Below are positions 1-64,000 of a stretch of 64,000 nucleotides of DNA, in pieces. Numbering within the stretch: the stretch's first letter is position 1; each line of letters begins with the position of its first letter. Under the pieces are notes generated by a model. That model worked only from the letters and a program-made list of their open reading frames with translations. It had not been told where the DNA came from and searched no databases. Origin of the DNA: Escherichia coli 042 (GTDB lineage Bacteria > Pseudomonadota > Gammaproteobacteria > Enterobacterales > Enterobacteriaceae); NCBI RefSeq assembly GCF_000027125.1, contig NC_017626.1; one strand, given 5' to 3'. The position numbers and the translations under genes are program-made.

Positions 1-263
1 TGGTGTTCGCCAGTAATAAAGATATTGCATTCATCTCAACAATTATTGGGCTAATTGATCATTTTATCGGCCCAATAACCATTGCTGGCATAGTTCTGCT
101 GATCATTGTGGCCAAATTTACTGGCAATCTTAAACTGGGGTCAGGAGAAAAAAGCAACAGGAAAACGGGGAATCGTAATGCTCATTCTCGCTCTTCGTCG
201 AGAAATTCTTTCCGCGGTGGTGGTGGTTCTTCAGGAGGCGGCGGTTCATCCGGACGCTGGTAA
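1..263 (+). CDS. 3' fragment of an ORF (5' end outside window) encoding a transmembrane helix followed by a Gly/Ser-rich tail ending GGGGSSGRW; resembles the C-terminus of the adjacent YgcG/TPM-domain protein
   Basis: Frame open from the window edge to TAA at 261-263; hydrophobic segment IAFISTIIGLIDHFIGPITIAGIVLLIIV then low-complexity tail nearly identical in protein to the ygcG C-terminus but diverged at DNA level. Confidence 0.4.
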   Translation, partial: VFASNKDIAFISTIIGLIDHFIGPITIAGIVLLIIVAKFTGNLKLGSGEKSNRKTGNRNAHSRSSSRNSFRGGGGSSGGGGSSGRW

Positions 264-268
264 TCATT

Positions 269-1162
269 ATGCGCTTAATCTTTTTTCTACTTACTTTATG
301 GTGCCTTCCTGGGCTTGCCCAGCAAATTGCTGTGCCGGAGCTGCGCCAACAGGTGACCGATATTACTGGTACGTTAAGCACGTCTGAACAACAATCACTG
401 ACACAACAGCTGCAGGATATCACACAAAAAACACGGGCCCAGGTCGCCGTATTAATAGTGCCATCCACCGGAGACGATACCATTGAACAATATGCAACAC
501 GCGTTTTTGATAGCTGGAAACTGGGAGATAAGCAGCGAAACGATGGTATTTTACTGCTGGTTGCCTGGGAAGATCATGCTGTCCGTATAGAAGTGGGCTA
601 CGGGCTGGAAGGGGTGGTTACCGATCTGCAAGCAGCGAAGATTATCCGTAATATATTAATCCCAGCCTTCAAAAGTGATGACTTGATGGGTGGGTTAACA
701 CTGGCAAGCGAAAATATCGGAGCGCTTCTGTTGAATGGTGAATTACCGGAAGACAGGGGGGATTATTACAGTATCAATCCCCCTATTCCATTATCGCTTG
801 CTGTAATTATATTGCTGGCGGTACTTTCATATTTTATTGTTTTTACCGATCCGTCGAATTTACCCTGGATAGCACTGACTGGCGGAATTTATGGGATGGT
901 ATTCCTCTATGTTGCCGAGCCAGGACCATGGACGAATTTAATCGTTGCCTGCGGTATGCTCACGCCTTTTGCTATCGTACCACTGGTTATTTTTTGGCTT
1001 ATCGTTAATAAAAAGCTACGCGCCAAATACAAAAAACTCAGTAAAGAAAGAGCTTCAAGAAAAGGTTCTTCTTCATCCTCTTCCGGTGGCGGCTCAAGTG
1101 GCGGCGGATTTAGCGGCGGGGGCGGTTCTTCTGGCGGTGGCGGCGCGTCCGGTCGCTGGTAA
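269..1162 (+). CDS. ygcG: TPM-domain membrane protein YgcG (N-terminal signal peptide, TM segments, Gly/Ser-rich C-terminal tail)
   Basis: 297-aa ORF, ATG at 269 immediately after upstream stop; position upstream of eno as in E. coli. Confidence 0.8.
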   Translation: MRLIFFLLTLWCLPGLAQQIAVPELRQQVTDITGTLSTSEQQSLTQQLQDITQKTRAQVAVLIVPSTGDDTIEQYATRVFDSWKLGDKQRNDGILLLVAWEDHAVRIEVGYGLEGVVTDLQAAKIIRNILIPAFKSDDLMGGLTLASENIGALLLNGELPEDRGDYYSINPPIPLSLAVIILLAVLSYFIVFTDPSNLPWIALTGGIYGMVFLYVAEPGPWTNLIVACGMLTPFAIVPLVIFWLIVNKKLRAKYKKLSKERASRKGSSSSSSGGGSSGGGFSGGGGSSGGGGASGRW

Positions 1163-1171
1163 CTCAACCAT

Positions 1172-1203
1172 AAAAAATGCCAGCCCGAAGGCTGGCATTT
1201 TTA
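1172..1203. terminator. Bidirectional rho-independent terminator between convergent ygcG and eno
   Basis: A-run, 9-bp stem aatgccagc/gctggcatt with 6-nt loop, T-run. Confidence 0.6.
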
Positions 1204-1221
1204 AATCAGATAAAGTCAGAC

Positions 1222-2535
<1,314 letters not shown>

Positions 2536-2564
2536 TCACTAGTTAAACTGAAACTCCAGACAAA

Positions 2565-2589
2565 CAACGCGTACCCAGGGTACGCGTTG
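2565..2589. other. Perfect palindrome (12-bp arms around a 1-nt centre) in the pyrG-eno spacer; probable RNA hairpin or processing site
   Basis: caacgcgtaccc-a-gggtacgcgttg read directly. Confidence 0.4.
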
Positions 2590-2607
2590 CCGTTCTAACT
2601 TTTTTAC

Positions 2608-4260
<1,653 letters not shown>

Positions 4261-4472
4261 TTAGGTTGAAAAGACGATGGAATAACCAGGACGGGAAAGC
4301 AGTATACCCGAACATGACCTGTGCCACAAACTTTCATTATCCCTCCTCTTCGCCAGCGCACTATTGAAATCAGGAGTGAGAAAATAGCCCCTTTGGGGTA
4401 AATGTTTTTGACGCAAATCAAGCGCTTGTCATTTAAAAAATGACACAAATCGCGCTTGACCACGTAATTCCC

Positions 4473-5264
4473 TTAGAGATCAATTTCCTGCCGTTTTACC
4501 TGTTGCCAGACTTCTTCCATTGTTTCGAGGTCAACACCTGTCATTTCCAGTCCACGCGCGGCAACAATACGCTCCACTTCGCGAAAACGGCGCTCGAATT
4601 TTTCATTGGCTTTTTGTAGTGCAATCTCTGCTTTTGTCCCTAAATGGCGTGCCATGTTGACCGTGGCAAACAGCAGGTCACCCATTTCCTCCTCCAGTTT
4701 AGCCTGGTCGATAACAGCCTGCCGCGCCTCGTACATCACCTCGTCGATCTCTTCGTAGACTTTATCGACTACCGGACCAAGCGTCGTCCAGTCGAAACCA
4801 ACGTTGGCGCAACGTTTCTGGATTTTTTGCGCACGCATTAAAGCCGGTAAACTACGAGGAATATCGTCCAGCGCTGAATGCTGCGCTTTCTGCGCGCGCT
4901 CTTCGGTTTTGATTTGCTCCCAACGGGTAAGCACTTCACTACTGTTTTCGGCAGAACTGTCAGCAAAAACATGCGGATGGCGACGCTCTAATTTATCGCT
5001 AATAGCAGCGCAAATATCATTAAAGTCAAAGCGCCCTTCTTCCTGAGCCATTTGCGCGTAAAACACCACCTGGAATAGCAGATCGCCCAGTTCACCGCGA
5101 AGATCGTCAAAATCTTCACGGGCGATGGCGTCCAGCACTTCGTAGGTTTCTTCAAGGGTGTAAGGCGCAATGGTGGCAAATGTCTGCTCTTTATCCCACG
5201 GGCAGCCGTTTTCCGGGTCGCGCAGGCGCTGCATAATAGTGAGCAAACGGTCGATTTGATTCAT
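4473..5264 (-). CDS. mazG: Nucleoside triphosphate pyrophosphohydrolase MazG
   Basis: 263-aa ORF with tandem MazG domains; synteny downstream of relA. Confidence 0.92.
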   Translation of the reverse strand: MNQIDRLLTIMQRLRDPENGCPWDKEQTFATIAPYTLEETYEVLDAIAREDFDDLRGELGDLLFQVVFYAQMAQEEGRFDFNDICAAISDKLERRHPHVFADSSAENSSEVLTRWEQIKTEERAQKAQHSALDDIPRSLPALMRAQKIQKRCANVGFDWTTLGPVVDKVYEEIDEVMYEARQAVIDQAKLEEEMGDLLFATVNMARHLGTKAEIALQKANEKFERRFREVERIVAARGLEMTGVDLETMEEVWQQVKRQEIDL

Positions 5265-5322
5265 TGAATTGTCCTGAAAATTGCGGGTCTGTCAGGTGTA
5301 ATACCTTCGAGTAAAAGATATC

Positions 5323-5350
5323 GCTGGATACGGCTGACGCCATATCCAGC
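5323..5350 (-). other. Hairpin (8-bp perfect stem gctggata/tatccagc, 12-nt loop) in the relA-mazG spacer; possible attenuator or terminator
   Basis: Inverted repeat read directly; on the minus-strand transcript it is followed by gatatcTTTTac. Confidence 0.35.
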
Positions 5351-5359
5351 TATATAAGA

Positions 5360-7594
5360 CTAACTCCCGTGCAACCGACGCGCGTCGATAACATCCGGCA
5401 CCTGGTTGAGTTTACCCAGCACGCGCCCCAGCACTTGCAGGTTGTAAATCTCAATGGTCATGTCGATGGTCGCCAGTTGCTGTTTGGTATCGCTACGGCT
5501 GGCAACGCCAAGCACGTTCACTTTCTCATTGGCGAGAATGGTCGTGATATCACGTAACAACCCACTACGATCATTAGCCACCACGCGGACCACCAGCGAA
5601 TATCCGGCGGAGTAGCTCTCACCCCATACCGCGTCAACAATGCGTTCTGGCGCATGGGAGCGCAGTTCCGCCAGTTGTTCGCAATCGGCGCGGTGTACTG
5701 AAATACCGCGTCCCTGGGTAATGAAGCCGACAATCTCATCTCCAGGAATCGGCTGGCAGCAGCGCGCGATGTGGTGCATCAGGTTACCGACACCTTCAAC
5801 CACCACACGACCGTTATCTTTACTGCGGTTTTGCGGCGTATAGCTTTTTTGCTGAAGTTGCTTCAGCGCGGCGGCATCCTGCTCTTCGGCACTCGGCTTA
5901 TTAAATTGCGATTGCAGGAAGTTCACCATCTGATTGAGACGGATATCCCCGCCACCAATTGCCGCCAGCAACTCGTCGACATCATTGAAGTTGTAACGCG
6001 GCAGCAGATGTTTTTCTGCTTCTTTCAGGCTGATCCCCAGATGTTCCAGCTCGTCGTCAAGGATTTGCCGCCCAGCCAGAATGTTTTTGTCACGGTCCTG
6101 TTTACGGAACCAAGCGTGAATTTTCGAACGCCCACGGCTGGTTGTGACGTAACCGAGGTTTGGGTTTAACCAGTCACGGCTGGGGTTCGGCTGTTTCTGG
6201 GTGATAATTTCAATCTGGTCGCCCATCTGCAGCTGGTAGGTGAACGGCACAATGCGCCCGCCTATTTTTGCCCCGATGCAGCGGTGTCCGACATCACTGT
6301 GGATGTGGTAAGCGAAGTCCAGCGGCGTTGATCCCGCAGGCAAATCAACAACATCACCTTTCGGCGTAAAGACATACACCCGGTCGTCAAAGACCTGGCT
6401 GCGTACTTCGTCGAGCATTTCGCCGGAATCAGCCATCTCTTCCTGCCACGCAATCAGTTTACGCAGCCAGGCAATCCGGTCTTCATGTCCCGAACGTGCG
6501 CCGCCAGCAGCCGCGCCCTCTTTATATTTCCAGTGCGCAGCAACACCCAACTCTGCATCTTCATGCATCTGTTTGGTGCGGATTTGGATCTCAACGGTTT
6601 TGCCACCCGGCCCCAGAACCACGGTATGAATAGACTGATAACCGTTTGGTTTCGGGTTAGCGACGTAATCGTCAAACTCATCCGGCAGGTGGCGATAGTG
6701 AGTGTGCACTATCCCCAGTGCGGCATAACAATCCTGTAAACGCTCGGCGACAATACGTACCGCACGCACATCAAACAGCTCATCGAAGGCGAGGTTCTTT
6801 TTCTGCATTTTGCGCCAGATGCTGTAGATGTGTTTCGGTCGACCATACACTTCAGCTTTAACGCCTTCAGCTTTCATCTCAGCGCGCAGATGGCCGACAA
6901 ACTCTTCGATATAGTGTTCGCGGTCGAGACGGCGTTCATGCAGCAGTTTTGCGATGCGTTTGTATTCGGTCGGGTGGAGATAACGGAAGCAGTAATCTTC
7001 CAGCTCCCATTTCAGTTGTCCAATCCCAAGACGGTTCGCCAACGGCGCGTAGATATTGGTGCACTCTTTTGCCGCCAGTACGCGTTCATCTTCCGGCGCG
7101 TCTTTTACTTCGCGCAGATGAGCAATACGCTCTGCCAGTTTGATGACCACGCAGCGGAAATCATCGACCATCGCCAATAACATCCGGCGAACGTTATCGA
7201 CCTGTTCGGAGGAAACAGAATCGGTATGCGTCGCTTTCAGCTGGCGGATCGCCGCCATATCACGCACGCCGTGAATAAGGTTAACGACCGACTTACCGAC
7301 GCTCTCACGCAGCACATCTTCGCTGACTACGTTGGCATCCGCCAGAGGGAACAGCAGCGCCGCCCGCAGCGTGTCAATGTCCATACTTAATGTCGAGAGG
7401 ATCTCCACCATCTCAACACCACGCCACAATAACAGACTGGCATCCGGATGCCCCTGCGTCTGTTGCAGACAATACGCCCAGGTTTCGGCTAAGCACTCAC
7501 ACGACTTCTGGCTGGTAATACCCAGACTTGCGATCCATTTTTCCGGATCAAATTCACCAGCCTTATTGATATGTGCACTTCTTACCGCAACCAT
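5360..7594 (-). CDS. relA: GTP pyrophosphokinase, (p)ppGpp synthetase I
   Basis: 744-aa ORF ending RRLHGS; recognised as E. coli RelA. Confidence 0.97.
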   Translation of the reverse strand: MVAVRSAHINKAGEFDPEKWIASLGITSQKSCECLAETWAYCLQQTQGHPDASLLLWRGVEMVEILSTLSMDIDTLRAALLFPLADANVVSEDVLRESVGKSVVNLIHGVRDMAAIRQLKATHTDSVSSEQVDNVRRMLLAMVDDFRCVVIKLAERIAHLREVKDAPEDERVLAAKECTNIYAPLANRLGIGQLKWELEDYCFRYLHPTEYKRIAKLLHERRLDREHYIEEFVGHLRAEMKAEGVKAEVYGRPKHIYSIWRKMQKKNLAFDELFDVRAVRIVAERLQDCYAALGIVHTHYRHLPDEFDDYVANPKPNGYQSIHTVVLGPGGKTVEIQIRTKQMHEDAELGVAAHWKYKEGAAAGGARSGHEDRIAWLRKLIAWQEEMADSGEMLDEVRSQVFDDRVYVFTPKGDVVDLPAGSTPLDFAYHIHSDVGHRCIGAKIGGRIVPFTYQLQMGDQIEIITQKQPNPSRDWLNPNLGYVTTSRGRSKIHAWFRKQDRDKNILAGRQILDDELEHLGISLKEAEKHLLPRYNFNDVDELLAAIGGGDIRLNQMVNFLQSQFNKPSAEEQDAAALKQLQQKSYTPQNRSKDNGRVVVEGVGNLMHHIARCCQPIPGDEIVGFITQGRGISVHRADCEQLAELRSHAPERIVDAVWGESYSAGYSLVVRVVANDRSGLLRDITTILANEKVNVLGVASRSDTKQQLATIDMTIEIYNLQVLGRVLGKLNQVPDVIDARRLHGS

Positions 7595-7641
7595 CGTCCT
7601 CTCCTTTAGGGACCAGACCTGCCGAAATCGGCAAATCGTAA

Positions 7642-8943
7642 CTATTTAACGCGCGAGAAAAGTACCATCGATTCCAGATGTCCCGTGTGTGGGAACATAT
7701 CCAGCATCGCCAGTCGCGCAATGGTATATCCTGCTTTTAATAACGCTTCGCTATCCCGAGCCAGCGTTGCAGGGTTACAGGATACATAAACTATACGAAT
7801 AGGTTCCAGTTTTATAATTTGCTGCATAACACCTGCGGCACCTGCTCGCGCGGGGTCCAGCAACACTTTATCGAAGCCGTTTTTCGCCCACGGCTGCTTT
7901 GTGACATCTTCTTCAAGATTTTCGTGATAAAACGTCACATTGTGTAAGTCATTAAGACGCGCATTCTGCTGGCCTTTTTCCACCAGCGCCGGAACACCTT
8001 CTACACCCACCACACTGGCAGCTTGTGTCGCCAATGGCAGTGTAAAATTGCCCATACCGCAGAACAGATCCAGTACGCGATCTTCAGGTTGTACATCCAG
8101 CCATTCCAACGCACGCGCTACCATTTTTTGGTTCACACCCGCATTGACCTGAATAAAATCGCGCGGGCTAAAAGTTAAGCGCAACCCGTTTGAGTCATAC
8201 CAGGGCATCTCACCAGAGACGGTTTCGAGTATCTCACTATCGGGGGCGAGATACAGATCCAGGCCTTCAGAATGCGAAAAGCGTTCCAGTTTTTCGCGAT
8301 CAGCCGAACTTAGCGGTGCGGTATGGCGCAAAATCATCAGCGTGCCGCTGGTTGCCTGTACCAGTTCAACATGACCAAGATGGCGCATAGCTTGTAAGCT
8401 GCCCAGGCATGCCCTGACTTTGGGCAGTAATGCTTCAAGTTGGGGCACTAAAATGGGGCATTGTTTAACGTCGACAATGTCACTGGAGCCCGCTTTGCGA
8501 AAGCCCATCTGAAGTTGCTGTGTTTTCGGTAAGTAGTTCAAACTTAAACGCGCGCGACGGCGATAGCCCCAGGGAACATCGGCGATCACTTCAGAGACTT
8601 CGTGTTTCATTAATCGGGCGAGTGCCGCACTTTTGCTTCGCTGCTGTAAATCCACGCTGGCGTGTTGTTGCTGACAGCCACCGCATACGCCAAAATGAGG
8701 GCAGAGTGGCGTTTCGCGTTCCGGGCTATCGCTTAACCGGCGCACGACTTTAGCGCGGGCGTACTGTTTTTTATCTTCAGTAACAGTAACTTCCGCGTTT
8801 TCCTGTGGCAGTAATCCAGGAATAAATAACGCTTTGCCGTTATGTCGTGCCACGCCCTGACCAAAAGAGTCGAGGTCGTTGACTGAAACAGTTATGATCT
8901 GACGCGTCGTCGTGCGTCGTTTTGCAGAGTAGAATTGCGCCAT
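7642..8943 (-). CDS. rlmD: 23S rRNA (uracil1939-C5)-methyltransferase
   Basis: 433-aa ORF with Cys cluster ([11 protein letters not shown]) and SAM-methyltransferase motifs; synteny between relA and barA. Confidence 0.9.
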
Positions 8944-8999
8944 TGGCGAGACTTTCTCAATTTAACAGTGTGACCTTAATTGTCCCATAACGGAACTCC

Positions 9000-11756
9000 A
9001 TGACCAACTACAGCCTGCGCGCACGCATGATGATTCTGATCCTGGCACCGACCGTCCTTATTGGTTTATTGCTGAGTATCTTTTTCGTTGTGCATCGCTA
9101 TAACGACTTGCAGCGTCAACTGGAAGATGCCGGAGCCAGCATTATTGAGCCGCTTGCAGTTTCTACTGAATATGGCATGAGCCTGCAAAATCGCGAATCT
9201 ATCGGTCAGTTAATAAGCGTACTGCATCGTCGCCATTCCGATATTGTTCGCGCGATTTCGGTTTATGATGAAAATAACCGACTCTTTGTCACCTCCAATT
9301 TTCATCTTGATCCCTCATCAATGCAGCTCGGCAGCAACGTGCCGTTTCCTCGCCAGCTCACTGTCACTCGTGACGGCGATATTATGATCCTCCGCACGCC
9401 GATTATTTCTGAGAGTTACTCCCCCGACGAATCGCCCAGTAGCGATGCCAAAAATAGTCAAAATATGTTGGGATATATTGCGCTTGAGCTGGATCTTAAA
9501 TCGGTTCGCTTGCAGCAATATAAAGAGATCTTTATTTCCAGCGTGATGATGCTGTTTTGTATCGGTATTGCGCTTATTTTTGGCTGGCGCTTAATGCGCG
9601 ATGTAACCGGTCCGATTCGCAATATGGTGAATACCGTCGACCGCATCCGTCGCGGGCAACTCGACAGCCGTGTGGAAGGATTTATGCTCGGCGAGCTGGA
9701 TATGCTGAAAAACGGTATCAACTCGATGGCAATGTCGCTGGCTGCTTATCACGAAGAGATGCAGCACAATATCGATCAGGCGACGTCCGATCTGCGTGAA
9801 ACGCTGGAGCAGATGGAAATTCAGAACGTTGAGTTGGATCTGGCGAAAAAGCGTGCCCAGGAAGCGGCGCGTATTAAATCCGAGTTTCTGGCAAATATGT
9901 CACACGAGCTGCGTACACCACTGAATGGTGTTATTGGCTTTACCCGCCTGACGCTGAAAACAGAATTAACACCAACGCAGCGCGATCACCTGAATACGAT
10001 TGAACGTTCGGCAAATAATTTGCTGGCAATTATTAATGATGTTCTCGACTTCTCGAAACTGGAAGCAGGTAAGCTGATTCTGGAAAGTATTCCATTCCCA
10101 CTACGCAGCACGCTGGATGAAGTCGTTACCCTGCTGGCACATTCTTCTCACGATAAAGGGCTGGAACTGACGCTCAATATTAAAAGCGACGTGCCCGATA
10201 ACGTAATTGGCGACCCACTACGATTACAGCAAATCATCACTAACCTGGTGGGGAATGCAATTAAATTCACCGAGAATGGCAACATTGATATTCTGGTAGA
10301 AAAACGTGCGCTGAGTAATACCAAAGTTCAGATTGAAGTGCAGATTCGGGATACCGGCATTGGTATTCCTGAACGCGATCAATCGCGCTTATTCCAGGCC
10401 TTCCGACAGGCTGATGCCAGTATTTCCCGCCGTCATGGTGGCACCGGGCTGGGGCTGGTGATTACACAAAAACTGGTTAATGAAATGGGCGGCGATATTT
10501 CGTTCCATAGCCAGCCGAATCGCGGTTCAACTTTCTGGTTCCACATTAATCTCGATCTGAATCCGAACATTATTATCGAAGGGCCATCCACCCAATGCCT
10601 CGCCGGCAAGCGCCTGGCCTATGTCGAACCAAACTCCGCAGCAGCGCAATGTACGCTGGATATTTTAAGTGAAACGCCGCTGGAAGTGGTTTATAGCCCA
10701 ACGTTCTCCGCGCTGCCTCCCGCGCATTACGACATGATGTTATTAGGCATTGCGGTGACCTTCCGCGAGCCGCTAACAATGCAACATGAGCGATTAGCGA
10801 AAGCGGTATCGATGACCGATTTTCTGATGCTGGCACTTCCTTGCCATGCACAAGTCAATGCTGAAAAACTTAAGCAAGATGGTATCGGCGCGTGTCTGCT
10901 GAAACCATTAACACCTACGCGCCTGTTACCTGCCCTGACGGAATTTTGTCATCACAAACAAAACACGCTTTTGCCTGTAACCGATGAAAGTAAGCTGGCA
11001 ATGACAGTCATGGCGGTTGATGACAACCCCGCTAACCTGAAACTTATCGGCGCATTGCTGGAAGATATGGTGCAACATGTGGAACTTTGCGATAGCGGGC
11101 ATCAGGCGGTTGAACGGGCGAAACAGATGCCGTTCGATTTGATCTTAATGGATATTCAAATGCCGGACATGGACGGCATTCGGGCCTGCGAACTCATCCA
11201 CCAGCTCCCCCATCAGCAACAAACGCCAGTTATCGCGGTAACGGCGCATGCAATGGCCGGGCAAAAAGAGAAGCTGCTTGGCGCAGGGATGAGCGATTAT
11301 CTGGCGAAACCGATTGAAGAAGAGCGATTGCATAATTTGCTGTTGCGCTACAAGCCTGGCAGCGGCATTTCCTCTCGCGTCGTGACGCCTGAAGTCAACG
11401 AAATTGTGGCGAACCCGAATGCAACCCTCGACTGGCAACTGGCACTACGCCAGGCAGCAGGAAAAACCGATTTAGCGCGCGATATGCTGCAAATGTTACT
11501 CGATTTCCTGCCTGAAGTTCGCAACAAAGTTGAGGAACAGCTGGTTGGAGAAAACCCGGAAGGCCTGGTTGATTTGATTCATAAACTGCATGGCAGTTGC
11601 GGCTATAGCGGTGTGCCGCGTATGAAGAATCTCTGCCAACTGATCGAACAACAGCTACGTAGCGGTACTAAAGAAGAAGATTTGGAGCCGGAGCTGCTGG
11701 AACTGTTAGACGAGATGGATAATGTAGCGCGCGAAGCCAGCAAAATTCTAGGGTAA
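9000..11756 (+). CDS. barA: Hybrid sensor histidine kinase BarA (TM, HAMP, HisKA, HATPase, receiver, HPt)
   Basis: 918-aa ORF; H-box SHELRTPLN, receiver domain, C-terminal HPt region. Confidence 0.95.
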
Positions 11757-11767
11757 TGGACCGTCTT

Positions 11768-11790
11768 GCCGAGTAGCAATCGGCTTTTTA
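11768..11790 (+). terminator. Rho-independent terminator downstream of barA
   Basis: Stem gccga/tcggc with 7-nt loop followed by TTTTT, 12 bp after the barA stop. Confidence 0.55.
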
Positions 11791-11831
11791 TGAAGCTGGT
11801 TTCAGACTGGTGACAAAGTGCCTGTGTTTAT

Positions 11832-11866
11832 GCCGGATGCGGCGATAACGCCTTATCCGGCCTACA
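11832..11866. repeat. REP (repetitive extragenic palindromic) element
   Basis: gccggatgcggcg...cgccttatccggcctaca, the characteristic REP palindrome. Confidence 0.6.
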
Positions 11867-11987
11867 AAACCAATTAAATTCAATGAATTAAAAAGTATGT
11901 TGGCCTGATACGTAGCGCAACAGGCAATTTTGCGTTTGGCATCAGACTCAACCCGGCTCCTGACAGAGCCGGTTTTGGTTTTCTGTC

Positions 11988-13328
11988 TTAACGTACCATG
12001 CACGGACGCTTGTTATCGAACGTCCAGCCAGGAATCAGATACTGCATTCCCATTGCATCGTCACGCGCGCCAAGCCCGTGCTTCTGATACAGCTCGTGGG
12101 CTTTCATCACCTGATCCATATCGATTTCTACGCCCAATCCTGGTTTTTGCGGCACCTGTACCAGCCCGCCTTTGATCTCAAACGGTTCTTTGGTCAGACG
12201 CTGATTGCCTTCCTGCCAGATCCAGTGTGTATCAATCGCGGTGATTTTACCCGGTGCAGCAGCGGCTACATGGGTAAACATCGCCAGGGAGATATCGAAA
12301 TGATTGTTAGAGTGTGAACCCCAGGTCAGGCCAAATTCATGGCACATTTGCGCCACACGTACCGAACCTTGCATCGTCCAGAAATGCGGATCCGCCAGCG
12401 GGATATCAACGGATTGTAACGAGAGCGTATGGCCCATCTGCCGCCAGTCGGTGGCGATCATATTGGTTGCGGTTGGCAGGCCAGTCGCGCGACGGAACTC
12501 TGCCATCACTTCACGCCCGGAGAAACCTTGCTCCGCACCACACGGATCTTCTGCATAAGCCAGCGAACCTTTCAGGTATTTACCGATTTTAATCGCTTCG
12601 TTCAGCGACCAGGCACCGTTAGGATCGAGGGTAATACGCGCCTGTGGGAAGCGTTGCGCCAGTGCCACAATAGATTCGGCTTCTTCTTCCCCGGCCAGTA
12701 CACCGCCCTTCAGTTTGAAATCGTTGAAGCCATATTTTTCATATGCCGCTTCCGCCAGGCGCACCACCGCATCCGGCGTCATCGCTTCTTCGTGACGCAG
12801 GCGATACCAGTCACATTTATCATCCGGCTGGCTTTGATACGGCAGCGGTGTGGCTTTGCGATTACCGACGAAGAACAGATAACCGAGCATTTCGACTTCG
12901 CTACGCTGTTGACCATCGCCCAGCAGCGATGCCACGTTAACCCCCAGATGCTGCCCCAGCAGATCCAGCATTGCCGCTTCTATACCGGTAACCACATGAA
13001 TAGTGGTCCGCAAATCAAATGTCTGCAAACCGCGCCCGCCGGCATCACGATCGGCAAATGTATTACGCACCAGCGTCAGAACGTTTTTGTATTCACCCAG
13101 CGTTTTACCCACCACTAGCGGAATCGCATCTTCCAGCGTTTTACGGATTTTCTCGCCGCCGGGAATTTCCCCTACGCCGGTGTGACCAGAATTATCTTTG
13201 ATAATCACAATATTACGCGTGAAGAACGGTGCGTGTGCACCACTCAGATTCATCAGCATACTGTCATGGCCCGCCACCGGGATGACCTGCATTTCAGTAA
13301 CAACAGGCGTCGTAAATTGAGAACTCAT
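11988..13328 (-). CDS. gudD: Glucarate dehydratase
   Basis: 446 aa from ATG at 13328 ([22 protein letters not shown]); enolase-superfamily fold; ORF-track start is an upstream TTG. Confidence 0.9.
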
Positions 13329-13348
13329 ATTTATGTCCTTTTTCAAAA

Positions 13349-14689
13349 TCAATGACGGCCGAAAACGGGACGTTTACGGTCAAAGGTCCAGCCGGGGATC
13401 AGGTACTGCATCGGGCCCGCGTCGTTACGCGCACCGCCAGGCAGACGTTTATAGGCCTCATGCGCCTTTTGTACCTGCTCCCAGTCCAGTTCCACGCCCA
13501 GACCGGGCGCATCAGGAACGGCAATTTTTCCGTTTTTAATCTCCAGCGGATTTTTGGTCAGGCAACAATCTCCCTCCTGCCAAATCCAGTGGGTATCGAT
13601 AGCAGTAGGATTACCCGGTGCCGCCGCGCCCACATGGGTAAACATCGCCAGAGAGATATCAAAGTGGTTATTGGAATGGCAGCCCCAGGTCAGCCCCCAG
13701 TCGTCGCAAAGTTGCGCCACGCGGACTGCACCGGAAAGCGTCCAGAAGTGCGGATCGGCAAGTGGAATATCTACCGCATTGAGCATCACCGCATGGCCCA
13801 TTTCGCGCCAGTTGGTGGCGATCATGTTAGTCGCGACGGGCAAGCCGGTCGCCCGCCGAAACTCCGCCATCACTTCACGTCCGGAGAAACCCTGTTCTGC
13901 GCCACATGGATCTTCGGCATAGGTGAGAACATCATTCAGCCCTTTGCACAGAGAAATGGCTTCATCAAGCAGCCATGCACCGTTGGGATCAACGGTAATT
14001 CGCGCATCCGGGAAGCGTTTCTTCAATGCACGAACAGTGTCGATTTCTTGCTCGCCAGGTAACACTCCGCCCTTAAGTTTGAAATCTTTAAAGCCATAGC
14101 GATCCTGTGAAGCTTCCGCCAGACGCACAACGGCTTCGCTGTTCATCGCTTTCTGATGCCGCAATTGATACCACTCATGGTTGCCCGGCGTATTTTCCAG
14201 ATAAGGAAGATCGGTTTTGGTCCGATCACCGATATAAAACAGATAACCGAGGACGGTAATAGCATCGCGTTGCTTGCCTGGCCCTAACAGTTCGCAGACC
14301 GGAACATTCAGCGCCTTACCTAGCAGGTCAAGCAAGGCGGCTTCCAGCGCCGCCACGGCATTAACGCGCAATTCAAAAGTCCAGGCACCTTTGCCGAAGG
14401 TATCAAAATCGGCTGCCTGATTACCTTTATGCACCTGCTGAACCACTTTATTCAGGCGCGCAACTTCCTGGCCCAGCACCATCGGAATAGCATCGACCAG
14501 TGTCTGATAAATCACCTCTCCGCCCGGCGCTTCACCAATACCGGTATGCCCGGCGTTATCGGTGAGTACCACAATATTGCGGGTGAAATATGCGTTATGT
14601 GCACCACCAATATTAAGCAACATGCTGTCATGCCCGGCCACCGGAATGACTTTCATATCAGTAATAACAGGACTGGATTGTGTCGTCAT
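13349..14689 (-). CDS. gudX: Glucarate dehydratase-related protein (paralog of GudD)
   Basis: 446-aa [24 protein letters not shown], strong paralogy to the adjacent gudD. Confidence 0.88.
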
Positions 14690-14690
14690 C

Positions 14691-16043
14691 TTATTGCCCC
14701 GCGACAGGTTTCAGCTCGATACGCTTGATATCGCCCACCAGCACCAGGTAGCTCAGCACCGCGATTAAGGCATGAACACCAACATAAATCAGCGCCCCAT
14801 TAAACGAGCCAGTCGTGCCAACGATATAACCAATTGCGATTGGCGTGACGATGCCAGAAATGTTACCGAACATGTTGAACAGGCCACCGGAAAGACCGCT
14901 GATCTCTTTTGGCGCGGTATCTGCCATTACTGCCCAACCCAGCGCCCCGATGCCCTTACCGAAGAAGGCCAGCGCCATAAAACCGATGATCATCCACTCA
15001 ACGTTGACGTAGTTGCAGAACACCATCACCATCGACAGCAACATGCCCATTACGATCGGTGTTTTACGCGCAATGTTCAGCGATCCCGTGCGGCGCATCA
15101 GCCAGTCGGAAATAATCCCACCCAGCACACCGCCGATAAAACCGCAAACCGCCGGAACGGAAGCCACAAAGCCCGCTTTCAGAATCGACATCCCACGCGC
15201 CTGCACCAGATAAACCGGAAACCAGGTAATGAAAAAGTAAGTCAGGGCGTTGATACAGTACTGACCGATATAAACGCCGATCATCATCCGTGACCCGAGC
15301 AGCTGTTTGATCTGCCCCCACTTCACGCTGAACGGCACTTTAACTTTGGTATTTTGCTGATCCATATTGATCAGCGCGCCACCCGCGGCGATGTACTCCA
15401 GCTCTTTCTGATTTACACCCGGATGTTGATTTGGCTCGTGGATGACTTTCAACCAGATAAAGCTGATGACAATGCCCAGACCGCCCATAAAGAAGAAGAC
15501 GTGTGACCAGCCCACTTCATGCGTCAGCCAGCCCATAATCGGCGCGAAGATCACCGTTGCGAAGTATTGAGCGGAGTTAAAAATCGACACCGCCGTTCCC
15601 CTTTCCTGCGCCGGAAACCAAGCCGCAACAATGCGACTGTTGCCGGGGAAAGATGGCGCTTCAGCAAGCCCGACCAGGAAGCGCAGCGTAAACAGGGCAA
15701 CGATAATGCCGAATCCACTAAAGATATCGACGAAGCCTTGCAGCAAGGTAAACATCGACCAGATAAAGATCGACCAGAAGTAGACGCGTTTTGAACCAAA
15801 ACGATCCAGCAACCAACCACCAGGGATCTGCCCGATAACATAAGCCCATGAGAAGGCAGAGAACACATAGCCCATTCCCACGGGATCAAGGCCGATATCT
15901 TTGGCCATTTCCGAACCGGCAATAGAAAGCGTAGCGCGGTCGCCGTAGTTGAAGGATGTGACGATAAACAACATCACCACTATCCAGTAACGAGCATTCG
16001 TGCGTTTTTCCACACTGCTCGCAGCCTGACTTAAAGAACTCAT
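14691..16043 (-). CDS. gudP: MFS glucarate/galactarate transporter
   Basis: 450-aa polytopic membrane ORF at the head of the gudPXD operon. Confidence 0.9.
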
Positions 16044-16370
16044 TGTTGCACTCCTGAAAATTCGCGTTAGCCACGCTCACTCTGGACTGCGACATCGCCA
16101 GGAAATCAGAGGTGACGTAGGGTGTTTTTTGCCGTTTTTATAGGTCGTTCGCCGAATACGGCGCGTGTTTATATCTGGCAATAGCAGTATAAAAAGCGCG
16201 CCATAGCGGCTCACCGTGCAACAACACAACATTAATGCGTTCAATGAGGCCCAATTTTGGCATTAGCCCTGGACGGTGGAATCCACTTCACGGAAATGAA
16301 AACAAGAACAAGAAAGGAAGGGTTAAAACGAAGAAATAAAGAAGAGTATGAAATGGATCGCTTGACTCCA

Positions 16371-16423
16371 GGCAAACGCCAGTAAAAATCCGCGCTATGA
16401 AGCAGTTTTTACTGGCATTTGCC
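16371..16423. repeat. Large imperfect inverted repeat (18-bp arms, 17-nt loop) in the yqcA-gudP intergenic region
   Basis: ggcaaacgccagtaaaaa ... tttttactggcatttgcc, one mismatch. Confidence 0.7.
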
Positions 16424-16441
16424 TGAAAAGATTCGATTCAG

Positions 16442-16501
16442 CACCGCTAAAACGGCATTTACACCGCTAAAACGGCATTTACACCGCTAAAACGGCATTT
16501 A
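16442..16501. repeat. Three perfect tandem copies of the 20-bp unit caccgctaaaacggcattta, followed by a partial fourth
   Basis: Read directly; begins 17 bp beyond the yqcA stop codon. Confidence 0.9.
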
Positions 16502-16517
16502 CCGCTCGCTGAACGTA

Positions 16518-16967
16518 TCAGGACAACAGCGTGCCCCAATGTTCGACCCACGGATTTGATTCCGTTTCCGGTTCCGGGTTCTCACTGGCGTCAATCAACA
16601 GCATTTCTCCCACTCGCTGAGCGCTCTGTTCCTGCAACAAGGCATCGAACTGTTTGCCGCCATTGCAGAAATTCACATAACTACTGTCGCCGAGCGCAAT
16701 CACGCCATAACGCAGATTCGGCTGGAAGCCCAGGGTATCTTTGATTCCCTGAAAGAGCGGCACAATGCTATCAGGAAGGTCGCCCTGCCCGGTCGTGGAC
16801 GTAACCACCAGAACATACTTATCCTGATAGGGCAGCCAGTCGCTTAATTCAGGATCTTCAAATACCGTTGCTTTGTGGCCCTGTGCGGTCAGAATTGCTT
16901 CTGCTTCTTCCGCCACTAACAGCGAATTTCCGTACATGGTGCCGACAAAAATACCAATTTCCGCCAT
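16518..16967 (-). CDS. yqcA: Flavodoxin-like protein YqcA
   Basis: 149-aa ORF with flavodoxin signature ([15 protein letters not shown]). Confidence 0.85.
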
Positions 16968-16984
16968 ACCGTTTTCTCCCTGGA

Positions 16985-17767
16985 TTAGGAACTTATCTCT
17001 CCATCCTGACCCGATGGCGCACTGAACTCAACCCTTTCATTTTCAGGAAGCAGACCGCGCCAGCCAAATTGTGATAACGCCTGCATCCAGGTGTCGTCCA
17101 GGCCCGCGTGAATAGTCAGCGGCTCGCCAGTAAAAGGATGCGTCAATGACAACTGACTGGCATGCAACATTAACCGCTGAAGGCCAAAATGTTCAGCACC
17201 GCTGCGATTCTGGCGTAAATCACCATGTTTGCTGTCGCCAATAATCGGGTGGCGCAAATGGGCAAGATGGCGACGGAGCTGGTGCTTGCGTCCGGTTTTC
17301 GGCTCCAGTTCCACCAGGCCGTAGCGCGTGGTCGGGTAACGTCCGGTCGCTACCGGCATTTCTACGGTCGCCAGACCGCGATAATGCGTCACTGCTGGCT
17401 GTGGGCCTTTATCTTCGCGGGCAAATTTATCAGCGATTTTGTCCAGTTCTTCCACCAGTGGATAATCCAGAACTGCTTCTTCCATCAACCAGCCGCGCAC
17501 AATCGCATGGTAACGTTTCTGGATTTGGTGCTGTTCAAACTGTTGTGCCAGCAGCCGTCCGGCCTCGCTGGATAATCCCATCAACAACACACCAGAAGTT
17601 GGTCGGTCCAGACGATGAGCAGTAAACACATGCTGGCCTATCTGGTCACGCACGGTTTGCATGACCACTACTTTCTCGTCGCGATCCAGCCAGCTGCGGT
17701 GAACCAGCCAGCCGGAGGGTTTATTTACCGCAACCAGCCATTCATCCTGATAGAGTATTTCCAGCAT
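16985..17767 (-). CDS. truC: tRNA pseudouridine65 synthase
   Basis: 260-aa ORF with RluA-family catalytic motif ([12 protein letters not shown]). Confidence 0.85.
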
Positions 17768-18096
17768 TAGCTCGCATCATCCGCAAAAAGAGCATCCAGT
17801 TTTTCCAGCTCAGCCAGAATAAGCGCGCGTTGCGGGTGGTCCGTCGCCAGCGCCATTTCATAATAGGGTGCAACGGCAAAAGCGCCCGGTAACGGCTGGT
17901 TGTTATCTAACAAATCGTGCATTCGCGGGATCAGCACCCACTGCAACCACTCCAGTGGTTCCATGGTGTCCATAAAGAACGGTTGGGTACTGTTAAATTG
18001 ATGCGGCTGGGGTTCATCGTTTTGCCAGTGCTGATGTTCACGCAGTAATGCTTCAAGCGCCTGCAGCTGGAGACGAACGCGGTCATGAGTGGTCAT
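17767..18096 (-). CDS. yqcC: DUF446-family protein YqcC
   Basis: 109-aa ORF, stop overlapping truC start; synteny. Confidence 0.8.
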   Translation of the reverse strand: MTTHDRVRLQLQALEALLREHQHWQNDEPQPHQFNSTQPFFMDTMEPLEWLQWVLIPRMHDLLDNNQPLPGAFAVAPYYEMALATDHPQRALILAELEKLDALFADDAS

Positions 18097-18141
18097 AAAG
18101 CAACCTCAATAAGAAAAACTGCCGCGAAGGATAGCAGGAAT

Positions 18142-18507
18142 AAAAAAAGGGAGCACTGTATTCACAGTGCTCCCGGTTCGTTTCGCAGCATTCCAGCTAC
18201 TTTTGTTGCTCCCTGCTCATCCTTGACAACTTTTCCTCTGGCCTTGCGGCCAATCGTTCATCCTGAACTATTGCTTCCTGCTCACACCACCCCGATGTGA
18301 TACTTCATCCTGAAGTGTCCCTGGCCTTCCTGGCCCACCGAATCATCCTGACCGGTTCTCATTCTCCATCCTGGAGGTGTCCTTTAACGCGTCCTGCGTC
18401 ATCCTCTTCGCTTCATCCAGAAGCCTTTCCCTGAAACACCATCCTGGTGTGTCCTTCAGAAGTGTCATCATCCTGATGTTCACTTCGTTGTCTGACTCCC
18501 TGTCGAC
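18142..18507 (-). ncRNA. csrB: CsrB small RNA (CsrA-sequestering sRNA)
   Basis: Minus strand begins GTCGACAGGGAGTCAGACAACGAAGTGAACATCAGGATG and carries at least 10 CAGGA(U/A)G-type GGA motifs; ends in hairpin gggagcactgtgaatacagtgctccc plus U-run at 18149-18174. Confidence 0.85.
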
Positions 18508-18680
18508 GAAGATAGAATCGTCTTTTTCGCGAAGTCTTACAAGGCGCTTACAGACAATGCCTTAAGGAAAATTTCATATGAAAGTTAAGGATTAACAAGC
18601 AATATATTGATTTTAAATGAAAATAACGATTCTTATCTTTTTAAGTATTCGCTTATTTCCTGGCGATCTCCTACAGAGTC

Positions 18681-18698
18681 TGTAAGAGATCTCTCACA
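18681..18698. promoter_or_regulatory. 18-bp near-palindrome TGTAAGAGATCTCTCACA, matching the UvrY(SirA) response-regulator box found upstream of csrB
   Basis: Read directly, about 175-190 bp upstream of the csrB 5' end. Confidence 0.55.
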
Positions 18699-18717
18699 AC
18701 CAGATGGGGTATTTGGA

Positions 18718-19263
18718 TTACAGAAGAGGCTTAAGTTGATTAAGGAATTCCGCAAGATTTGAGGCTAAATGCGCCCGTTTACGTGTTCCCAGCGTCTCTT
18801 TGCACACTTCACCGGAGAGATTACACACCGAGATGACCTCTAACTCTTCTTCCAGCGTCGCGATAAATAGCGTGGGCGGCAGTTTTAGCCTTTTCTGAGT
18901 CACCAGATGACCAATCAGATTTTCCTGCACCCGACGGAAGTCGTCTTCACTCCAGGTTTGCAGCAATGTCAGTTTAATATCGCCAAACTGCGCGTGCATA
19001 TCCCCGGCAAACTGAGTCGTATAAAAGGTATGAATTGTGGGTTGTATCACAATATCAAAAGCGCGTTCAACCGCGTTTACATTTTGTTCCCCGGTAAACG
19101 GCTGGGGTTGCCAGTATACGGCGTCTTCGGTGGTTGAAATAATGCACGGTGAAGGAACGCCGTACAGTTCCTCACTCAACGGCCAGCTTTTATGCTCTTC
19201 ATGCCACGCATCGCAGTAGCGTGCAGTAAAATCTTTCAGGGCTTGTGCGGTCAAATCGTCCAC
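18718..19263 (-). CDS. syd: SecY-interacting protein Syd
   Basis: 181-aa ORF; synteny next to csrB. Confidence 0.85.
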
Positions 19264-19330
19264 TAATTTCTCTCTTCACTTAAACCAGATACACTTGTCG
19301 TTTAGTTTATCTGGTTTATGACGGTGAAAC

Positions 19331-20179
19331 ATGTCTTCTTATGCAAACCATCAGGCACTTGCGGGCCTGACTCTTGGAAAATCAACCGATTACCGGGATA
19401 CCTATGACGCCAGCCTACTGCAAGGCGTTCCGCGTAGTCTGAATCGCGATCCGCTGGGTCTGAAAGCGGATAACCTGCCTTTTCACGGTACGGATATCTG
19501 GACGCTATATGAACTTTCCTGGCTGAATGCGAAAGGTTTGCCGCAGGTCGCCGTCGGTCATGTTGAACTTGATTACACCAGCGCAAATCTGATTGAGTCG
19601 AAGAGTTTTAAGCTCTATCTCAACAGTTTTAACCAGACGCGTTTTAATAACTGGGATGAGGTGCGCCAGACGCTGGAGCGCGACTTAAGCACTTGCGCTC
19701 AGGGTAAGGTTAGCGTGGCGTTATATCGTCTTGATGAACTGGAAGGCCAACCGATAGGTCATTTCAATGGCACTTGCATTGATGACCAGGATATCGCTAT
19801 CGATAACTATGAATTCACCACTGACTATCTTGAGAATGCCACCAGCGGCGAGAAAGTAGTGGAAGAAACACTCGTTAGCCACCTGCTGAAATCAAACTGC
19901 CTGATTACTCATCAGCCAGACTGGGGATCTATCCAAATTCAGTATCGTGGACGCAAGATTGACAGGGAAAAACTGCTGCGTTATCTGGTTTCTTTCCGTC
20001 ATCATAACGAGTTCCATGAACAGTGCGTAGAACGCATTTTTAATGACCTGTTACGCTTCTGCCAGCCAGAGAAATTGAGCGTTTACGCACGTTATACCCG
20101 TCGTGGCGGTCTGGACATTAACCCGTGGCGCAGTAATAGCGATTTTGTCCCATCGACCACAAGACTGGTTCGGCAATAA
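19331..20179 (+). CDS. queF: NADPH-dependent 7-cyano-7-deazaguanine reductase (queuosine biosynthesis)
   Basis: 282-aa ORF, two-domain QueF. Confidence 0.9.
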
Positions 20180-20290
20180 ATTTTTTCTCAATTTTGCGTG
20201 CTGGATTCACGCAGAAGGTTGTGAAAGGTCATCAGGCAGGGCTATTGTAATCAAAGGGAATGACGATATTCGTCCCATAAGGAGTTTTTC

Positions 20291-21655
20291 TTGATTACAC
20301 ATATTAGCCCGCTTGGCTCCATGGATATGTTGTCGCAGCTGGAAGTGGATATGCTTAAACGCACCGCCAGCAGCGACCTCTATCAACTGTTTCGCAACTG
20401 TTCACTTGCCGTACTGAACTCCGGTAGTTTGACCGATAACAGCAAAGAATTGCTGTCTCGTTTTGAAAATTTCGATATTAACGTCCTGCGCCGTGAACGC
20501 GGCGTAAAGCTGGAACTGATTAATCCCCCGGAAGAGGCTTTTGTCGATGGGCGAATTATTCGCGCTTTGCAGGCCAACTTGTTCGCGGTTCTGCGTGACA
20601 TTCTCTTCGTTTACGGGCAAATCCATAACACCGTTCGTTTTCCCAACCTGAATCTCGACAACTCCGTCCACATCACTAACCTGGTCTTTTCCATCTTGCG
20701 TAACGCTCGCGCACTGCATGTCGGTGAAGCGCCAAATATGGTGGTCTGCTGGGGCGGGCACTCAATTAACGAAAACGAGTATTTGTATGCCCGTCGCGTC
20801 GGGAATCAGCTGGGCCTGCGTGAGCTGAATATCTGCACCGGCTGTGGTCCGGGAGCGATGGAAGCGCCAATGAAAGGTGCTGCGGTCGGACACGCACAGC
20901 AGCGTTACAAAGACAGTCGTTTTATTGGTATGACAGAGCCATCGATTATCGCCGCTGAACCGCCTAACCCGCTGGTCAACGAATTGATCATCATGCCGGA
21001 TATCGAAAAACGTCTGGAAGCGTTTGTCCGTATCGCTCACGGTATCATTATCTTCCCTGGCGGTGTGGGTACGGCAGAAGAGTTGCTGTATTTGCTGGGA
21101 ATTTTAATGAACCCGGCCAACAAAGATCAGGTTTTACCATTGATCCTCACCGGCCCAAAAGAGAGCGCCGACTACTTCCGCGTACTGGACGAGTTTGTCG
21201 TGCATACGTTGGGTGAAAACGCGCGCCGCCATTACCGCATCATCATTGATGACGCCGCTGAAGTCGCTCGTCAGATGAAAAAATCGATGCCGCTGGTGAA
21301 AGAAAATCGCCGCGACACAGGCGATGCCTACAGCTTTAACTGGTCAATGCGCATTGCGCCAGATTTGCAAATGCCGTTTGAGCCGTCTCACGAGAACATG
21401 GCTAATCTGAAGCTTTACCCGGATCAACCTGTTGAAGTGCTGGCTGCCGATCTGCGCCGTGCGTTCTCCGGTATTGTGGCGGGTAACGTAAAAGAAGTCG
21501 GTATTCGCGCCATTGAAGAGTTTGGTCCTTACAAAATCAACGGCGATAAAGAGATTATGCGTCGTATGGACGACCTGCTACAGGGTTTTGTTGCCCAGCA
21601 TCGTATGAAGTTGCCAGGCTCAGCCTACATCCCTTGCTACGAAATCTGCACGTAA
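20291..21655 (+). CDS. ppnN: Nucleotide 5'-monophosphate nucleosidase PpnN (YgdH, LOG family)
   Basis: 454-aa ORF with TTG start ([14 protein letters not shown]); LOG-family PGGxGTxxE motif. Confidence 0.85.
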
Positions 21656-22210
21656 TCCCCCTCCCCCGGTGACGTTTGTTGCCGGGTTTTCTCGTTTTTG
21701 GTCACATACCCATCAATTTATTTCATTTGTTATATGAATGTTTCTTACCACCCTCACGCGATAAATATCATTACAGTTAATATGTCATACAATTTATGTT
21801 GTAACGCAAACGTTTCCCTATTTTCATAAACCACATTTTATCGCTATGAAAAAGAAATTATCGCCATGATTAACTAAAAGTATTGATTTTTTCAGTTCAA
21901 CCTACATATATTGCGCGCCCCGGAAGAAGTCAGATGTCGTTTAATGGGCAAATATTGCCCTTAAATTCTCTTTTACTTTTGATTTACAGAGTAAAGCGTT
22001 GGGATAATCTATCTTCCAAGTAGATTATTGTATTTGGGATCAAGATCACTGATAGATACATAACTTGTGTGTATCTTTCCGCCCTCAAATTATTACGGCG
22101 GTAAATGATTAAGCCATCGCCGATAGACAGATTTCATTTTTACGGTCAGGCACCTTCCCGGGCTGAACTGGCTAAAAGCTGAATTATTTGCATTCCTCCA
22201 GGAGAAATAG

Positions 22211-23500
22211 ATGGAAACGACTCAAACCAGCACGATTGCGTCGAAAGACTCTCGTAGTGCCTGGCGCAAGACAGACACCATGTGGATGCTGGGCCTTTAC
22301 GGCACGGCAATCGGCGCGGGCGTGCTGTTCCTGCCAATCAACGCCGGTGTTGGCGGTATGATCCCGCTGATCATCATGGCTATCCTTGCGTTCCCGATGA
22401 CATTTTTTGCTCACCGCGGTCTGACTCGCTTCGTACTGTCTGGTAAAAACCCGGGCGAAGACATCACCGAGGTTGTAGAAGAACACTTTGGTATTGGCGC
22501 AGGTAAACTGATTACCCTGCTCTACTTCTTCGCTATCTACCCGATCCTGCTGGTTTATAGCGTGGCAATCACCAATACAGTTGAAAGCTTCATGTCTCAC
22601 CAGCTGGGTATGACGCCACCGCCGCGTGCGATTCTGTCGCTGATCCTGATCGTGGGTATGATGACCATCGTTCGCTTTGGTGAGCAGATGATCGTTAAAG
22701 CGATGAGTATTCTGGTATTCCCGTTTGTTGGCGTACTGATGCTGCTGGCTCTGTACCTGATCCCGCAGTGGAACGGCGCAGCACTGGAAACGCTGTCTCT
22801 GGACACTGCATCGGCAACCGGAAACGGTCTGTGGATGACCCTGTGGCTGGCAATTCCGGTAATGGTGTTCTCGTTCAACCACTCTCCGATCATCTCTTCT
22901 TTCGCCGTTGCGAAGCGTGAAGAGTACGGCGATATGGCAGAACAGAAATGCTCGAAGATCCTGGCATTCGCACACATCATGATGGTGCTGACCGTAATGT
23001 TCTTCGTATTCAGCTGCGTACTGAGCCTGACTCCGGCAGACCTGGCTGCGGCTAAAGAGCAGAACATCTCGATTCTGTCTTACCTGGCTAACCACTTTAA
23101 CGCACCGGTTATCGCGTGGATGGCTCCGATTATCGCGATTATCGCAATCACCAAATCCTTCCTCGGCCACTACCTGGGCGCACGTGAAGGCTTCAACGGT
23201 ATGGTGATTAAATCTCTGCGTGGTAAAGGTAAGTCTATCGAAATCAACAAGCTGAACCGTATCACTGCGCTGTTCATGCTGGTAACGACCTGGATTGTTG
23301 CCACCCTGAACCCGAGCATCCTGGGTATGATTGAAACCCTGGGCGGCCCAATCATCGCGATGATCCTGTTCCTGATGCCGATGTACGCAATTCAGAAAGT
23401 ACCGGCAATGCGTAAGTACAGCGGTCACATCAGCAACGTATTCGTTGTCGTGATGGGTCTGATTGCAATCTCCGCAATCTTCTACTCTCTGTTCAGCTAA
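22211..23500 (+). CDS. sdaC: Serine:H+ symporter
   Basis: 429-aa polytopic membrane ORF (HAAT family), upstream of sdaB. Confidence 0.93.
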
Positions 23501-23557
23501 GTCCTTTCGCGCCGCTTTCGGGCGGCGCTTCCTCCGTTTTAACGCGATGTATTTCCT

Positions 23558-24925
23558 ATGATTAGCGTATTCGATATTTTCAAAATCGGCATTGGCCCTT
23601 CCAGTTCTCATACCGTTGGACCAATGAAAGCGGGTAAACAATTTACCGACGATCTGATTGCCCGTAATCTGCTTAAAGACGTGACCCGCGTGGTGGTTGA
23701 CGTGTACGGCTCGCTCTCTCTGACCGGTAAAGGCCACCACACTGATATCGCCATTATTATGGGCCTGGCGGGTAACCTGCCGGATACCGTGGATATCGAT
23801 TCCATCCCTGGTTTTATTCAGGATGTGAATACTCATGGTCGCCTGATGCTGGCAAATGGTCAGCATGAAGTGGAGTTCCCGGTTGATCAGTGCATGAACT
23901 TCCATGCCGACAACCTTTCTCTGCATGAAAACGGTATGCGCATTACCGCACTGGCGGGCGATAAAATCGTTTACAGCCAGACTTACTACTCTATCGGCGG
24001 TGGCTTTATCGTTGATGAAGAACATTTTGGCCAGCAGGATAGCGCACCGGTTGAAGTTCCTTATCCGTACAGTTCAGCAGCCGATCTGCAAAAACATTGT
24101 CAGGAAACCGGGCTGTCACTCTCTGGCCTGATGATGAAAAACGAGCTGGCGCTGCACAGCAAAGAAGAGCTGGAACAGCACCTGGCGAACGTCTGGGAAG
24201 TCATGCGTGGCGGTATTGAGCGCGGTATTTCCACCGAAGGCGTGTTGCCTGGCAAACTGCGCGTTCCACGCCGTGCTGCGGCACTACGCCGGATGCTGGT
24301 CAGCCAGGATAAAACCACCACTGACCCGATGGCGGTTGTTGACTGGATCAACATGTTTGCACTGGCAGTGAACGAGGAGAACGCTGCTGGCGGTCGCGTG
24401 GTGACTGCGCCGACTAACGGTGCGTGCGGGATTATCCCGGCTGTGCTGGCGTACTACGATAAGTTTATCCGCGAAGTGAACGCTAACTCACTGGCTCGTT
24501 ACCTGCTGGTAGCCAGCGCCATTGGTTCTCTTTATAAGATGAACGCGTCGATTTCTGGTGCCGAAGTGGGTTGCCAGGGTGAAGTTGGCGTGGCGTGCTC
24601 AATGGCGGCGGCTGGTCTGGCAGAACTGTTAGGCGCAAGCCCGGCGCAGGTGTGCATCGCGGCGGAAATAGCCATGGAGCATAACCTCGGTCTGACGTGT
24701 GACCCGGTTGCTGGACAGGTGCAGGTACCGTGCATCGAGCGTAACGCCATTGCGGCAGTAAAAGCGGTGAACGCCGCGCGTATGGCGCTGCGCCGTACCA
24801 GCGAGCCGCGCGTCTGCCTCGATAAAGTTATCGAGACCATGTACGAAACAGGTAAAGATATGAACGCCAAGTACCGCGAAACCTCTCGCGGCGGCCTGGC
24901 AATGAAGATCGTTGCCTGCGATTAA
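23558..24925 (+). CDS. sdaB: L-serine dehydratase 2 (Fe-S)
   Basis: 455-aa ORF, MISVFDIFKIGIGPSSSHTVGPM N-terminus. Confidence 0.93.
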   Translation: MISVFDIFKIGIGPSSSHTVGPMKAGKQFTDDLIARNLLKDVTRVVVDVYGSLSLTGKGHHTDIAIIMGLAGNLPDTVDIDSIPGFIQDVNTHGRLMLANGQHEVEFPVDQCMNFHADNLSLHENGMRITALAGDKIVYSQTYYSIGGGFIVDEEHFGQQDSAPVEVPYPYSSAADLQKHCQETGLSLSGLMMKNELALHSKEELEQHLANVWEVMRGGIERGISTEGVLPGKLRVPRRAAALRRMLVSQDKTTTDPMAVVDWINMFALAVNEENAAGGRVVTAPTNGACGIIPAVLAYYDKFIREVNANSLARYLLVASAIGSLYKMNASISGAEVGCQGEVGVACSMAAAGLAELLGASPAQVCIAAEIAMEHNLGLTCDPVAGQVQVPCIERNAIAAVKAVNAARMALRRTSEPRVCLDKVIETMYETGKDMNAKYRETSRGGLAMKIVACD

Positions 24926-25792
<867 letters not shown>

Positions 25793-25844
25793 CGGCGTGC
25801 CGGATGCAAACGATTATCAACACATTGAATTTAATGAACTTATA

Positions 25845-25879
25845 CGCCGGATAAGACGCAGCTAGCGTCGCATCCGGCA
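25845..25879. repeat. REP element between convergent xni and fucO
   Basis: cgccggataagacgcagctagcgtcgcatccggca, with a further partial REP half at about 25797-25812. Confidence 0.55.
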
Positions 25880-25896
25880 TTATCACATCAGCGCAT

Positions 25897-27048
25897 TTAC
25901 CAGGCGGTATGGTAAAGCTCTACAATATCCTCAAGCGTTGCTTCGCGCGGGTTGCCACCGGTACAAACGTCATCAAGCGCCGCCTGCGCCAGTGCCGGAA
26001 TGTCTTCCTTGCGTACACCAACGTCACGCAAATGTGGCGGAATACCGACATCACGGTTGAGAGCAAACACCGCTTCAACAGCGGCATTACGCGCCTCTTC
26101 CAGGCTCATACCTTCCACTTTCACGCCCATAACGCGCGCGATATCGCGGTACTTCTCACCGGTAAAGTCAGCGTTATAGCGCATGACATGCGGTAACAGG
26201 ATGGCGTTCGCAACACCGTGTGGAGTGTTATAAAACGCGCCCAGTGGATGCGCCATACCATGCACCAACCCTAACCCAACATTCGAGAAGCCCATACCCG
26301 CAACATACTGCCCGAGCGCCATTTCTTCTCCGGCATCCTTATCACCAGCAACCGATCCTCGCAGCGCCCCAGCAATGATTTCAATCGCTTTAATGTGCAG
26401 TGCATCGGTTAGCGCCCACGCGCCACGGGTAATATACCCCTCAATAGCATGAGTGAGCGCATCGACACCCGTCGCAGCTTTCAGCGCTGGAGGCATACCA
26501 TCCATCATGTCAGCGTCAATAAACGCCACCTGCGGGATATCATGCGGATCAACGCAAACAAACTTGCGCCGTTTCTCTTCGTCAGTGATCACGTAGTTAA
26601 TGGTCACTTCTGCCGCAGTGCCTGCTGTGGTGGGGATTGCCAGAATCGGTACACTGGGTTTATTGGTCGGGGAAAGTCCTTCCAGGCTACGCACATCGGC
26701 AAACTCCGGGTTGTTGCTGATAATGCCAATCGCTTTGCACGTATCCTGTGGAGAACCACCACCAATAGCGATCAGGTAATCCGCGCCGCTATTCTGGAAT
26801 ACACCGAGCCCTTCTTTGACGACAGTAATTGTTGGGTTGGGCACTACGCCGTCGTAAATCGCCCATGCCAGCCTTGCAGCATCCATCTTATCGGTCACTT
26901 TTGCCACCACGCCGCATTGCACCAGCGTTTTATCGGTGACGATCAGCGCCTTCTGATAACCACGGCGTTTCACCTCATCGATTAAAGCTCCAACAGCACC
27001 CCGACCAAACCATGCCGTTTCGTTCAGAATCATTCTGTTAGCCATCAT
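25897..27048 (-). CDS. fucO: L-1,2-propanediol oxidoreductase (lactaldehyde reductase)
   Basis: 383-aa ORF (MMANRMILNE...; the true start may be the second Met at 27045); iron-containing alcohol dehydrogenase family. Confidence 0.93.
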   Translation of the reverse strand: MMANRMILNETAWFGRGAVGALIDEVKRRGYQKALIVTDKTLVQCGVVAKVTDKMDAARLAWAIYDGVVPNPTITVVKEGLGVFQNSGADYLIAIGGGSPQDTCKAIGIISNNPEFADVRSLEGLSPTNKPSVPILAIPTTAGTAAEVTINYVITDEEKRRKFVCVDPHDIPQVAFIDADMMDGMPPALKAATGVDALTHAIEGYITRGAWALTDALHIKAIEIIAGALRGSVAGDKDAGEEMALGQYVAGMGFSNVGLGLVHGMAHPLGAFYNTPHGVANAILLPHVMRYNADFTGEKYRDIARVMGVKVEGMSLEEARNAAVEAVFALNRDVGIPPHLRDVGVRKEDIPALAQAALDDVCTGGNPREATLEDIVELYHTAW

Positions 27049-27072
27049 CCTTCTCCTTGTTGCTTTACGAAA

Positions 27073-27720
27073 TTACTCTTCAATCCGTAACCCGTAGGTT
27101 TTGAATTTCTCCAGCACTACGGCAATCTCTTCATCGCTCAGCACTGGCACCGGGTCCGTAATCGCCAGGGTCGTCAGGTAAAGTTGCGCCAGCACTTCAA
27201 CTTCATGCGCCAGCCATAACGCTTTTTCCAGATTCACCTCACAAGCGATAAGCCCATGATGTTGTAACAAAGTTGCCTTACGATTTTTGAGAGCCAGCGC
27301 AACATGTTCAGAAAGTTCGCGTGTTCCAAAGGTCGCATAAGGCGCGCAAGGAATAGAATTACCGCCAGCCGCCGCAATCATGTAGTGAATAGCGGGGATC
27401 GGTCGGTTAAGAATGGAAACTGCTGTGCAATGAACGGCATGATTGTGAACAACCGCGTTGGCATCCGGTCTGCTTTGATAGGCCGCCATATGGAAACGCC
27501 ATTCGCTTGAGGGGAGTTTTCCTTCCTCATGTTTACCGTTGCCATCAATAAAGACAATATGCGACTCCGTCAGTTTTTCATATGGAATACCTGTAGGCGT
27601 AATCAGCATCCCATCCTGATAACGTACACTGACGTTACCCGCTGTCCCCTGGTTCAGTCCCAGGCGGGTCATTTCCAGGCAAGTGTCAATAATCTGACGA
27701 GCAAGTTTATTTCGTTCCAT
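27073..27720 (-). CDS. fucA: L-fuculose-1-phosphate aldolase
   Basis: 215-aa class II aldolase ORF. Confidence 0.93.
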   Translation of the reverse strand: MERNKLARQIIDTCLEMTRLGLNQGTAGNVSVRYQDGMLITPTGIPYEKLTESHIVFIDGNGKHEEGKLPSSEWRFHMAAYQSRPDANAVVHNHAVHCTAVSILNRPIPAIHYMIAAAGGNSIPCAPYATFGTRELSEHVALALKNRKATLLQHHGLIACEVNLEKALWLAHEVEVLAQLYLTTLAITDPVPVLSDEEIAVVLEKFKTYGLRIEE

Positions 27721-28266
27721 TAGCTACCTCTCTCTGATTCAAAACAGGGCAATAATGTTGTTCCTTTCACACTATTGAATTAGCCGTTTAATTACCCACC
27801 ATCTTCTTCCTGATTAACAAGAAAGAAATTCACAAGCTTATATTTTGTGACCTGGTTCAACTAATCACAGTAAATAACTGCAACTTCTCTTTTTATAATC
27901 CCATTAAAAATGACCGCTCTTAAAAATATTTATCAAAACGGTCATTTTTCCATTCCCTCTCGCCAGAAATGCCCGTTTTCGGCACAAACAATTAATACGG
28001 TCATCGGGTTTGTGTTTTTTATGATTTATTTTCTGAAACGGGCATGAAATTTCGATTATTAAAGTGATGGTAGTCACATAAAGTCACCTCCCAGCTAATA
28101 AGTGTGACCGCCGTCATATTACAGAGCGTTTTTTATTTGAAAATGAATCCATGAGTTCATTTCTGACAGGCAAATATTCACTGATATGAAGCCCGAACTC
28201 GCTGGTTTTGCACTTTTGAAAACATAACCGATTACGTGCTTAAGCTTCTGAACCTAAGAGGATGCT
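27721..28266. promoter_or_regulatory. Divergent fucAO / fucPIKUR control region with repeated inverted motifs and two CRP-like sites
   Basis: AAAATGACCG-N22-CGGTCATTTT at 27907-27948; related ATGCCCG/CGGGCAT and ACGGTCAT motifs at 27967-28050; aGTGA-N6-TCACA at 28063-28078 and TGTGA-N6-TCATA at 28103-28118. Confidence 0.6.
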
Positions 28267-29583
28267 ATGGGAAACACATCAATACAAACGCAGAGTTACC
28301 GTGCGGTAGATAAAGATGCAGGGCAAAGCAGAAGTTACATTATTCCATTCGCGCTGCTGTGCTCACTGTTTTTTCTTTGGGCGGTAGCCAATAACCTTAA
28401 CGACATTTTATTACCTCAATTCCAGCAGGCTTTTACGCTGACAAATTTCCAGGCTGGCCTGATCCAATCGGCCTTTTACTTTGGTTATTTCATTATCCCA
28501 ATCCCTGCCGGGATATTGATGAAAAAACTCAGTTATAAAGCAGGGATTATTACCGGATTATTTTTATATGCCTTGGGCGCTGCATTATTCTGGCCCGCTG
28601 CAGAAATAATGAACTACACCTTATTTTTAGTTGGCCTATTTATTATTGCAGCCGGATTAGGTTGTCTGGAAACTGCCGCAAACCCTTTTGTTACGGTATT
28701 AGGGCCGGAAAGCAGTGGTCACTTCCGCTTAAATCTTGCGCAAACATTTAACTCATTTGGCGCAATTATCGCGGTTGTCTTTGGGCAAAGTCTTATTTTG
28801 TCTAACGTGCCACATCAATCGCAAGACGTTCTCGATAAAATGTCTCCAGAGCAATTGAGTGCGTATAAACACAGCCTGGTATTATCGGTACAGACACCTT
28901 ATATGATCATCGTGGCTATCGTGTTACTGGTCGCCCTGCTGATCATGCTGACGAAATTCCCGGCATTGCAGAGTGATAATCACAGTGACGCCAAACAAGG
29001 ATCGTTCTCCGCATCGCTTTCTCGTCTGGCGCGTATTCGTCACTGGCGCTGGGCGGTATTAGCGCAATTCTGCTATGTCGGCGCACAAACGGCCTGCTGG
29101 AGCTATTTGATTCGCTACGCTGTAGAAGAAATTCCAGGTATGACTGCAGGCTTTGCCGCTAACTATTTAACCGGAACCATGGTGTGCTTCTTTATTGGTC
29201 GTTTCACCGGTACCTGGCTCATCAGTCGCTTCGCACCACACAAAGTCCTGGCCGCCTACGCATTAATCGCTATGGCACTGTGCCTGATCTCAGCCTTCGC
29301 TGGCGGTCATGTGGGCTTAATAGCCCTGACTTTATGCAGTGCCTTTATGTCGATTCAGTACCCAACAATCTTCTCGCTGGGCATTAAAAATCTCGGCCAG
29401 GACACCAAATACGGTTCGTCCTTCATCGTTATGACCATTATTGGCGGCGGTATTGTCACTCCGGTCATGGGGTTTGTCAGTGACGCAGCGGGCAACATCC
29501 CCACTGCCGAACTGATCCCGGCACTCTGCTTCGCAGTCATCTTTATCTTTGCCCGTTTCCGTTCTCAAACGGCAACTAACTGA
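28267..29583 (+). CDS. fucP: L-fucose:H+ symporter
   Basis: 438-aa MFS ORF. Confidence 0.93.
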   Translation: MGNTSIQTQSYRAVDKDAGQSRSYIIPFALLCSLFFLWAVANNLNDILLPQFQQAFTLTNFQAGLIQSAFYFGYFIIPIPAGILMKKLSYKAGIITGLFLYALGAALFWPAAEIMNYTLFLVGLFIIAAGLGCLETAANPFVTVLGPESSGHFRLNLAQTFNSFGAIIAVVFGQSLILSNVPHQSQDVLDKMSPEQLSAYKHSLVLSVQTPYMIIVAIVLLVALLIMLTKFPALQSDNHSDAKQGSFSASLSRLARIRHWRWAVLAQFCYVGAQTACWSYLIRYAVEEIPGMTAGFAANYLTGTMVCFFIGRFTGTWLISRFAPHKVLAAYALIAMALCLISAFAGGHVGLIALTLCSAFMSIQYPTIFSLGIKNLGQDTKYGSSFIVMTIIGGGIVTPVMGFVSDAAGNIPTAELIPALCFAVIFIFARFRSQTATN

Positions 29584-29615
29584 ACATATTTTCCGAATAA
29601 AGTGAGGAATCAGTA

Positions 29616-31391
29616 ATGAAAAAAATCAGCTTACCGAAAATTGGTATCCGCCCGGTTATTGACGGTCGTCGCATGGGTGTTCGTGAGTCGCTTGAAGAAC
29701 AAACAATGAATATGGCGAAAGCCACGGCCGCACTGCTGACCGAGAAACTGCGCCATGCCTGCGGAGCTGCCGTCGAGTGTGTCATTTCCGATACCTGTAT
29801 CGCGGGTATGGCTGAAGCCGCTGCTTGCGAAGAAAAATTCAGCAGTCAGAATGTAGGCCTCACCATTACGGTAACGCCTTGCTGGTGCTATGGCAGTGAA
29901 ACCATCGACATGGATCCAACCCGCCCGAAAGCCATTTGGGGCTTTAACGGCACTGAACGTCCCGGCGCTGTTTACCTGGCAGCGGCTCTGGCAGCTCACA
30001 GCCAGAAAGGCATCCCGGCATTCTCCATTTACGGTCATGACGTTCAGGATGCCGATGACACATCGATTCCTGCTGATGTTGAAGAAAAACTGCTGCGCTT
30101 TGCCCGCGCCGGTTTGGCCGTCGCCAGCATGAAAGGTAAAAGCTATCTGTCGCTGGGCGGCGTTTCGATGGGTATCGCCGGTTCCATTGTTGATCACAAC
30201 TTCTTTGAATCCTGGCTGGGAATGAAAGTCCAGGCGGTGGATATGACCGAACTGCGTCGCCGTATCGATCAGAAGATTTACGACGAAGCCGAACTGGAAA
30301 TGGCGCTGGCCTGGGCTGATAAAAACTTCCGCTATGGCGAAGATGAAAATAACAAACAGTATCAACGCAATGCCGAGCAAAGCCGCGCAGTTCTGCGCGA
30401 AAGTTTACTGATGGCGATGTGTATCCGCGACATGATGCAAGGCAACAGCAAACTGACCGATATTGGTCGCGTGGAAGAATCACTTGGCTACAACGCCATC
30501 GCTGCGGGCTTCCAGGGACAACGTCACTGGACCGATCAATATCCCAATGGCGACACCGCCGAAGCGATCCTTAACAGTTCATTTGACTGGAATGGCGTGC
30601 GCGAACCCTTTGTCGTGGCGACCGAAAACGACAGTCTTAACGGCGTGGCAATGCTAATGGGCCACCAGCTCACTGGTACCGCTCAGGTATTTGCCGATGT
30701 GCGTACCTACTGGTCACCAGAAGCAATTGAGCGTGTAACGGGGCATAAACTGGACGGACTGGCAGAACACGGCATCATCCATTTGATCAACTCCGGTTCT
30801 GCTGCGCTGGACGGTTCCTGTAAACAACGCGACAGCGAAGGTAACCCGACGATGAAGCCGCACTGGGAAATCTCTCAGCAAGAGGCTGACGCTTGCCTCG
30901 CCGCTACCGAATGGTGCCCGGCGATCCACGAATACTTCCGTGGCGGCGGTTACTCTTCTCGCTTCCTTACCGAAGGCGGCGTCCCGTTCACTATGACTCG
31001 AGTCAACATCATCAAAGGCCTGGGACCGGTACTGCAAATCGCGGAAGGCTGGAGCGTGGAATTGCCGAAGGATGTGCATGACATCCTCAACAAACGCACC
31101 AACTCAACCTGGCCAACCACCTGGTTTGCACCGCGCCTCACCGGTAAAGGGCCGTTTACGGATGTGTACTCGGTAATGGCGAACTGGGGCGCTAACCACG
31201 GGGTTCTGACCATCGGCCACGTTGGCGCAGACTTTATCACTCTTGCCTCCATGCTGCGTATCCCGGTATGTATGCACAACGTTGAAGAGACCAAAGTGTA
31301 TCGTCCTTCTGCCTGGGCCGCGCACGGCATGGATATTGAAGGCCAGGATTACCGCGCTTGCCAGAACTACGGCCCGTTGTACAAGCGTTAA
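29616..31391 (+). CDS. fucI: L-fucose isomerase
   Basis: 591-aa ORF. Confidence 0.95.
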
Positions 31392-31499
31392 TACATTACT
31401 CCCTGATGTGATGCCCGGTCGCTCCGGCTACCGGGCCTGAACAAGCAAGAGTGGTTAGCCGGATAAACAATGTTATCCGGCTATATTGCAGGAGCGATT

Positions 31500-32918
31500 A
31501 TGAAACAAGAAGTTATCCTGGTACTCGACTGTGGCGCGACCAATGTCAGGGCCATCGCGGTTAATCGGCAGGGAAAAATTGTTGCCCGCGCCTCAACGCC
31601 TAATGCCAGCGATATCGCGATGGAAAACAACACCTGGCACCAGTGGTCTTTAGACGCCATTTTGCAACGCTTTGCTGATTGCTGTCGGCAAATCAATAGT
31701 GAACTGACTGATTGCCACATCCGCGGTATCGCCGTCACCACCTTTGGTGTGGATGGCGCTCTGGTAGATAAGCAAGGCAATCTGCTCTATCCGATCATTA
31801 GCTGGAAATGTCCGCGAACAGCAGCGGTAATGGACAATATTGAACGGTTGATCTCCGCACAGCAGTTGCAGGCTGTTTCTGGCGTCGGAGCCTTTAGTTT
31901 CAATACGTTATATAAGTTGGTGTGGTTGAAAGAAAATCATCCACAACTGCTGGAACGCGCGCACGCCTGGCTCTTTATTTCGTCGCTGATTAACCACCGT
32001 TTAACCGGCGAATTCACTACTGATATCACGATGGCCGGAACCAGCCAGATGCTGGATATCCAGCAACGCGATTTCAGTCCGCAAATTTTACAAGCCACCG
32101 GTATTCCACGCCGACTCTTCCCTCGTCTGGTGGAAGCGGGTGAACAGATTGGTACGTTACAGAACAGCGCCGCAGCAATGCTCGGCTTACCCGTTGGCAT
32201 ACCGGTGATTTCCGCAGGTCACGATACCCAGTTCGCCCTTTTTGGCGCTGGTGCCGACCAAAATGAACCCGTGCTCTCTTCCGGTACATGGGAAATTTTA
32301 ATGGTCCGTAGCGCCCAGGTTGATACTTCGCTGTTAAGTCAGTATGCCGGTTCCACCTGCGAACTGGATAGTCAGGCAGGGTTGTATAACCCAGGTATGC
32401 AATGGCTGGCATCCGGCGTGCTGGAATGGGTGAGAAAACTGTTCTGGACGGCTGAAACTCCCTGGCAAATGTTGATTGAAGAGGCTCGTCTGATCGCGCC
32501 TGGCGCGGATGGCGTGAAAATGCAGTGTGATTTATTGTCGTGTCAGAACGCTGGCTGGCAAGGAGTGACGCTTAATACCACGCGGGGGCATTTCTACCGC
32601 GCGGCGCTGGAAGGGTTAACCGCGCAATTACAGCGCAATCTACAGATGCTGGAAAAAATCGGGCACTTTAAAGCCTCTGAATTATTGTTAGTCGGCGGAG
32701 GAAGTCGCAACACATTGTGGAATCAGATTAAAGCCAATATGCTTGATATTCCGGTAAAAGTTCTCGACGACGCAGAAACGACCGTCGCAGGAGCTGCGCT
32801 GTTCGGTTGGTATGGCGTAGGGGAATTTAACAGCCCGGAAGAAGCCCGCGCACAGATTCATTATCAGTACCGTTATTTCTACCCGCAAACTGAACCTGAA
32901 TTTATAGAGGAAGTGTGA
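31500..32918 (+). CDS. fucK: L-fuculokinase
   Basis: FGGY-kinase ORF; start chosen at ATG 31500 (GGAG 6 bp upstream, [12 protein letters not shown]); an in-frame ATG at 31470 lies inside an intergenic hairpin. Confidence 0.88.
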
Positions 32919-32919
32919 A

Positions 32920-33342
32920 ATGCTGAAAACAATTTCGCCGTTAATTTCTCCCGAACTATTGAAAGTGCTGGCAGAGATGGGACATGGAGATGAAATTATT
33001 TTTTCCGATGCTCACTTTCCCGCCCATTCGATGGGACCGCAGGTGATCCGCGCTGATGGCCTGTTGGTGAGCGACTTGCTCCAGGCGATTATCCCGTTAT
33101 TTGAACTGGACAGTTATGCACCGCCGCTGGTGATGATGGCGGCGGTAGAAGGTGACACTCTCGATCCTGAAGTAGAACGACGTTACCGTAATGCGCTTTC
33201 ACTACAAGCCCCGTGTCCTGACATCATCCGCATCAATCGTTTTGCGTTTTATGAACGGGCACAAAAAGCCTTTGCGATCGTTATCACAGGCGAACGAGCG
33301 AAGTACGGGAATATTCTTTTAAAAAAAGGGGTAACACCGTAA
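32920..33342 (+). CDS. fucU: L-fucose mutarotase
   Basis: 140-aa RbsD/FucU-family ORF. Confidence 0.9.
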
Positions 33343-33399
33343 TCTCATACCGGTACGCCCGCATGACGCGGGCGGTTATCGAATGATGGGGTGAAAAAT

Positions 33400-34131
33400 A
33401 TGAAAGCGGCACGCCAGCAAGCGATAGTCGACCTGCTGCTGAACCATACCAGCCTGACCACGGAAGCTCTCTCTGAACAGCTAAAGGTCAGTAAAGAAAC
33501 CATTCGTCGCGATCTCAATGAATTACAGACGCAGGGTAAAATTCTGCGCAATCATGGGCGCGCTAAATATATCCACCGTCAAAATCAAGACAGTGGCGAT
33601 CCCTTTCACATCCGGCTGAAAAGCCATTATGCGCATAAAGCAGATATCGCGCGCGAGGCGCTCGCGTGGATTGAAGAAGGGATGGTAATAGCCTTAGACG
33701 CAAGTTCAACCTGCTGGTATCTGGCACGCCAGTTGCCTGACATCAACATCCAGGTCTTCACCAATAGCCATCCGATTTGCCATGAACTCGGTAAACGCGA
33801 ACGCATTCAACTAATCAGTTCCGGCGGCACACTTGAGCGCAAATATGGCTGTTACGTCAATCCCTCGCTGATTTCCCAACTTAAATCGCTGGAAATCGAT
33901 CTGTTTATTTTTTCTTGTGAAGGGATCGATAGCAGCGGCGCACTGTGGGACTCCAATGCCATCAACGCTGATTACAAATCAATGCTATTAAAACGCGCCG
34001 CGCAATCGTTGTTATTGATTGATAAAAGTAAATTTAATCGTTCAGGGGAAGCCCGCATCGGGCATCTGGATGAGGTAACGCACATTATTTCTGATGAGCG
34101 CCAGGTTGCAACTTCTTTGGTAACAGCCTGA
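33400..34131 (+). CDS. fucR: DeoR-type activator of the fucose regulon
   Basis: 243 aa from ATG at 33400 (MKAARQQAIVDLL), HTH plus sugar-binding domain. Confidence 0.9.
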   Translation: MKAARQQAIVDLLLNHTSLTTEALSEQLKVSKETIRRDLNELQTQGKILRNHGRAKYIHRQNQDSGDPFHIRLKSHYAHKADIAREALAWIEEGMVIALDASSTCWYLARQLPDINIQVFTNSHPICHELGKRERIQLISSGGTLERKYGCYVNPSLISQLKSLEIDLFIFSCEGIDSSGALWDSNAINADYKSMLLKRAAQSLLLIDKSKFNRSGEARIGHLDEVTHIISDERQVATSLVTA

Positions 34132-34174
34132 CGGAAAGGGTAGCAGGCCGGAGACGACGCCCCGGCCTTGCCTG

Positions 34175-35275
34175 TTATCGCTCGTCGCGACGACCACCCA
34201 CCGCAGCCCAGATACGGCGGACGTGCACCGTCACTTCTTCGCGATCGTGATACAACTGCCGCGCCTGAATCTGAGCATTTATGCCATGTTCATCAAGCTG
34301 TGCCTGAATATACGCCAGATTGTGTGACACTTCTTCGTAGCGTTTTTTCATCGGCAGTTTGAGGTTGAAAATGGTTTCACGACACCAGCCATTAACCAGC
34401 CACTGCGCCATCAATGCCGCAACTTTCGCCGGTTTTTCAACCATATCGCATACCATCCAGGAAATATTGCTGCGTGTCGGACGGAATTTGAAACCATCTT
34501 CCCGCAGCCACGTCACCTGCCCGGTATCCATCAGACTTTGCGCCATCGGGCCGTTGTCGACGGAATAAACCCACATGTTGCGCTTCACCAGTTGGTAGGT
34601 CCAGCCACCAGGGCAAGCGCCCAAATCCACCGCCCACATCCCGTTCGCCAGGCGTTCATCCCACTCATCCGCAGGAATAAACACATGAAATGCCTCTTCC
34701 AGTTTGAGCGTGGAACGACTCGGCGCATCTGCCGGAAATTTCAGGCGCGGAATGCCCATATAGAACGGCGAATTATTGTTGCTGTATGAGTAACCGGTAT
34801 AGCAGCAGCCTGGTGCAATAAAGAATACATGCACAACCGGACGCTTCGGCGTTTCATAGTTCGCCAGCACACCCGCATCGCGCAAGGCAGCGCGTAGCGG
34901 CACGGTGAATTTACGGCAGAATTTCAGCAACTCTTTGCTTTCGTTGGTATCGGCAACTTCAACACGCAGTTCACCGCCCTTCTCTACTACGCCCTGTAAC
35001 ATGCCGACAATGGGAGTAATACGATCTTCTGGCGGCAAATGCTGCAGGAGTTCCCCCACCACAAACCACTGGCGGGCAAAAATTAATGAACTGAACGGCA
35101 GCTCACGGATTAACTTATCGCCATCATCAGGTTGATAACATTCATAAATGACATAACCCGCATTCTCTTTCACGCGGGCAAAACCGAAAATTTCCCGCTG
35201 GCCGGCTTTATCGGTAATTTCTGCGGCGCACTCTTTTTCAAAGCCCGGACGGCACAGCAATACAACCTTATTCAT
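34175..35275 (-). CDS. rlmM: 23S rRNA (cytidine2498-2'-O)-methyltransferase
   Basis: 366-aa ORF; synteny with ygdD and gcvA. Confidence 0.88.
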
Positions 35276-35663
35276 GACTTACGCCCTTGCGCTTTAAACG
35301 GATAGCACCAACTAACATTAACGCCCAGCCCGCGAGGAAGCTCACGCCGCCAACCGGTGTGACAAATGCCCACAAACGCAGATGGGACAGCGCCAGGCAA
35401 TAAAGGCTGCCGCTGAACAGCACCGTGCCTAACGCGAGGAAAACGCTACTCCAGTAAAACCAGATACTGATGCGACGCTGCATTGCCACCGCCAGACCTA
35501 AGATCGCCAGCGTATGGAACGCCTGATATTCGAGACCGGTCTGGATCCAGCCCATCTCAACGGCCCCCATGGTTTTACTTAACACATGCGCGCCAAAAGC
35601 GCCCAGAGCCACAAAAATGAAGCCGCTAATGGCGGCGAAAATCAGCATAAAACGGCTGGTCAT
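35268..35663 (-). CDS. ygdD: DUF423 inner-membrane protein
   Basis: 131-aa hydrophobic ORF overlapping the rlmM start by 8 bp. Confidence 0.8.
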
Positions 35664-35681
35664 GGTCGTACCCTACGTAAA

Positions 35682-36599
35682 TTATTGTTCATAACGAAAG
35701 CGGAATTTTTCTTGTTCAGCAGCGGCTTTCGCCAGGATCCATTGACGAAAGGCGGCTATTTTACCCAGTTCTGCCTGACTGTCATGACAAACCAGATAAA
35801 AAGCATTTTTACTGACCAGAACATCATTAAACGGGCAAACAAGACGTCCGGCCTCGATTTCAGATTGCGCCATCACGTTATTTGCCAGCGCCACTCCCTG
35901 CCCGTGAATAGCCGCTTGCAGCACCATGGCGCTATGGCTAAAAATTGGCCCTTGCTGAACGTTGATATGATTTAACCCCAATTGGCGAGTATATGTCTGC
36001 CAGTCACGGCGTGACGCATCATGTAATAACGTATGTTTAGCCAGATCTTCCGGGGTCTTCAAGGGTTTTTCGCCAGTCAGCAGTAGCGGCGAACACACCG
36101 GCAATAAATATTCGGCGTAAAGTTTTTCCACCCGTAGCCCCGGCCAGTTGCCCCGACCATAAAATATCGCCACATCAACATCATCCGCCAGCTTATCTTC
36201 CTGACGATCAACCGCCTGGATTCGAACGTCAATTCCCGGATAAGCTGAATTAAAGCTGGAAAGTCGCGGAACCAACCAATGAATGGCGAAACTGGGGAGT
36301 AAACTGACCGTCAACGCCCCCTTGGCGCTACGGGCCTGGAGTTTACGCGTCGCTTCGGTTAATTGCGAAAATATCTCTTTGATATCGAGGAAATAGCTTT
36401 GACCTTCCTCGGTCAGCAGGAGTGAACGATTACGGCGGCGGAACAGTTTTAGCCCCAGAAAATCCTCAAGAGACTTGATTTGATGACTTACTGCGGCCTG
36501 GGTCACAAAAAGCTCTTCTGCTGCGCGAGTGAAACTTAAATGGCGTGCTGCGGCATCAAAAACTCGTAAGGCATTTAGCGGTGGTAATCGTTTAGACAT
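35682..36599 (-). CDS. gcvA: LysR-family regulator of the glycine cleavage system
   Basis: 305-aa ORF, MSKRLPPLNALRVFDAAARHLSFTRAAEELFVTQAAVSHQI HTH. Confidence 0.93.
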   Translation of the reverse strand: MSKRLPPLNALRVFDAAARHLSFTRAAEELFVTQAAVSHQIKSLEDFLGLKLFRRRNRSLLLTEEGQSYFLDIKEIFSQLTEATRKLQARSAKGALTVSLLPSFAIHWLVPRLSSFNSAYPGIDVRIQAVDRQEDKLADDVDVAIFYGRGNWPGLRVEKLYAEYLLPVCSPLLLTGEKPLKTPEDLAKHTLLHDASRRDWQTYTRQLGLNHINVQQGPIFSHSAMVLQAAIHGQGVALANNVMAQSEIEAGRLVCPFNDVLVSKNAFYLVCHDSQAELGKIAAFRQWILAKAAAEQEKFRFRYEQ

Positions 36600-36727
36600 G
36601 GCTTTTAAACTTTGATGTTAAATGAATTTAACAATTAGATCACACTGTGTAACCTATTAGTTTTTTTAATCTGAGCCATTATAAATTGTCCGTTGAGCTT
36701 CTACCAGCAAATACCTATAGTGGCGGC

Positions 36728-36933
36728 ACTTCCTGAGCCGGAACGAAAAGTTTTATCGGAATGCGTGTTCTGGTGAACTTTTGGCTTACGGTTGTGATGT
36801 TGTGTTGTTGTGTTTGCAATTGGTCTGCGATTCAGACCATGGTAGCAAAGCTACCTTTTTTCACTTCCTGTACATTTACCCTGTCTGTCCATAGTGATTA
36901 ATGTAGCACCGCCTAATTGCGGTGCTTTTTTTT
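36728..36933 (+). ncRNA. gcvB: GcvB small RNA, divergent from gcvA
   Basis: ACTTCCTGAGCCGGAACGAAAAG start, GU-rich repeats (gttgtgatgttgtgttgttgtgtttg), two hairpin/U-run terminators, the last ending in T8 at 36926-36933. Confidence 0.85.
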
Positions 36934-36949
36934 ACCTTGCGATCGCGAA

Positions 36950-37177
36950 TTACTGATCCAGTTCGACCATCTCTTTCACGTCGGTACGGTTGATCTGCTG
37001 TTTGTTGCCATTAGCGTCTTTATACGAAATCATACCGGTATCGTTATCAGTCTGTGGTTTGCCGTCAGAGACGATGGTACGTCCGTCATTGGTGTGCATC
37101 ACATAGTTCGAACCGGAACAGGCGCCCAGGGCAAAAGTCAGCATACAGGCAGAAATAATTGCGGCAGTCTTTTTCAT
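36950..37177 (-). CDS. ygdI: DUF903 lipoprotein YgdI
   Basis: Short ORF with lipobox (LTFALGACSG). Confidence 0.75.
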   Translation of the reverse strand: MKKTAAIISACMLTFALGACSGSNYVMHTNDGRTIVSDGKPQTDNDTGMISYKDANGNKQQINRTDVKEMVELDQ

Positions 37178-37368
37178 CATCTTCTCCTTAAAGCGATTAA
37201 TAAATCTTAATAGTATTGATTAACAGGCTAAAATTAACGCCTAACACTATTCAGCATATGTTACTTACGCGGCTTCGCCAGGATATCCAGATAATTCTGA
37301 TGGTTAGCACTCTCCTTGTATCAAAGTGAATTTTGCGTCACGATCGGTTCATCAAGCCGAGGAGTACC

Positions 37369-38574
37369 ATGAACGTTTTTAATCCCGCGCAGTTTCGCGC
37401 CCAGTTTCCCGCACTTCAGGATGCGGGCGTCTATCTCGACAGCGCCGCGACCGCGCTTAAACCTGAAGCCGTGGTTGAAGCCACCCGACAGTTTTACAGC
37501 CTGAGCGCCGGAAACGTCCATCGCAGCCAGTTTGCCGAAGCCCAACGCCTGACCGTGCGTTATGAAGCTGCACGAGAGAAAGTGGCGCAATTACTGAATG
37601 CACCAGATGACAAAACTATCGTCTGGACGCGCGGCACCACTGAATCCATCAACATGGTGGCACAATGCTATGCGCGTCCACGTCTGCAACCGGGCGATGA
37701 GATTATTGTCAGCGTGGCAGAACACCACGCCAACCTCGTCCCCTGGCTGATGGTCGCCCAACAAACTGGAGCCAAAGTGGTGAAATTGCCGCTTAATGCG
37801 CAGCGACTGCCGGATGTCGATTTGTTGCCAGAACTGATCACACCTCGTAGTCGAATTCTTGCTCTGGGACAAATGTCGAACGTCACTGGCGGTTGCCCGG
37901 ATCTGGCGCGAGCGATTACCTTTGCTCATTCAGCCGGGATGGTGGTGATGGTTGATGGTGCTCAGGGGGCGGTGCATGTCCCCGCAGATGTTCAGCAACT
38001 GGATATTGATTTCTATGCTTTCTCTGGTCACAAACTGTATGGCCCGACGGGTATCGGCGTGCTGTATGGCAAATCAGAACTGCTGGAAGCGATGTCACCC
38101 TGGCTGGGTGGCGGCAAAATGATTCACGAAGTGAGTTTTGACGGCTTCACGACTCAATCTGCGCCGTGGAAACTGGAAGCCGGAACGCCAAATGTCGCTG
38201 GTGTCATAGGATTAAGCGCGGCGCTGGAATGGCTGGCAGATTACGATAGCAACCAGGCCGAAAGCTGGAGCCGTAGCTTAGCAACGCTGGCGGAAGATGC
38301 GCTGGCAAAACGTCCTGGCTTCCGCTCATTTCGCTGCCAGGATTCCAGCCTGCTGGCCTTTGATTTTGCTGGCGTTCATCACAGCGATATGGTGACGCTG
38401 CTGGCGGAGTACGGTATTGCCCTGCGGGCCGGGCAGCATTGCGCTCAGCCGCTACTGGCAGAATTAGGCGTAACCGGCACACTGCGCGCCTCTTTTGCGC
38501 CATATAATACAAAGAGTGATGTGGATGCGCTGGTGAATGCCGTTGACCGCGCGCTGGAATTATTGGTGGATTAA
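37369..38574 (+). CDS. csdA: Cysteine desulfurase CsdA
   Basis: 401 aa from ATG at 37369 (GAGGAG RBS; [16 protein letters not shown]); class V aminotransferase. Confidence 0.9.
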
Positions 38575-39017
38575 TGACGAACCCGCAATTCGCCGGACAT
38601 CCGTTCGGCACAACCGTAACCTCAGAAACGTTACGCAATACCTTCGCACCGTTGACGCAATGGGAAGATAAATATCGCCAGTTGATCATGCTGGGGAAAC
38701 AGCTTCCGGCTTTGCCAGACGAGTTAAAAGCGCAGGCTAAAGAGATTGCCGGATGCGAAAACCGCGTCTGGCTGGGATATACCATGGCTGAAAACGGCAA
38801 GATGCATTTCTTTGGCGACAGCGAAGGGCGCATTGTGCGCGGCCTGCTGGCGGTGTTGTTGACTGCCGTTGAGGGGAAAACCGCCGCCGAATTGCAGGCA
38901 CAGTCGCCGCTGGCATTGTTTGATGAGCTGGGATTGCGTGCGCAGCTTAGCGCCTCACGCAGCCAGGGGTTGAATGCGTTAAGCGAGGCGATTATCGCTG
39001 TGGCGAAGCAGGTTTAA
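38574..39017 (+). CDS. csdE: Sulfur acceptor protein CsdE
   Basis: 147-aa SufE-like ORF, start overlapping the csdA stop (TAATG). Confidence 0.88.
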
Positions 39018-39067
39018 GCACAGAACCAGGTCGGATAAGACGTTCGCGTCGCATCCGACCTGATTGT

Positions 39068-39874
39068 TTACCCCTGACGGGCCGCTTTCGCCATCATCTT
39101 CTTCAGCGCATGAGAAACCGCAACAAAACCAAAGGTGGCGGTCACCATCGTCGCCGCGCCAAATCCAGATGCACAATCCATCCGCTTTGGCCCTTCCGCC
39201 GTAGCTTTCATTGCACAGACCGTGCCATCTGACTGCGGGTACACCAGCGCTTCGGTAGAGAACACGCAATCCACGCCGAGCTTACCTTTGCTGTTTTTCA
39301 CTACGCCAAAATCGCTTTTCAGGCGCTCGCGCAACTTCGCCGCCAGCGGGTCCTGAATCGTTTTCGCCAGATCGGTAACCTGAATCTGCGTCGGGTCAAT
39401 CTGCCCACCCGCGCCACCAGTCGTGACCAGCGGGATTTTATTGCGCCGACAATAAGCAATCAGCGCCGCTTTGGGCCGTACACTATCAATGGCATCAATC
39501 ACGTACGAATAACCCACGCTCATATACTGCGCTACGTTATCCGGCGTCACGAAATCATCCACCACCGTTACACGGCACTCCGGGTTAATCTGGCGAATAC
39601 GCTCCGCCATAACTTCCGCTTTTGCCAGCCCAACGTTATCGCGCAGGGCATGAATTTGCCGATTGGTATTGGTGACGCACACATCATCCATATCGATAAG
39701 CGTGATTGCGCCAATCCCTGTGCGCGCCAGCGCTTCCGCCGCCCAGGAACCGACACCGCCAATACCCACCACACAAATATGTGCATCGGCAAACAGTTGC
39801 AGCGCTTTTTCACCATACAGACGCGCAGTGCCGCCAAAACGCTGACGCCATGCATCACTAATTACCACAGACAT
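39068..39874 (-). CDS. tcdA: tRNA threonylcarbamoyladenosine dehydratase (E1-like)
   Basis: 268-aa ThiF/MoeB-like ORF with GxGxxG motif. Confidence 0.88.
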   Translation of the reverse strand: MSVVISDAWRQRFGGTARLYGEKALQLFADAHICVVGIGGVGSWAAEALARTGIGAITLIDMDDVCVTNTNRQIHALRDNVGLAKAEVMAERIRQINPECRVTVVDDFVTPDNVAQYMSVGYSYVIDAIDSVRPKAALIAYCRRNKIPLVTTGGAGGQIDPTQIQVTDLAKTIQDPLAAKLRERLKSDFGVVKNSKGKLGVDCVFSTEALVYPQSDGTVCAMKATAEGPKRMDCASGFGAATMVTATFGFVAVSHALKKMMAKAARQG

Positions 39875-39927
39875 AGCACCTCAGAATTAAAAAGGGCGAG
39901 GTTATCCCTCACCCTAAACGCATAAAT

Positions 39928-40025
39928 GCCTGATGCGCTACGCTTATCAGGCCTACATAACTCCTGCAATATTTTGGATTTGCATGATTTGTAGGCCGGA
40001 TAAGGCGTTCACGCCGCATCCGGCA
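39928..40025. repeat. Pair of REP elements (BIME-like) in the mltA-tcdA spacer
   Basis: gcctgatgcgctacgcttatcaggcctaca (39928-39957) and tgtaggccggataaggcgttcacgccgcatccggca (39990-40025). Confidence 0.6.
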
Positions 40026-40112
40026 TGAACAACGCGCACTTAGTCAATAATCAGGATGTGAGGTTACCCCTCACCCTGTCATATCCGTAAAAACGGCATA
40101 CAGAATATCACA

Positions 40113-41210
40113 TCAGCCGCTAAAGACGTTACCTGCGCCCGGAGCCGTTTTCAGCACCCAGACACGTCCATAGTGGTTGTACCAACCTGCGCGGTGCCCG
40201 GCTTCCGGACCGATCCCTTGATAGATATCGAAGTGTTGGCCTTTGATTGCGCCACCGACATCCAGCGCCACCATCAGACGCAGTTCATACTGACCGTTAA
40301 ATTTGCCGTTATTATCCAGCAGCGGCACTTCTGCCAGTAAGGTAGTACCTGGCGGAATAATTGAACGATCGGAGGCAACAGAAGCACGGCCAACCAGCGG
40401 TACTGCACTTGCTCCTTTCACCGGTGCAAAAGATTGCGGTTTAAAGAAAACGAAAGACGGGTTCTGTTCCAGCAGCTCGCGAACCTCGGCTTCACTGTGT
40501 GTTTCGCCCCAGTGACGAATCGCCTGCATCGACATATCTTCTTTTTTCACTTCGCCACGGTCGATCAGCACCTTACCAATGCTGCGATAGGCATGACCGT
40601 TTTTCCCTGCATAGCTGAAAAAGTTAAGCGGACTGCCATCACCAAAGTCGATATACCCACTACCCTGCACATCCATAATGAAGTTATCCATCAAGGAGTT
40701 ACTGTAAGCGAGAATGTATTTATCGCTCAATGCTCCCGCGTAGATCTCCGCACGAGACGGCAAACGACCACGTTTTGGTGGCATACGGTAAATCGGATAC
40801 TGGAACTCGCCCTGGCGGGTATGGCGTGCCTGAATTACCGGCGTGTAATAGCCTGTAAACTGCACGTTACCATAGTTGTCGGCACCTTCCATCTGCCAGG
40901 CATCAATGCCGAACTGGCGCATATTGCGGGTATCACCGCCTGCGCGCAGCCACTCTTGCACCGCGTTATAAACATTACTCTGGTTGCCATACAGACGCGG
41001 TGACGAATTACGGATATGGTTAATTTGCTCGGCAAAATCACCGGCGTTAATCGGCGCGCCAACGGCATCTGGCTGGTTCACCAGAGAGAAAGGCTGGGTA
41101 AATTTCCCGTCTTTATATTGCTGTCCGCGATCGGTTGGTTTGGAAGAGCAGGCGGCAAGCATTGCCACAACCGTGCCCATAAGAAGGTACTTTACCCAAC
41201 GTCCTTTCAT
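40113..41210 (-). CDS. mltA: Membrane-bound lytic murein transglycosylase A
   Basis: 365 aa from ATG at 41210 (MKGRWVKYLLMGTVVAMLAACSS lipoprotein signal); the ORF-track extension to 41492 reads through the tRNA genes and is an artefact. Confidence 0.9.
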   Translation of the reverse strand: MKGRWVKYLLMGTVVAMLAACSSKPTDRGQQYKDGKFTQPFSLVNQPDAVGAPINAGDFAEQINHIRNSSPRLYGNQSNVYNAVQEWLRAGGDTRNMRQFGIDAWQMEGADNYGNVQFTGYYTPVIQARHTRQGEFQYPIYRMPPKRGRLPSRAEIYAGALSDKYILAYSNSLMDNFIMDVQGSGYIDFGDGSPLNFFSYAGKNGHAYRSIGKVLIDRGEVKKEDMSMQAIRHWGETHSEAEVRELLEQNPSFVFFKPQSFAPVKGASAVPLVGRASVASDRSIIPPGTTLLAEVPLLDNNGKFNGQYELRLMVALDVGGAIKGQHFDIYQGIGPEAGHRAGWYNHYGRVWVLKTAPGAGNVFSG

Positions 41211-41377
41211 TGTTCTCTTCTTCAGGTTAAAAAATAAGGCGCAACGAAGATAACAAACCGCCGCGTTTAATGAAATGAGCAGCCTCTCCGTGACGCAAAT
41301 TTTGCACAAAAAATAGGCTTTAGTGATTTGTTTTTGTTCAAAATCATGCCAGAACCGTGATCGGGGTAAAAAAAAGG

Positions 41378-41405
41378 TTGCATGAAAACGCGAGCGGAGT
41401 ATAGT
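41378..41405 (+). promoter_or_regulatory. Sigma70 promoter of the tRNA-fMet operon (-35 TTGCAT, 16-bp spacer, -10 TATAGT, GC-rich discriminator, upstream A-tract)
   Basis: Read directly, 14-41 bp upstream of the first tRNA. Confidence 0.6.
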
Positions 41406-41418
41406 GCGCATCCACGGA

Positions 41419-41495
<77 letters not shown>

Positions 41496-41528
41496 ATTAA
41501 AATTTGATGAAGTAAAGCAGTACGGTGA

Positions 41529-41605
<77 letters not shown>

Positions 41606-41639
41606 ATCAAAATTTGATGAAGTAAAAGCAGTACGGTGA

Positions 41640-41716
<77 letters not shown>

Positions 41717-41724
41717 ATTATTGA

Positions 41725-41747
41725 ACACCCTAACGGGTGTTTTTTTG
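41725..41747 (+). terminator. Rho-independent terminator of the tRNA operon
   Basis: acaccc-taac-gggtgt hairpin followed by T7. Confidence 0.7.
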
Positions 41748-41790
41748 TTTCTACTCTCCCATAAAAAAAGCGCCATTCAGCGCCTTTTTA

Positions 41791-43044
41791 TCATCCCCTT
41801 CTCGCCAGCGTCGCCCCATCGGCAAAATACGCTTTAATCCCCGCAAGAATAGACTCCGCAACTTCCTGCTGGAAAGTCGCCGTTTTCAGTTTACGTTCTT
41901 CCTCAACGTTACTGATAAACGCCGTTTCGACCAGAATGGAGGGAATATCAGGCGCTTTCAGCACGGCAAACCCGGCCTGTTCAACCTGATTTTTATGCAG
42001 CTTGTTGATTTTACCGAGCTTATTCAGCACCGCTTTACCAAACTTAAGGCTGTCGGCAATGGTCAGCGACTGCACCATATCGAACATGGTGTGGTCGACA
42101 TAGCGGTCACCGCTTTTGCTCACGCCACCAATCAAGTCCGAGGCGTTCTGGGTCTGTGCCAGATATTTTGCCGCAGTACTGGTTGCGCCTTTGGTTGAGA
42201 GCGCAAACACTGAGGAACCGCTCGGCTGGCGACTGGTAAAGGCGTCGGCATGGATAGAGACAAACAGGTCGGCACGCTGTTTCTGGGCTTTTGCTACGCG
42301 CACTTGCAACGGAATGAAGATGTCTTCATTGCGCGTCATGTACACCTTCATATTGCCCTCTTTCTCGATCAGAGAGCGCAAACGGCGAGCTATTTGCAAT
42401 ACCACGTCTTTTTCGCGCGTTTTGTATTTCCCCACCGCACCGGAGTCTTCGCCGCCGTGGCCAGGGTCAAGCATAATAACAATCGGACGATCGCGCCCTG
42501 CTTTACCCGGTTGTGGACCACTTTGTGCTGGCGGCACCTGCTTTTCGAGGTCGCCTTTGTTGTAATCCTCCAGCAGCGCCAGCAGCGGGTCCTGCATATC
42601 CTGTGCATTAGCCGGATAGAGGTCCATCACCAGACGCTCTTTAAACCCGGCGACCGGCGCAAGGGCAAACAGCTGCGGTTTTACGTTTTGCTTTAATTCA
42701 AAAACCATGCGTACGGTTTGCGGGTCAAATTGCCCGACGCGCGCCGACTTGATGAACGGGTCGTCTGCACGAATTTGTGCCGCCATCCCCTTGAGTACCG
42801 AGTTCAGGTTTACATCTTCGATATCCACCACCACGCGTTCCGGGTTACTCAACGCGAACTGCTTATATTTCAGCTGACGATTTGATTCTACCGTCACGCG
42901 GGTGTAGCTGGACGCAGGCCAGACGCGCACCGCCACGACCTGGCTGACCGCAGCCAGACTGACCTGACTTACGCTCAATAGCCACATGGCACCCGCGCCT
43001 TGCAGTAAACGACGACGGCTGATTGCAGTGTTGGATCCTGACAT
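41791..43044 (-). CDS. amiC: N-acetylmuramoyl-L-alanine amidase AmiC (Tat-exported)
   Basis: 417 aa from ATG at 43044 ([23 protein letters not shown] twin-arginine signal). Confidence 0.9.
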
Positions 43045-43275
43045 GCCTCTCCCGAGCAAAAGAAATCTAAGCTGTGTAACAAGTAAACGACTAATTTGAC
43101 CGGAAACTTTAGCGAAAGACGCATAATCTGTCATCTAATAAACGGTAAACATTCTTTTTATATTCACGGCATTACTGATAAAAAAGTCGCTCTCGCATAA
43201 AATTTACACTTGCACCCTGCGAAAAAACAGAATAAAAATACAATAATTTCGAATAATCATGCAAAGAGGTGTGCC

Positions 43276-44607
43276 GTGGTAAAGGAACGTAAAACCGAGT
43301 TGGTCGAGGGATTCCGCCATTCGGTTCCCTATATCAATACCCACCGGGGAAAAACGTTTGTCATCATGCTCGGCGGTGAAGCCATTGAGCATGAGAATTT
43401 CTCCAGTATCGTTAATGATATCGGGTTGCTGCACAGCCTCGGCATCCGTCTGGTGGTGGTCTATGGCGCACGTCCGCAGATCGACGCAAATCTGGCTGCG
43501 CATCACCACGAACCGCTGTATCACAAGAATATACGTGTGACCGACGCCAAAACACTGGAACTGGTGAAGCAGGCTGCGGGAACATTGCAACTGGATATTA
43601 CTGCTCGCCTGTCGATGAGTCTCAATAACACGCCGCTACAGGGCGCGCATATCAACGTCGTCAGTGGCAATTTTATTATCGCCCAGCCGCTGGGCGTCGA
43701 TGACGGCGTGGATTACTGCCATAGCGGGCGTATCCGGCGGATTGATGAAGACGCGATCCATCGTCAACTGGACAGCGGTGCAATAGTGCTAATGGGGCCG
43801 GTCGCTGTTTCAGTCACTGGCGAGAGCTTTAATCTGACCTCGGAAGAGATTGCCACTCAACTGGCCATCAAACTGAAAGCTGAAAAGATGATTGGTTTTT
43901 GCTCTTCCCAGGGCGTCACTAATGACGACGGTGATATTGTCTCCGAACTTTTCCCTAACGAAGCGCAAGCGCGGGTAGAAGCCCAGGAAGAGAAAGGCGA
44001 TTACAACTCCGGTACGGTGCGCTTTTTGCGTGGCGCAGTGAAAGCCTGCCGCAGCGGCGTGCGTCGCTGTCATTTAATCAGTTATCAGGAAGATGGCGCG
44101 CTATTGCAAGAGTTGTTCTCACGCGACGGTATCGGTACGCAGATTGTGATGGAAAGCGCCGAGCAGATTCGTCGCGCAACAATCAATGATATTGGCGGTA
44201 TTCTGGAGTTGATTCGCCCGCTGGAGCAGCAAGGTATTCTGGTACGCCGTTCTCGCGAGCAGCTGGAGATGGAAATCGACAAATTCACCATTATTCAGCG
44301 CGATAACACGACTATTGCCTGCGCCGCGCTCTATCCTTTCCCGGAAGAGAAGATTGGGGAAATGGCCTGTGTGGCAGTTCACCCGGATTACCGCAGTTCA
44401 TCACGGGGCGAGGTTCTGCTGGAACGCATTGCCGCTCAGGCGAAGCAGAGCGGCTTAAGCAAATTATTTGTGCTGACCACGCGCAGTATTCACTGGTTCC
44501 AGGAACGTGGATTTACCCCAGTGGATATTGATTTACTGCCCGAGAGCAAAAAGCAGTTGTACAACTACCAGCGTAAATCCAAAGTGTTGATGGCGGATTT
44601 GGGGTAA
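43276..44607 (+). CDS. argA: N-acetylglutamate synthase
   Basis: 443 aa from GTG at 43276 ([36 protein letters not shown]); kinase-like plus GNAT domains. Confidence 0.93.
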
Positions 44608-44619
44608 GCGATGAAAATC

Positions 44620-44661
44620 GTCGGATGCGACATGCGTAACACTCGTGCGTCGCATCCGGCA
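44620..44661. repeat. REP element between convergent argA and recD
   Basis: gtcggatgcgacatgcgtaacactcgtgcgtcgcatccggca. Confidence 0.55.
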
Positions 44662-44668
44662 ATTACGT

Positions 44669-46495
44669 TTATTCCCGTGAACTAAACAACGCCGCCAGAC
44701 CACTGCGCCGCTCAGTACGAGTGGCGATTGCCGCACTTAATATGCGCTCATCGGCATACAGCGACAGACGGCGACGCGCGCGGGTCACCGCGGTGTAAAC
44801 CAGCTCTCGTGTTACTACCGGCGTGCGTTGGCTCGGTAAAATCAACGCCGCATGGTCGAACTCCGATCCCTGCGATTTATGTACCGTCATCGCCCACGTA
44901 GTTTCGTGCTCTGGCAGGCGACTCGGTTGCACAGACTTAATATTGCCGTCCGGCATCGCAAACCAAACGCGCGTCCCCTGTCCGCGATCCAGAGCGATAC
45001 CGATATCGCCATTAAACAACCCAAGCGCGCTGTCATTACGGGCAATCATCACCGGTCGGCCTTCGTACCAACGAGAGTGCGGATTACGATGAATTTTGCG
45101 CTTCTGTTGCATAAACTGCTCAATTCGCTCATTCAGTCCAGCCACGCCAAACGGCCCTTCCCGCAGGGCGCACAAAAGCTGGTACTCATTGAACGCCTGA
45201 ATGATTAAATCCGGCTCGGCACGCGCTTGCAGCAGATCCAGATAACGTCCGTAACCCGCAAGAGCTTCCTCAAGCATCGCAATATAATCTTCGCCGCTCT
45301 GTAAAAGCCGTTTTTCGATATCAGAAAAATCCTGCTGAAAAACGGTTTTCACTGCCGTTTTATCACCACGGTTGATCGCCGCAGCTAACTGACCAATGCC
45401 AGAATCGCTGCCGAAACGATAGCTTTTTTGCAGCAGGCAGAGACTGTCGCGCAAAGATGCCGCTTCTGTGCCAGTTCCTGCCGGAACGTGAGTTCCCGTC
45501 AGGCGGCTTAGCTGCCCGGCACGCTCGGCGGTAAAGCCGGCATTGGCATAAGCACAAATATCGCCCAGCACAGCCCCAGCCTCAACCGAGGCCAGTTGAT
45601 CACGATCGCCGAGAAAGATCACTCGCGCATGATCGGGCAAGGCGTCGATCAGTCTCGACATCATCGGCAGATCGATCATTGACGCTTCATCTACCACCAG
45701 CACATCAAGATGCAGCGGGTTACCGGCATGATGACGTAAACGCTGGCTACCCGGCTGTGCACCCAGCAATCGGTGCAAAGTACTGGCATCTTCCGGAATG
45801 CGTTTCTTTTGTTCATCGGTCAGCGGTAACTGGCGCAAAGCCTTGCCGAGAGATTCGGTTAAGCGCGCGGCAGCTTTACCCGTTGGTGCAGCCAAACGGA
45901 TACGGCAGCGTTCGCCGTCGGCCATTTGAATTAACGCAGCCAGCAACTTCGCTACGGTGGTCGTTTTACCGGTGCCAGGGCCGCCGGAAATCACCGAGAT
46001 CCGCCGCGTCAGCGCCACTGCCGCCGCAACTTTTTGCCAGTTAATTTCATCGCTTACTGGAAAAAGTTTGTCCAGGGTTTGCGCCAGTAGAGCTTCATCA
46101 ACCTCAATGGCATGATTCACTTCGTTGAAAAAGCGTGCCACTGTGCGCTCGTTACACCACATGCGATTCAAATAAAGACGATCACCACAGAGGATCATCG
46201 GCGTTGGTTCATCTCCCCGGCTGACCGCTTGTGAAGCCAGCAAGCATTCTTCCCAATTTTGTAACTCACCGATTTCACTGACACAGGTCGCCAACAGCGG
46301 ATGCGACGCCTCGTTATTTTCCAGTCGTGAGAGCGGTAAACAGACATGCCCTTCTCCGGCGTCGTGGCTTAACAGGGCTGCCGCGAGGGTGACGGCAGGA
46401 TGTTCATCTCCCGCCACGGTCAGGGCAAATTGCACATCCAGCGGGCGTAGCTGTTTGTGCTCCACAGCTTCCAGTAATTGCTTTTGCAATTTCAT
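44669..46495 (-). CDS. recD: RecBCD helicase/nuclease subunit RecD
   Basis: 608-aa ORF with Walker [10 protein letters not shown]; start overlaps the recB stop. Confidence 0.95.
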
Positions 46496-49400
46496 TACGC
46501 CTCCTCCAGGGTCATACCGGCAAACATCTCATCCATCAGGTCAATCAACCCGGCGTTGGGTCGGGTTGTGTAAATCCCTTGTTGCGGATGTTCTTTATCA
46601 ACGCCACGCAGGAACAGATAGATAACGCCGCCAAAGTGACGATCATAGTCGTAATCAGCAATGCGATGGCGCAGATAACGGTGCAGCGCCAGGGTATAAA
46701 GCTGATATTGCAGATCATAGCGGTGTGCCTGCATCGCCGCTGCCATAGCCTGTTGGGTGTAAGCCGAACTGTCTTCACCCAGCCAGTTGGATTTATAGTC
46801 GAGCAGGTAATAACGCCCTTCGTGGCGGAATACCAGGTCGATAAAGCCTTTTAACATGCCGCGTACCTGCATGAACTCCAGCGGCGGGCAGCCAGCGGAT
46901 AGCGGATCAAACTGGCGAATTAGTGCATCAAGCTGGCTGGCGATGAGCGGTTCACTAATCGGCAGGTAAAACTCCATCTCCACCTGTTTATCGCGGTCGG
47001 AAAGCTGACTCAGGCTAACACCCGTTTCATTGAGAGGTGCCTGGAGGACAGCCGTGATCCACTCGGTCAACACCGGTTCCCACTGCGATTCAAAGCCGCC
47101 GAGTTCCAGTTTTTCCTGTACCCAGTTCGGGTCAACCGGCTGGGTAAAATCGAGGTCTTCAAACAAACTGTGCAAGAATGTCCCCGGTGACGCACCGCGC
47201 GGGAACTGATGCGGTGTTAACGTCGGTTCTTCAACGACGCTGACCACGCCTGCGGCATCAACATCCAGCCGTGGCATCAGATCCTGAGCGATACCGTGAC
47301 CACGCTGCTGCAAACCGGAGTAGCTGGTGACACGCCAGTTATCGCCGGGCAATCGTTGTAGTGTCCTCGCATTCAGTTCTGCAGTTATAGCATCATTAAC
47401 CTGCCAGGGCTGGTTATCACCCGTTTGTGCCGTTTGCCAGGCAATATCATCATCGCATAACGCTTCAATACAGGTGCGAAGTCCTGCCGCATCTTGCGGT
47501 TCCCCTTTTTGCAGCAAACGCCCGAGCGCACTTTGGTGGACGTCGGTGTCACCTTTTTTATCGCCACGACGGCGCACCAGCGGTGCAACGCCGAGACTGC
47601 AATGCCAAACCGAACGCGTCAGCGCCACGTAAAGCAAACGCAGATCTTCCGCCAGACGTTCGGCCTCCGCGAGATCGACACTTTCTGGCGCAGCGTTAAG
47701 ATCCAGAACAGCCTCAAACGAGTGGCGATCGTGATAGAACGCCTGATCCTGGACGCGGAAATTGGTAATAAATGGCAACCAGACCAGCGGATATTCCAGC
47801 CCTTTTGATTTATGGATCGTGACAATCTGCACCAGATGTTTATCACTTTCGAGGCGCATTTGTTGGCTGGAGGCATTACTGTCTGGCTCGAGGATATGTT
47901 GCGATAACCAGCGTACCAGCGCATGTTCACTTTCCAGCTGCGTTCCGGCTTCTTGTAGCAGTTCGCTGATATGCAAGATATCGGTAAGACGCCGCTCACC
48001 GCCTGCCGTTGCCAGCAAGTTTTCAGCAATGTTACGCGCCGACATCAGCGCCCGCAGCATCGGCATAACGCCACGTTTGCGCCAGATTTGCCGATAACCA
48101 TCGAACTCTTCGACTACCGCATCCCACGCATGTTCGTCATTATTCAGCGTTTCAATATCCAGCGCATTCAGCCCCATCATTGACGTTGCCAGCGCACTGC
48201 GCAGGGTGTTCTCACGTTCGGGAGTCATCACCGCCTGCAACAGCCAAAGCATCTCCTGCGCTTCCAGAGTTTCAAAAACACTGTCGCGGTTCGAAAGGTA
48301 AACGGAAGGGATTTCCAGCAGCGTTAAGGCATCGCGCACCTGAGCGGCCTCCTGGCGGCTGCGCACCAGCACACTGATGTCCGAAGCACGCACCGGACGC
48401 GCGTCGTCGCCGTTCATCAGCAACGCTTCGCCCCGCTGTCCGGCTTGTAGCCAGTCGCGGATTTGCGCAGCACATACCTGCGCCATGGTACTTTGATAGT
48501 CGCCAACGCCGCAGCTTTCGCCTTCCATCAGCCACATTTTCATCGCAGGCTGCGTTTCACCTTTAAACACAAAACGTAACGCCTGATTTTTCCCGGCTGA
48601 TTTCACTGGAATAAAAGGAATTTCGCGAAACATGAACGCGTCATCAGTCTGACTGAAAAGCTTATTCACGCTGTTCACCATTCCTGGTGCGGAGCGCCAG
48701 TTGGTATCTAAAGTGTAGTGGGCGTGAACTTCGCTACGCGCCTTCATATAAGTGAAGATATCCGCACCCCGGAATGCATATATGGCCTGTTTCGGGTCGC
48801 CAATCAGCAACAATGCGGTTTCCGGCTGATGGTGCCAGATACGGCGAAAAATTCGGTACTGCTGGGGGTCGGTATCCTGAAATTCATCGATCATTGCCAC
48901 CGGGAATCGCGTACGGATCGCCGCTGCCAACACCTCTCCGCTTTCGCTACGCAGCGCGGAATCGAGCCGACTTAACATGTCATCAAAACCCAATTCGCCA
49001 CGGCGGCGTTTTTCACGCGCTACTGTTTCGCGGATCTCAGCCAATGCGCGGGTGATCACCAGATCGCGGATCGACAATGGTTCTGCAAGCAGTTGATCGA
49101 TCGCCTCAAACAGTGGATGTCGCGGGGTTTCCCCCCCGGCTTTCGTGCGATCTTCTAAGAAACGCTGAGAGAATTTTTCCAGCGACTCCGGTAACTGATA
49201 ACTGTTGGTCTCTTCTTCTGCCCAGGCGCTGATCTTGTCGATCCATTTAGCCTGATTGCTACGGTTAAACTTGCGTCGATCAATACCAGAAGATTCGATC
49301 AGCGCATCCAGTTCACCCACCGCGTCGCGCCACTGCTGTTTTACCGTATCAATACGCGCCACAATTTGCGCGTGGCGGGAAGCCAGCGTTTCATCATCGG

Positions 49401-50037
49401 GCGGCGGCGCTTTGATAACCGGCGCTTCGCCTTGCAGATAACGATTAATATCGCGCAGCAACGCCTGCGGTCCTTTCCAGGTTTCAAAGACGACCTGGGC
49501 AATTTCACGCGGCAGCGGGTAGCAGTGGCGACGCCAGAAATCGGCGCAGGCCTGGTAGCGTAGCAGAGACTCATCTTCAATCAGCTGCTGCTCAAACAGC
49601 ATGCCGGATTCAAAGGCATTCAGGTTGAGCATGCGCTGGCAAAAACCGTGAATAGTAAAGACTGCCGCTTCATCCATCTGCCGTTCGGCTAACAACAACC
49701 ACTGCGCGGCTTGCGCTTTATCGTCGATCTCTTCCAGCAGGCGTTCGTACAGTGGATTGTCGGTGGTTTCACGCAAACAGGCGATGCGCAACTCGTGGAT
49801 ATTGCTACGGATACGACCGCGCAATTCTGCCGTGGCAGCCTCGGTAAAGGTGACCACCAGCAGTTCTTCAACGGTCAGCGGGCGGGGAAAGGCGGCAGAA
49901 CCGCCTAGTCCAAGTAACAGGCGCAAATAGAGCGCCGCAATCGTAAAGGTTTTGCCTGTGCCGGCAGAGGCTTCAATCAGGCGCTCGCCCTGTAAGGGCA
50001 AGCGCAAAGGATCTAGTGTCTCGGCGACATCACTCAT
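46495..50037 (-). CDS. recB: RecBCD helicase/nuclease subunit RecB
   Basis: 1180 aa from ATG at 50037 ([32 protein letters not shown]). Confidence 0.95.
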
Positions 50038-52918
50038 TCTTTTCACTCATCAGGGGCATTGTTTGCTGCAACGCGCTGACGTTCTCCCACACTTTCCAGC
50101 CTTCAGGATGCACATATTCGGCTTTCCCGTTCTGGCTACCGGAAATCTGCGACAGAATAGCCATGCCTTGCGGCTCGACCACCGCCTGATGGAAGAAATC
50201 GGCCAGTTTTTGCGGCGTCAGCAGTTTTATCTGGGCCACGATTTTATCACGCGAATCGAAGCGCATATTGCCGCGATCGAAATCTTTACTTAACTTCGAT
50301 GCTTCTTCGCCGAGCGTTTGCGGTGCCTGCAGCATCTGGGTAATTACCGCCTGCTGGATTTGCGCAAACTCTTCTGGCTTCATCGTCCGCAATTTTGCCT
50401 CTGCGGTTGGGAAAAACGCCTTGTAACGCTCCCACAAGAATGAAGGCTGTTTATCATTGCTTTGCAACAGGAAGCCCATGCCCCACTGACGCCCCACGCT
50501 CATTGGAAACGCAAACACGGCATAGCCCAACTGTTCTTCGGTACGCAACTGATTGTAGAACCACGGCTGTACGATCTGCCCCAACAGAGAGCTATAGGCT
50601 GAGCTGGTGTATTCATCGTAGCCAGTCGGTACAAATACCGCTGCCAGTGCGGAGTCGGTGCTGTTACCGGCTTTTTCAAAGATGACGGATTGTTTTTTAT
50701 CGACCACGACATCTTTGTTACGACACCACTCCGAACCATCAGCGCCCAACTGTTTTTGCACATCGCGTGCCAGCGTTGTTGCCTGGGCTTCGGTCATGTT
50801 GCCAATAACCATAAACTCTGGTCGAGCCCCTGATTTTAAGGCGTCGCGATAGGCCAGCACCTCTTTCAAAGTGATTGAAGGCAAAATTTTGCGCCGTTCA
50901 TCTCGCGAGAAGTACGGCACTTGCGAGAGCATCTGCGCGGGCATAATCGCCTGCTCGAACGCTTTGCCCTTTTCTGCAGAATCCATCATCTGGTTATACC
51001 AGGACTTCGCCTGCTCAAGCTGATCTTCCGTAGCGGTATAGCTAAAGTAGCCCTCCAGCAGAGCCTGGAACAGCTGCGGCAGGCGCTGGGTGTAACCATT
51101 GGCATTAACCATAAGGCCGTTGTTAGCGTTGGTGGAAAAACTTATGCCACCAACCGACGCCTGGTTGCTTAACTGATCAAGCGCTAGCCCTGCGAGATAA
51201 TCATTGAGCGCAAACATCACCTGATTACGGGCACTGTCCATGGCTTTCGGGTTACGCAAAATCAGGCTGACATCAGCTTTGGGTTCGCTGGCAAAATAAC
51301 GGCTTGGCGCATAGACCACACGCAGATTCGACTCATCAACAATAAGCTCTGGATGGTCATATTTCTTCTCTGACTTAATCAGCGAGAAATCGTCAGGAAT
51401 ATAGGGGTTAAGCTCTGGCAAAGAGAGCGCAATGTCGGCGGCTTTTTTCTGCCAGTCAGCGAAAGTTTGTGCGCTAATTTTATCGACCTGATACGGCGCA
51501 TCGACAAAGTAAGCCGTTTTGTTGTGCGGCTCTTTCGGGCTGATATACCAGATACGCGCATTCTGCGGCGTCATCATCGCCAGGCGTTCTTTTACTGCTT
51601 TAGCGTCGTACCGATCGGCAATATTGACTGCATCCAGCGTATGCTCAACAGGAACGCGAATCATGGTATCTGCCAGCCATTCGACGTAATCCATATCACG
51701 GGTGATTGACGGATAACGAAAGTCGATATCCAGCACATTCGCCAGTTCATCGAAGTATTGTTTATCAATCCCTTTTTCGCGTAACAGATTGAGGTAGCTA
51801 AAAATGGCCGCCACAACCTGATCGCGATTCGCCAGACCTTTATCGGTTAAAGACGCAGAGATCGCTAATACGCCGCTGTTGCCGTTGACGATAGGATCGG
51901 AATTGGCGCTAATGCCCTCAACTAATCCCTGCTTTTGCAGCCAGTCAGAAAGTGTACCTGGGCTGCGATTACCAATCAGATAGGTAATCAATTCATCCGT
52001 TTTACTACGGAACTTCGCTGAATTGTTATCGATGCGAAACTCAACGCGCAGAACTTTACGCGGCAGCGCCGGGACGTAATGAATGATAATGCCCTTTTGC
52101 GCGTCGGTGACTACCGGCACGGTGATTTCCGGTTTTTTGCTCTCTTTGTTCGGCACGCGACCAAAGGTGTCCGCCGCCATTTTTGCCAACTCCGGCAGCG
52201 GTTTATTGCTGTAAATAACCGCCTTCATCAGATTGGCAGAGTAATATTTCTCGTGAAAATCTTTCAGCGCCTGCTGCACCGGATTTCCGGGTTTGTCGCT
52301 TAAAGTTTCGAGGTTACCACCAGAAAACTTTGAACCGGGGTGTGCCGGGTTAATGGTTTCTGCGCTGACCTGTGCCATGCGCATCCCGTCACGCGTACGC
52401 GCCATGGTTAATTCGGCATTCACTGCATTACGTTCACGTTCGGCGTATTTCTTGTCGAGCAAGGGTTCTGCAATAGCGTCCGCCAGGCGGTCTACCGCAC
52501 CGGGCAAGGCGTCGTTCTCAACTTCCAGATAGAAAGCCGTGCGATACGGTGCCGTGCTGGCATTGTGACTGCCGCCGTGCATTTTGAGATATTCGGCCAG
52601 ACTGTCAGCCTGCGGGTACTTTTTCGACCCCATCAGACTCATATGTTCAAGGTAATGTGCCAGCCCCTGGTACGCCTCGGGATCTTCCAGCGACCCAACG
52701 GGCACTACCAGCGCCGAGAGCGATTTAACCGCCTGCGGATCAGAAACCAGCAAGACCACCATACCGTTATCCAGACGTATAGCCTGATACTGGCGGTTAT
52801 CTTTATCACTTTTACGGATGGTTTCCTGAATCGGCTGCCATCCCGTTTCTGCCTGACTTAAGGGTGCCCAAAGGGCAACAAACAACAATAATGCTTTGAA
52901 CCAGGTGCTGCGGGGCAT
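50030..52918 (-). CDS. ptrA: Protease III (pitrilysin), M16 zinc metalloprotease
   Basis: 962-aa ORF with signal peptide and inverted zinc motif HYLEHM; lies between recC and recB. Confidence 0.93.
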   Translation of the reverse strand: MPRSTWFKALLLFVALWAPLSQAETGWQPIQETIRKSDKDNRQYQAIRLDNGMVVLLVSDPQAVKSLSALVVPVGSLEDPEAYQGLAHYLEHMSLMGSKKYPQADSLAEYLKMHGGSHNASTAPYRTAFYLEVENDALPGAVDRLADAIAEPLLDKKYAERERNAVNAELTMARTRDGMRMAQVSAETINPAHPGSKFSGGNLETLSDKPGNPVQQALKDFHEKYYSANLMKAVIYSNKPLPELAKMAADTFGRVPNKESKKPEITVPVVTDAQKGIIIHYVPALPRKVLRVEFRIDNNSAKFRSKTDELITYLIGNRSPGTLSDWLQKQGLVEGISANSDPIVNGNSGVLAISASLTDKGLANRDQVVAAIFSYLNLLREKGIDKQYFDELANVLDIDFRYPSITRDMDYVEWLADTMIRVPVEHTLDAVNIADRYDAKAVKERLAMMTPQNARIWYISPKEPHNKTAYFVDAPYQVDKISAQTFADWQKKAADIALSLPELNPYIPDDFSLIKSEKKYDHPELIVDESNLRVVYAPSRYFASEPKADVSLILRNPKAMDSARNQVMFALNDYLAGLALDQLSNQASVGGISFSTNANNGLMVNANGYTQRLPQLFQALLEGYFSYTATEDQLEQAKSWYNQMMDSAEKGKAFEQAIMPAQMLSQVPYFSRDERRKILPSITLKEVLAYRDALKSGARPEFMVIGNMTEAQATTLARDVQKQLGADGSEWCRNKDVVVDKKQSVIFEKAGNSTDSALAAVFVPTGYDEYTSSAYSSLLGQIVQPWFYNQLRTEEQLGYAVFAFPMSVGRQWGMGFLLQSNDKQPSFLWERYKAFFPTAEAKLRTMKPEEFAQIQQAVITQMLQAPQTLGEEASKLSKDFDRGNMRFDSRDKIVAQIKLLTPQKLADFFHQAVVEPQGMAILSQISGSQNGKAEYVHPEGWKVWENVSALQQTMPLMSEKNE

Positions 52919-53093
52919 TCACGGACCTCATAATCAACTTTATTTTCTGGCCAGATTCAACAGGTTAACGCAAATCATCTGCCAGAATTTAATCTTGTGC
53001 TGCACGAGTCAGCCTATGTCTATATATCCATCAGTCCGTGACTGGTGCGCATCATAAAGCAAGCAGATATATTGCGCAATTTTTATACAGCAC

Positions 53094-56000
53094 TCATGAC
53101 TGATTAAAGCGAAACAGCGGTAACAGGAAACGTTGCGACTGTTCAACGATGGCCTCCATTGTCTCTGGTGTTAATTGCCGCCAGAGCCGTTGATACCAGA
53201 CATCATCACCTTCGCCACGCACCATCATGTTGCCTTCGTAAGCCTGAAGGAATTTCGTACGGGCTTTTTGTAACGTGGAATCGTCATCCAGCATGGCATC
53301 GTTTTGCGCGTCATAACAGGTTTTTAGCCACGCGCCGCCACTTTCAGGTAACACCAGCAATGGCGCGGACATTCCTTCACGATACCCCTCAATCAGTTGT
53401 GAGAGGTAATGCAAAGCCTGTTCGGCTGCAAGCGGCGGAAAACGCCACTCGCCGTCTTTGCGTAGAAAAAGGCGACTTTCACCATTACCACCGCTGGCAC
53501 AGTAGACAAGGTGTTCCAGCCAAAGTTGCATTCCCTGCGCCACACTTAATAAAGAGGGACGCCAGCGCAACAGGCCATCCGGCTGCACCTGCGGCAACCA
53601 GCCAGTTATCTGCACACCGTTGCAGGCGAGATCAATTTCCATACTTTGCCCCGGCTGGCGACAGGCAATGACTCTGTCGGCAAGCTGCTGCATCTCCTGG
53701 CACTGTGTTTCCCAGAAAATTTCACCAAAAGCGCCATACGGTAAATCCCCTGCCGCCCGGAAGCGGCGGAACAAGCGTTCGGCATCATCCTGCTCAACCA
53801 GTGCATTCAATAACTGCTGATTGATTTGATAACGGCTAAGCCCTTCCAGAATAAATGGCTCGGTGTCGGGGATTTCGCTGTCTTCAGTACGGAAGTTCAC
53901 CTGCAAACGCATCTGGAAGAACGCCCGTACCGGATGTGCCCAGAATCGTTGTAGCGTTTCCAGCGGCACGGTTTCCGGTAAGGTAAACGGCAGCGGCTGA
54001 ACAAATTCAGAATGTGCTTTACCAGCCTGGCTGGCCGCAGGTAGCCATTCACGAGCATAGCTTTGTCGTTCGCCTGGCTGGTAGTTTTGCGGATCAAACG
54101 GCATCCGGGTATGGAGGCAAGTAAGATGCGCTTTTACCCTTGCCTCGCTTTCATCACAGTTGAGCGCTTCATCGCCCGGTAGATAATGGCTTTGCCCGAT
54201 GTAGTCGATCAGTTCCTGCACCAGTACCGACGGGAAACGTTCACTGTTATCCTGAATAGAACGCCCGATATAGCTGATATAGAGTTTTTGCTGCGCGGAA
54301 ATTAACGCTTCCAGGAACAGATAGCGGTCGTCATCGCGACGGCTACGGTCGCCACGCTTCGGTTTCTGGCTCATCAGGTCAAAGCCCAATGGCGCAAGCT
54401 GGCGTGGATAAACGCCGTCGTTCATTCCCAGCAGGCAAACCACTTTGAATGGGATGGAACGCATTGGCATCAGAGTACAAATGTTAACCGGTCCGGCGAG
54501 AAAACGCTGGCTGATACGTTCCTGATCCAGGCGCTGTGCCAGTTCATCACGCAATAGTGACAGCGGCACCGCGTCGCCATACTGCGCACCTAAACCTTCG
54601 GCGATAATCGCCTGCCATTGTTGTTCGATCAGCGTCATCGCCGCTTCGGTTTCCGCATCCGGCAGGAAGAAGGCGTTGAGCATATCGCGACAAACCGGCA
54701 ACCACTCTTCCAGCGGACGCTCCTGCGCCAGCCCGCGACGCCAGATGTTTAGCTGCATTAGCAGTGAAGCCAGATGCCCCACTAGTTCTGCAATTAAGCC
54801 GCTCGATTCATCATAAGGTAGAACCGATTGCCACTCGCCCTGCGCGCTCTCCATCGCGTAGCCCAGCAACATACGCGTCAGGCCAAATCGCCAGGTGTGT
54901 TGTCCGGTGGCGGGGAGTTCCAGCTCGCGAACGTTGTCGTCATCTATCCCCCAACGAATGCCAGACTCGTTGACCCACTGGCGTAAATAACGCAGCCCTT
55001 CTTCGGTGATGTCAAACCGCGCCGCCAGCACCGGCACATCCAGTAATGCCAGAACGTCCTCCGACACAAAGCGACTGTCAGGCAGTGATAACAGGCTGAT
55101 AAACGCTTCAAGTACAGGATGCGACTGCCGCGCCCGACGGTCGGAAATGGCGTAAGGTAGGTAACGATCCGCAGGTGCGCTACCAAACACAGCCTGAATA
55201 AACGGACTGTAGCTGTCGATGTCGGCCACCATCACGATGATGTCGCGCGGAGTGAGTGTCGGGTCTTCCTCCAGCATCGCCAGCAGGCGATCGTGTAAAA
55301 CTTCAACTTCGCGCTGCGGGCTATGGCAAACGTGGAAGGTGATACTGTTATCCAGTGGATCAAGCAGGCGTTTGTTATCGCTACGGGAAAACTCTTCGAT
55401 ATTCACACCCGCAACGGCGCGATTTTCCAGTTCCAGAATGTCAGACTGAATGTTATGCAGCAGGTTGTCTGGCGTCACATCGACAAAAGCGTCCAGTTCC
55501 TGGCTGCCCTCCAGGTCAGAAAGGAGATAAATGTAGTCGCGCCCCAACTTGCCCCATGAGGCCAACAGCGGGTTGCCGACATCCTGTTCACCATCGCTGT
55601 TAAAGAGCTGTCCGGCATTTTCGCTGTCGCGAAATAGCGGTAATTCGCGATCTTCAAAACTGTGTCGGCGCTGACGAGTCAGTAGTTTCGCCAGATAAGC
55701 AGGATCTTTAATGTCGCCCCAGTAATAACGGCAGGGGTTGGTAAACAGGAGATGGATTTCAATATGTTTACCCAGCGCCTGTAGCGCCTGGAGATAAACA
55801 GGCGGTAACGCGGAAATACCGCATATAAAGACGCGCGAAGGTAGCCCCGGCGGGCAGGTCGTCGCGGACTCCAGCGTTTCGATAAAGCGCTGATAGAGAT
55901 TGGCGCGGTGCCAGCGCGGTTGCCCGAGTTCATGGGTATATTCCACCAGCGCCTTCCACAACGGCGCTTGCCAGGCCTGCGCCTCTCCAAGTCCTTCTAC

Positions 56001-56462
56001 CAGATTCCCGGCTTCCCACTGTGCCAGCCAGTCCGGGCGATAGACCAGATACTGGTCAAACAGGTCCGCCGCTTTTGAGGAAAGCTGGAACAGTTTTCGC
56101 TTGTCGCTATCGTCAGCCAGATAATGCCGCAACAGGGTAAAGTCTTCGCGATCCAGCAATTGCGGCAACAGAGTCATCAGTTTCCAGCTCATGCTCTGTT
56201 TGTTAAAGGCGCTCTCTTTGGGGATCTCCGGTAACACCCGGACGAACATATCCCAGATAAAGCTCGCAGGCAGCGGAAAATCAATGTTTGCCGCAATACC
56301 AAACTTTTGCGACAGGGTCATTTGCAGCCACTGCGCCATACCGGTACTTTGCACCAGAATCATTTCTGGTTCGAAAGGATCGTCCAGCCGTTCGCATTCG
56401 ACGATGAACTCCATCAACTCTTCCAGCACGTCCAGACGATTGGAATGGTAGACCCTTAACAT
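53094..56462 (-). CDS. recC: RecBCD subunit RecC
   Basis: 1122-aa ORF; synteny. Confidence 0.95.
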   Translation of the reverse strand: MLRVYHSNRLDVLEELMEFIVECERLDDPFEPEMILVQSTGMAQWLQMTLSQKFGIAANIDFPLPASFIWDMFVRVLPEIPKESAFNKQSMSWKLMTLLPQLLDREDFTLLRHYLADDSDKRKLFQLSSKAADLFDQYLVYRPDWLAQWEAGNLVEGLGEAQAWQAPLWKALVEYTHELGQPRWHRANLYQRFIETLESATTCPPGLPSRVFICGISALPPVYLQALQALGKHIEIHLLFTNPCRYYWGDIKDPAYLAKLLTRQRRHSFEDRELPLFRDSENAGQLFNSDGEQDVGNPLLASWGKLGRDYIYLLSDLEGSQELDAFVDVTPDNLLHNIQSDILELENRAVAGVNIEEFSRSDNKRLLDPLDNSITFHVCHSPQREVEVLHDRLLAMLEEDPTLTPRDIIVMVADIDSYSPFIQAVFGSAPADRYLPYAISDRRARQSHPVLEAFISLLSLPDSRFVSEDVLALLDVPVLAARFDITEEGLRYLRQWVNESGIRWGIDDDNVRELELPATGQHTWRFGLTRMLLGYAMESAQGEWQSVLPYDESSGLIAELVGHLASLLMQLNIWRRGLAQERPLEEWLPVCRDMLNAFFLPDAETEAAMTLIEQQWQAIIAEGLGAQYGDAVPLSLLRDELAQRLDQERISQRFLAGPVNICTLMPMRSIPFKVVCLLGMNDGVYPRQLAPLGFDLMSQKPKRGDRSRRDDDRYLFLEALISAQQKLYISYIGRSIQDNSERFPSVLVQELIDYIGQSHYLPGDEALNCDESEARVKAHLTCLHTRMPFDPQNYQPGERQSYAREWLPAASQAGKAHSEFVQPLPFTLPETVPLETLQRFWAHPVRAFFQMRLQVNFRTEDSEIPDTEPFILEGLSRYQINQQLLNALVEQDDAERLFRRFRAAGDLPYGAFGEIFWETQCQEMQQLADRVIACRQPGQSMEIDLACNGVQITGWLPQVQPDGLLRWRPSLLSVAQGMQLWLEHLVYCASGGNGESRLFLRKDGEWRFPPLAAEQALHYLSQLIEGYREGMSAPLLVLPESGGAWLKTCYDAQNDAMLDDDSTLQKARTKFLQAYEGNMMVRGEGDDVWYQRLWRQLTPETMEAIVEQSQRFLLPLFRFNQS

Positions 56463-56474
56463 AGCGGCTCCTGA

Positions 56475-56798
56475 CTACTGACGATTCGGGCAATGCAGGC
56501 GGGTCATCTCGCCTTCTCTGCCCCCGGGTGAAACTAGCGTAACGCTGATGCTGACACATCCCGCCTGCGATGTCTGCATTCGGTTGACCTGCCAGTTGGC
56601 AGGTGGCGAAATCGCACGCAGTTGCGTTTGCTGCCAGCCATGCCGCCAGAGCTGTTGGTACTGGTTTCTGCTGGCAAGACTGTTCATTAATGTTCGCTGG
56701 AAACCCGATAACGCAGTGACAATCATCACCATCAACACCATCGCCAACATTACCTCCGGCAGGCTAAAGCCTTGTTGATTCTTCAGGGAAGCTGACAT
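56475..56798 (-). CDS. ppdC: Prepilin peptidase-dependent protein C (pseudopilin-like)
   Basis: 107 aa from ATG at 56798 ([27 protein letters not shown], prepilin-type N-terminus). Confidence 0.8.
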
Positions 56799-57190
56799 AA
56801 CGCCCTCTCTTTCAGCGGACAAAAATCGCTCCAGCCGCGTGGCGAAAAAACAATGTTTCCATCGATGACTTCGCCTGTTCGCCACAACGAAACGCCTTCA
56901 TAACCGGCAATCAATAAGGCTTCATTATCTGCCAATAAACGCAGACAAACCCGGGCACCGGTGGCAGCGTACAGTAAGCACTGAACTGCGGGCTGCGTCT
57001 GCCAGGAGTGCATTTTTCCCCACTCCAGCGCCGACTGAACGATGGCCTGGCGGCGCAATGACTGACTTTCCATGCTCACGCGAGAGGCAAAACTGCGATC
57101 CTGTTGGCTCATTCCTTGTAATAGCAAGCTACCCAAAACCAGCAGCATAAGGACCAGAGCCAGTGACGAAACACCCTTTTCGCGGTTCAC
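56783..57190 (-). CDS. ygdB: Uncharacterised protein YgdB (DUF2509)
   Basis: 135-aa ORF overlapping both neighbours. Confidence 0.8.
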
Positions 57191-57750
57191 AGGTTGGATC
57201 CTGTCACGCTATAGCTGGCATCTACCACGGTTTGCGGATCAGCCTTGCTGGCAGCGTGCATATTAACCGTCAACACCGGCGAGAAACCGCTGACATCCTG
57301 TCGGGTAACCTGAAAAGTGTCGATAATGATGGCATCCGGATTAGTGACTTTATCCCAGCCCTTACCTTCACAGGATGTCGCACCGCGTAGCGTTTCCAGC
57401 ACATGCTCCTTCAGACGAAATCCAATCTGGTCGGACTCTTTTACCGGTTCGCGATCCCAGATACCGTTACTGTTCGCATCCCACTGCACAATGATACAGT
57501 CACCCTGTCCGACAATTTCCAGCCCTTCGCCGGTACAGCTGCCATGACAATAACCCGCCCTCTGGAGATGCTTCGCGACGGTAAATACCCGCAGCCAGAT
57601 TTCATCTTCCAGCGCCAGCTTACGGGTGCTCGTTAAACTTTCACGCTGTAACGCAGGCAGAAAGCGTGCTGCCCCCAGCAACAATACGCTACTGATCGCC
57701 ATAGCAATCAACACTTCCAGCAGAGAAAAACCTAGCTCTTTTACAGGCAT
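57187..57750 (-). CDS. ppdB: Prepilin peptidase-dependent protein B (pseudopilin-like)
   Basis: 187 aa from ATG at 57750 ([24 protein letters not shown]). Confidence 0.8.
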
Positions 57751-58211
57751 CCTTCTGTTTCTCCTTGCTGACAAAGCCGGAGTCTTCCCCACGGCGAAAC
57801 CACCAGCCACCACTCGCCCGTTGAGTTTTTGAAGCGAATATGCCCGGCCCATGCGGTATTGCGCAGGCCAAAGAAAGCAAGCGAAGGTGTCAGGTCGCTC
57901 ATTTCGACTTCGGGCCAGCGTGGCACAAAGACCAATGGTGAACTGCCATGACAGGTATTGGCCCCAGCAGCGGAACTCACAAGGCACCATAACGCCCCCT
58001 CCCTGATAACGCTGATACTGTGGTCGCGGTTATGCCAGTTGGCATCTTCACGTAAATAGAGCAAATAGTCCCGCGCCTGGCTGGCGGTTTGCCATAGCCG
58101 TTGCGACTGCTGCCAGTATTGCCAGCCATAGAGTCCACTTGCGCTTAGCATGACCAAAATCAGCATCGCGACCAGCGTTTCAATCAGCGTATAACCACGT
58201 TGTGTTTTCAT
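57741..58211 (-). CDS. ppdA: Prepilin peptidase-dependent protein A (pseudopilin-like)
   Basis: 156-aa ORF ([22 protein letters not shown]). Confidence 0.82.
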
Positions 58212-58346
58212 GCCGGCAGTATGGGGCGAGGAGAAAAAAAGACGAGGGCCAGTTTCTATTTCTTCGGCGCATCTTCCGGACTATTTACGCCGTTGCAGGA
58301 CGTTGCAAAATTTCGGGAAGGCGTCTCGAAGAATTTAACGGAGGGT

Positions 58347-58374
58347 AAAAAAAACCGACGCACACTGGCGTCGG
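58347..58374 (-). terminator. Rho-independent terminator downstream of thyA
   Basis: On the minus strand, stem ccgacgc/gcgtcgg with 6-nt loop followed by U8. Confidence 0.6.
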
Positions 58375-58395
58375 CTCTGGCAGGATGTTTCGTAA

Positions 58396-59190
58396 TTAGA
58401 TAGCCACCGGCGCTTTAATGCCCGGATGTGGATCGTATCCTTCAATCTCAAAGTCTTCGAAACGGTAGTCGAAGATGGATTCGGGTTTACGTTTGATAAT
58501 CAACTTCGGCAGCGGACGCGGTTCGCGGCTTAATTGCAGATGAGTTTGATCCATATGGTTGCTGTACAGGTGCGTGTCGCCACCGGTCCAGACAAAATCA
58601 CCCACTTCCAGATCGCACTGCTGCGCCATCATATGCACCAGTAACGCGTAGCTGGCAATGTTGAACGGCAGCCCGAGGAAAACGTCACAGGAGCGCTGAT
58701 AAAGCTGGCAAGAGAGTTTGCCGTCTGCCACATAGAACTGGAAGAATGCATGGCACGGTGCCAGCGCCATTTTATCCAGTTCGCCTACGTTCCACGCTGA
58801 AACAATAATGCGGCGGGAATCCGGGTCGTTTTTCAGCTGGTTCAATACCGTAGTAATCTGGTCAATATGACGACCATCTGGCGTTGGCCAGGCGCGCCAC
58901 TGTTTACCATACACTGGCCCGAGGTCGCCATTTTCATCGGCCCATTCGTCCCAGATGGTGACATTGTTTTCGTGTAGATAAGCAATGTTAGTATCGCCCT
59001 GCAGGAACCACAGCAGTTCGTGGATGATGGAACGCAGGTGGCAACGTTTGGTTGTCACCAGCGGGAATCCATCCTGCAGGTTAAAACGCATCTGATGACC
59101 AAAAATGGAAAGCGTTCCGGTTCCGGTACGGTCGTTTTTCTGTGTGCCTTCGTCGAGCACTTTTTGCATCAGTTCTAAATACTGTTTCAT
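58396..59190 (-). CDS. thyA: Thymidylate synthase
   Basis: 264-aa [39 protein letters not shown]. Confidence 0.96.
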
Positions 59191-59196
59191 GGTTCC

Positions 59197-60072
59197 TCAG
59201 GAAACGTGTTGCTGTGGGCTGCGACGATATGCCCAGACCATCATGATCACACCCGCGACAATCATCGGGATGGAAAGAATTTGTCCCATGCTGATGTACT
59301 GCACCCAGGCACCAGTAAACTGCGCGTCGGGCTGGCGGAAAAACTCAACAATGATGCGAAACGCGCCGTAACCAATCAGGAACAAACCTGAGACAGCTCC
59401 CATTGGGCGCGGTTTACGAATATACAGGTTGAGGATAATAAACAGCACTACACCTTCCAGCAACAGCTCGTAAAGCTGTGATGGGTGGCGCGGCAGCACA
59501 CCGTAAGTATCGAAAATGGATTGCCACTGCGGGTTGGTTTGCAGCAGCAAAATATCTTCTGTACGGGAGCCAGGGAACAGCATGGCAAACGGGAAGTTCG
59601 GGTCAACGCGGCCCCACAATTCACCGTTAATAAAGTTGCCCAGACGCCCGGCACCAAGACCAAACGGAATGAGTGGTGCGATAAAATCAGAGACCTGGAA
59701 GAAGGAACGTTTAGTACGGCGGGCGAAGATAATCATCACCACGATAACGCCAATCAGGCCGCCGTGGAAGGACATGCCGCCGTCCCAGACACGGAACAGA
59801 TACAGCGGATCGGCCATAAACTGCGGGAAGTTGTAGAACAGAACATAACCAATACGTCCACCGAGGAAGACGCCGAGGAAGCCCGCATAGAGTAAGTTTT
59901 CAACTTCATTTTTGGTCCAGCCGCTGCCCGGACGATTCGCCCGACGTGTTGCCAGCCACATTGCAAAAATGAAACCCACCAGATACATCAGGCCGTACCA
60001 GTGAAGCGCTACGGGTCCTATTGAGAAAATGACCGGATCAAACTCCGGAAAATGCAGATAGCTACTGGTCAT
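59197..60072 (-). CDS. lgt: Phosphatidylglycerol:prolipoprotein diacylglyceryl transferase
   Basis: 291-aa polytopic ORF immediately upstream of thyA. Confidence 0.95.
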
Positions 60073-60222
60073 CTGTCACCACAAGTTCTTGTTATTTCGC
60101 TGAAAGAGAACAGCGATTGAAATGCGCGCCGCAGGTTTCAGGCGCTCCAAAGGTGCGAATAATAGCACAAGGGGACCTGGCTGGTTGCCGGATACCGTTA
60201 AAAGATATGTATATGATCCGCG

Positions 60223-62469
60223 CTATAACCCTCCGCGAATCAACCCGCCCATGCCGCGACGCTCCATAAAGGCTGCAACCTGATGGCGAACTTCGGTCGC
60301 CAGTTGCGCTTCCAGACTACGCTGCGCAAGATTTTCTGCTTCGGCATAATCAATGCGCCGCAGCAGGTATTTTACGCGCGCTACAGAACGTCCGTTCATA
60401 GACAGATGACGATACCCAAGCCCAATGAGGATTGCCACGCACATGGGATCGCCCGCCATTTCACCGCACAAACGGAGATCGATACCATGTATTTCCGCTT
60501 CCCGAGCGATCATCGCCAGAGCTCGTAACATTGCAGGATGAAGACTGTCATAAATGTTCGCCACCCGGGTATTGTTGCGATCAACGGCCAGGATGTATTG
60601 AGTCAGATCGTTGGTGCCAACAGAGATAAAATCGACCCGCTTTGCCAGATGCGGCAGCATAAATACCATTGACGGCACTTCAAGCATGATGCCGATACGT
60701 GGTTTGGGAATTTCGTAACCGATCATCTCCTCGACTTCACGTCCGGCACGTTCAATCAGGCGGCGTGCTTCGTCAACTTCATCGAGGCTGGTGACCATCG
60801 GCAACAGAATATTCAGGTTGCCCGTAGCGGCATTAGCACGCAGCATCGCCCGCACCTGGATCAAGAAGATCTCCGGCTGATCGAGCGTAATGCGAATCCC
60901 ACGCCAACCCAGGCATGGATTCTCTTCGCTGATCGGCATGTAAGGCAGCTGCTTATCTGCTCCGACATCCAGCGTACGCAAGGTGACGGGTTTATCATTG
61001 AACATTTGCAGCATCCCCTGATACTGCGCCACCTGTTCTTCTTCCGACGGAAAACCACTTTGCAGCATGAATGGGATTTCAGTGCGATAAAGACCGATGC
61101 CATCAATACGGCTGCCCAGTTTTTCTTCATGTTCCGGGCTTAAACCAGCATTGAGCATGACTTTTATACGCTCACCGCTTTTTAACTGGGCGGGTAAATT
61201 GACGTCATCTTCCGCCAGACGGCTAAGCTCAATCTCTTCACTAATTAGCCGCTGATATTCTTGCAGCAGTACCGGCTCCGGATCGACCAGCAATTCACCG
61301 CGATAGCCATCAACGATCAGCGTCCTACGATGCAGCACCGAAGGCTGAATATCCGCGCCCATCACGGTAGGGATCCCCAGCGCACGTACCATGATCGCAG
61401 CATGGGAGTTGGCTGCGCCATCTCGCACGACAACACCGACTAAGCGATCCTGGGGCAGCTCAGCAAGCGTTGTCGCTGACAGTTCATCTGCCACCAGAAT
61501 GAAACGTTCCGGCCAGGCATTCGGCCCTTGATTAGCGTCATCAAGATGAAACAGCAATCGCTGACCCAGCGCACGTAAATCGCCAGCCCGCTCTTTGAGA
61601 TAGTTATCGCTTAGCGCGGCAAACTGTTCGGCAAATTTTTCAATGACCGTTTTTACCGCCCACTCTGCCACCGAGCCTTTATCAACCTCGGCAAACAATT
61701 CGCGACGCAGCCGGGTGTCCGAAAGCAGGTGCGAGTAAAGATCGAAAATAGCCGCCGTTTCTTTTTGTGCACCGGCGGCAAAGCGTTTGCTGTAGCGGCG
61801 AAACTCGTTTGCCGCTCCTTCCAGCGCCCCGGTCAGTCGTTCGCGTTCCAGAGCCGGATCCAGCGTTGATGCCTGATACACCTGTTCCATTAAAGGTAAC
61901 GTGGCATCCTGCCAACCTTCGGCAATCGCCACACCAGGTGCTGCCGGTAATGCACGGATTCGCGTCTGGCGATATTGCCCAAACAAGGCAGTCAACTGCG
62001 ACTGAGAAAGAATAGCTGCCATCTGGGTGGCAAGCGTCACCAGGAAGGATTCTTCACTTTCGTCATACTGGCGCAACTCTCGTTGCTGTACCACCAGTAC
62101 ACCAAGCAACTGGCGACGTTGAATAATTGGTACGCCTAAAAACGCGCGGAAACGTTCTTCTTTTACGGAGGGGATGTATTTGAAGCTGGGGTGCTTTTGC
62201 GCATCTGCAAGGTTTATCGGTTCCGCCAGCCTGCCAACCAGGCCGACGATCCCTTCATCAAACGCGAGCGTTACAGTGCGACCGCGTGGTTTTTTCAGCC
62301 CCCGGGTCGCCATCAGGTAGTAACAACGTCGATCATGATCGGCCAGGTAGACCGAACAGACCTCGGTATCCATCGCAAGACAGATGTCGGTAACCAGAAT
62401 ATTTAACGCCTCATTCAGGCGTGGTGCGCTGGCTACCTTTTCGACTATTTCGCGCAGGCGAGTGAGCAT
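60223..62469 (-). CDS. ptsP: Nitrogen-PTS Enzyme I (GAF domain plus PEP-utilising enzyme)
   Basis: 748-aa ORF. Confidence 0.95.
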   Translation of the reverse strand: MLTRLREIVEKVASAPRLNEALNILVTDICLAMDTEVCSVYLADHDRRCYYLMATRGLKKPRGRTVTLAFDEGIVGLVGRLAEPINLADAQKHPSFKYIPSVKEERFRAFLGVPIIQRRQLLGVLVVQQRELRQYDESEESFLVTLATQMAAILSQSQLTALFGQYRQTRIRALPAAPGVAIAEGWQDATLPLMEQVYQASTLDPALERERLTGALEGAANEFRRYSKRFAAGAQKETAAIFDLYSHLLSDTRLRRELFAEVDKGSVAEWAVKTVIEKFAEQFAALSDNYLKERAGDLRALGQRLLFHLDDANQGPNAWPERFILVADELSATTLAELPQDRLVGVVVRDGAANSHAAIMVRALGIPTVMGADIQPSVLHRRTLIVDGYRGELLVDPEPVLLQEYQRLISEEIELSRLAEDDVNLPAQLKSGERIKVMLNAGLSPEHEEKLGSRIDGIGLYRTEIPFMLQSGFPSEEEQVAQYQGMLQMFNDKPVTLRTLDVGADKQLPYMPISEENPCLGWRGIRITLDQPEIFLIQVRAMLRANAATGNLNILLPMVTSLDEVDEARRLIERAGREVEEMIGYEIPKPRIGIMLEVPSMVFMLPHLAKRVDFISVGTNDLTQYILAVDRNNTRVANIYDSLHPAMLRALAMIAREAEIHGIDLRLCGEMAGDPMCVAILIGLGYRHLSMNGRSVARVKYLLRRIDYAEAENLAQRSLEAQLATEVRHQVAAFMERRGMGGLIRGGL

Positions 62470-62481
62470 AATTGGCGTGAC

Positions 62482-63012
62482 TTAACCTCTTTTACGTCGA
62501 TAAGCAGATGCGTTTTGTGGTTTTGGCGTATTTTCCTGCAGTGACATCACCACACTCGCGAACTCTTTCATTACCCTACGGTAGACATCACGTTTAAATG
62601 ACACCACCTGTCTGACTGGATACCAGTAACTTACCCATCGCCAGCCGTCAAACTCTGGTGTACTGCTGGTTTGCATATTGATTTCTGCATCGCCGCTCAC
62701 CAGCTGCAAGAGAAACCATTTTTGTTTTTGGCCGATACAAACCGGCTTCGTGTCCCAACGCACCAAACGTTTCGGTAATTTGTAGCGCAACCAGTTACGC
62801 GTTGAAGCAAGGATTCGAACGTCTTTGCGGCTTAATCCTACTTCTTCAAACAATTCACGGTACATCGCCTGCTCTGCGGATTCTCCGGGGTTGATTCCGC
62901 CTTGCGGAAATTGCCAGGAGTGCTGACCAAATCGCCGGGCCCACATTACCTGCCCCTGGCGATTACAAATCACGATACCTACGTTTGGGCGGTAGCCATC
63001 GTCATCAATCAC
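62482..63012 (-). CDS. rppH: RNA pyrophosphohydrolase (Nudix)
   Basis: 176-aa ORF from GTG start, [20 protein letters not shown], Nudix box. Confidence 0.9.
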
Positions 63013-63149
63013 CGGACTACCTCAAAATAAAGCTTTATATACGAATGATTGTTTCATACTCCAGGAAGACGGTAAACCACTCTCTGCAGGGCATTACACA
63101 CTAATAACAATTGAATAACTCACAGTTATGTGCAGAGTTATAAACAGAG

Positions 63150-63510
63150 GAAGGGGTGGATAGCCGTTTTTATTCACCTTTTCTGTGGATAGAGTTGTGA
63201 AGAACTACGGAATTACTACGGGAAAACCCAGAGCATTCTGAATAAGCCCGATATAGATATTTTAAAATATTCATTATCAGTCAATGCATTACATATAATT
63301 TGAGTAATAAAAAAGAGTAATTCGTGACCCAGGTCACACCTCTCATTTACGGGTTGGCGAAAGATCAACCAATGCGGTATTTATCCACAGAATGTGCCAC
63401 TAAGTTAAGCACTGAACCACTAAAAACTGGAGTTTCGTCGCACGTCAAGGCTGTAAATGGAAACAGTAGTGGAGGTTTTTCACAGTTATCCCAGCTTTCT
63501 GTGGATAACA
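63150..63510. promoter_or_regulatory. DnaA-box cluster consistent with DARS2 (DnaA-reactivating sequence 2) in the rppH-mutH intergenic region; boundaries approximate
   Basis: Three closely spaced DnaA-box-like 9-mers at 63155-63192 (GGTGGATAG, TTATTCACC, TGTGGATAG) and two perfect consensus boxes at 63381-63389 (TTATCCACA) and 63500-63508 (TGTGGATAA) in 684 bp of AT-rich noncoding DNA. Confidence 0.55.
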
Positions 63511-63696
63511 TGGTGTAAGATCCTGTTTATTTTCAGTGACCAGATTTGGAAAACCCATTGCAGTGTTGCGCAACTCGATTACCGGCAACCTAAAAAGCAA
63601 TATAAATCAGAGAATTGAACAACGCATGTGGAAAAAGTTACACTGCGAATATTCGGCACATAATTGCTGTTTGTTTTTTAACCAAGGTATCGTGAC

Positions 63697-64000
63697 ATGT
63701 CCCAACCTCACCCACTGCTCTCTCCTCCCGAAACTGAAGAACAGTTGTTAGCGCAAGCACAGCAACTTTCTGGTTATACATTGGGAGAACTGGCAGCACT
63801 TGCCGGGCTGGTTACACCAGAGAATTTAAAACGCGATAAGGGCTGGATTGGCGTGTTACTGGAGATCTGGCTAGGTGCCAGCGCAGGAAGTAAACCTGAG
63901 CAAGATTTTGCTGCTCTGGGCGTGGAACTTAAAACTATCCCTGTGGATAGTCTTGGTCGTCCGCTGGAAACAACATTCGTTTGTGTAGCCCCGTTAACGG
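63697..64000 (+). CDS. mutH: Methyl-directed mismatch repair endonuclease MutH, 5' portion (continues beyond window)
   Basis: ATG at 63697; [37 protein letters not shown]...; open to the window end. Confidence 0.9.

Follow-up and report, generated by a model that had tools for sequence, protein, structure and literature searches.

Two REP palindromes in the spacer between the mltA and tcdA genes of Escherichia coli 042 are bracketed by a pair of nearly identical short direct repeats, and the question that the locus raises is where these repeats came from: do they belong to the repetitive element that contains the REPs, or to the site at which that element now lies? An earlier note, based on the same 64-kb window (the whole stretch of 64,000 nucleotides analyzed here), had hesitated between a composite "BIME-type mosaic" and a REP insertion with a duplicated flank. 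Taken alone, the locus would carry little weight, since the repeat is a known one, K-12 also has it, and the presence or absence of BIME-1 has been documented. Its value is that of a clean instance of a seemingly general footprint that bears on how REPs and BIMEs spread, a subject that papers from both 2021 and 2026 call unresolved, and for which the mechanism of BIME dissemination is said to be still "to be elucidated" (PMC8266576).

The mltA-tcdA spacer and its two hairpins

The layout of the spacer is given in Table 1. Gene names were taken from RefSeq records that are identical, or nearly so, to the window, and the start of mltA was set from the RefSeq length of 1,098 nt; the outgroup mltA orthologues carry the Pfam MltA and 3D domains. 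The mechanical ORF at 40113-41492 runs past the true mltA start and into a cluster of three identical tRNA genes on the plus strand upstream of mltA (41419-41713; 61.4 bits each). CsrB (383.9 bits; 18139-18498) and GcvB (199 bits; 36728-36933) are also within the window. Just downstream of tcdA there is a REP-like palindrome (39029-39082) that matches Rfam naRNA4 in part, at 30.6 bits, which does not reach the gathering score. A promoter scan of positions 39600-40400 found nothing.

Table 1. Positions of genes, hairpins, and BIME-1 components in and around the mltA-tcdA spacer
Feature	Positions	Strand	Basis
tcdA coding sequence	39068..39874	-	ORF list; RefSeq annotation, 100% identical record; Pfam ThiF on homologues
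tcdA ribosome-binding site, GAGG	39879-39882	-	
Hairpin copy 1, tcdA-proximal	39893..39915	-	Terminator scan; RNA fold; contains the 39898-39915 18-mer
Left outer arm of BIME-1, AAACGCATAAAT	39916..39927	+	Profile match covers model positions 13-150 of 153
Y-type REP, GCCTGATGCGCTACGCTTATCAGGCCTAC	39928..39956	+	Sequence; inverted repeats; CTAC end towards the linker
Long linker (L motif)	39957..39990	.	Rfam ES036/CssrF at 39949-39991, minus strand
Z1-type REP, GTAGGCCGGATAAGGCGTTCACGCCGCATCCGGC	39991..40024	+	Sequence; inverted repeat; REP pattern at 39995-40024
Right outer arm of BIME-1, ATGAACAACGCGCACTTAGTCAATAATC	40025..40052	+	Common to other BIME-1 copies; inside the profile model
Hairpin copy 2, mltA-proximal, AGGATGTGAGGTTACCCCTCACCCT	40053..40077	-	Direct repeat; RNA fold; not in short alleles
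Copy-number-variable unit, 162 bp (BIME-1 plus one hairpin)	39916..40077, equivalently 39898-40059	.	Allele alignment; Tandem Repeats Finder
mltA coding sequence	40113..41210	-	RefSeq annotation, identical or near-identical records; stop codon 40113-40115

A repeat search returned GAGGTTATCCCTCACCCT (39898-39915) and GAGGTTACCCCTCACCCT (40060-40077), which are 18 nt long, differ by one mismatch, and lie 162 nt apart from start to start. When up to three mismatches were allowed, the 18-mer had only two matches in the 64 kb, counting both strands; the expectation from shuffled sequence is 0.04, and none of 100 shuffles contained two or more matches. The pair had been reported in the earlier note as a 17-mer with a single mismatch, and that pair does exist, although its first copy was placed one position off and is in fact at 39899-39915. 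The same note had given each copy a hairpin of its own. Folding confirmed both hairpins, but the gagg/cctc pairing proposed for them was too small, as the stems are 9 bp and 10 bp long.

Copy 1 is located 10 nt upstream of the tcdA ribosome-binding site and comprises a 9-bp stem (AGGGCGAGG/CCTCACCCT) and a 5-nt loop, 23 nt in all. Read on the minus strand, it is AGGGUGAGG-GAUAA-CCUCGCCCU followed by UUUUUAAUU (UUUUU), and its RNA fold of -17.2 kcal/mol (z = -4.05) beats all 200 of 200 shuffles. The terminator scan found nine pairs, six of them G-C, together with the 5-nt loop and the tail TTTTAATTCT (minus strand). Judging from these features, copy 1 is a functional-looking intrinsic terminator and is predicted to be the one that should end the mltA transcript. 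Copy 2 contains the other 18-mer (40060-40077), and one of its arms carries a 2-nt insertion; it folds at 40052-40078 as a 10-bp stem with a 2-nt AU bulge (-14.1 kcal/mol) and is followed by no U-run. With its stem bulged and the U-run gone, copy 2 is a relic and not a terminator.

Between the hairpins, the two REPs were confirmed where the earlier note had placed them, and its description as a BIME-type mosaic is correct for this inner part, which is a BIME-1, with a long linker joining a Y REP to a Z1 REP. Nine other BIME-1 copies were used to build a profile, in which the full unit is 153 nt; it matches the inner 137 nt with 142 bits (E = 3e-42, nhmmer), and the match begins directly after copy 1. 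The two REPs are inverted with respect to each other, and the element is extragenic, 3' of mltA, and present as a single unit in the window. As single-stranded DNA, positions 39943-40004 pair as the long imperfect hairpin expected of a REPIN, and the 200-nt region has a z score of -6.22. The linker (~33 nt) scores 46.5 bits against Rfam ES036/CssrF, for which the gathering score is 37.6. In the BIME-1 family the linker is the region of the IHF site; this copy is degenerate there, has no exact WATCAANNNNTTR in 39957-39990, and reads AATCCAAAATATTG on the minus strand.

The left arm is truncated here; the consensus has ~12 extra bases, (T)GAGAATGATGAC, at this end. The consensus unit ends in imperfect terminal inverted repeats of 15 nt, 12 of them matching (TGAGAATGATGACAA ... 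TCAGATTGTTGACAA / TTGTCAACAATCTGA), and the left one is missing from the mltA-tcdA copy. At the other end, the right arm is separated from the 18-mer by a gap of 7 nt (or a 2-nt indel). Given the truncated left arm and the right-arm gap, the mltA-tcdA copy is not the cleanest example of its kind. The right arm recurs beside the BIME-1s of rsmS-mscK and fdhE-yiiF with 86-93% identity. We considered whether the non-REP parts of the insert are a donor-specific flank, and rejected the idea because the right arm is merely the conserved outer arm of a BIME-1 subfamily.

As an element, this is a known one, BIME-1 (RIP/RIB), of the REPIN type, which is also found at this site in K-12. Its Y and Z1 REPs, the L linker, and the extragenic position at the 3' end of genes are described in PMC3333891 and PMC1187871, and its presence or absence among isolates is mentioned in a passage of PMC1187871 that cites Bachellier et al. 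(1997). As copy 2 has lost its U-run and copy 1 has kept it, the 3' untranslated region of mltA would run through the relic hairpin and BIME-1 before it reaches the terminator, so that BIME-1 would become part of it, directly upstream of tcdA. This altered untranslated region could have an effect on mltA mRNA stability and on read-through into tcdA.

Alleles of the spacer and the ancestral state

The 701-nt spacer, used as a query, has matches in 5,425 of 5,426 complete E. coli genomes and is covered in full in at least 2,754 of them. Queries specific for the insert identified the long allele (hairpin-BIME-hairpin) in 2,830 of the 5,426 genomes (52%). Among the sampled rows with incomplete cover, one REP-only plasmid record was set aside, and all 19 others span 537-538 nt, compared to 701 nt. 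Four short alleles were aligned with the window and with K-12, and each of these has a single hairpin, bordered on the left by the sequence that lies to the left of copy 1 and on the right by the sequence that lies to the right of copy 2. Nearly all of the remaining E. coli genomes appear to have a single hairpin without a BIME, and the difference appears to be a precise 162 bp. The second reading of the earlier note, an insertion of REPs with a duplicated flank, is therefore supported by the strain comparison, in which a precise 162-bp segment is present or absent and the short allele has one 18-mer. A small hairpin on the minus strand between the mltA stop codon and copy 2 (CCGTTTTTACGG, 40085-40096) is found in both the long and the short alleles, and lies outside the duplication.

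Further units occur in tandem. A query spanning one hairpin with a BIME on each side gave 100% single-piece matches in at least three genomes, which thus have two-unit alleles. Tandem Repeats Finder reported 2.1 copies with a 162-bp period in O157:H7 OK1, and at least 4.8 tandem 162-bp units at mltA-tcdA in Escherichia sp. MOD1-EC7003, where the array reaches the end of the contig. The copy number of the 162-bp unit can thus be used as a marker; it is 0, 1, 2 or more and divides E. coli about in half. The hairpin repeats, 18-23 bp long and 162 bp apart, now act as substrates for slippage or unequal recombination, from which these copy-number alleles result.

Since BIMEs do contain motifs other than REPs, and since the outer arms (39916-39927 and 40025-40052) recur at other BIME-1s, one may ask whether the 17- or 18-mer is simply a conserved extra-REP motif, such that 39893-40077 as a whole is the known composite element. 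We regard this as extremely unlikely. A 37-nt query centered on the hairpin matches a median of one place per genome, and at most two, in 5,425 E. coli genomes, so that the 18-mer is locus-specific and not a BIME motif. Genomes without the BIME keep one copy, Salmonella has the hairpin without BIME-1, and at the corresponding positions other BIME-1s have different hairpins, each specific to its own locus. The possibility raised in the earlier note that the 17-mer is a common BIME component can accordingly be set aside.

Salmonella enterica and a second enterobacterium (from the TcdA cluster labelled Cronobacter sakazakii) carry the homologous hairpin and a T-run only once, immediately before the tcdA ribosome-binding site, and have no second copy. 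Based on these single-copy outgroups, one hairpin is the ancestral state, and the duplication arrived with the BIME. BIME-1 is thus located at a pre-existing terminator hairpin and has a whole hairpin on each side. We conclude, with considerable confidence, that BIME-1 inserted at the mltA-tcdA terminator hairpin and left the whole 23-nt hairpin on each side, as a target duplication made at insertion. The 17-mers described originally are, in all probability, part of that target duplication and lie outside the element. The resident mltA terminator, the extent of the duplication over a whole hairpin, the tandem 162-bp units, and the footprint at many other BIME-1 loci (described below) had not been part of the earlier note.

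The outgroup spacers hold REP-like palindromes of their own, GCCCGATAACGCGATCGCTATCGGGC in one and GCCCGGCGGCGTAACGTCTGCCGGGC in the other (Salmonella L050/L051 1410-1440; L053/L054), which in both cases come after the mltA stop codon and before the lone terminator hairpin. As these palindromes are distinct, different palindromic repeats have colonized the mltA-tcdA spacer independently, and without hairpin duplication. Upstream of a tcdA whose product is 97% identical in Logan SRR18691088 (L052 1-76), there is a REP, GTAGGCCTGATAAGGCGCAGCCGCCATCAGGC, and the hairpin is absent; the contig, only 1.3 kb long, does not extend over the rest of the spacer.

In E. albertii, MOD1-EC7003, and a divergent "E. 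coli" representative, BIME-1 is present at this site with a common left junction, CCCTCACCCT followed by AAACGC, which points to one old insertion. Since the insertion seems to predate E. coli, short alleles in this species may represent precise deletions between the hairpin copies and not sites that were never occupied. We considered the C/T and T/C differences between copies as a marker of such deletions, but discarded them because the first site is homoplastic and is also polymorphic in Salmonella (wobble vs Watson-Crick pairing). In E. albertii, 13 nt of the right arm of BIME-1 are missing, and the second copy (L017 3302-3460) reads AGAGCGAGATTATTTCTCACTCT vs AGGGTGAGGTTATCCCTCACCCT, with two compensatory pair changes; its stem is kept, though it has no U-run.

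The compensatory changes in E. albertii suggest selection on structure, and both copies in the window fold. One could therefore imagine that the copies are of independent origin, arising by chance or by selection for two hairpins, for example if the arrival of the BIME was followed by selection for another terminator-like hairpin. However, 17 of the 18 bases are identical, including those of the loop, the short allele has exactly one copy, and the same pattern recurs with unrelated hairpin sequences at many loci, which leaves an independent origin with next to no probability.

Hairpin repeats at other BIME-1 loci

Species-representative genomes were scanned for a 20-mer of the right arm (ATGAACAACGCGCAC...), which gave 37 stretches, mostly from Escherichia; as the loci were gathered via this one conserved 20-mer, the sample is biased and consists mainly of draft genomes of Escherichia other than E. 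coli. The 153-nt profile served to locate every copy in the retrieved DNA and in the window. Local alignment was then applied to 22 independent loci or arrays of BIME-1, comparing the 32 nt on the left of the unit with the 32 nt on its right. Flanks from the same locus had a mean score of 11.2 (n = 22), vs 5.35 (sd 1.33, maximum 10, n = 462) for mismatched pairs. A score of 11 or more was reached by half of the loci (11/22) and by none of the 462 mismatched pairs (Mann-Whitney p = 7.5e-7). At a score of 10 or more, which we took as presence of the footprint, the numbers were 12/22 loci vs ~1% of mismatched pairs. These repeats abut the ends of the unit, with offsets of 0 to -2 (left) and +1 or +2 (right), and each such locus has a terminator-like hairpin of its own, 16-23 nt long. 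A clear flank repeat is missing at the other 10 of the 22 loci, and the footprint could therefore be less than universal.

At five loci, namely mltA-tcdA and four more, the empty allele has exactly one hairpin. Between yhaJ and yhaH, the empty allele contains AAGCACCTTTTACAAGGTGCTT once, and the occupied allele has the exact 22-nt hairpin twice, foot to foot, around BIME-1. The prohibitin-tkt and uvrB-yvcK loci likewise have one hairpin when empty and two when occupied, as does rsmS-mscK, where the comparison involves a diverged haplotype. At uvrB-yvcK, K-12 (L057) has kept BIME-1 and lost the left hairpin copy that is present in E. coli E69 (L025), through a deletion of ~24 nt that also took the first bases of the element. 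This deletion of the left copy in K-12 indicates that older insertions can lose the footprint.

Several other observations were made at these loci. At fdhE-yiiF, a CTGAT(T)GACA motif on both sides was taken up as a candidate target duplication and rejected, as it is actually the terminal inverted repeat of the element; there is no clear duplication at that locus. The window contains a second full-length BIME-1 (11802-11949, minus strand, 113 bits) between gudD and barA, the flanks of which (AACCGGCTCTGTCAGGAGCCGGGTT / AACCAGCTTCATAAAAAGCCGATT) look like a decayed hairpin duplication (local score 7); this locus is covered over at least 80% in 5,202 of 5,426 genomes. MOD1-EC7003 has massive tandem BIME-1 arrays (L034 690-1957; L033 9743-11150; L036 7459-8292; L037/L038/L039/L042). 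They include eight units of 159-160 bp, and a set of 12 units, truncated to ~115 bp, that one perfect 20-nt hairpin repeat brackets. Some of its arrays alternate hairpins between units (GGCCGTTCAGGAAGCGGCC, GCCTCCAAAAGGAGGC, GGCCGGGTTCGGCC, GCCACGATCTGTGGCG), which may be due either to hairpins that moved with the element, to repeated insertion into hairpin copies, or to misassembly of short reads. Contigs assigned to two Bacillales, Alkalicoccobacillus porphyridii (L026, 264-bp) and Bacillus coahuilensis (L028, 807-bp), match the Escherichia fdhE-yiiF spacer with its BIME-1, at ~95% to the E. coli copy (L008), and almost certainly represent contaminating Escherichia DNA.

Could the repeats have been produced by local rearrangement instead of insertion? 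A BIME-1 that arrived beside a hairpin might have been duplicated in tandem with it and one BIME then lost, in which case the repeats would be a by-product of slippage, and the polymorphism a deletion mediated by them. The 162-bp unit does amplify in tandem, and MOD1-EC7003 commonly has arrays that combine the unit with a hairpin. In Pseudomonas, tandem REPIN clusters include flanking sequence (PMC3116915). The presence of the long allele in E. albertii would also fit, given that the short alleles in E. coli may be deletions. Against this, at least three steps, with one precise outcome, would have been needed at a dozen independent loci, and the hairpin copies abut both ends of the element within 0-2 nt. 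The intermediate to be expected on this route, in which the BIME is on one side only, the hairpin is intact, and the second BIME is partial, was seen at none of the examined loci, and the duplication at yhaJ-yhaH is exact from foot to foot. We therefore consider rearrangement, which may have occurred at a single locus, to be an improbable source of the repeats at a dozen of them, and retain insertion with target duplication.

The flanking direct repeats, together with the imperfect terminal inverted repeats (12/15), would also suit a BIME-1 of the conventional miniature inverted-repeat kind, mobilized by a transposase of the DDE type whose fixed-length duplication overlaps the hairpins by chance. 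The fixed, short target-site duplication of a classical MITE was, however, not what we found: the repeats vary from 16 to 23 nt, follow the size of the local hairpin, and are far above the staggers that transposases usually make. We know of no DDE transposase that matches BIME-1. In addition, REPs go with a Y1 (HUH) enzyme (PMC2817692, PMC3333891). Mobilization of BIME-1 by a DDE enzyme is accordingly very improbable, and a duplication set by the hairpin itself remains our preferred reading.

Whether the footprint can be generalized is a separate matter. The proposition would be that intrinsic-terminator hairpins are the specific target of BIME-1 insertion and are duplicated in full, the duplication being as long as the hairpin. 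The footprint itself was observed here; that it has gone undescribed before, and that it reflects the chemistry of insertion and not later rearrangement, we would place just short of an even chance. In the literature searched, older BIME papers aside (Gilson 1991, Boccard and Prentki 1993, Bachellier 1997), we found no description of whole-hairpin duplication at BIMEs. According to published work, REPs lack transposon-like signatures.

A possible route of insertion and its relation to known systems

A duplication as long as the palindrome itself is what would be expected if each strand were cut at the equal position relative to its own hairpin. The hairpin target, whether extruded as a cruciform or folded in single-stranded DNA, would be recognized symmetrically on both strands, and each strand would be cut at the foot of the stem, so that the breaks are staggered by the length of the hairpin. 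Fill-in after joining would then duplicate the entire hairpin.

The candidate enzyme would be the REP-associated Y1 transposase (TnpA-REP/RAYT), which has been found, in vitro only, to bind REP hairpins and to cut single-stranded DNA between C and T on either side, at a distance (PMC3333891). This combination of hairpin binding and cleavage makes TnpA-REP the natural candidate. The usual model for the mobility of REPs and BIMEs is Y1 transposition of the IS200/IS605 type, which makes no target duplication (PMC3333891). The absence of flanking direct repeats that this model entails is not what is seen, since there is an 18-23-nt repeat at mltA-tcdA and the footprint is present at 12/22 loci; either the enzyme or the mechanism must therefore differ from it. 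The junctions were also checked for the C-T cleavage motif. The right end reads AATC-TGA, and many left junctions have a C directly before TGAGAATG; the T, however, belongs to the element, and the preceding base is not consistently C. No RAYT gene was found in the 64-kb window. The specific cutting geometry and the assignment to TnpA-REP are put forward tentatively, and we would rate them as somewhat more likely to be wrong than right.

If the footprint is a general signature, it would name the target of BIME-1, namely terminator hairpins, and would constrain the chemistry to staggered breaks at the stem foot on both strands. A plasmid-borne terminator trap, read out as a PCR size shift, would then serve as a simple assay. 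It would also explain why BIME-1s are found in 3' untranslated regions, where transcription units end, and how they come to be lost precisely or to grow in tandem, via the repeats that each insertion makes.

Among known systems, IS1397 inserts into the loops of REPs, and class C group II introns insert after intrinsic terminators. The likeness to BIME-1 is that a hairpin, and not a primary sequence, serves as the landmark for insertion. To our knowledge, however, these hairpin-homing elements do not duplicate the whole hairpin. Targeting of REPs by insertion sequences is among the points for which PMC3333891 cites other work. The intrinsic terminators themselves provide a second comparison, in that copy 1 resembles them in its G+C-rich stem, 5-nt loop, and U-run, whereas copy 2, with its bulge and without a U-run, does not. 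MITEs of the Correia and ERIC types are likewise small and non-coding, with terminal inverted repeats, flanking direct repeats, and a long stem-loop, but their duplications are short and of fixed length, unlike the BIME-1 footprint, which is variable and corresponds to the target hairpin (PMC3184786).

With BIME-1/RIP/RIB, the element at mltA-tcdA has in common the inverted Y and Z1 REPs, the L linker, a length of ~140 bp, the extragenic position at a 3' end, and presence or absence among isolates, and it differs in the truncated left arm and the degenerate IHF consensus. It is also like the REPINs that are associated with RAYT/TnpA-REP, since its inverted pair of REPs folds as one long hairpin and it is presumed to be a non-autonomous mobile unit. 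The difference is that single-strand transposition of the IS200/IS605 type leaves no direct repeats, whereas here a hairpin of 16-23 nt has been duplicated.

Follow-up and report, generated by a model that had tools for sequence, protein, structure and literature searches.

The palindrome and its setting

What recognises the perfect palindrome that lies beside the DnaA boxes of DARS2 in the rppH–mutH spacer of Escherichia coli, and does it contribute to DARS2 function? How replication initiation in E. coli is tied to nutrient status is still unsettled, and among the cell-cycle-regulated and growth-phase-regulated sources of ATP-DnaA the main one is DARS2, so that the identity of a regulator bound within this element is of some consequence. 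We examined the locus in a 64-kb window (the whole stretch of E. coli 042 DNA analysed, 64,000 nucleotides, to which all coordinates refer). The palindrome, GTGACCCAGGTCAC, was verified at 63324–63337; its arms GTGACC and GGTCAC are exact reverse complements separated by the spacer CA. The distances given in an earlier note, made from the sequence alone, were also correct: the DnaA-box cluster at 63155–63204 lies approximately 120–130 bp upstream of the palindrome (the note gave 130 bp), and the perfect DnaA box TTATCCACA at 63381–63389 lies 44 bp from its right end. The locus is chromosomal, comprising a 684-bp rppH–mutH spacer that is present in 5,424 of 5,426 complete E. coli genomes. Its features, with the DARS2 elements placed on the window using the primer sequences of Kasho et al. 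2014 (PMC4245941), are as follows.

60223–62469, minus strand: ptsP
62482–63012, minus strand: rppH, the gene to which the literature assigns the CRP site, with 318 bp between its start codon and the CRP centre
63155–63204, no strand: DARS2 core DnaA-box cluster, identified by DnaA-box matches and near-invariant across Enterobacterales
about 63263–63291, no strand: IHF sites IBS1–2, essential for DARS2, placed by the subIBS1–2 primers Ksh-16 and Ksh-19; one mismatch each to consensus, ungapped register conserved
63315–63329, no strand: Fis site FBS1, GAGTAATTCGTGACC, the 15 bp replaced exactly by primers Ksh-3 and Ksh-4; overlaps the left CRP half-site
63320–63341, no strand: 22-bp cAMP-CRP binding site, attCGTGAcccaggTCACAcct, with its 16-bp core at 63323–63338 and its centre between 63330 and 63331
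63324–63337, no strand: the palindrome GTGACC-CA-GGTCAC, whose outer GTGA and TCAC are the CRP half-site cores
about 63356–63373, no strand: essential Fis sites FBS2–3, placed by primers MutH-24/25 and Ksh-20/21; very highly conserved across 50 Enterobacterales
63360–63380, no strand: critical 21-mer of DARS2, placed by the same primers (MutH-24/25, Ksh-20/21) and likewise very highly conserved across the 50 Enterobacterales
63365–63511, minus strand: ygdT, an annotated ORF (K-12 annotation) with its stop codon 27 bp from the palindrome
63381–63389, plus strand: DnaA box V, TTATCCACA, whose first base is 50 bp downstream of the CRP centre
63697–64000, plus strand: 5' part of mutH, which extends past the window end; its start is 366 bp from the CRP site

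As a palindrome with 6-bp arms and a 2-bp spacer, the feature is unremarkable and occurs at chance frequency. The window holds 19 perfect palindromes of this form, where 15.6 would be expected naively and first-order Markov simulations give 17.9 ± 4.1, and the pattern GTGACC-CA-GGTCAC with at most one mismatch was present in 16 of 100 shuffles. A second perfect example lies within the same spacer, at 63257–63270; it is AT-rich and overlaps the IHF site IBS1. The significance of the feature derives solely from its conservation and from published experiments, both of which favour a different register, one of 4–5-bp half-sites separated by 6 bp.

A CRP binding site at the palindrome

Read in that register, the palindrome is, we conclude with high confidence, a high-affinity site for a cAMP-CRP dimer, with one subunit occupying each half-site (cGTGA and TCACA) and six unconstrained base pairs lying between them. 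The sequence CGTGACCCAGGTCACA departs from TGTGA-N6-TCACA at one of the 10 specified positions, and its half-site spacing is exactly 6 bp. A CRP weight matrix was constructed from 106 sites in the CRP ChIP-seq table of enterotoxigenic E. coli (ETEC) H10407, with the rppH site itself excluded. The site scores 16.8 bits on this matrix, ranking first among the approximately 64,000 positions of the 64-kb window and falling at the 90th percentile of the 106 ChIP-seq sites, which have a median of 13.1 bits. The 16-mer core is identical in K-12. Other strong matches to the matrix in the window lie at 33273–33288, 28063–28078 and 22035–22050: TGCGATCGTTATCACA (15.5 bits), which is the fucU/fucR site of the ETEC ChIP-seq table, AGTGATGGTAGTCACA (14.5 bits) and TGGGATCAAGATCACT (13.1 bits).

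Three genome-wide studies have already reported CRP at this position, and the feature itself is therefore not new. Footprint-seq (Wang, Stringer and Wade 2026, PMC12871828) lists the entry '2969301 ttCGTGAcccaggTCACAcct 2.7 rppH / mutH', with Kd in nM, in its Table 1, which collects novel CRP sites whose Kd is below 10 nM; the sequence is identical, giving a Kd of approximately 2.7 nM in vitro. Table 1 of Haycocks et al. 2015 (PMC4287617), a ChIP-seq study of CRP-3xFLAG in ETEC H10407 cells in M9-fructose, includes the CRP peak '3265047 TGTGACCTGGGTCACG ... rppH', and the called motif TGTGACCTGGGTCACG is the reverse complement of the CRP site in the window. Finally, genomic SELEX placed rppH among new CRP targets (Shimada et al. 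2011, PMC3105977). The earlier note had seen in the palindrome the geometry of a dimeric regulator site; the dimer is borne out by CRP, a regulator that the note did not consider and whose binding is documented in vitro and in vivo, while the 6+2+6 geometry gives way to half-sites with a 6-bp spacer as the conserved unit.

Conservation of the CRP box

Conservation was assessed in 80 rppH loci taken from GTDB representative genomes, among which Salmonella and Klebsiella are not represented. The rppH–mutH spacers were extracted where mutH was syntenic, and 50 Enterobacterales spacers were aligned with DnaA box V as the anchor. A perfect GTGA-N6-TCAC is present in 20 of the 21 Enterobacteriaceae loci, its centre exactly 50 bp upstream of the first base of box V, and at least 12 different inner hexamers occur among these conserved boxes. 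Mean pairwise identity across the 21 loci is 0.95 for GTGA and 0.93 for TCAC, against 0.48 for the inner 6 bp and 0.34–0.48 for the flanks. At the conserved register the orthologues score 12–18 bits on the CRP matrix, versus at most 10 bits elsewhere in the same spacer. The conserved unit is (T/C)GTGA-N6-TCAC(A/G), that is, a CRP box, and these data show that purifying selection maintains the CRP half-sites, at one fixed position, across Enterobacteriaceae.

On the same alignment, the inner CC and GG bases of the palindrome arms are to be read as an Escherichia-specific coincidence. The most divergent E. coli match, PKF8 (CGTGACCCAGATCACA), has GATCAC as its right arm, with only an inner base changed, and thus breaks the 6+2+6 palindrome while keeping the CRP half-sites. 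We therefore reject the reading as 6-bp arms with a 2-bp spacer, on the grounds that the inner arm bases are not conserved and that such palindromes occur at chance frequency.

Across the 50 Enterobacterales, spacer length is approximately 680–700 bp and the DnaA boxes, IBS, FBS2–3 and box V are near-invariant, whereas conservation is low in the palindrome columns. Near-complete CRP sites lie 47–48 bp from box V in Rahnella and Budvicia. A perfect left half alone is present in Yersinia, Serratia, Hafnia and Edwardsiella; in these loci (L028, L032, L035, L038, L040, L042 and L051, at the register of window 63320–63340) the left half reads AAATGTGATCTATG(C/T)(A/C)CG, an extended CRP half-site that lacks a proper partner across a 6-bp spacer and that may bind CRP weakly or else bind another factor. 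No CRP site is found at the E. coli register in Erwiniaceae or Pectobacteriaceae, and most Yersiniaceae are without the CRP box, though they retain the DARS2 elements. The Vibrionaceae rppH–mutH spacers contain no CRP-like site anywhere; they keep the DARS2 DnaA boxes, and the Enterobacterales that lack the CRP site keep the IHF and Fis elements as well. Among the loci labelled Enterobacteriaceae, one alone, from Enterobacter sp. BIGb0383 (L019), has no CRP box; it retains IBS, FBS2–3 and box V, and loss of the CRP site is thus tolerated. Because the box is missing from lineages that retain the DARS2 elements, it is not an integral part of DARS2; judged by this phylogenetic distribution, it is an addition to DARS2 in the Enterobacteriaceae lineage. 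The conservation comparison proposed in the earlier note thus gave a divided answer: the site is conserved within Enterobacteriaceae (20 of 21) and absent from most other Enterobacterales and from Vibrionaceae.

Some further observations concern the same alignments. In two Pectobacterium loci (L050 and L053) a CRP-like site of 16–17 bits, AGTGATCGTCATCACA, lies approximately 127 bp upstream of mutH, at spacer position 561–576 or thereabouts, roughly equivalent to window 63571; this may represent site turnover. GATC occurs inside the CRP spacer in 11 of the 21 Enterobacteriaceae (L005, L007–L009 and L011–L017; orthologous to window 63324–63370). Together with a conserved GATCC approximately 12 bp downstream and the GATC of FBS2–3, this makes three Dam sites in approximately 45 bp, of which E. 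coli keeps only that in FBS2–3. The cluster may have to do with control by Dam or SeqA, exerted either on DARS2 or on CRP binding. Finally, segments 63443–63467, 63047–63083 and 63513–63535 are near-invariant across the 50 Enterobacterales, and no assigned function for them was found in the papers examined; examples are CACGTCAAGGCTGTAAATGGAAACAGTAG and another block upstream of rppH.

Position of the CRP site within DARS2

Mapped from the published primers, the CRP site lies inside minimal DARS2, between IBS1–2 and FBS2–3. Its centre (63330.5) is approximately 53 bp from the IHF sites and approximately 34 bp from the essential Fis site. The 22-bp site overlaps FBS1 by 10 bp, and the left arm of the palindrome, GTGACC, lies within FBS1. 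In the current loop model, IHF binds roughly halfway from the DnaA core to the Fis site, and the resulting loop lets Fis contact DnaA.

The published dissection of DARS2 (PMC4245941) bears directly on whether CRP binding is needed there. The substitution subFBS1 converts TTCGTGACC to TTCGATACG and thereby the left CRP half-site from CGTGA to CGATA; DARS2 carrying it was fully active with crude extract, with purified IHF and Fis, on a plasmid and on the chromosome. All of the in vivo dissection was carried out in M9 medium with 0.2% glucose and casamino acids. As the substitution destroys the left half-site and DARS2 remains active, DARS2 function does not depend on CRP binding in glucose plus casamino acids. 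The suggestion of the earlier note that the palindrome could be a DARS2 accessory-factor site holds as to location, since it lies inside DARS2 with its left arm in a Fis site, and fails as to requirement under these glucose conditions, subFBS1 leaving DARS2 fully active; it fails also as to co-conservation with the DARS2 core, IBS and FBS2–3, the site being absent or reduced to half-sites outside Enterobacteriaceae and absent in Vibrionaceae. In the comparison with Fis footprints that the note had proposed, the left arm falls within the published, footprinted FBS1, a site dispensable for DARS2. What the palindrome represents is thus an already known CRP operator rather than an accessory site that DARS2 requires.

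Alternative explanations

If the palindrome were incidental and the selected function were that of FBS1 as a DARS2 accessory Fis site, one would cite the in vitro Fis DNase I footprint there (PMC4245941) and the fact that GAGTAATTCGTGACC is the sole strict match to the Fis consensus, GnnYAnnnnnTRnnC, in the intergenic region. However, at this register the Fis consensus is perfect in only one of 21 Enterobacteriaceae orthologues, versus 20 of 21 for the CRP core, and on this ground we reject FBS1 as the conserved function; moreover, FBS1 spans the left arm only and so cannot explain the conservation of TCAC(A), and it is dispensable for DARS2. We regard this explanation as very unlikely. A required architectural role for the CRP site in the exchange of DnaA-ADP for DnaA-ATP, like that of IBS1–2 and FBS2–3, would fit its place in minimal DARS2, where its distance to box V and FBS2–3 does not vary, and spacing in the IHF–Fis arm does matter for DARS2 activity, a 5-bp shift of IBS or FBS being impairing (PMC4245941). 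Against this, subFBS1 removes the left half-site without reducing DARS2 activity, whether in vitro or in vivo, the purified IHF and Fis system is active without CRP (PMC4245941), and the site is missing from most non-Enterobacteriaceae that keep the core, IBS and FBS2–3. This reading is highly improbable overall, and for glucose conditions it is effectively refuted by subFBS1. That the palindrome arose by chance and has no function is scarcely credible: palindromes of its form do occur at chance frequency (19 observed versus approximately 18 expected), but 20 of 21 genera or species have perfect half-sites at one fixed position while their flanks have diverged to 34–48% identity, and published data show CRP binding at nanomolar affinity as well as occupancy in vivo.

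The palindrome might instead act in RNA, as a minus-strand hairpin followed by a T-tract that terminates ygdT or other leftward transcripts before they reach the DARS2 core and rppH. A consensus scan flags minus-strand TGTGACCTGGGTCACG followed by AATTACTCTT, the ygdT stop codon lies 27 bp before the hairpin, and shielding DARS2 from transcription would make sense. However, the fold is no more stable than that of shuffled sequences (z = −1.46, with 23 of 200 shuffles folding as well), the T-run begins 7 nt past the stem and belongs to a tail that is T-rich in Escherichia only, and conserved half-sites around a free 6-bp spacer are the signature of a protein site rather than of a stem. The non-significant fold and the unconserved T-tract lead us to reject the terminator, which has very little probability in our estimation. 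The gene that it would serve is itself in doubt. The ygdT ORF is intact in Escherichia only; most other genera, Citrobacter and Enterobacter among them, have stop codons in this register, and the residues that seem conserved fall on DnaA boxes or other blocks of conserved DNA. The ORF is thus probably not a real conserved gene. As it is broken outside Escherichia, we reject ygdT as the gene served by the site, whether through a promoter or a terminator, and the palindrome is unlikely to be its terminator.

A rival of greater weight accepts the CRP site as genuine and holds that its sole output is ordinary control of rppH–ptsP or mutH, its location in DARS2 being a by-product of a crowded intergenic region. 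All three CRP studies assign the site to rppH or rppH/mutH, the product of ptsP is a PTS-family enzyme and would fit the CRP regulon, and the mutH-proximal site in Pectobacterium, which has none at the E. coli position, could be turnover serving a flanking gene. On the other side stand the distances, 318 bp to the rppH start and 366 bp to the mutH start, and the lack of conserved promoter elements on the rppH side, where 63293–63317 is unconserved. In addition, an rppH-directed transcript from the CRP site would cross the DARS2 core, a region reported as transcriptionally quiet and as losing its activity when transcribed. This explanation is a serious contender, though we think it somewhat less probable than its negation.

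Possible regulatory outputs

The fit to the CRP motif, the selection on the half-sites, the nanomolar binding and the occupancy in ETEC in fructose medium are established. The regulatory output is inferred, and we weigh four possibilities by rough estimates. Classical CRP control of a promoter feeding rppH–ptsP, as assumed by the ChIP and SELEX papers, is plausible, although we would put it below even. Modulation of DARS2-mediated DnaA reactivation at high cAMP, most likely damping, is possible but doubtful. A class II-type promoter directed towards mutH is unlikely, and it is similarly improbable that CRP binding here is without consequence.

CRP binding bends DNA by approximately 90 degrees. 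Combined with the 10-bp overlap with FBS1, such a bend means that CRP should alter the loop geometry and exclude Fis from FBS1: the additional bend would fall inside the IHF–Fis arm of the loop, and a dimer occupying its 22-bp site would leave FBS1 inaccessible to Fis. Alternatively, CRP may activate a local promoter whose transcription passes through DARS2 and turns it off. Transcription through DARS2 abolishes its function, and native transcription at the element is reported to be very low, so that a CRP-activated promoter here could serve as a switch. Turning to candidate promoters, a class II geometry would place the CRP centre 41.5 bp upstream of a putative start at 63372, with the conserved AAAGAT at 63360–63365 occupying −12 to −7 as a putative −10 element; this is a geometric observation only. 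A consensus scan returned no convincing sigma-70 promoter next to the CRP site, and promoters predicted from RNAP-SELEX lie elsewhere in the spacer, not at the CRP site (Shimada 2014); an adjacent sigma-70 promoter was rejected on these grounds.

We tentatively propose, while considering it on balance unlikely, that cAMP-CRP is an unrecognised third regulator of DARS2 that tunes DnaA reactivation and replication initiation to carbon-source quality in Enterobacteriaceae. Bound between the IHF and Fis sites, CRP would reshape or block the IHF–Fis–DnaA loop, or would start DARS2-inactivating transcription. The use of glucose medium, or the lack of cAMP, in every DARS2 assay would explain why such a role had escaped notice.

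Two literatures, one DNA

No link between CRP and DARS2 was found in the literature searched: CRP and cAMP are unmentioned in the DARS2 papers and reviews examined, and the Footprint-seq paper (PMC12871828) makes no mention of DARS. The DARS2 papers describe the Fis site FBS1 and the CRP papers an rppH CRP site, and it appears to have gone unrecognised that these are the same DNA. It likewise appears to be unrecognised that the DARS2 assays to date all fall outside CRP-active conditions. Mutations made in one context hit the other too, subFBS1 being an example. A conserved nanomolar CRP site in minimal DARS2, occupied in a non-glucose medium, offers a concrete and cheaply testable hypothesis for a link from nutrient status to initiation. 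Should the site regulate rppH–ptsP only, it would add a further entry to the large CRP regulon and hold modest interest.

Comparison with known systems

The site resembles canonical CRP-N sites (consensus AAATGTGATCTAGATCACATTT) in its inverted TGTGA/TCACA half-sites, 6-bp spacer and A/T-leaning left flank, as well as in its nanomolar affinity, its in vivo occupancy and a matrix score in the top decile of ChIP-seq sites. It differs in that canonical sites prefer T/A beside the half-sites, whereas the E. coli site has C/G (GTGAC/GTCAC). It differs also in lying inside a replication-control element, over 300 bp away from either flanking start codon, with no known associated promoter or CRP-dependent transcript.

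Within DARS2, the nearest comparisons are the bound accessory sites. FBS1 (Kasho et al. 2014) physically overlaps the CRP site, but covers half of the palindrome only, and its consensus is not kept in orthologues. Like IBS1–2 and FBS2–3, the CRP site sits in the same minimal DARS2 fragment at fixed spacing and is bound by a DNA-bending dimer; unlike them, it is not required in the glucose conditions tested, and it is conserved in Enterobacteriaceae only, whereas IBS, FBS2–3 and the DnaA boxes are conserved across Enterobacterales. More broadly, IHF and Fis at oriC and IHF at datA have functional evidence behind them, whereas CRP at DARS2 is known from binding and conservation alone. If CRP does affect DARS2, it would share with those systems the use of a global DNA-bending regulator to couple cell physiology to the DnaA cycle.
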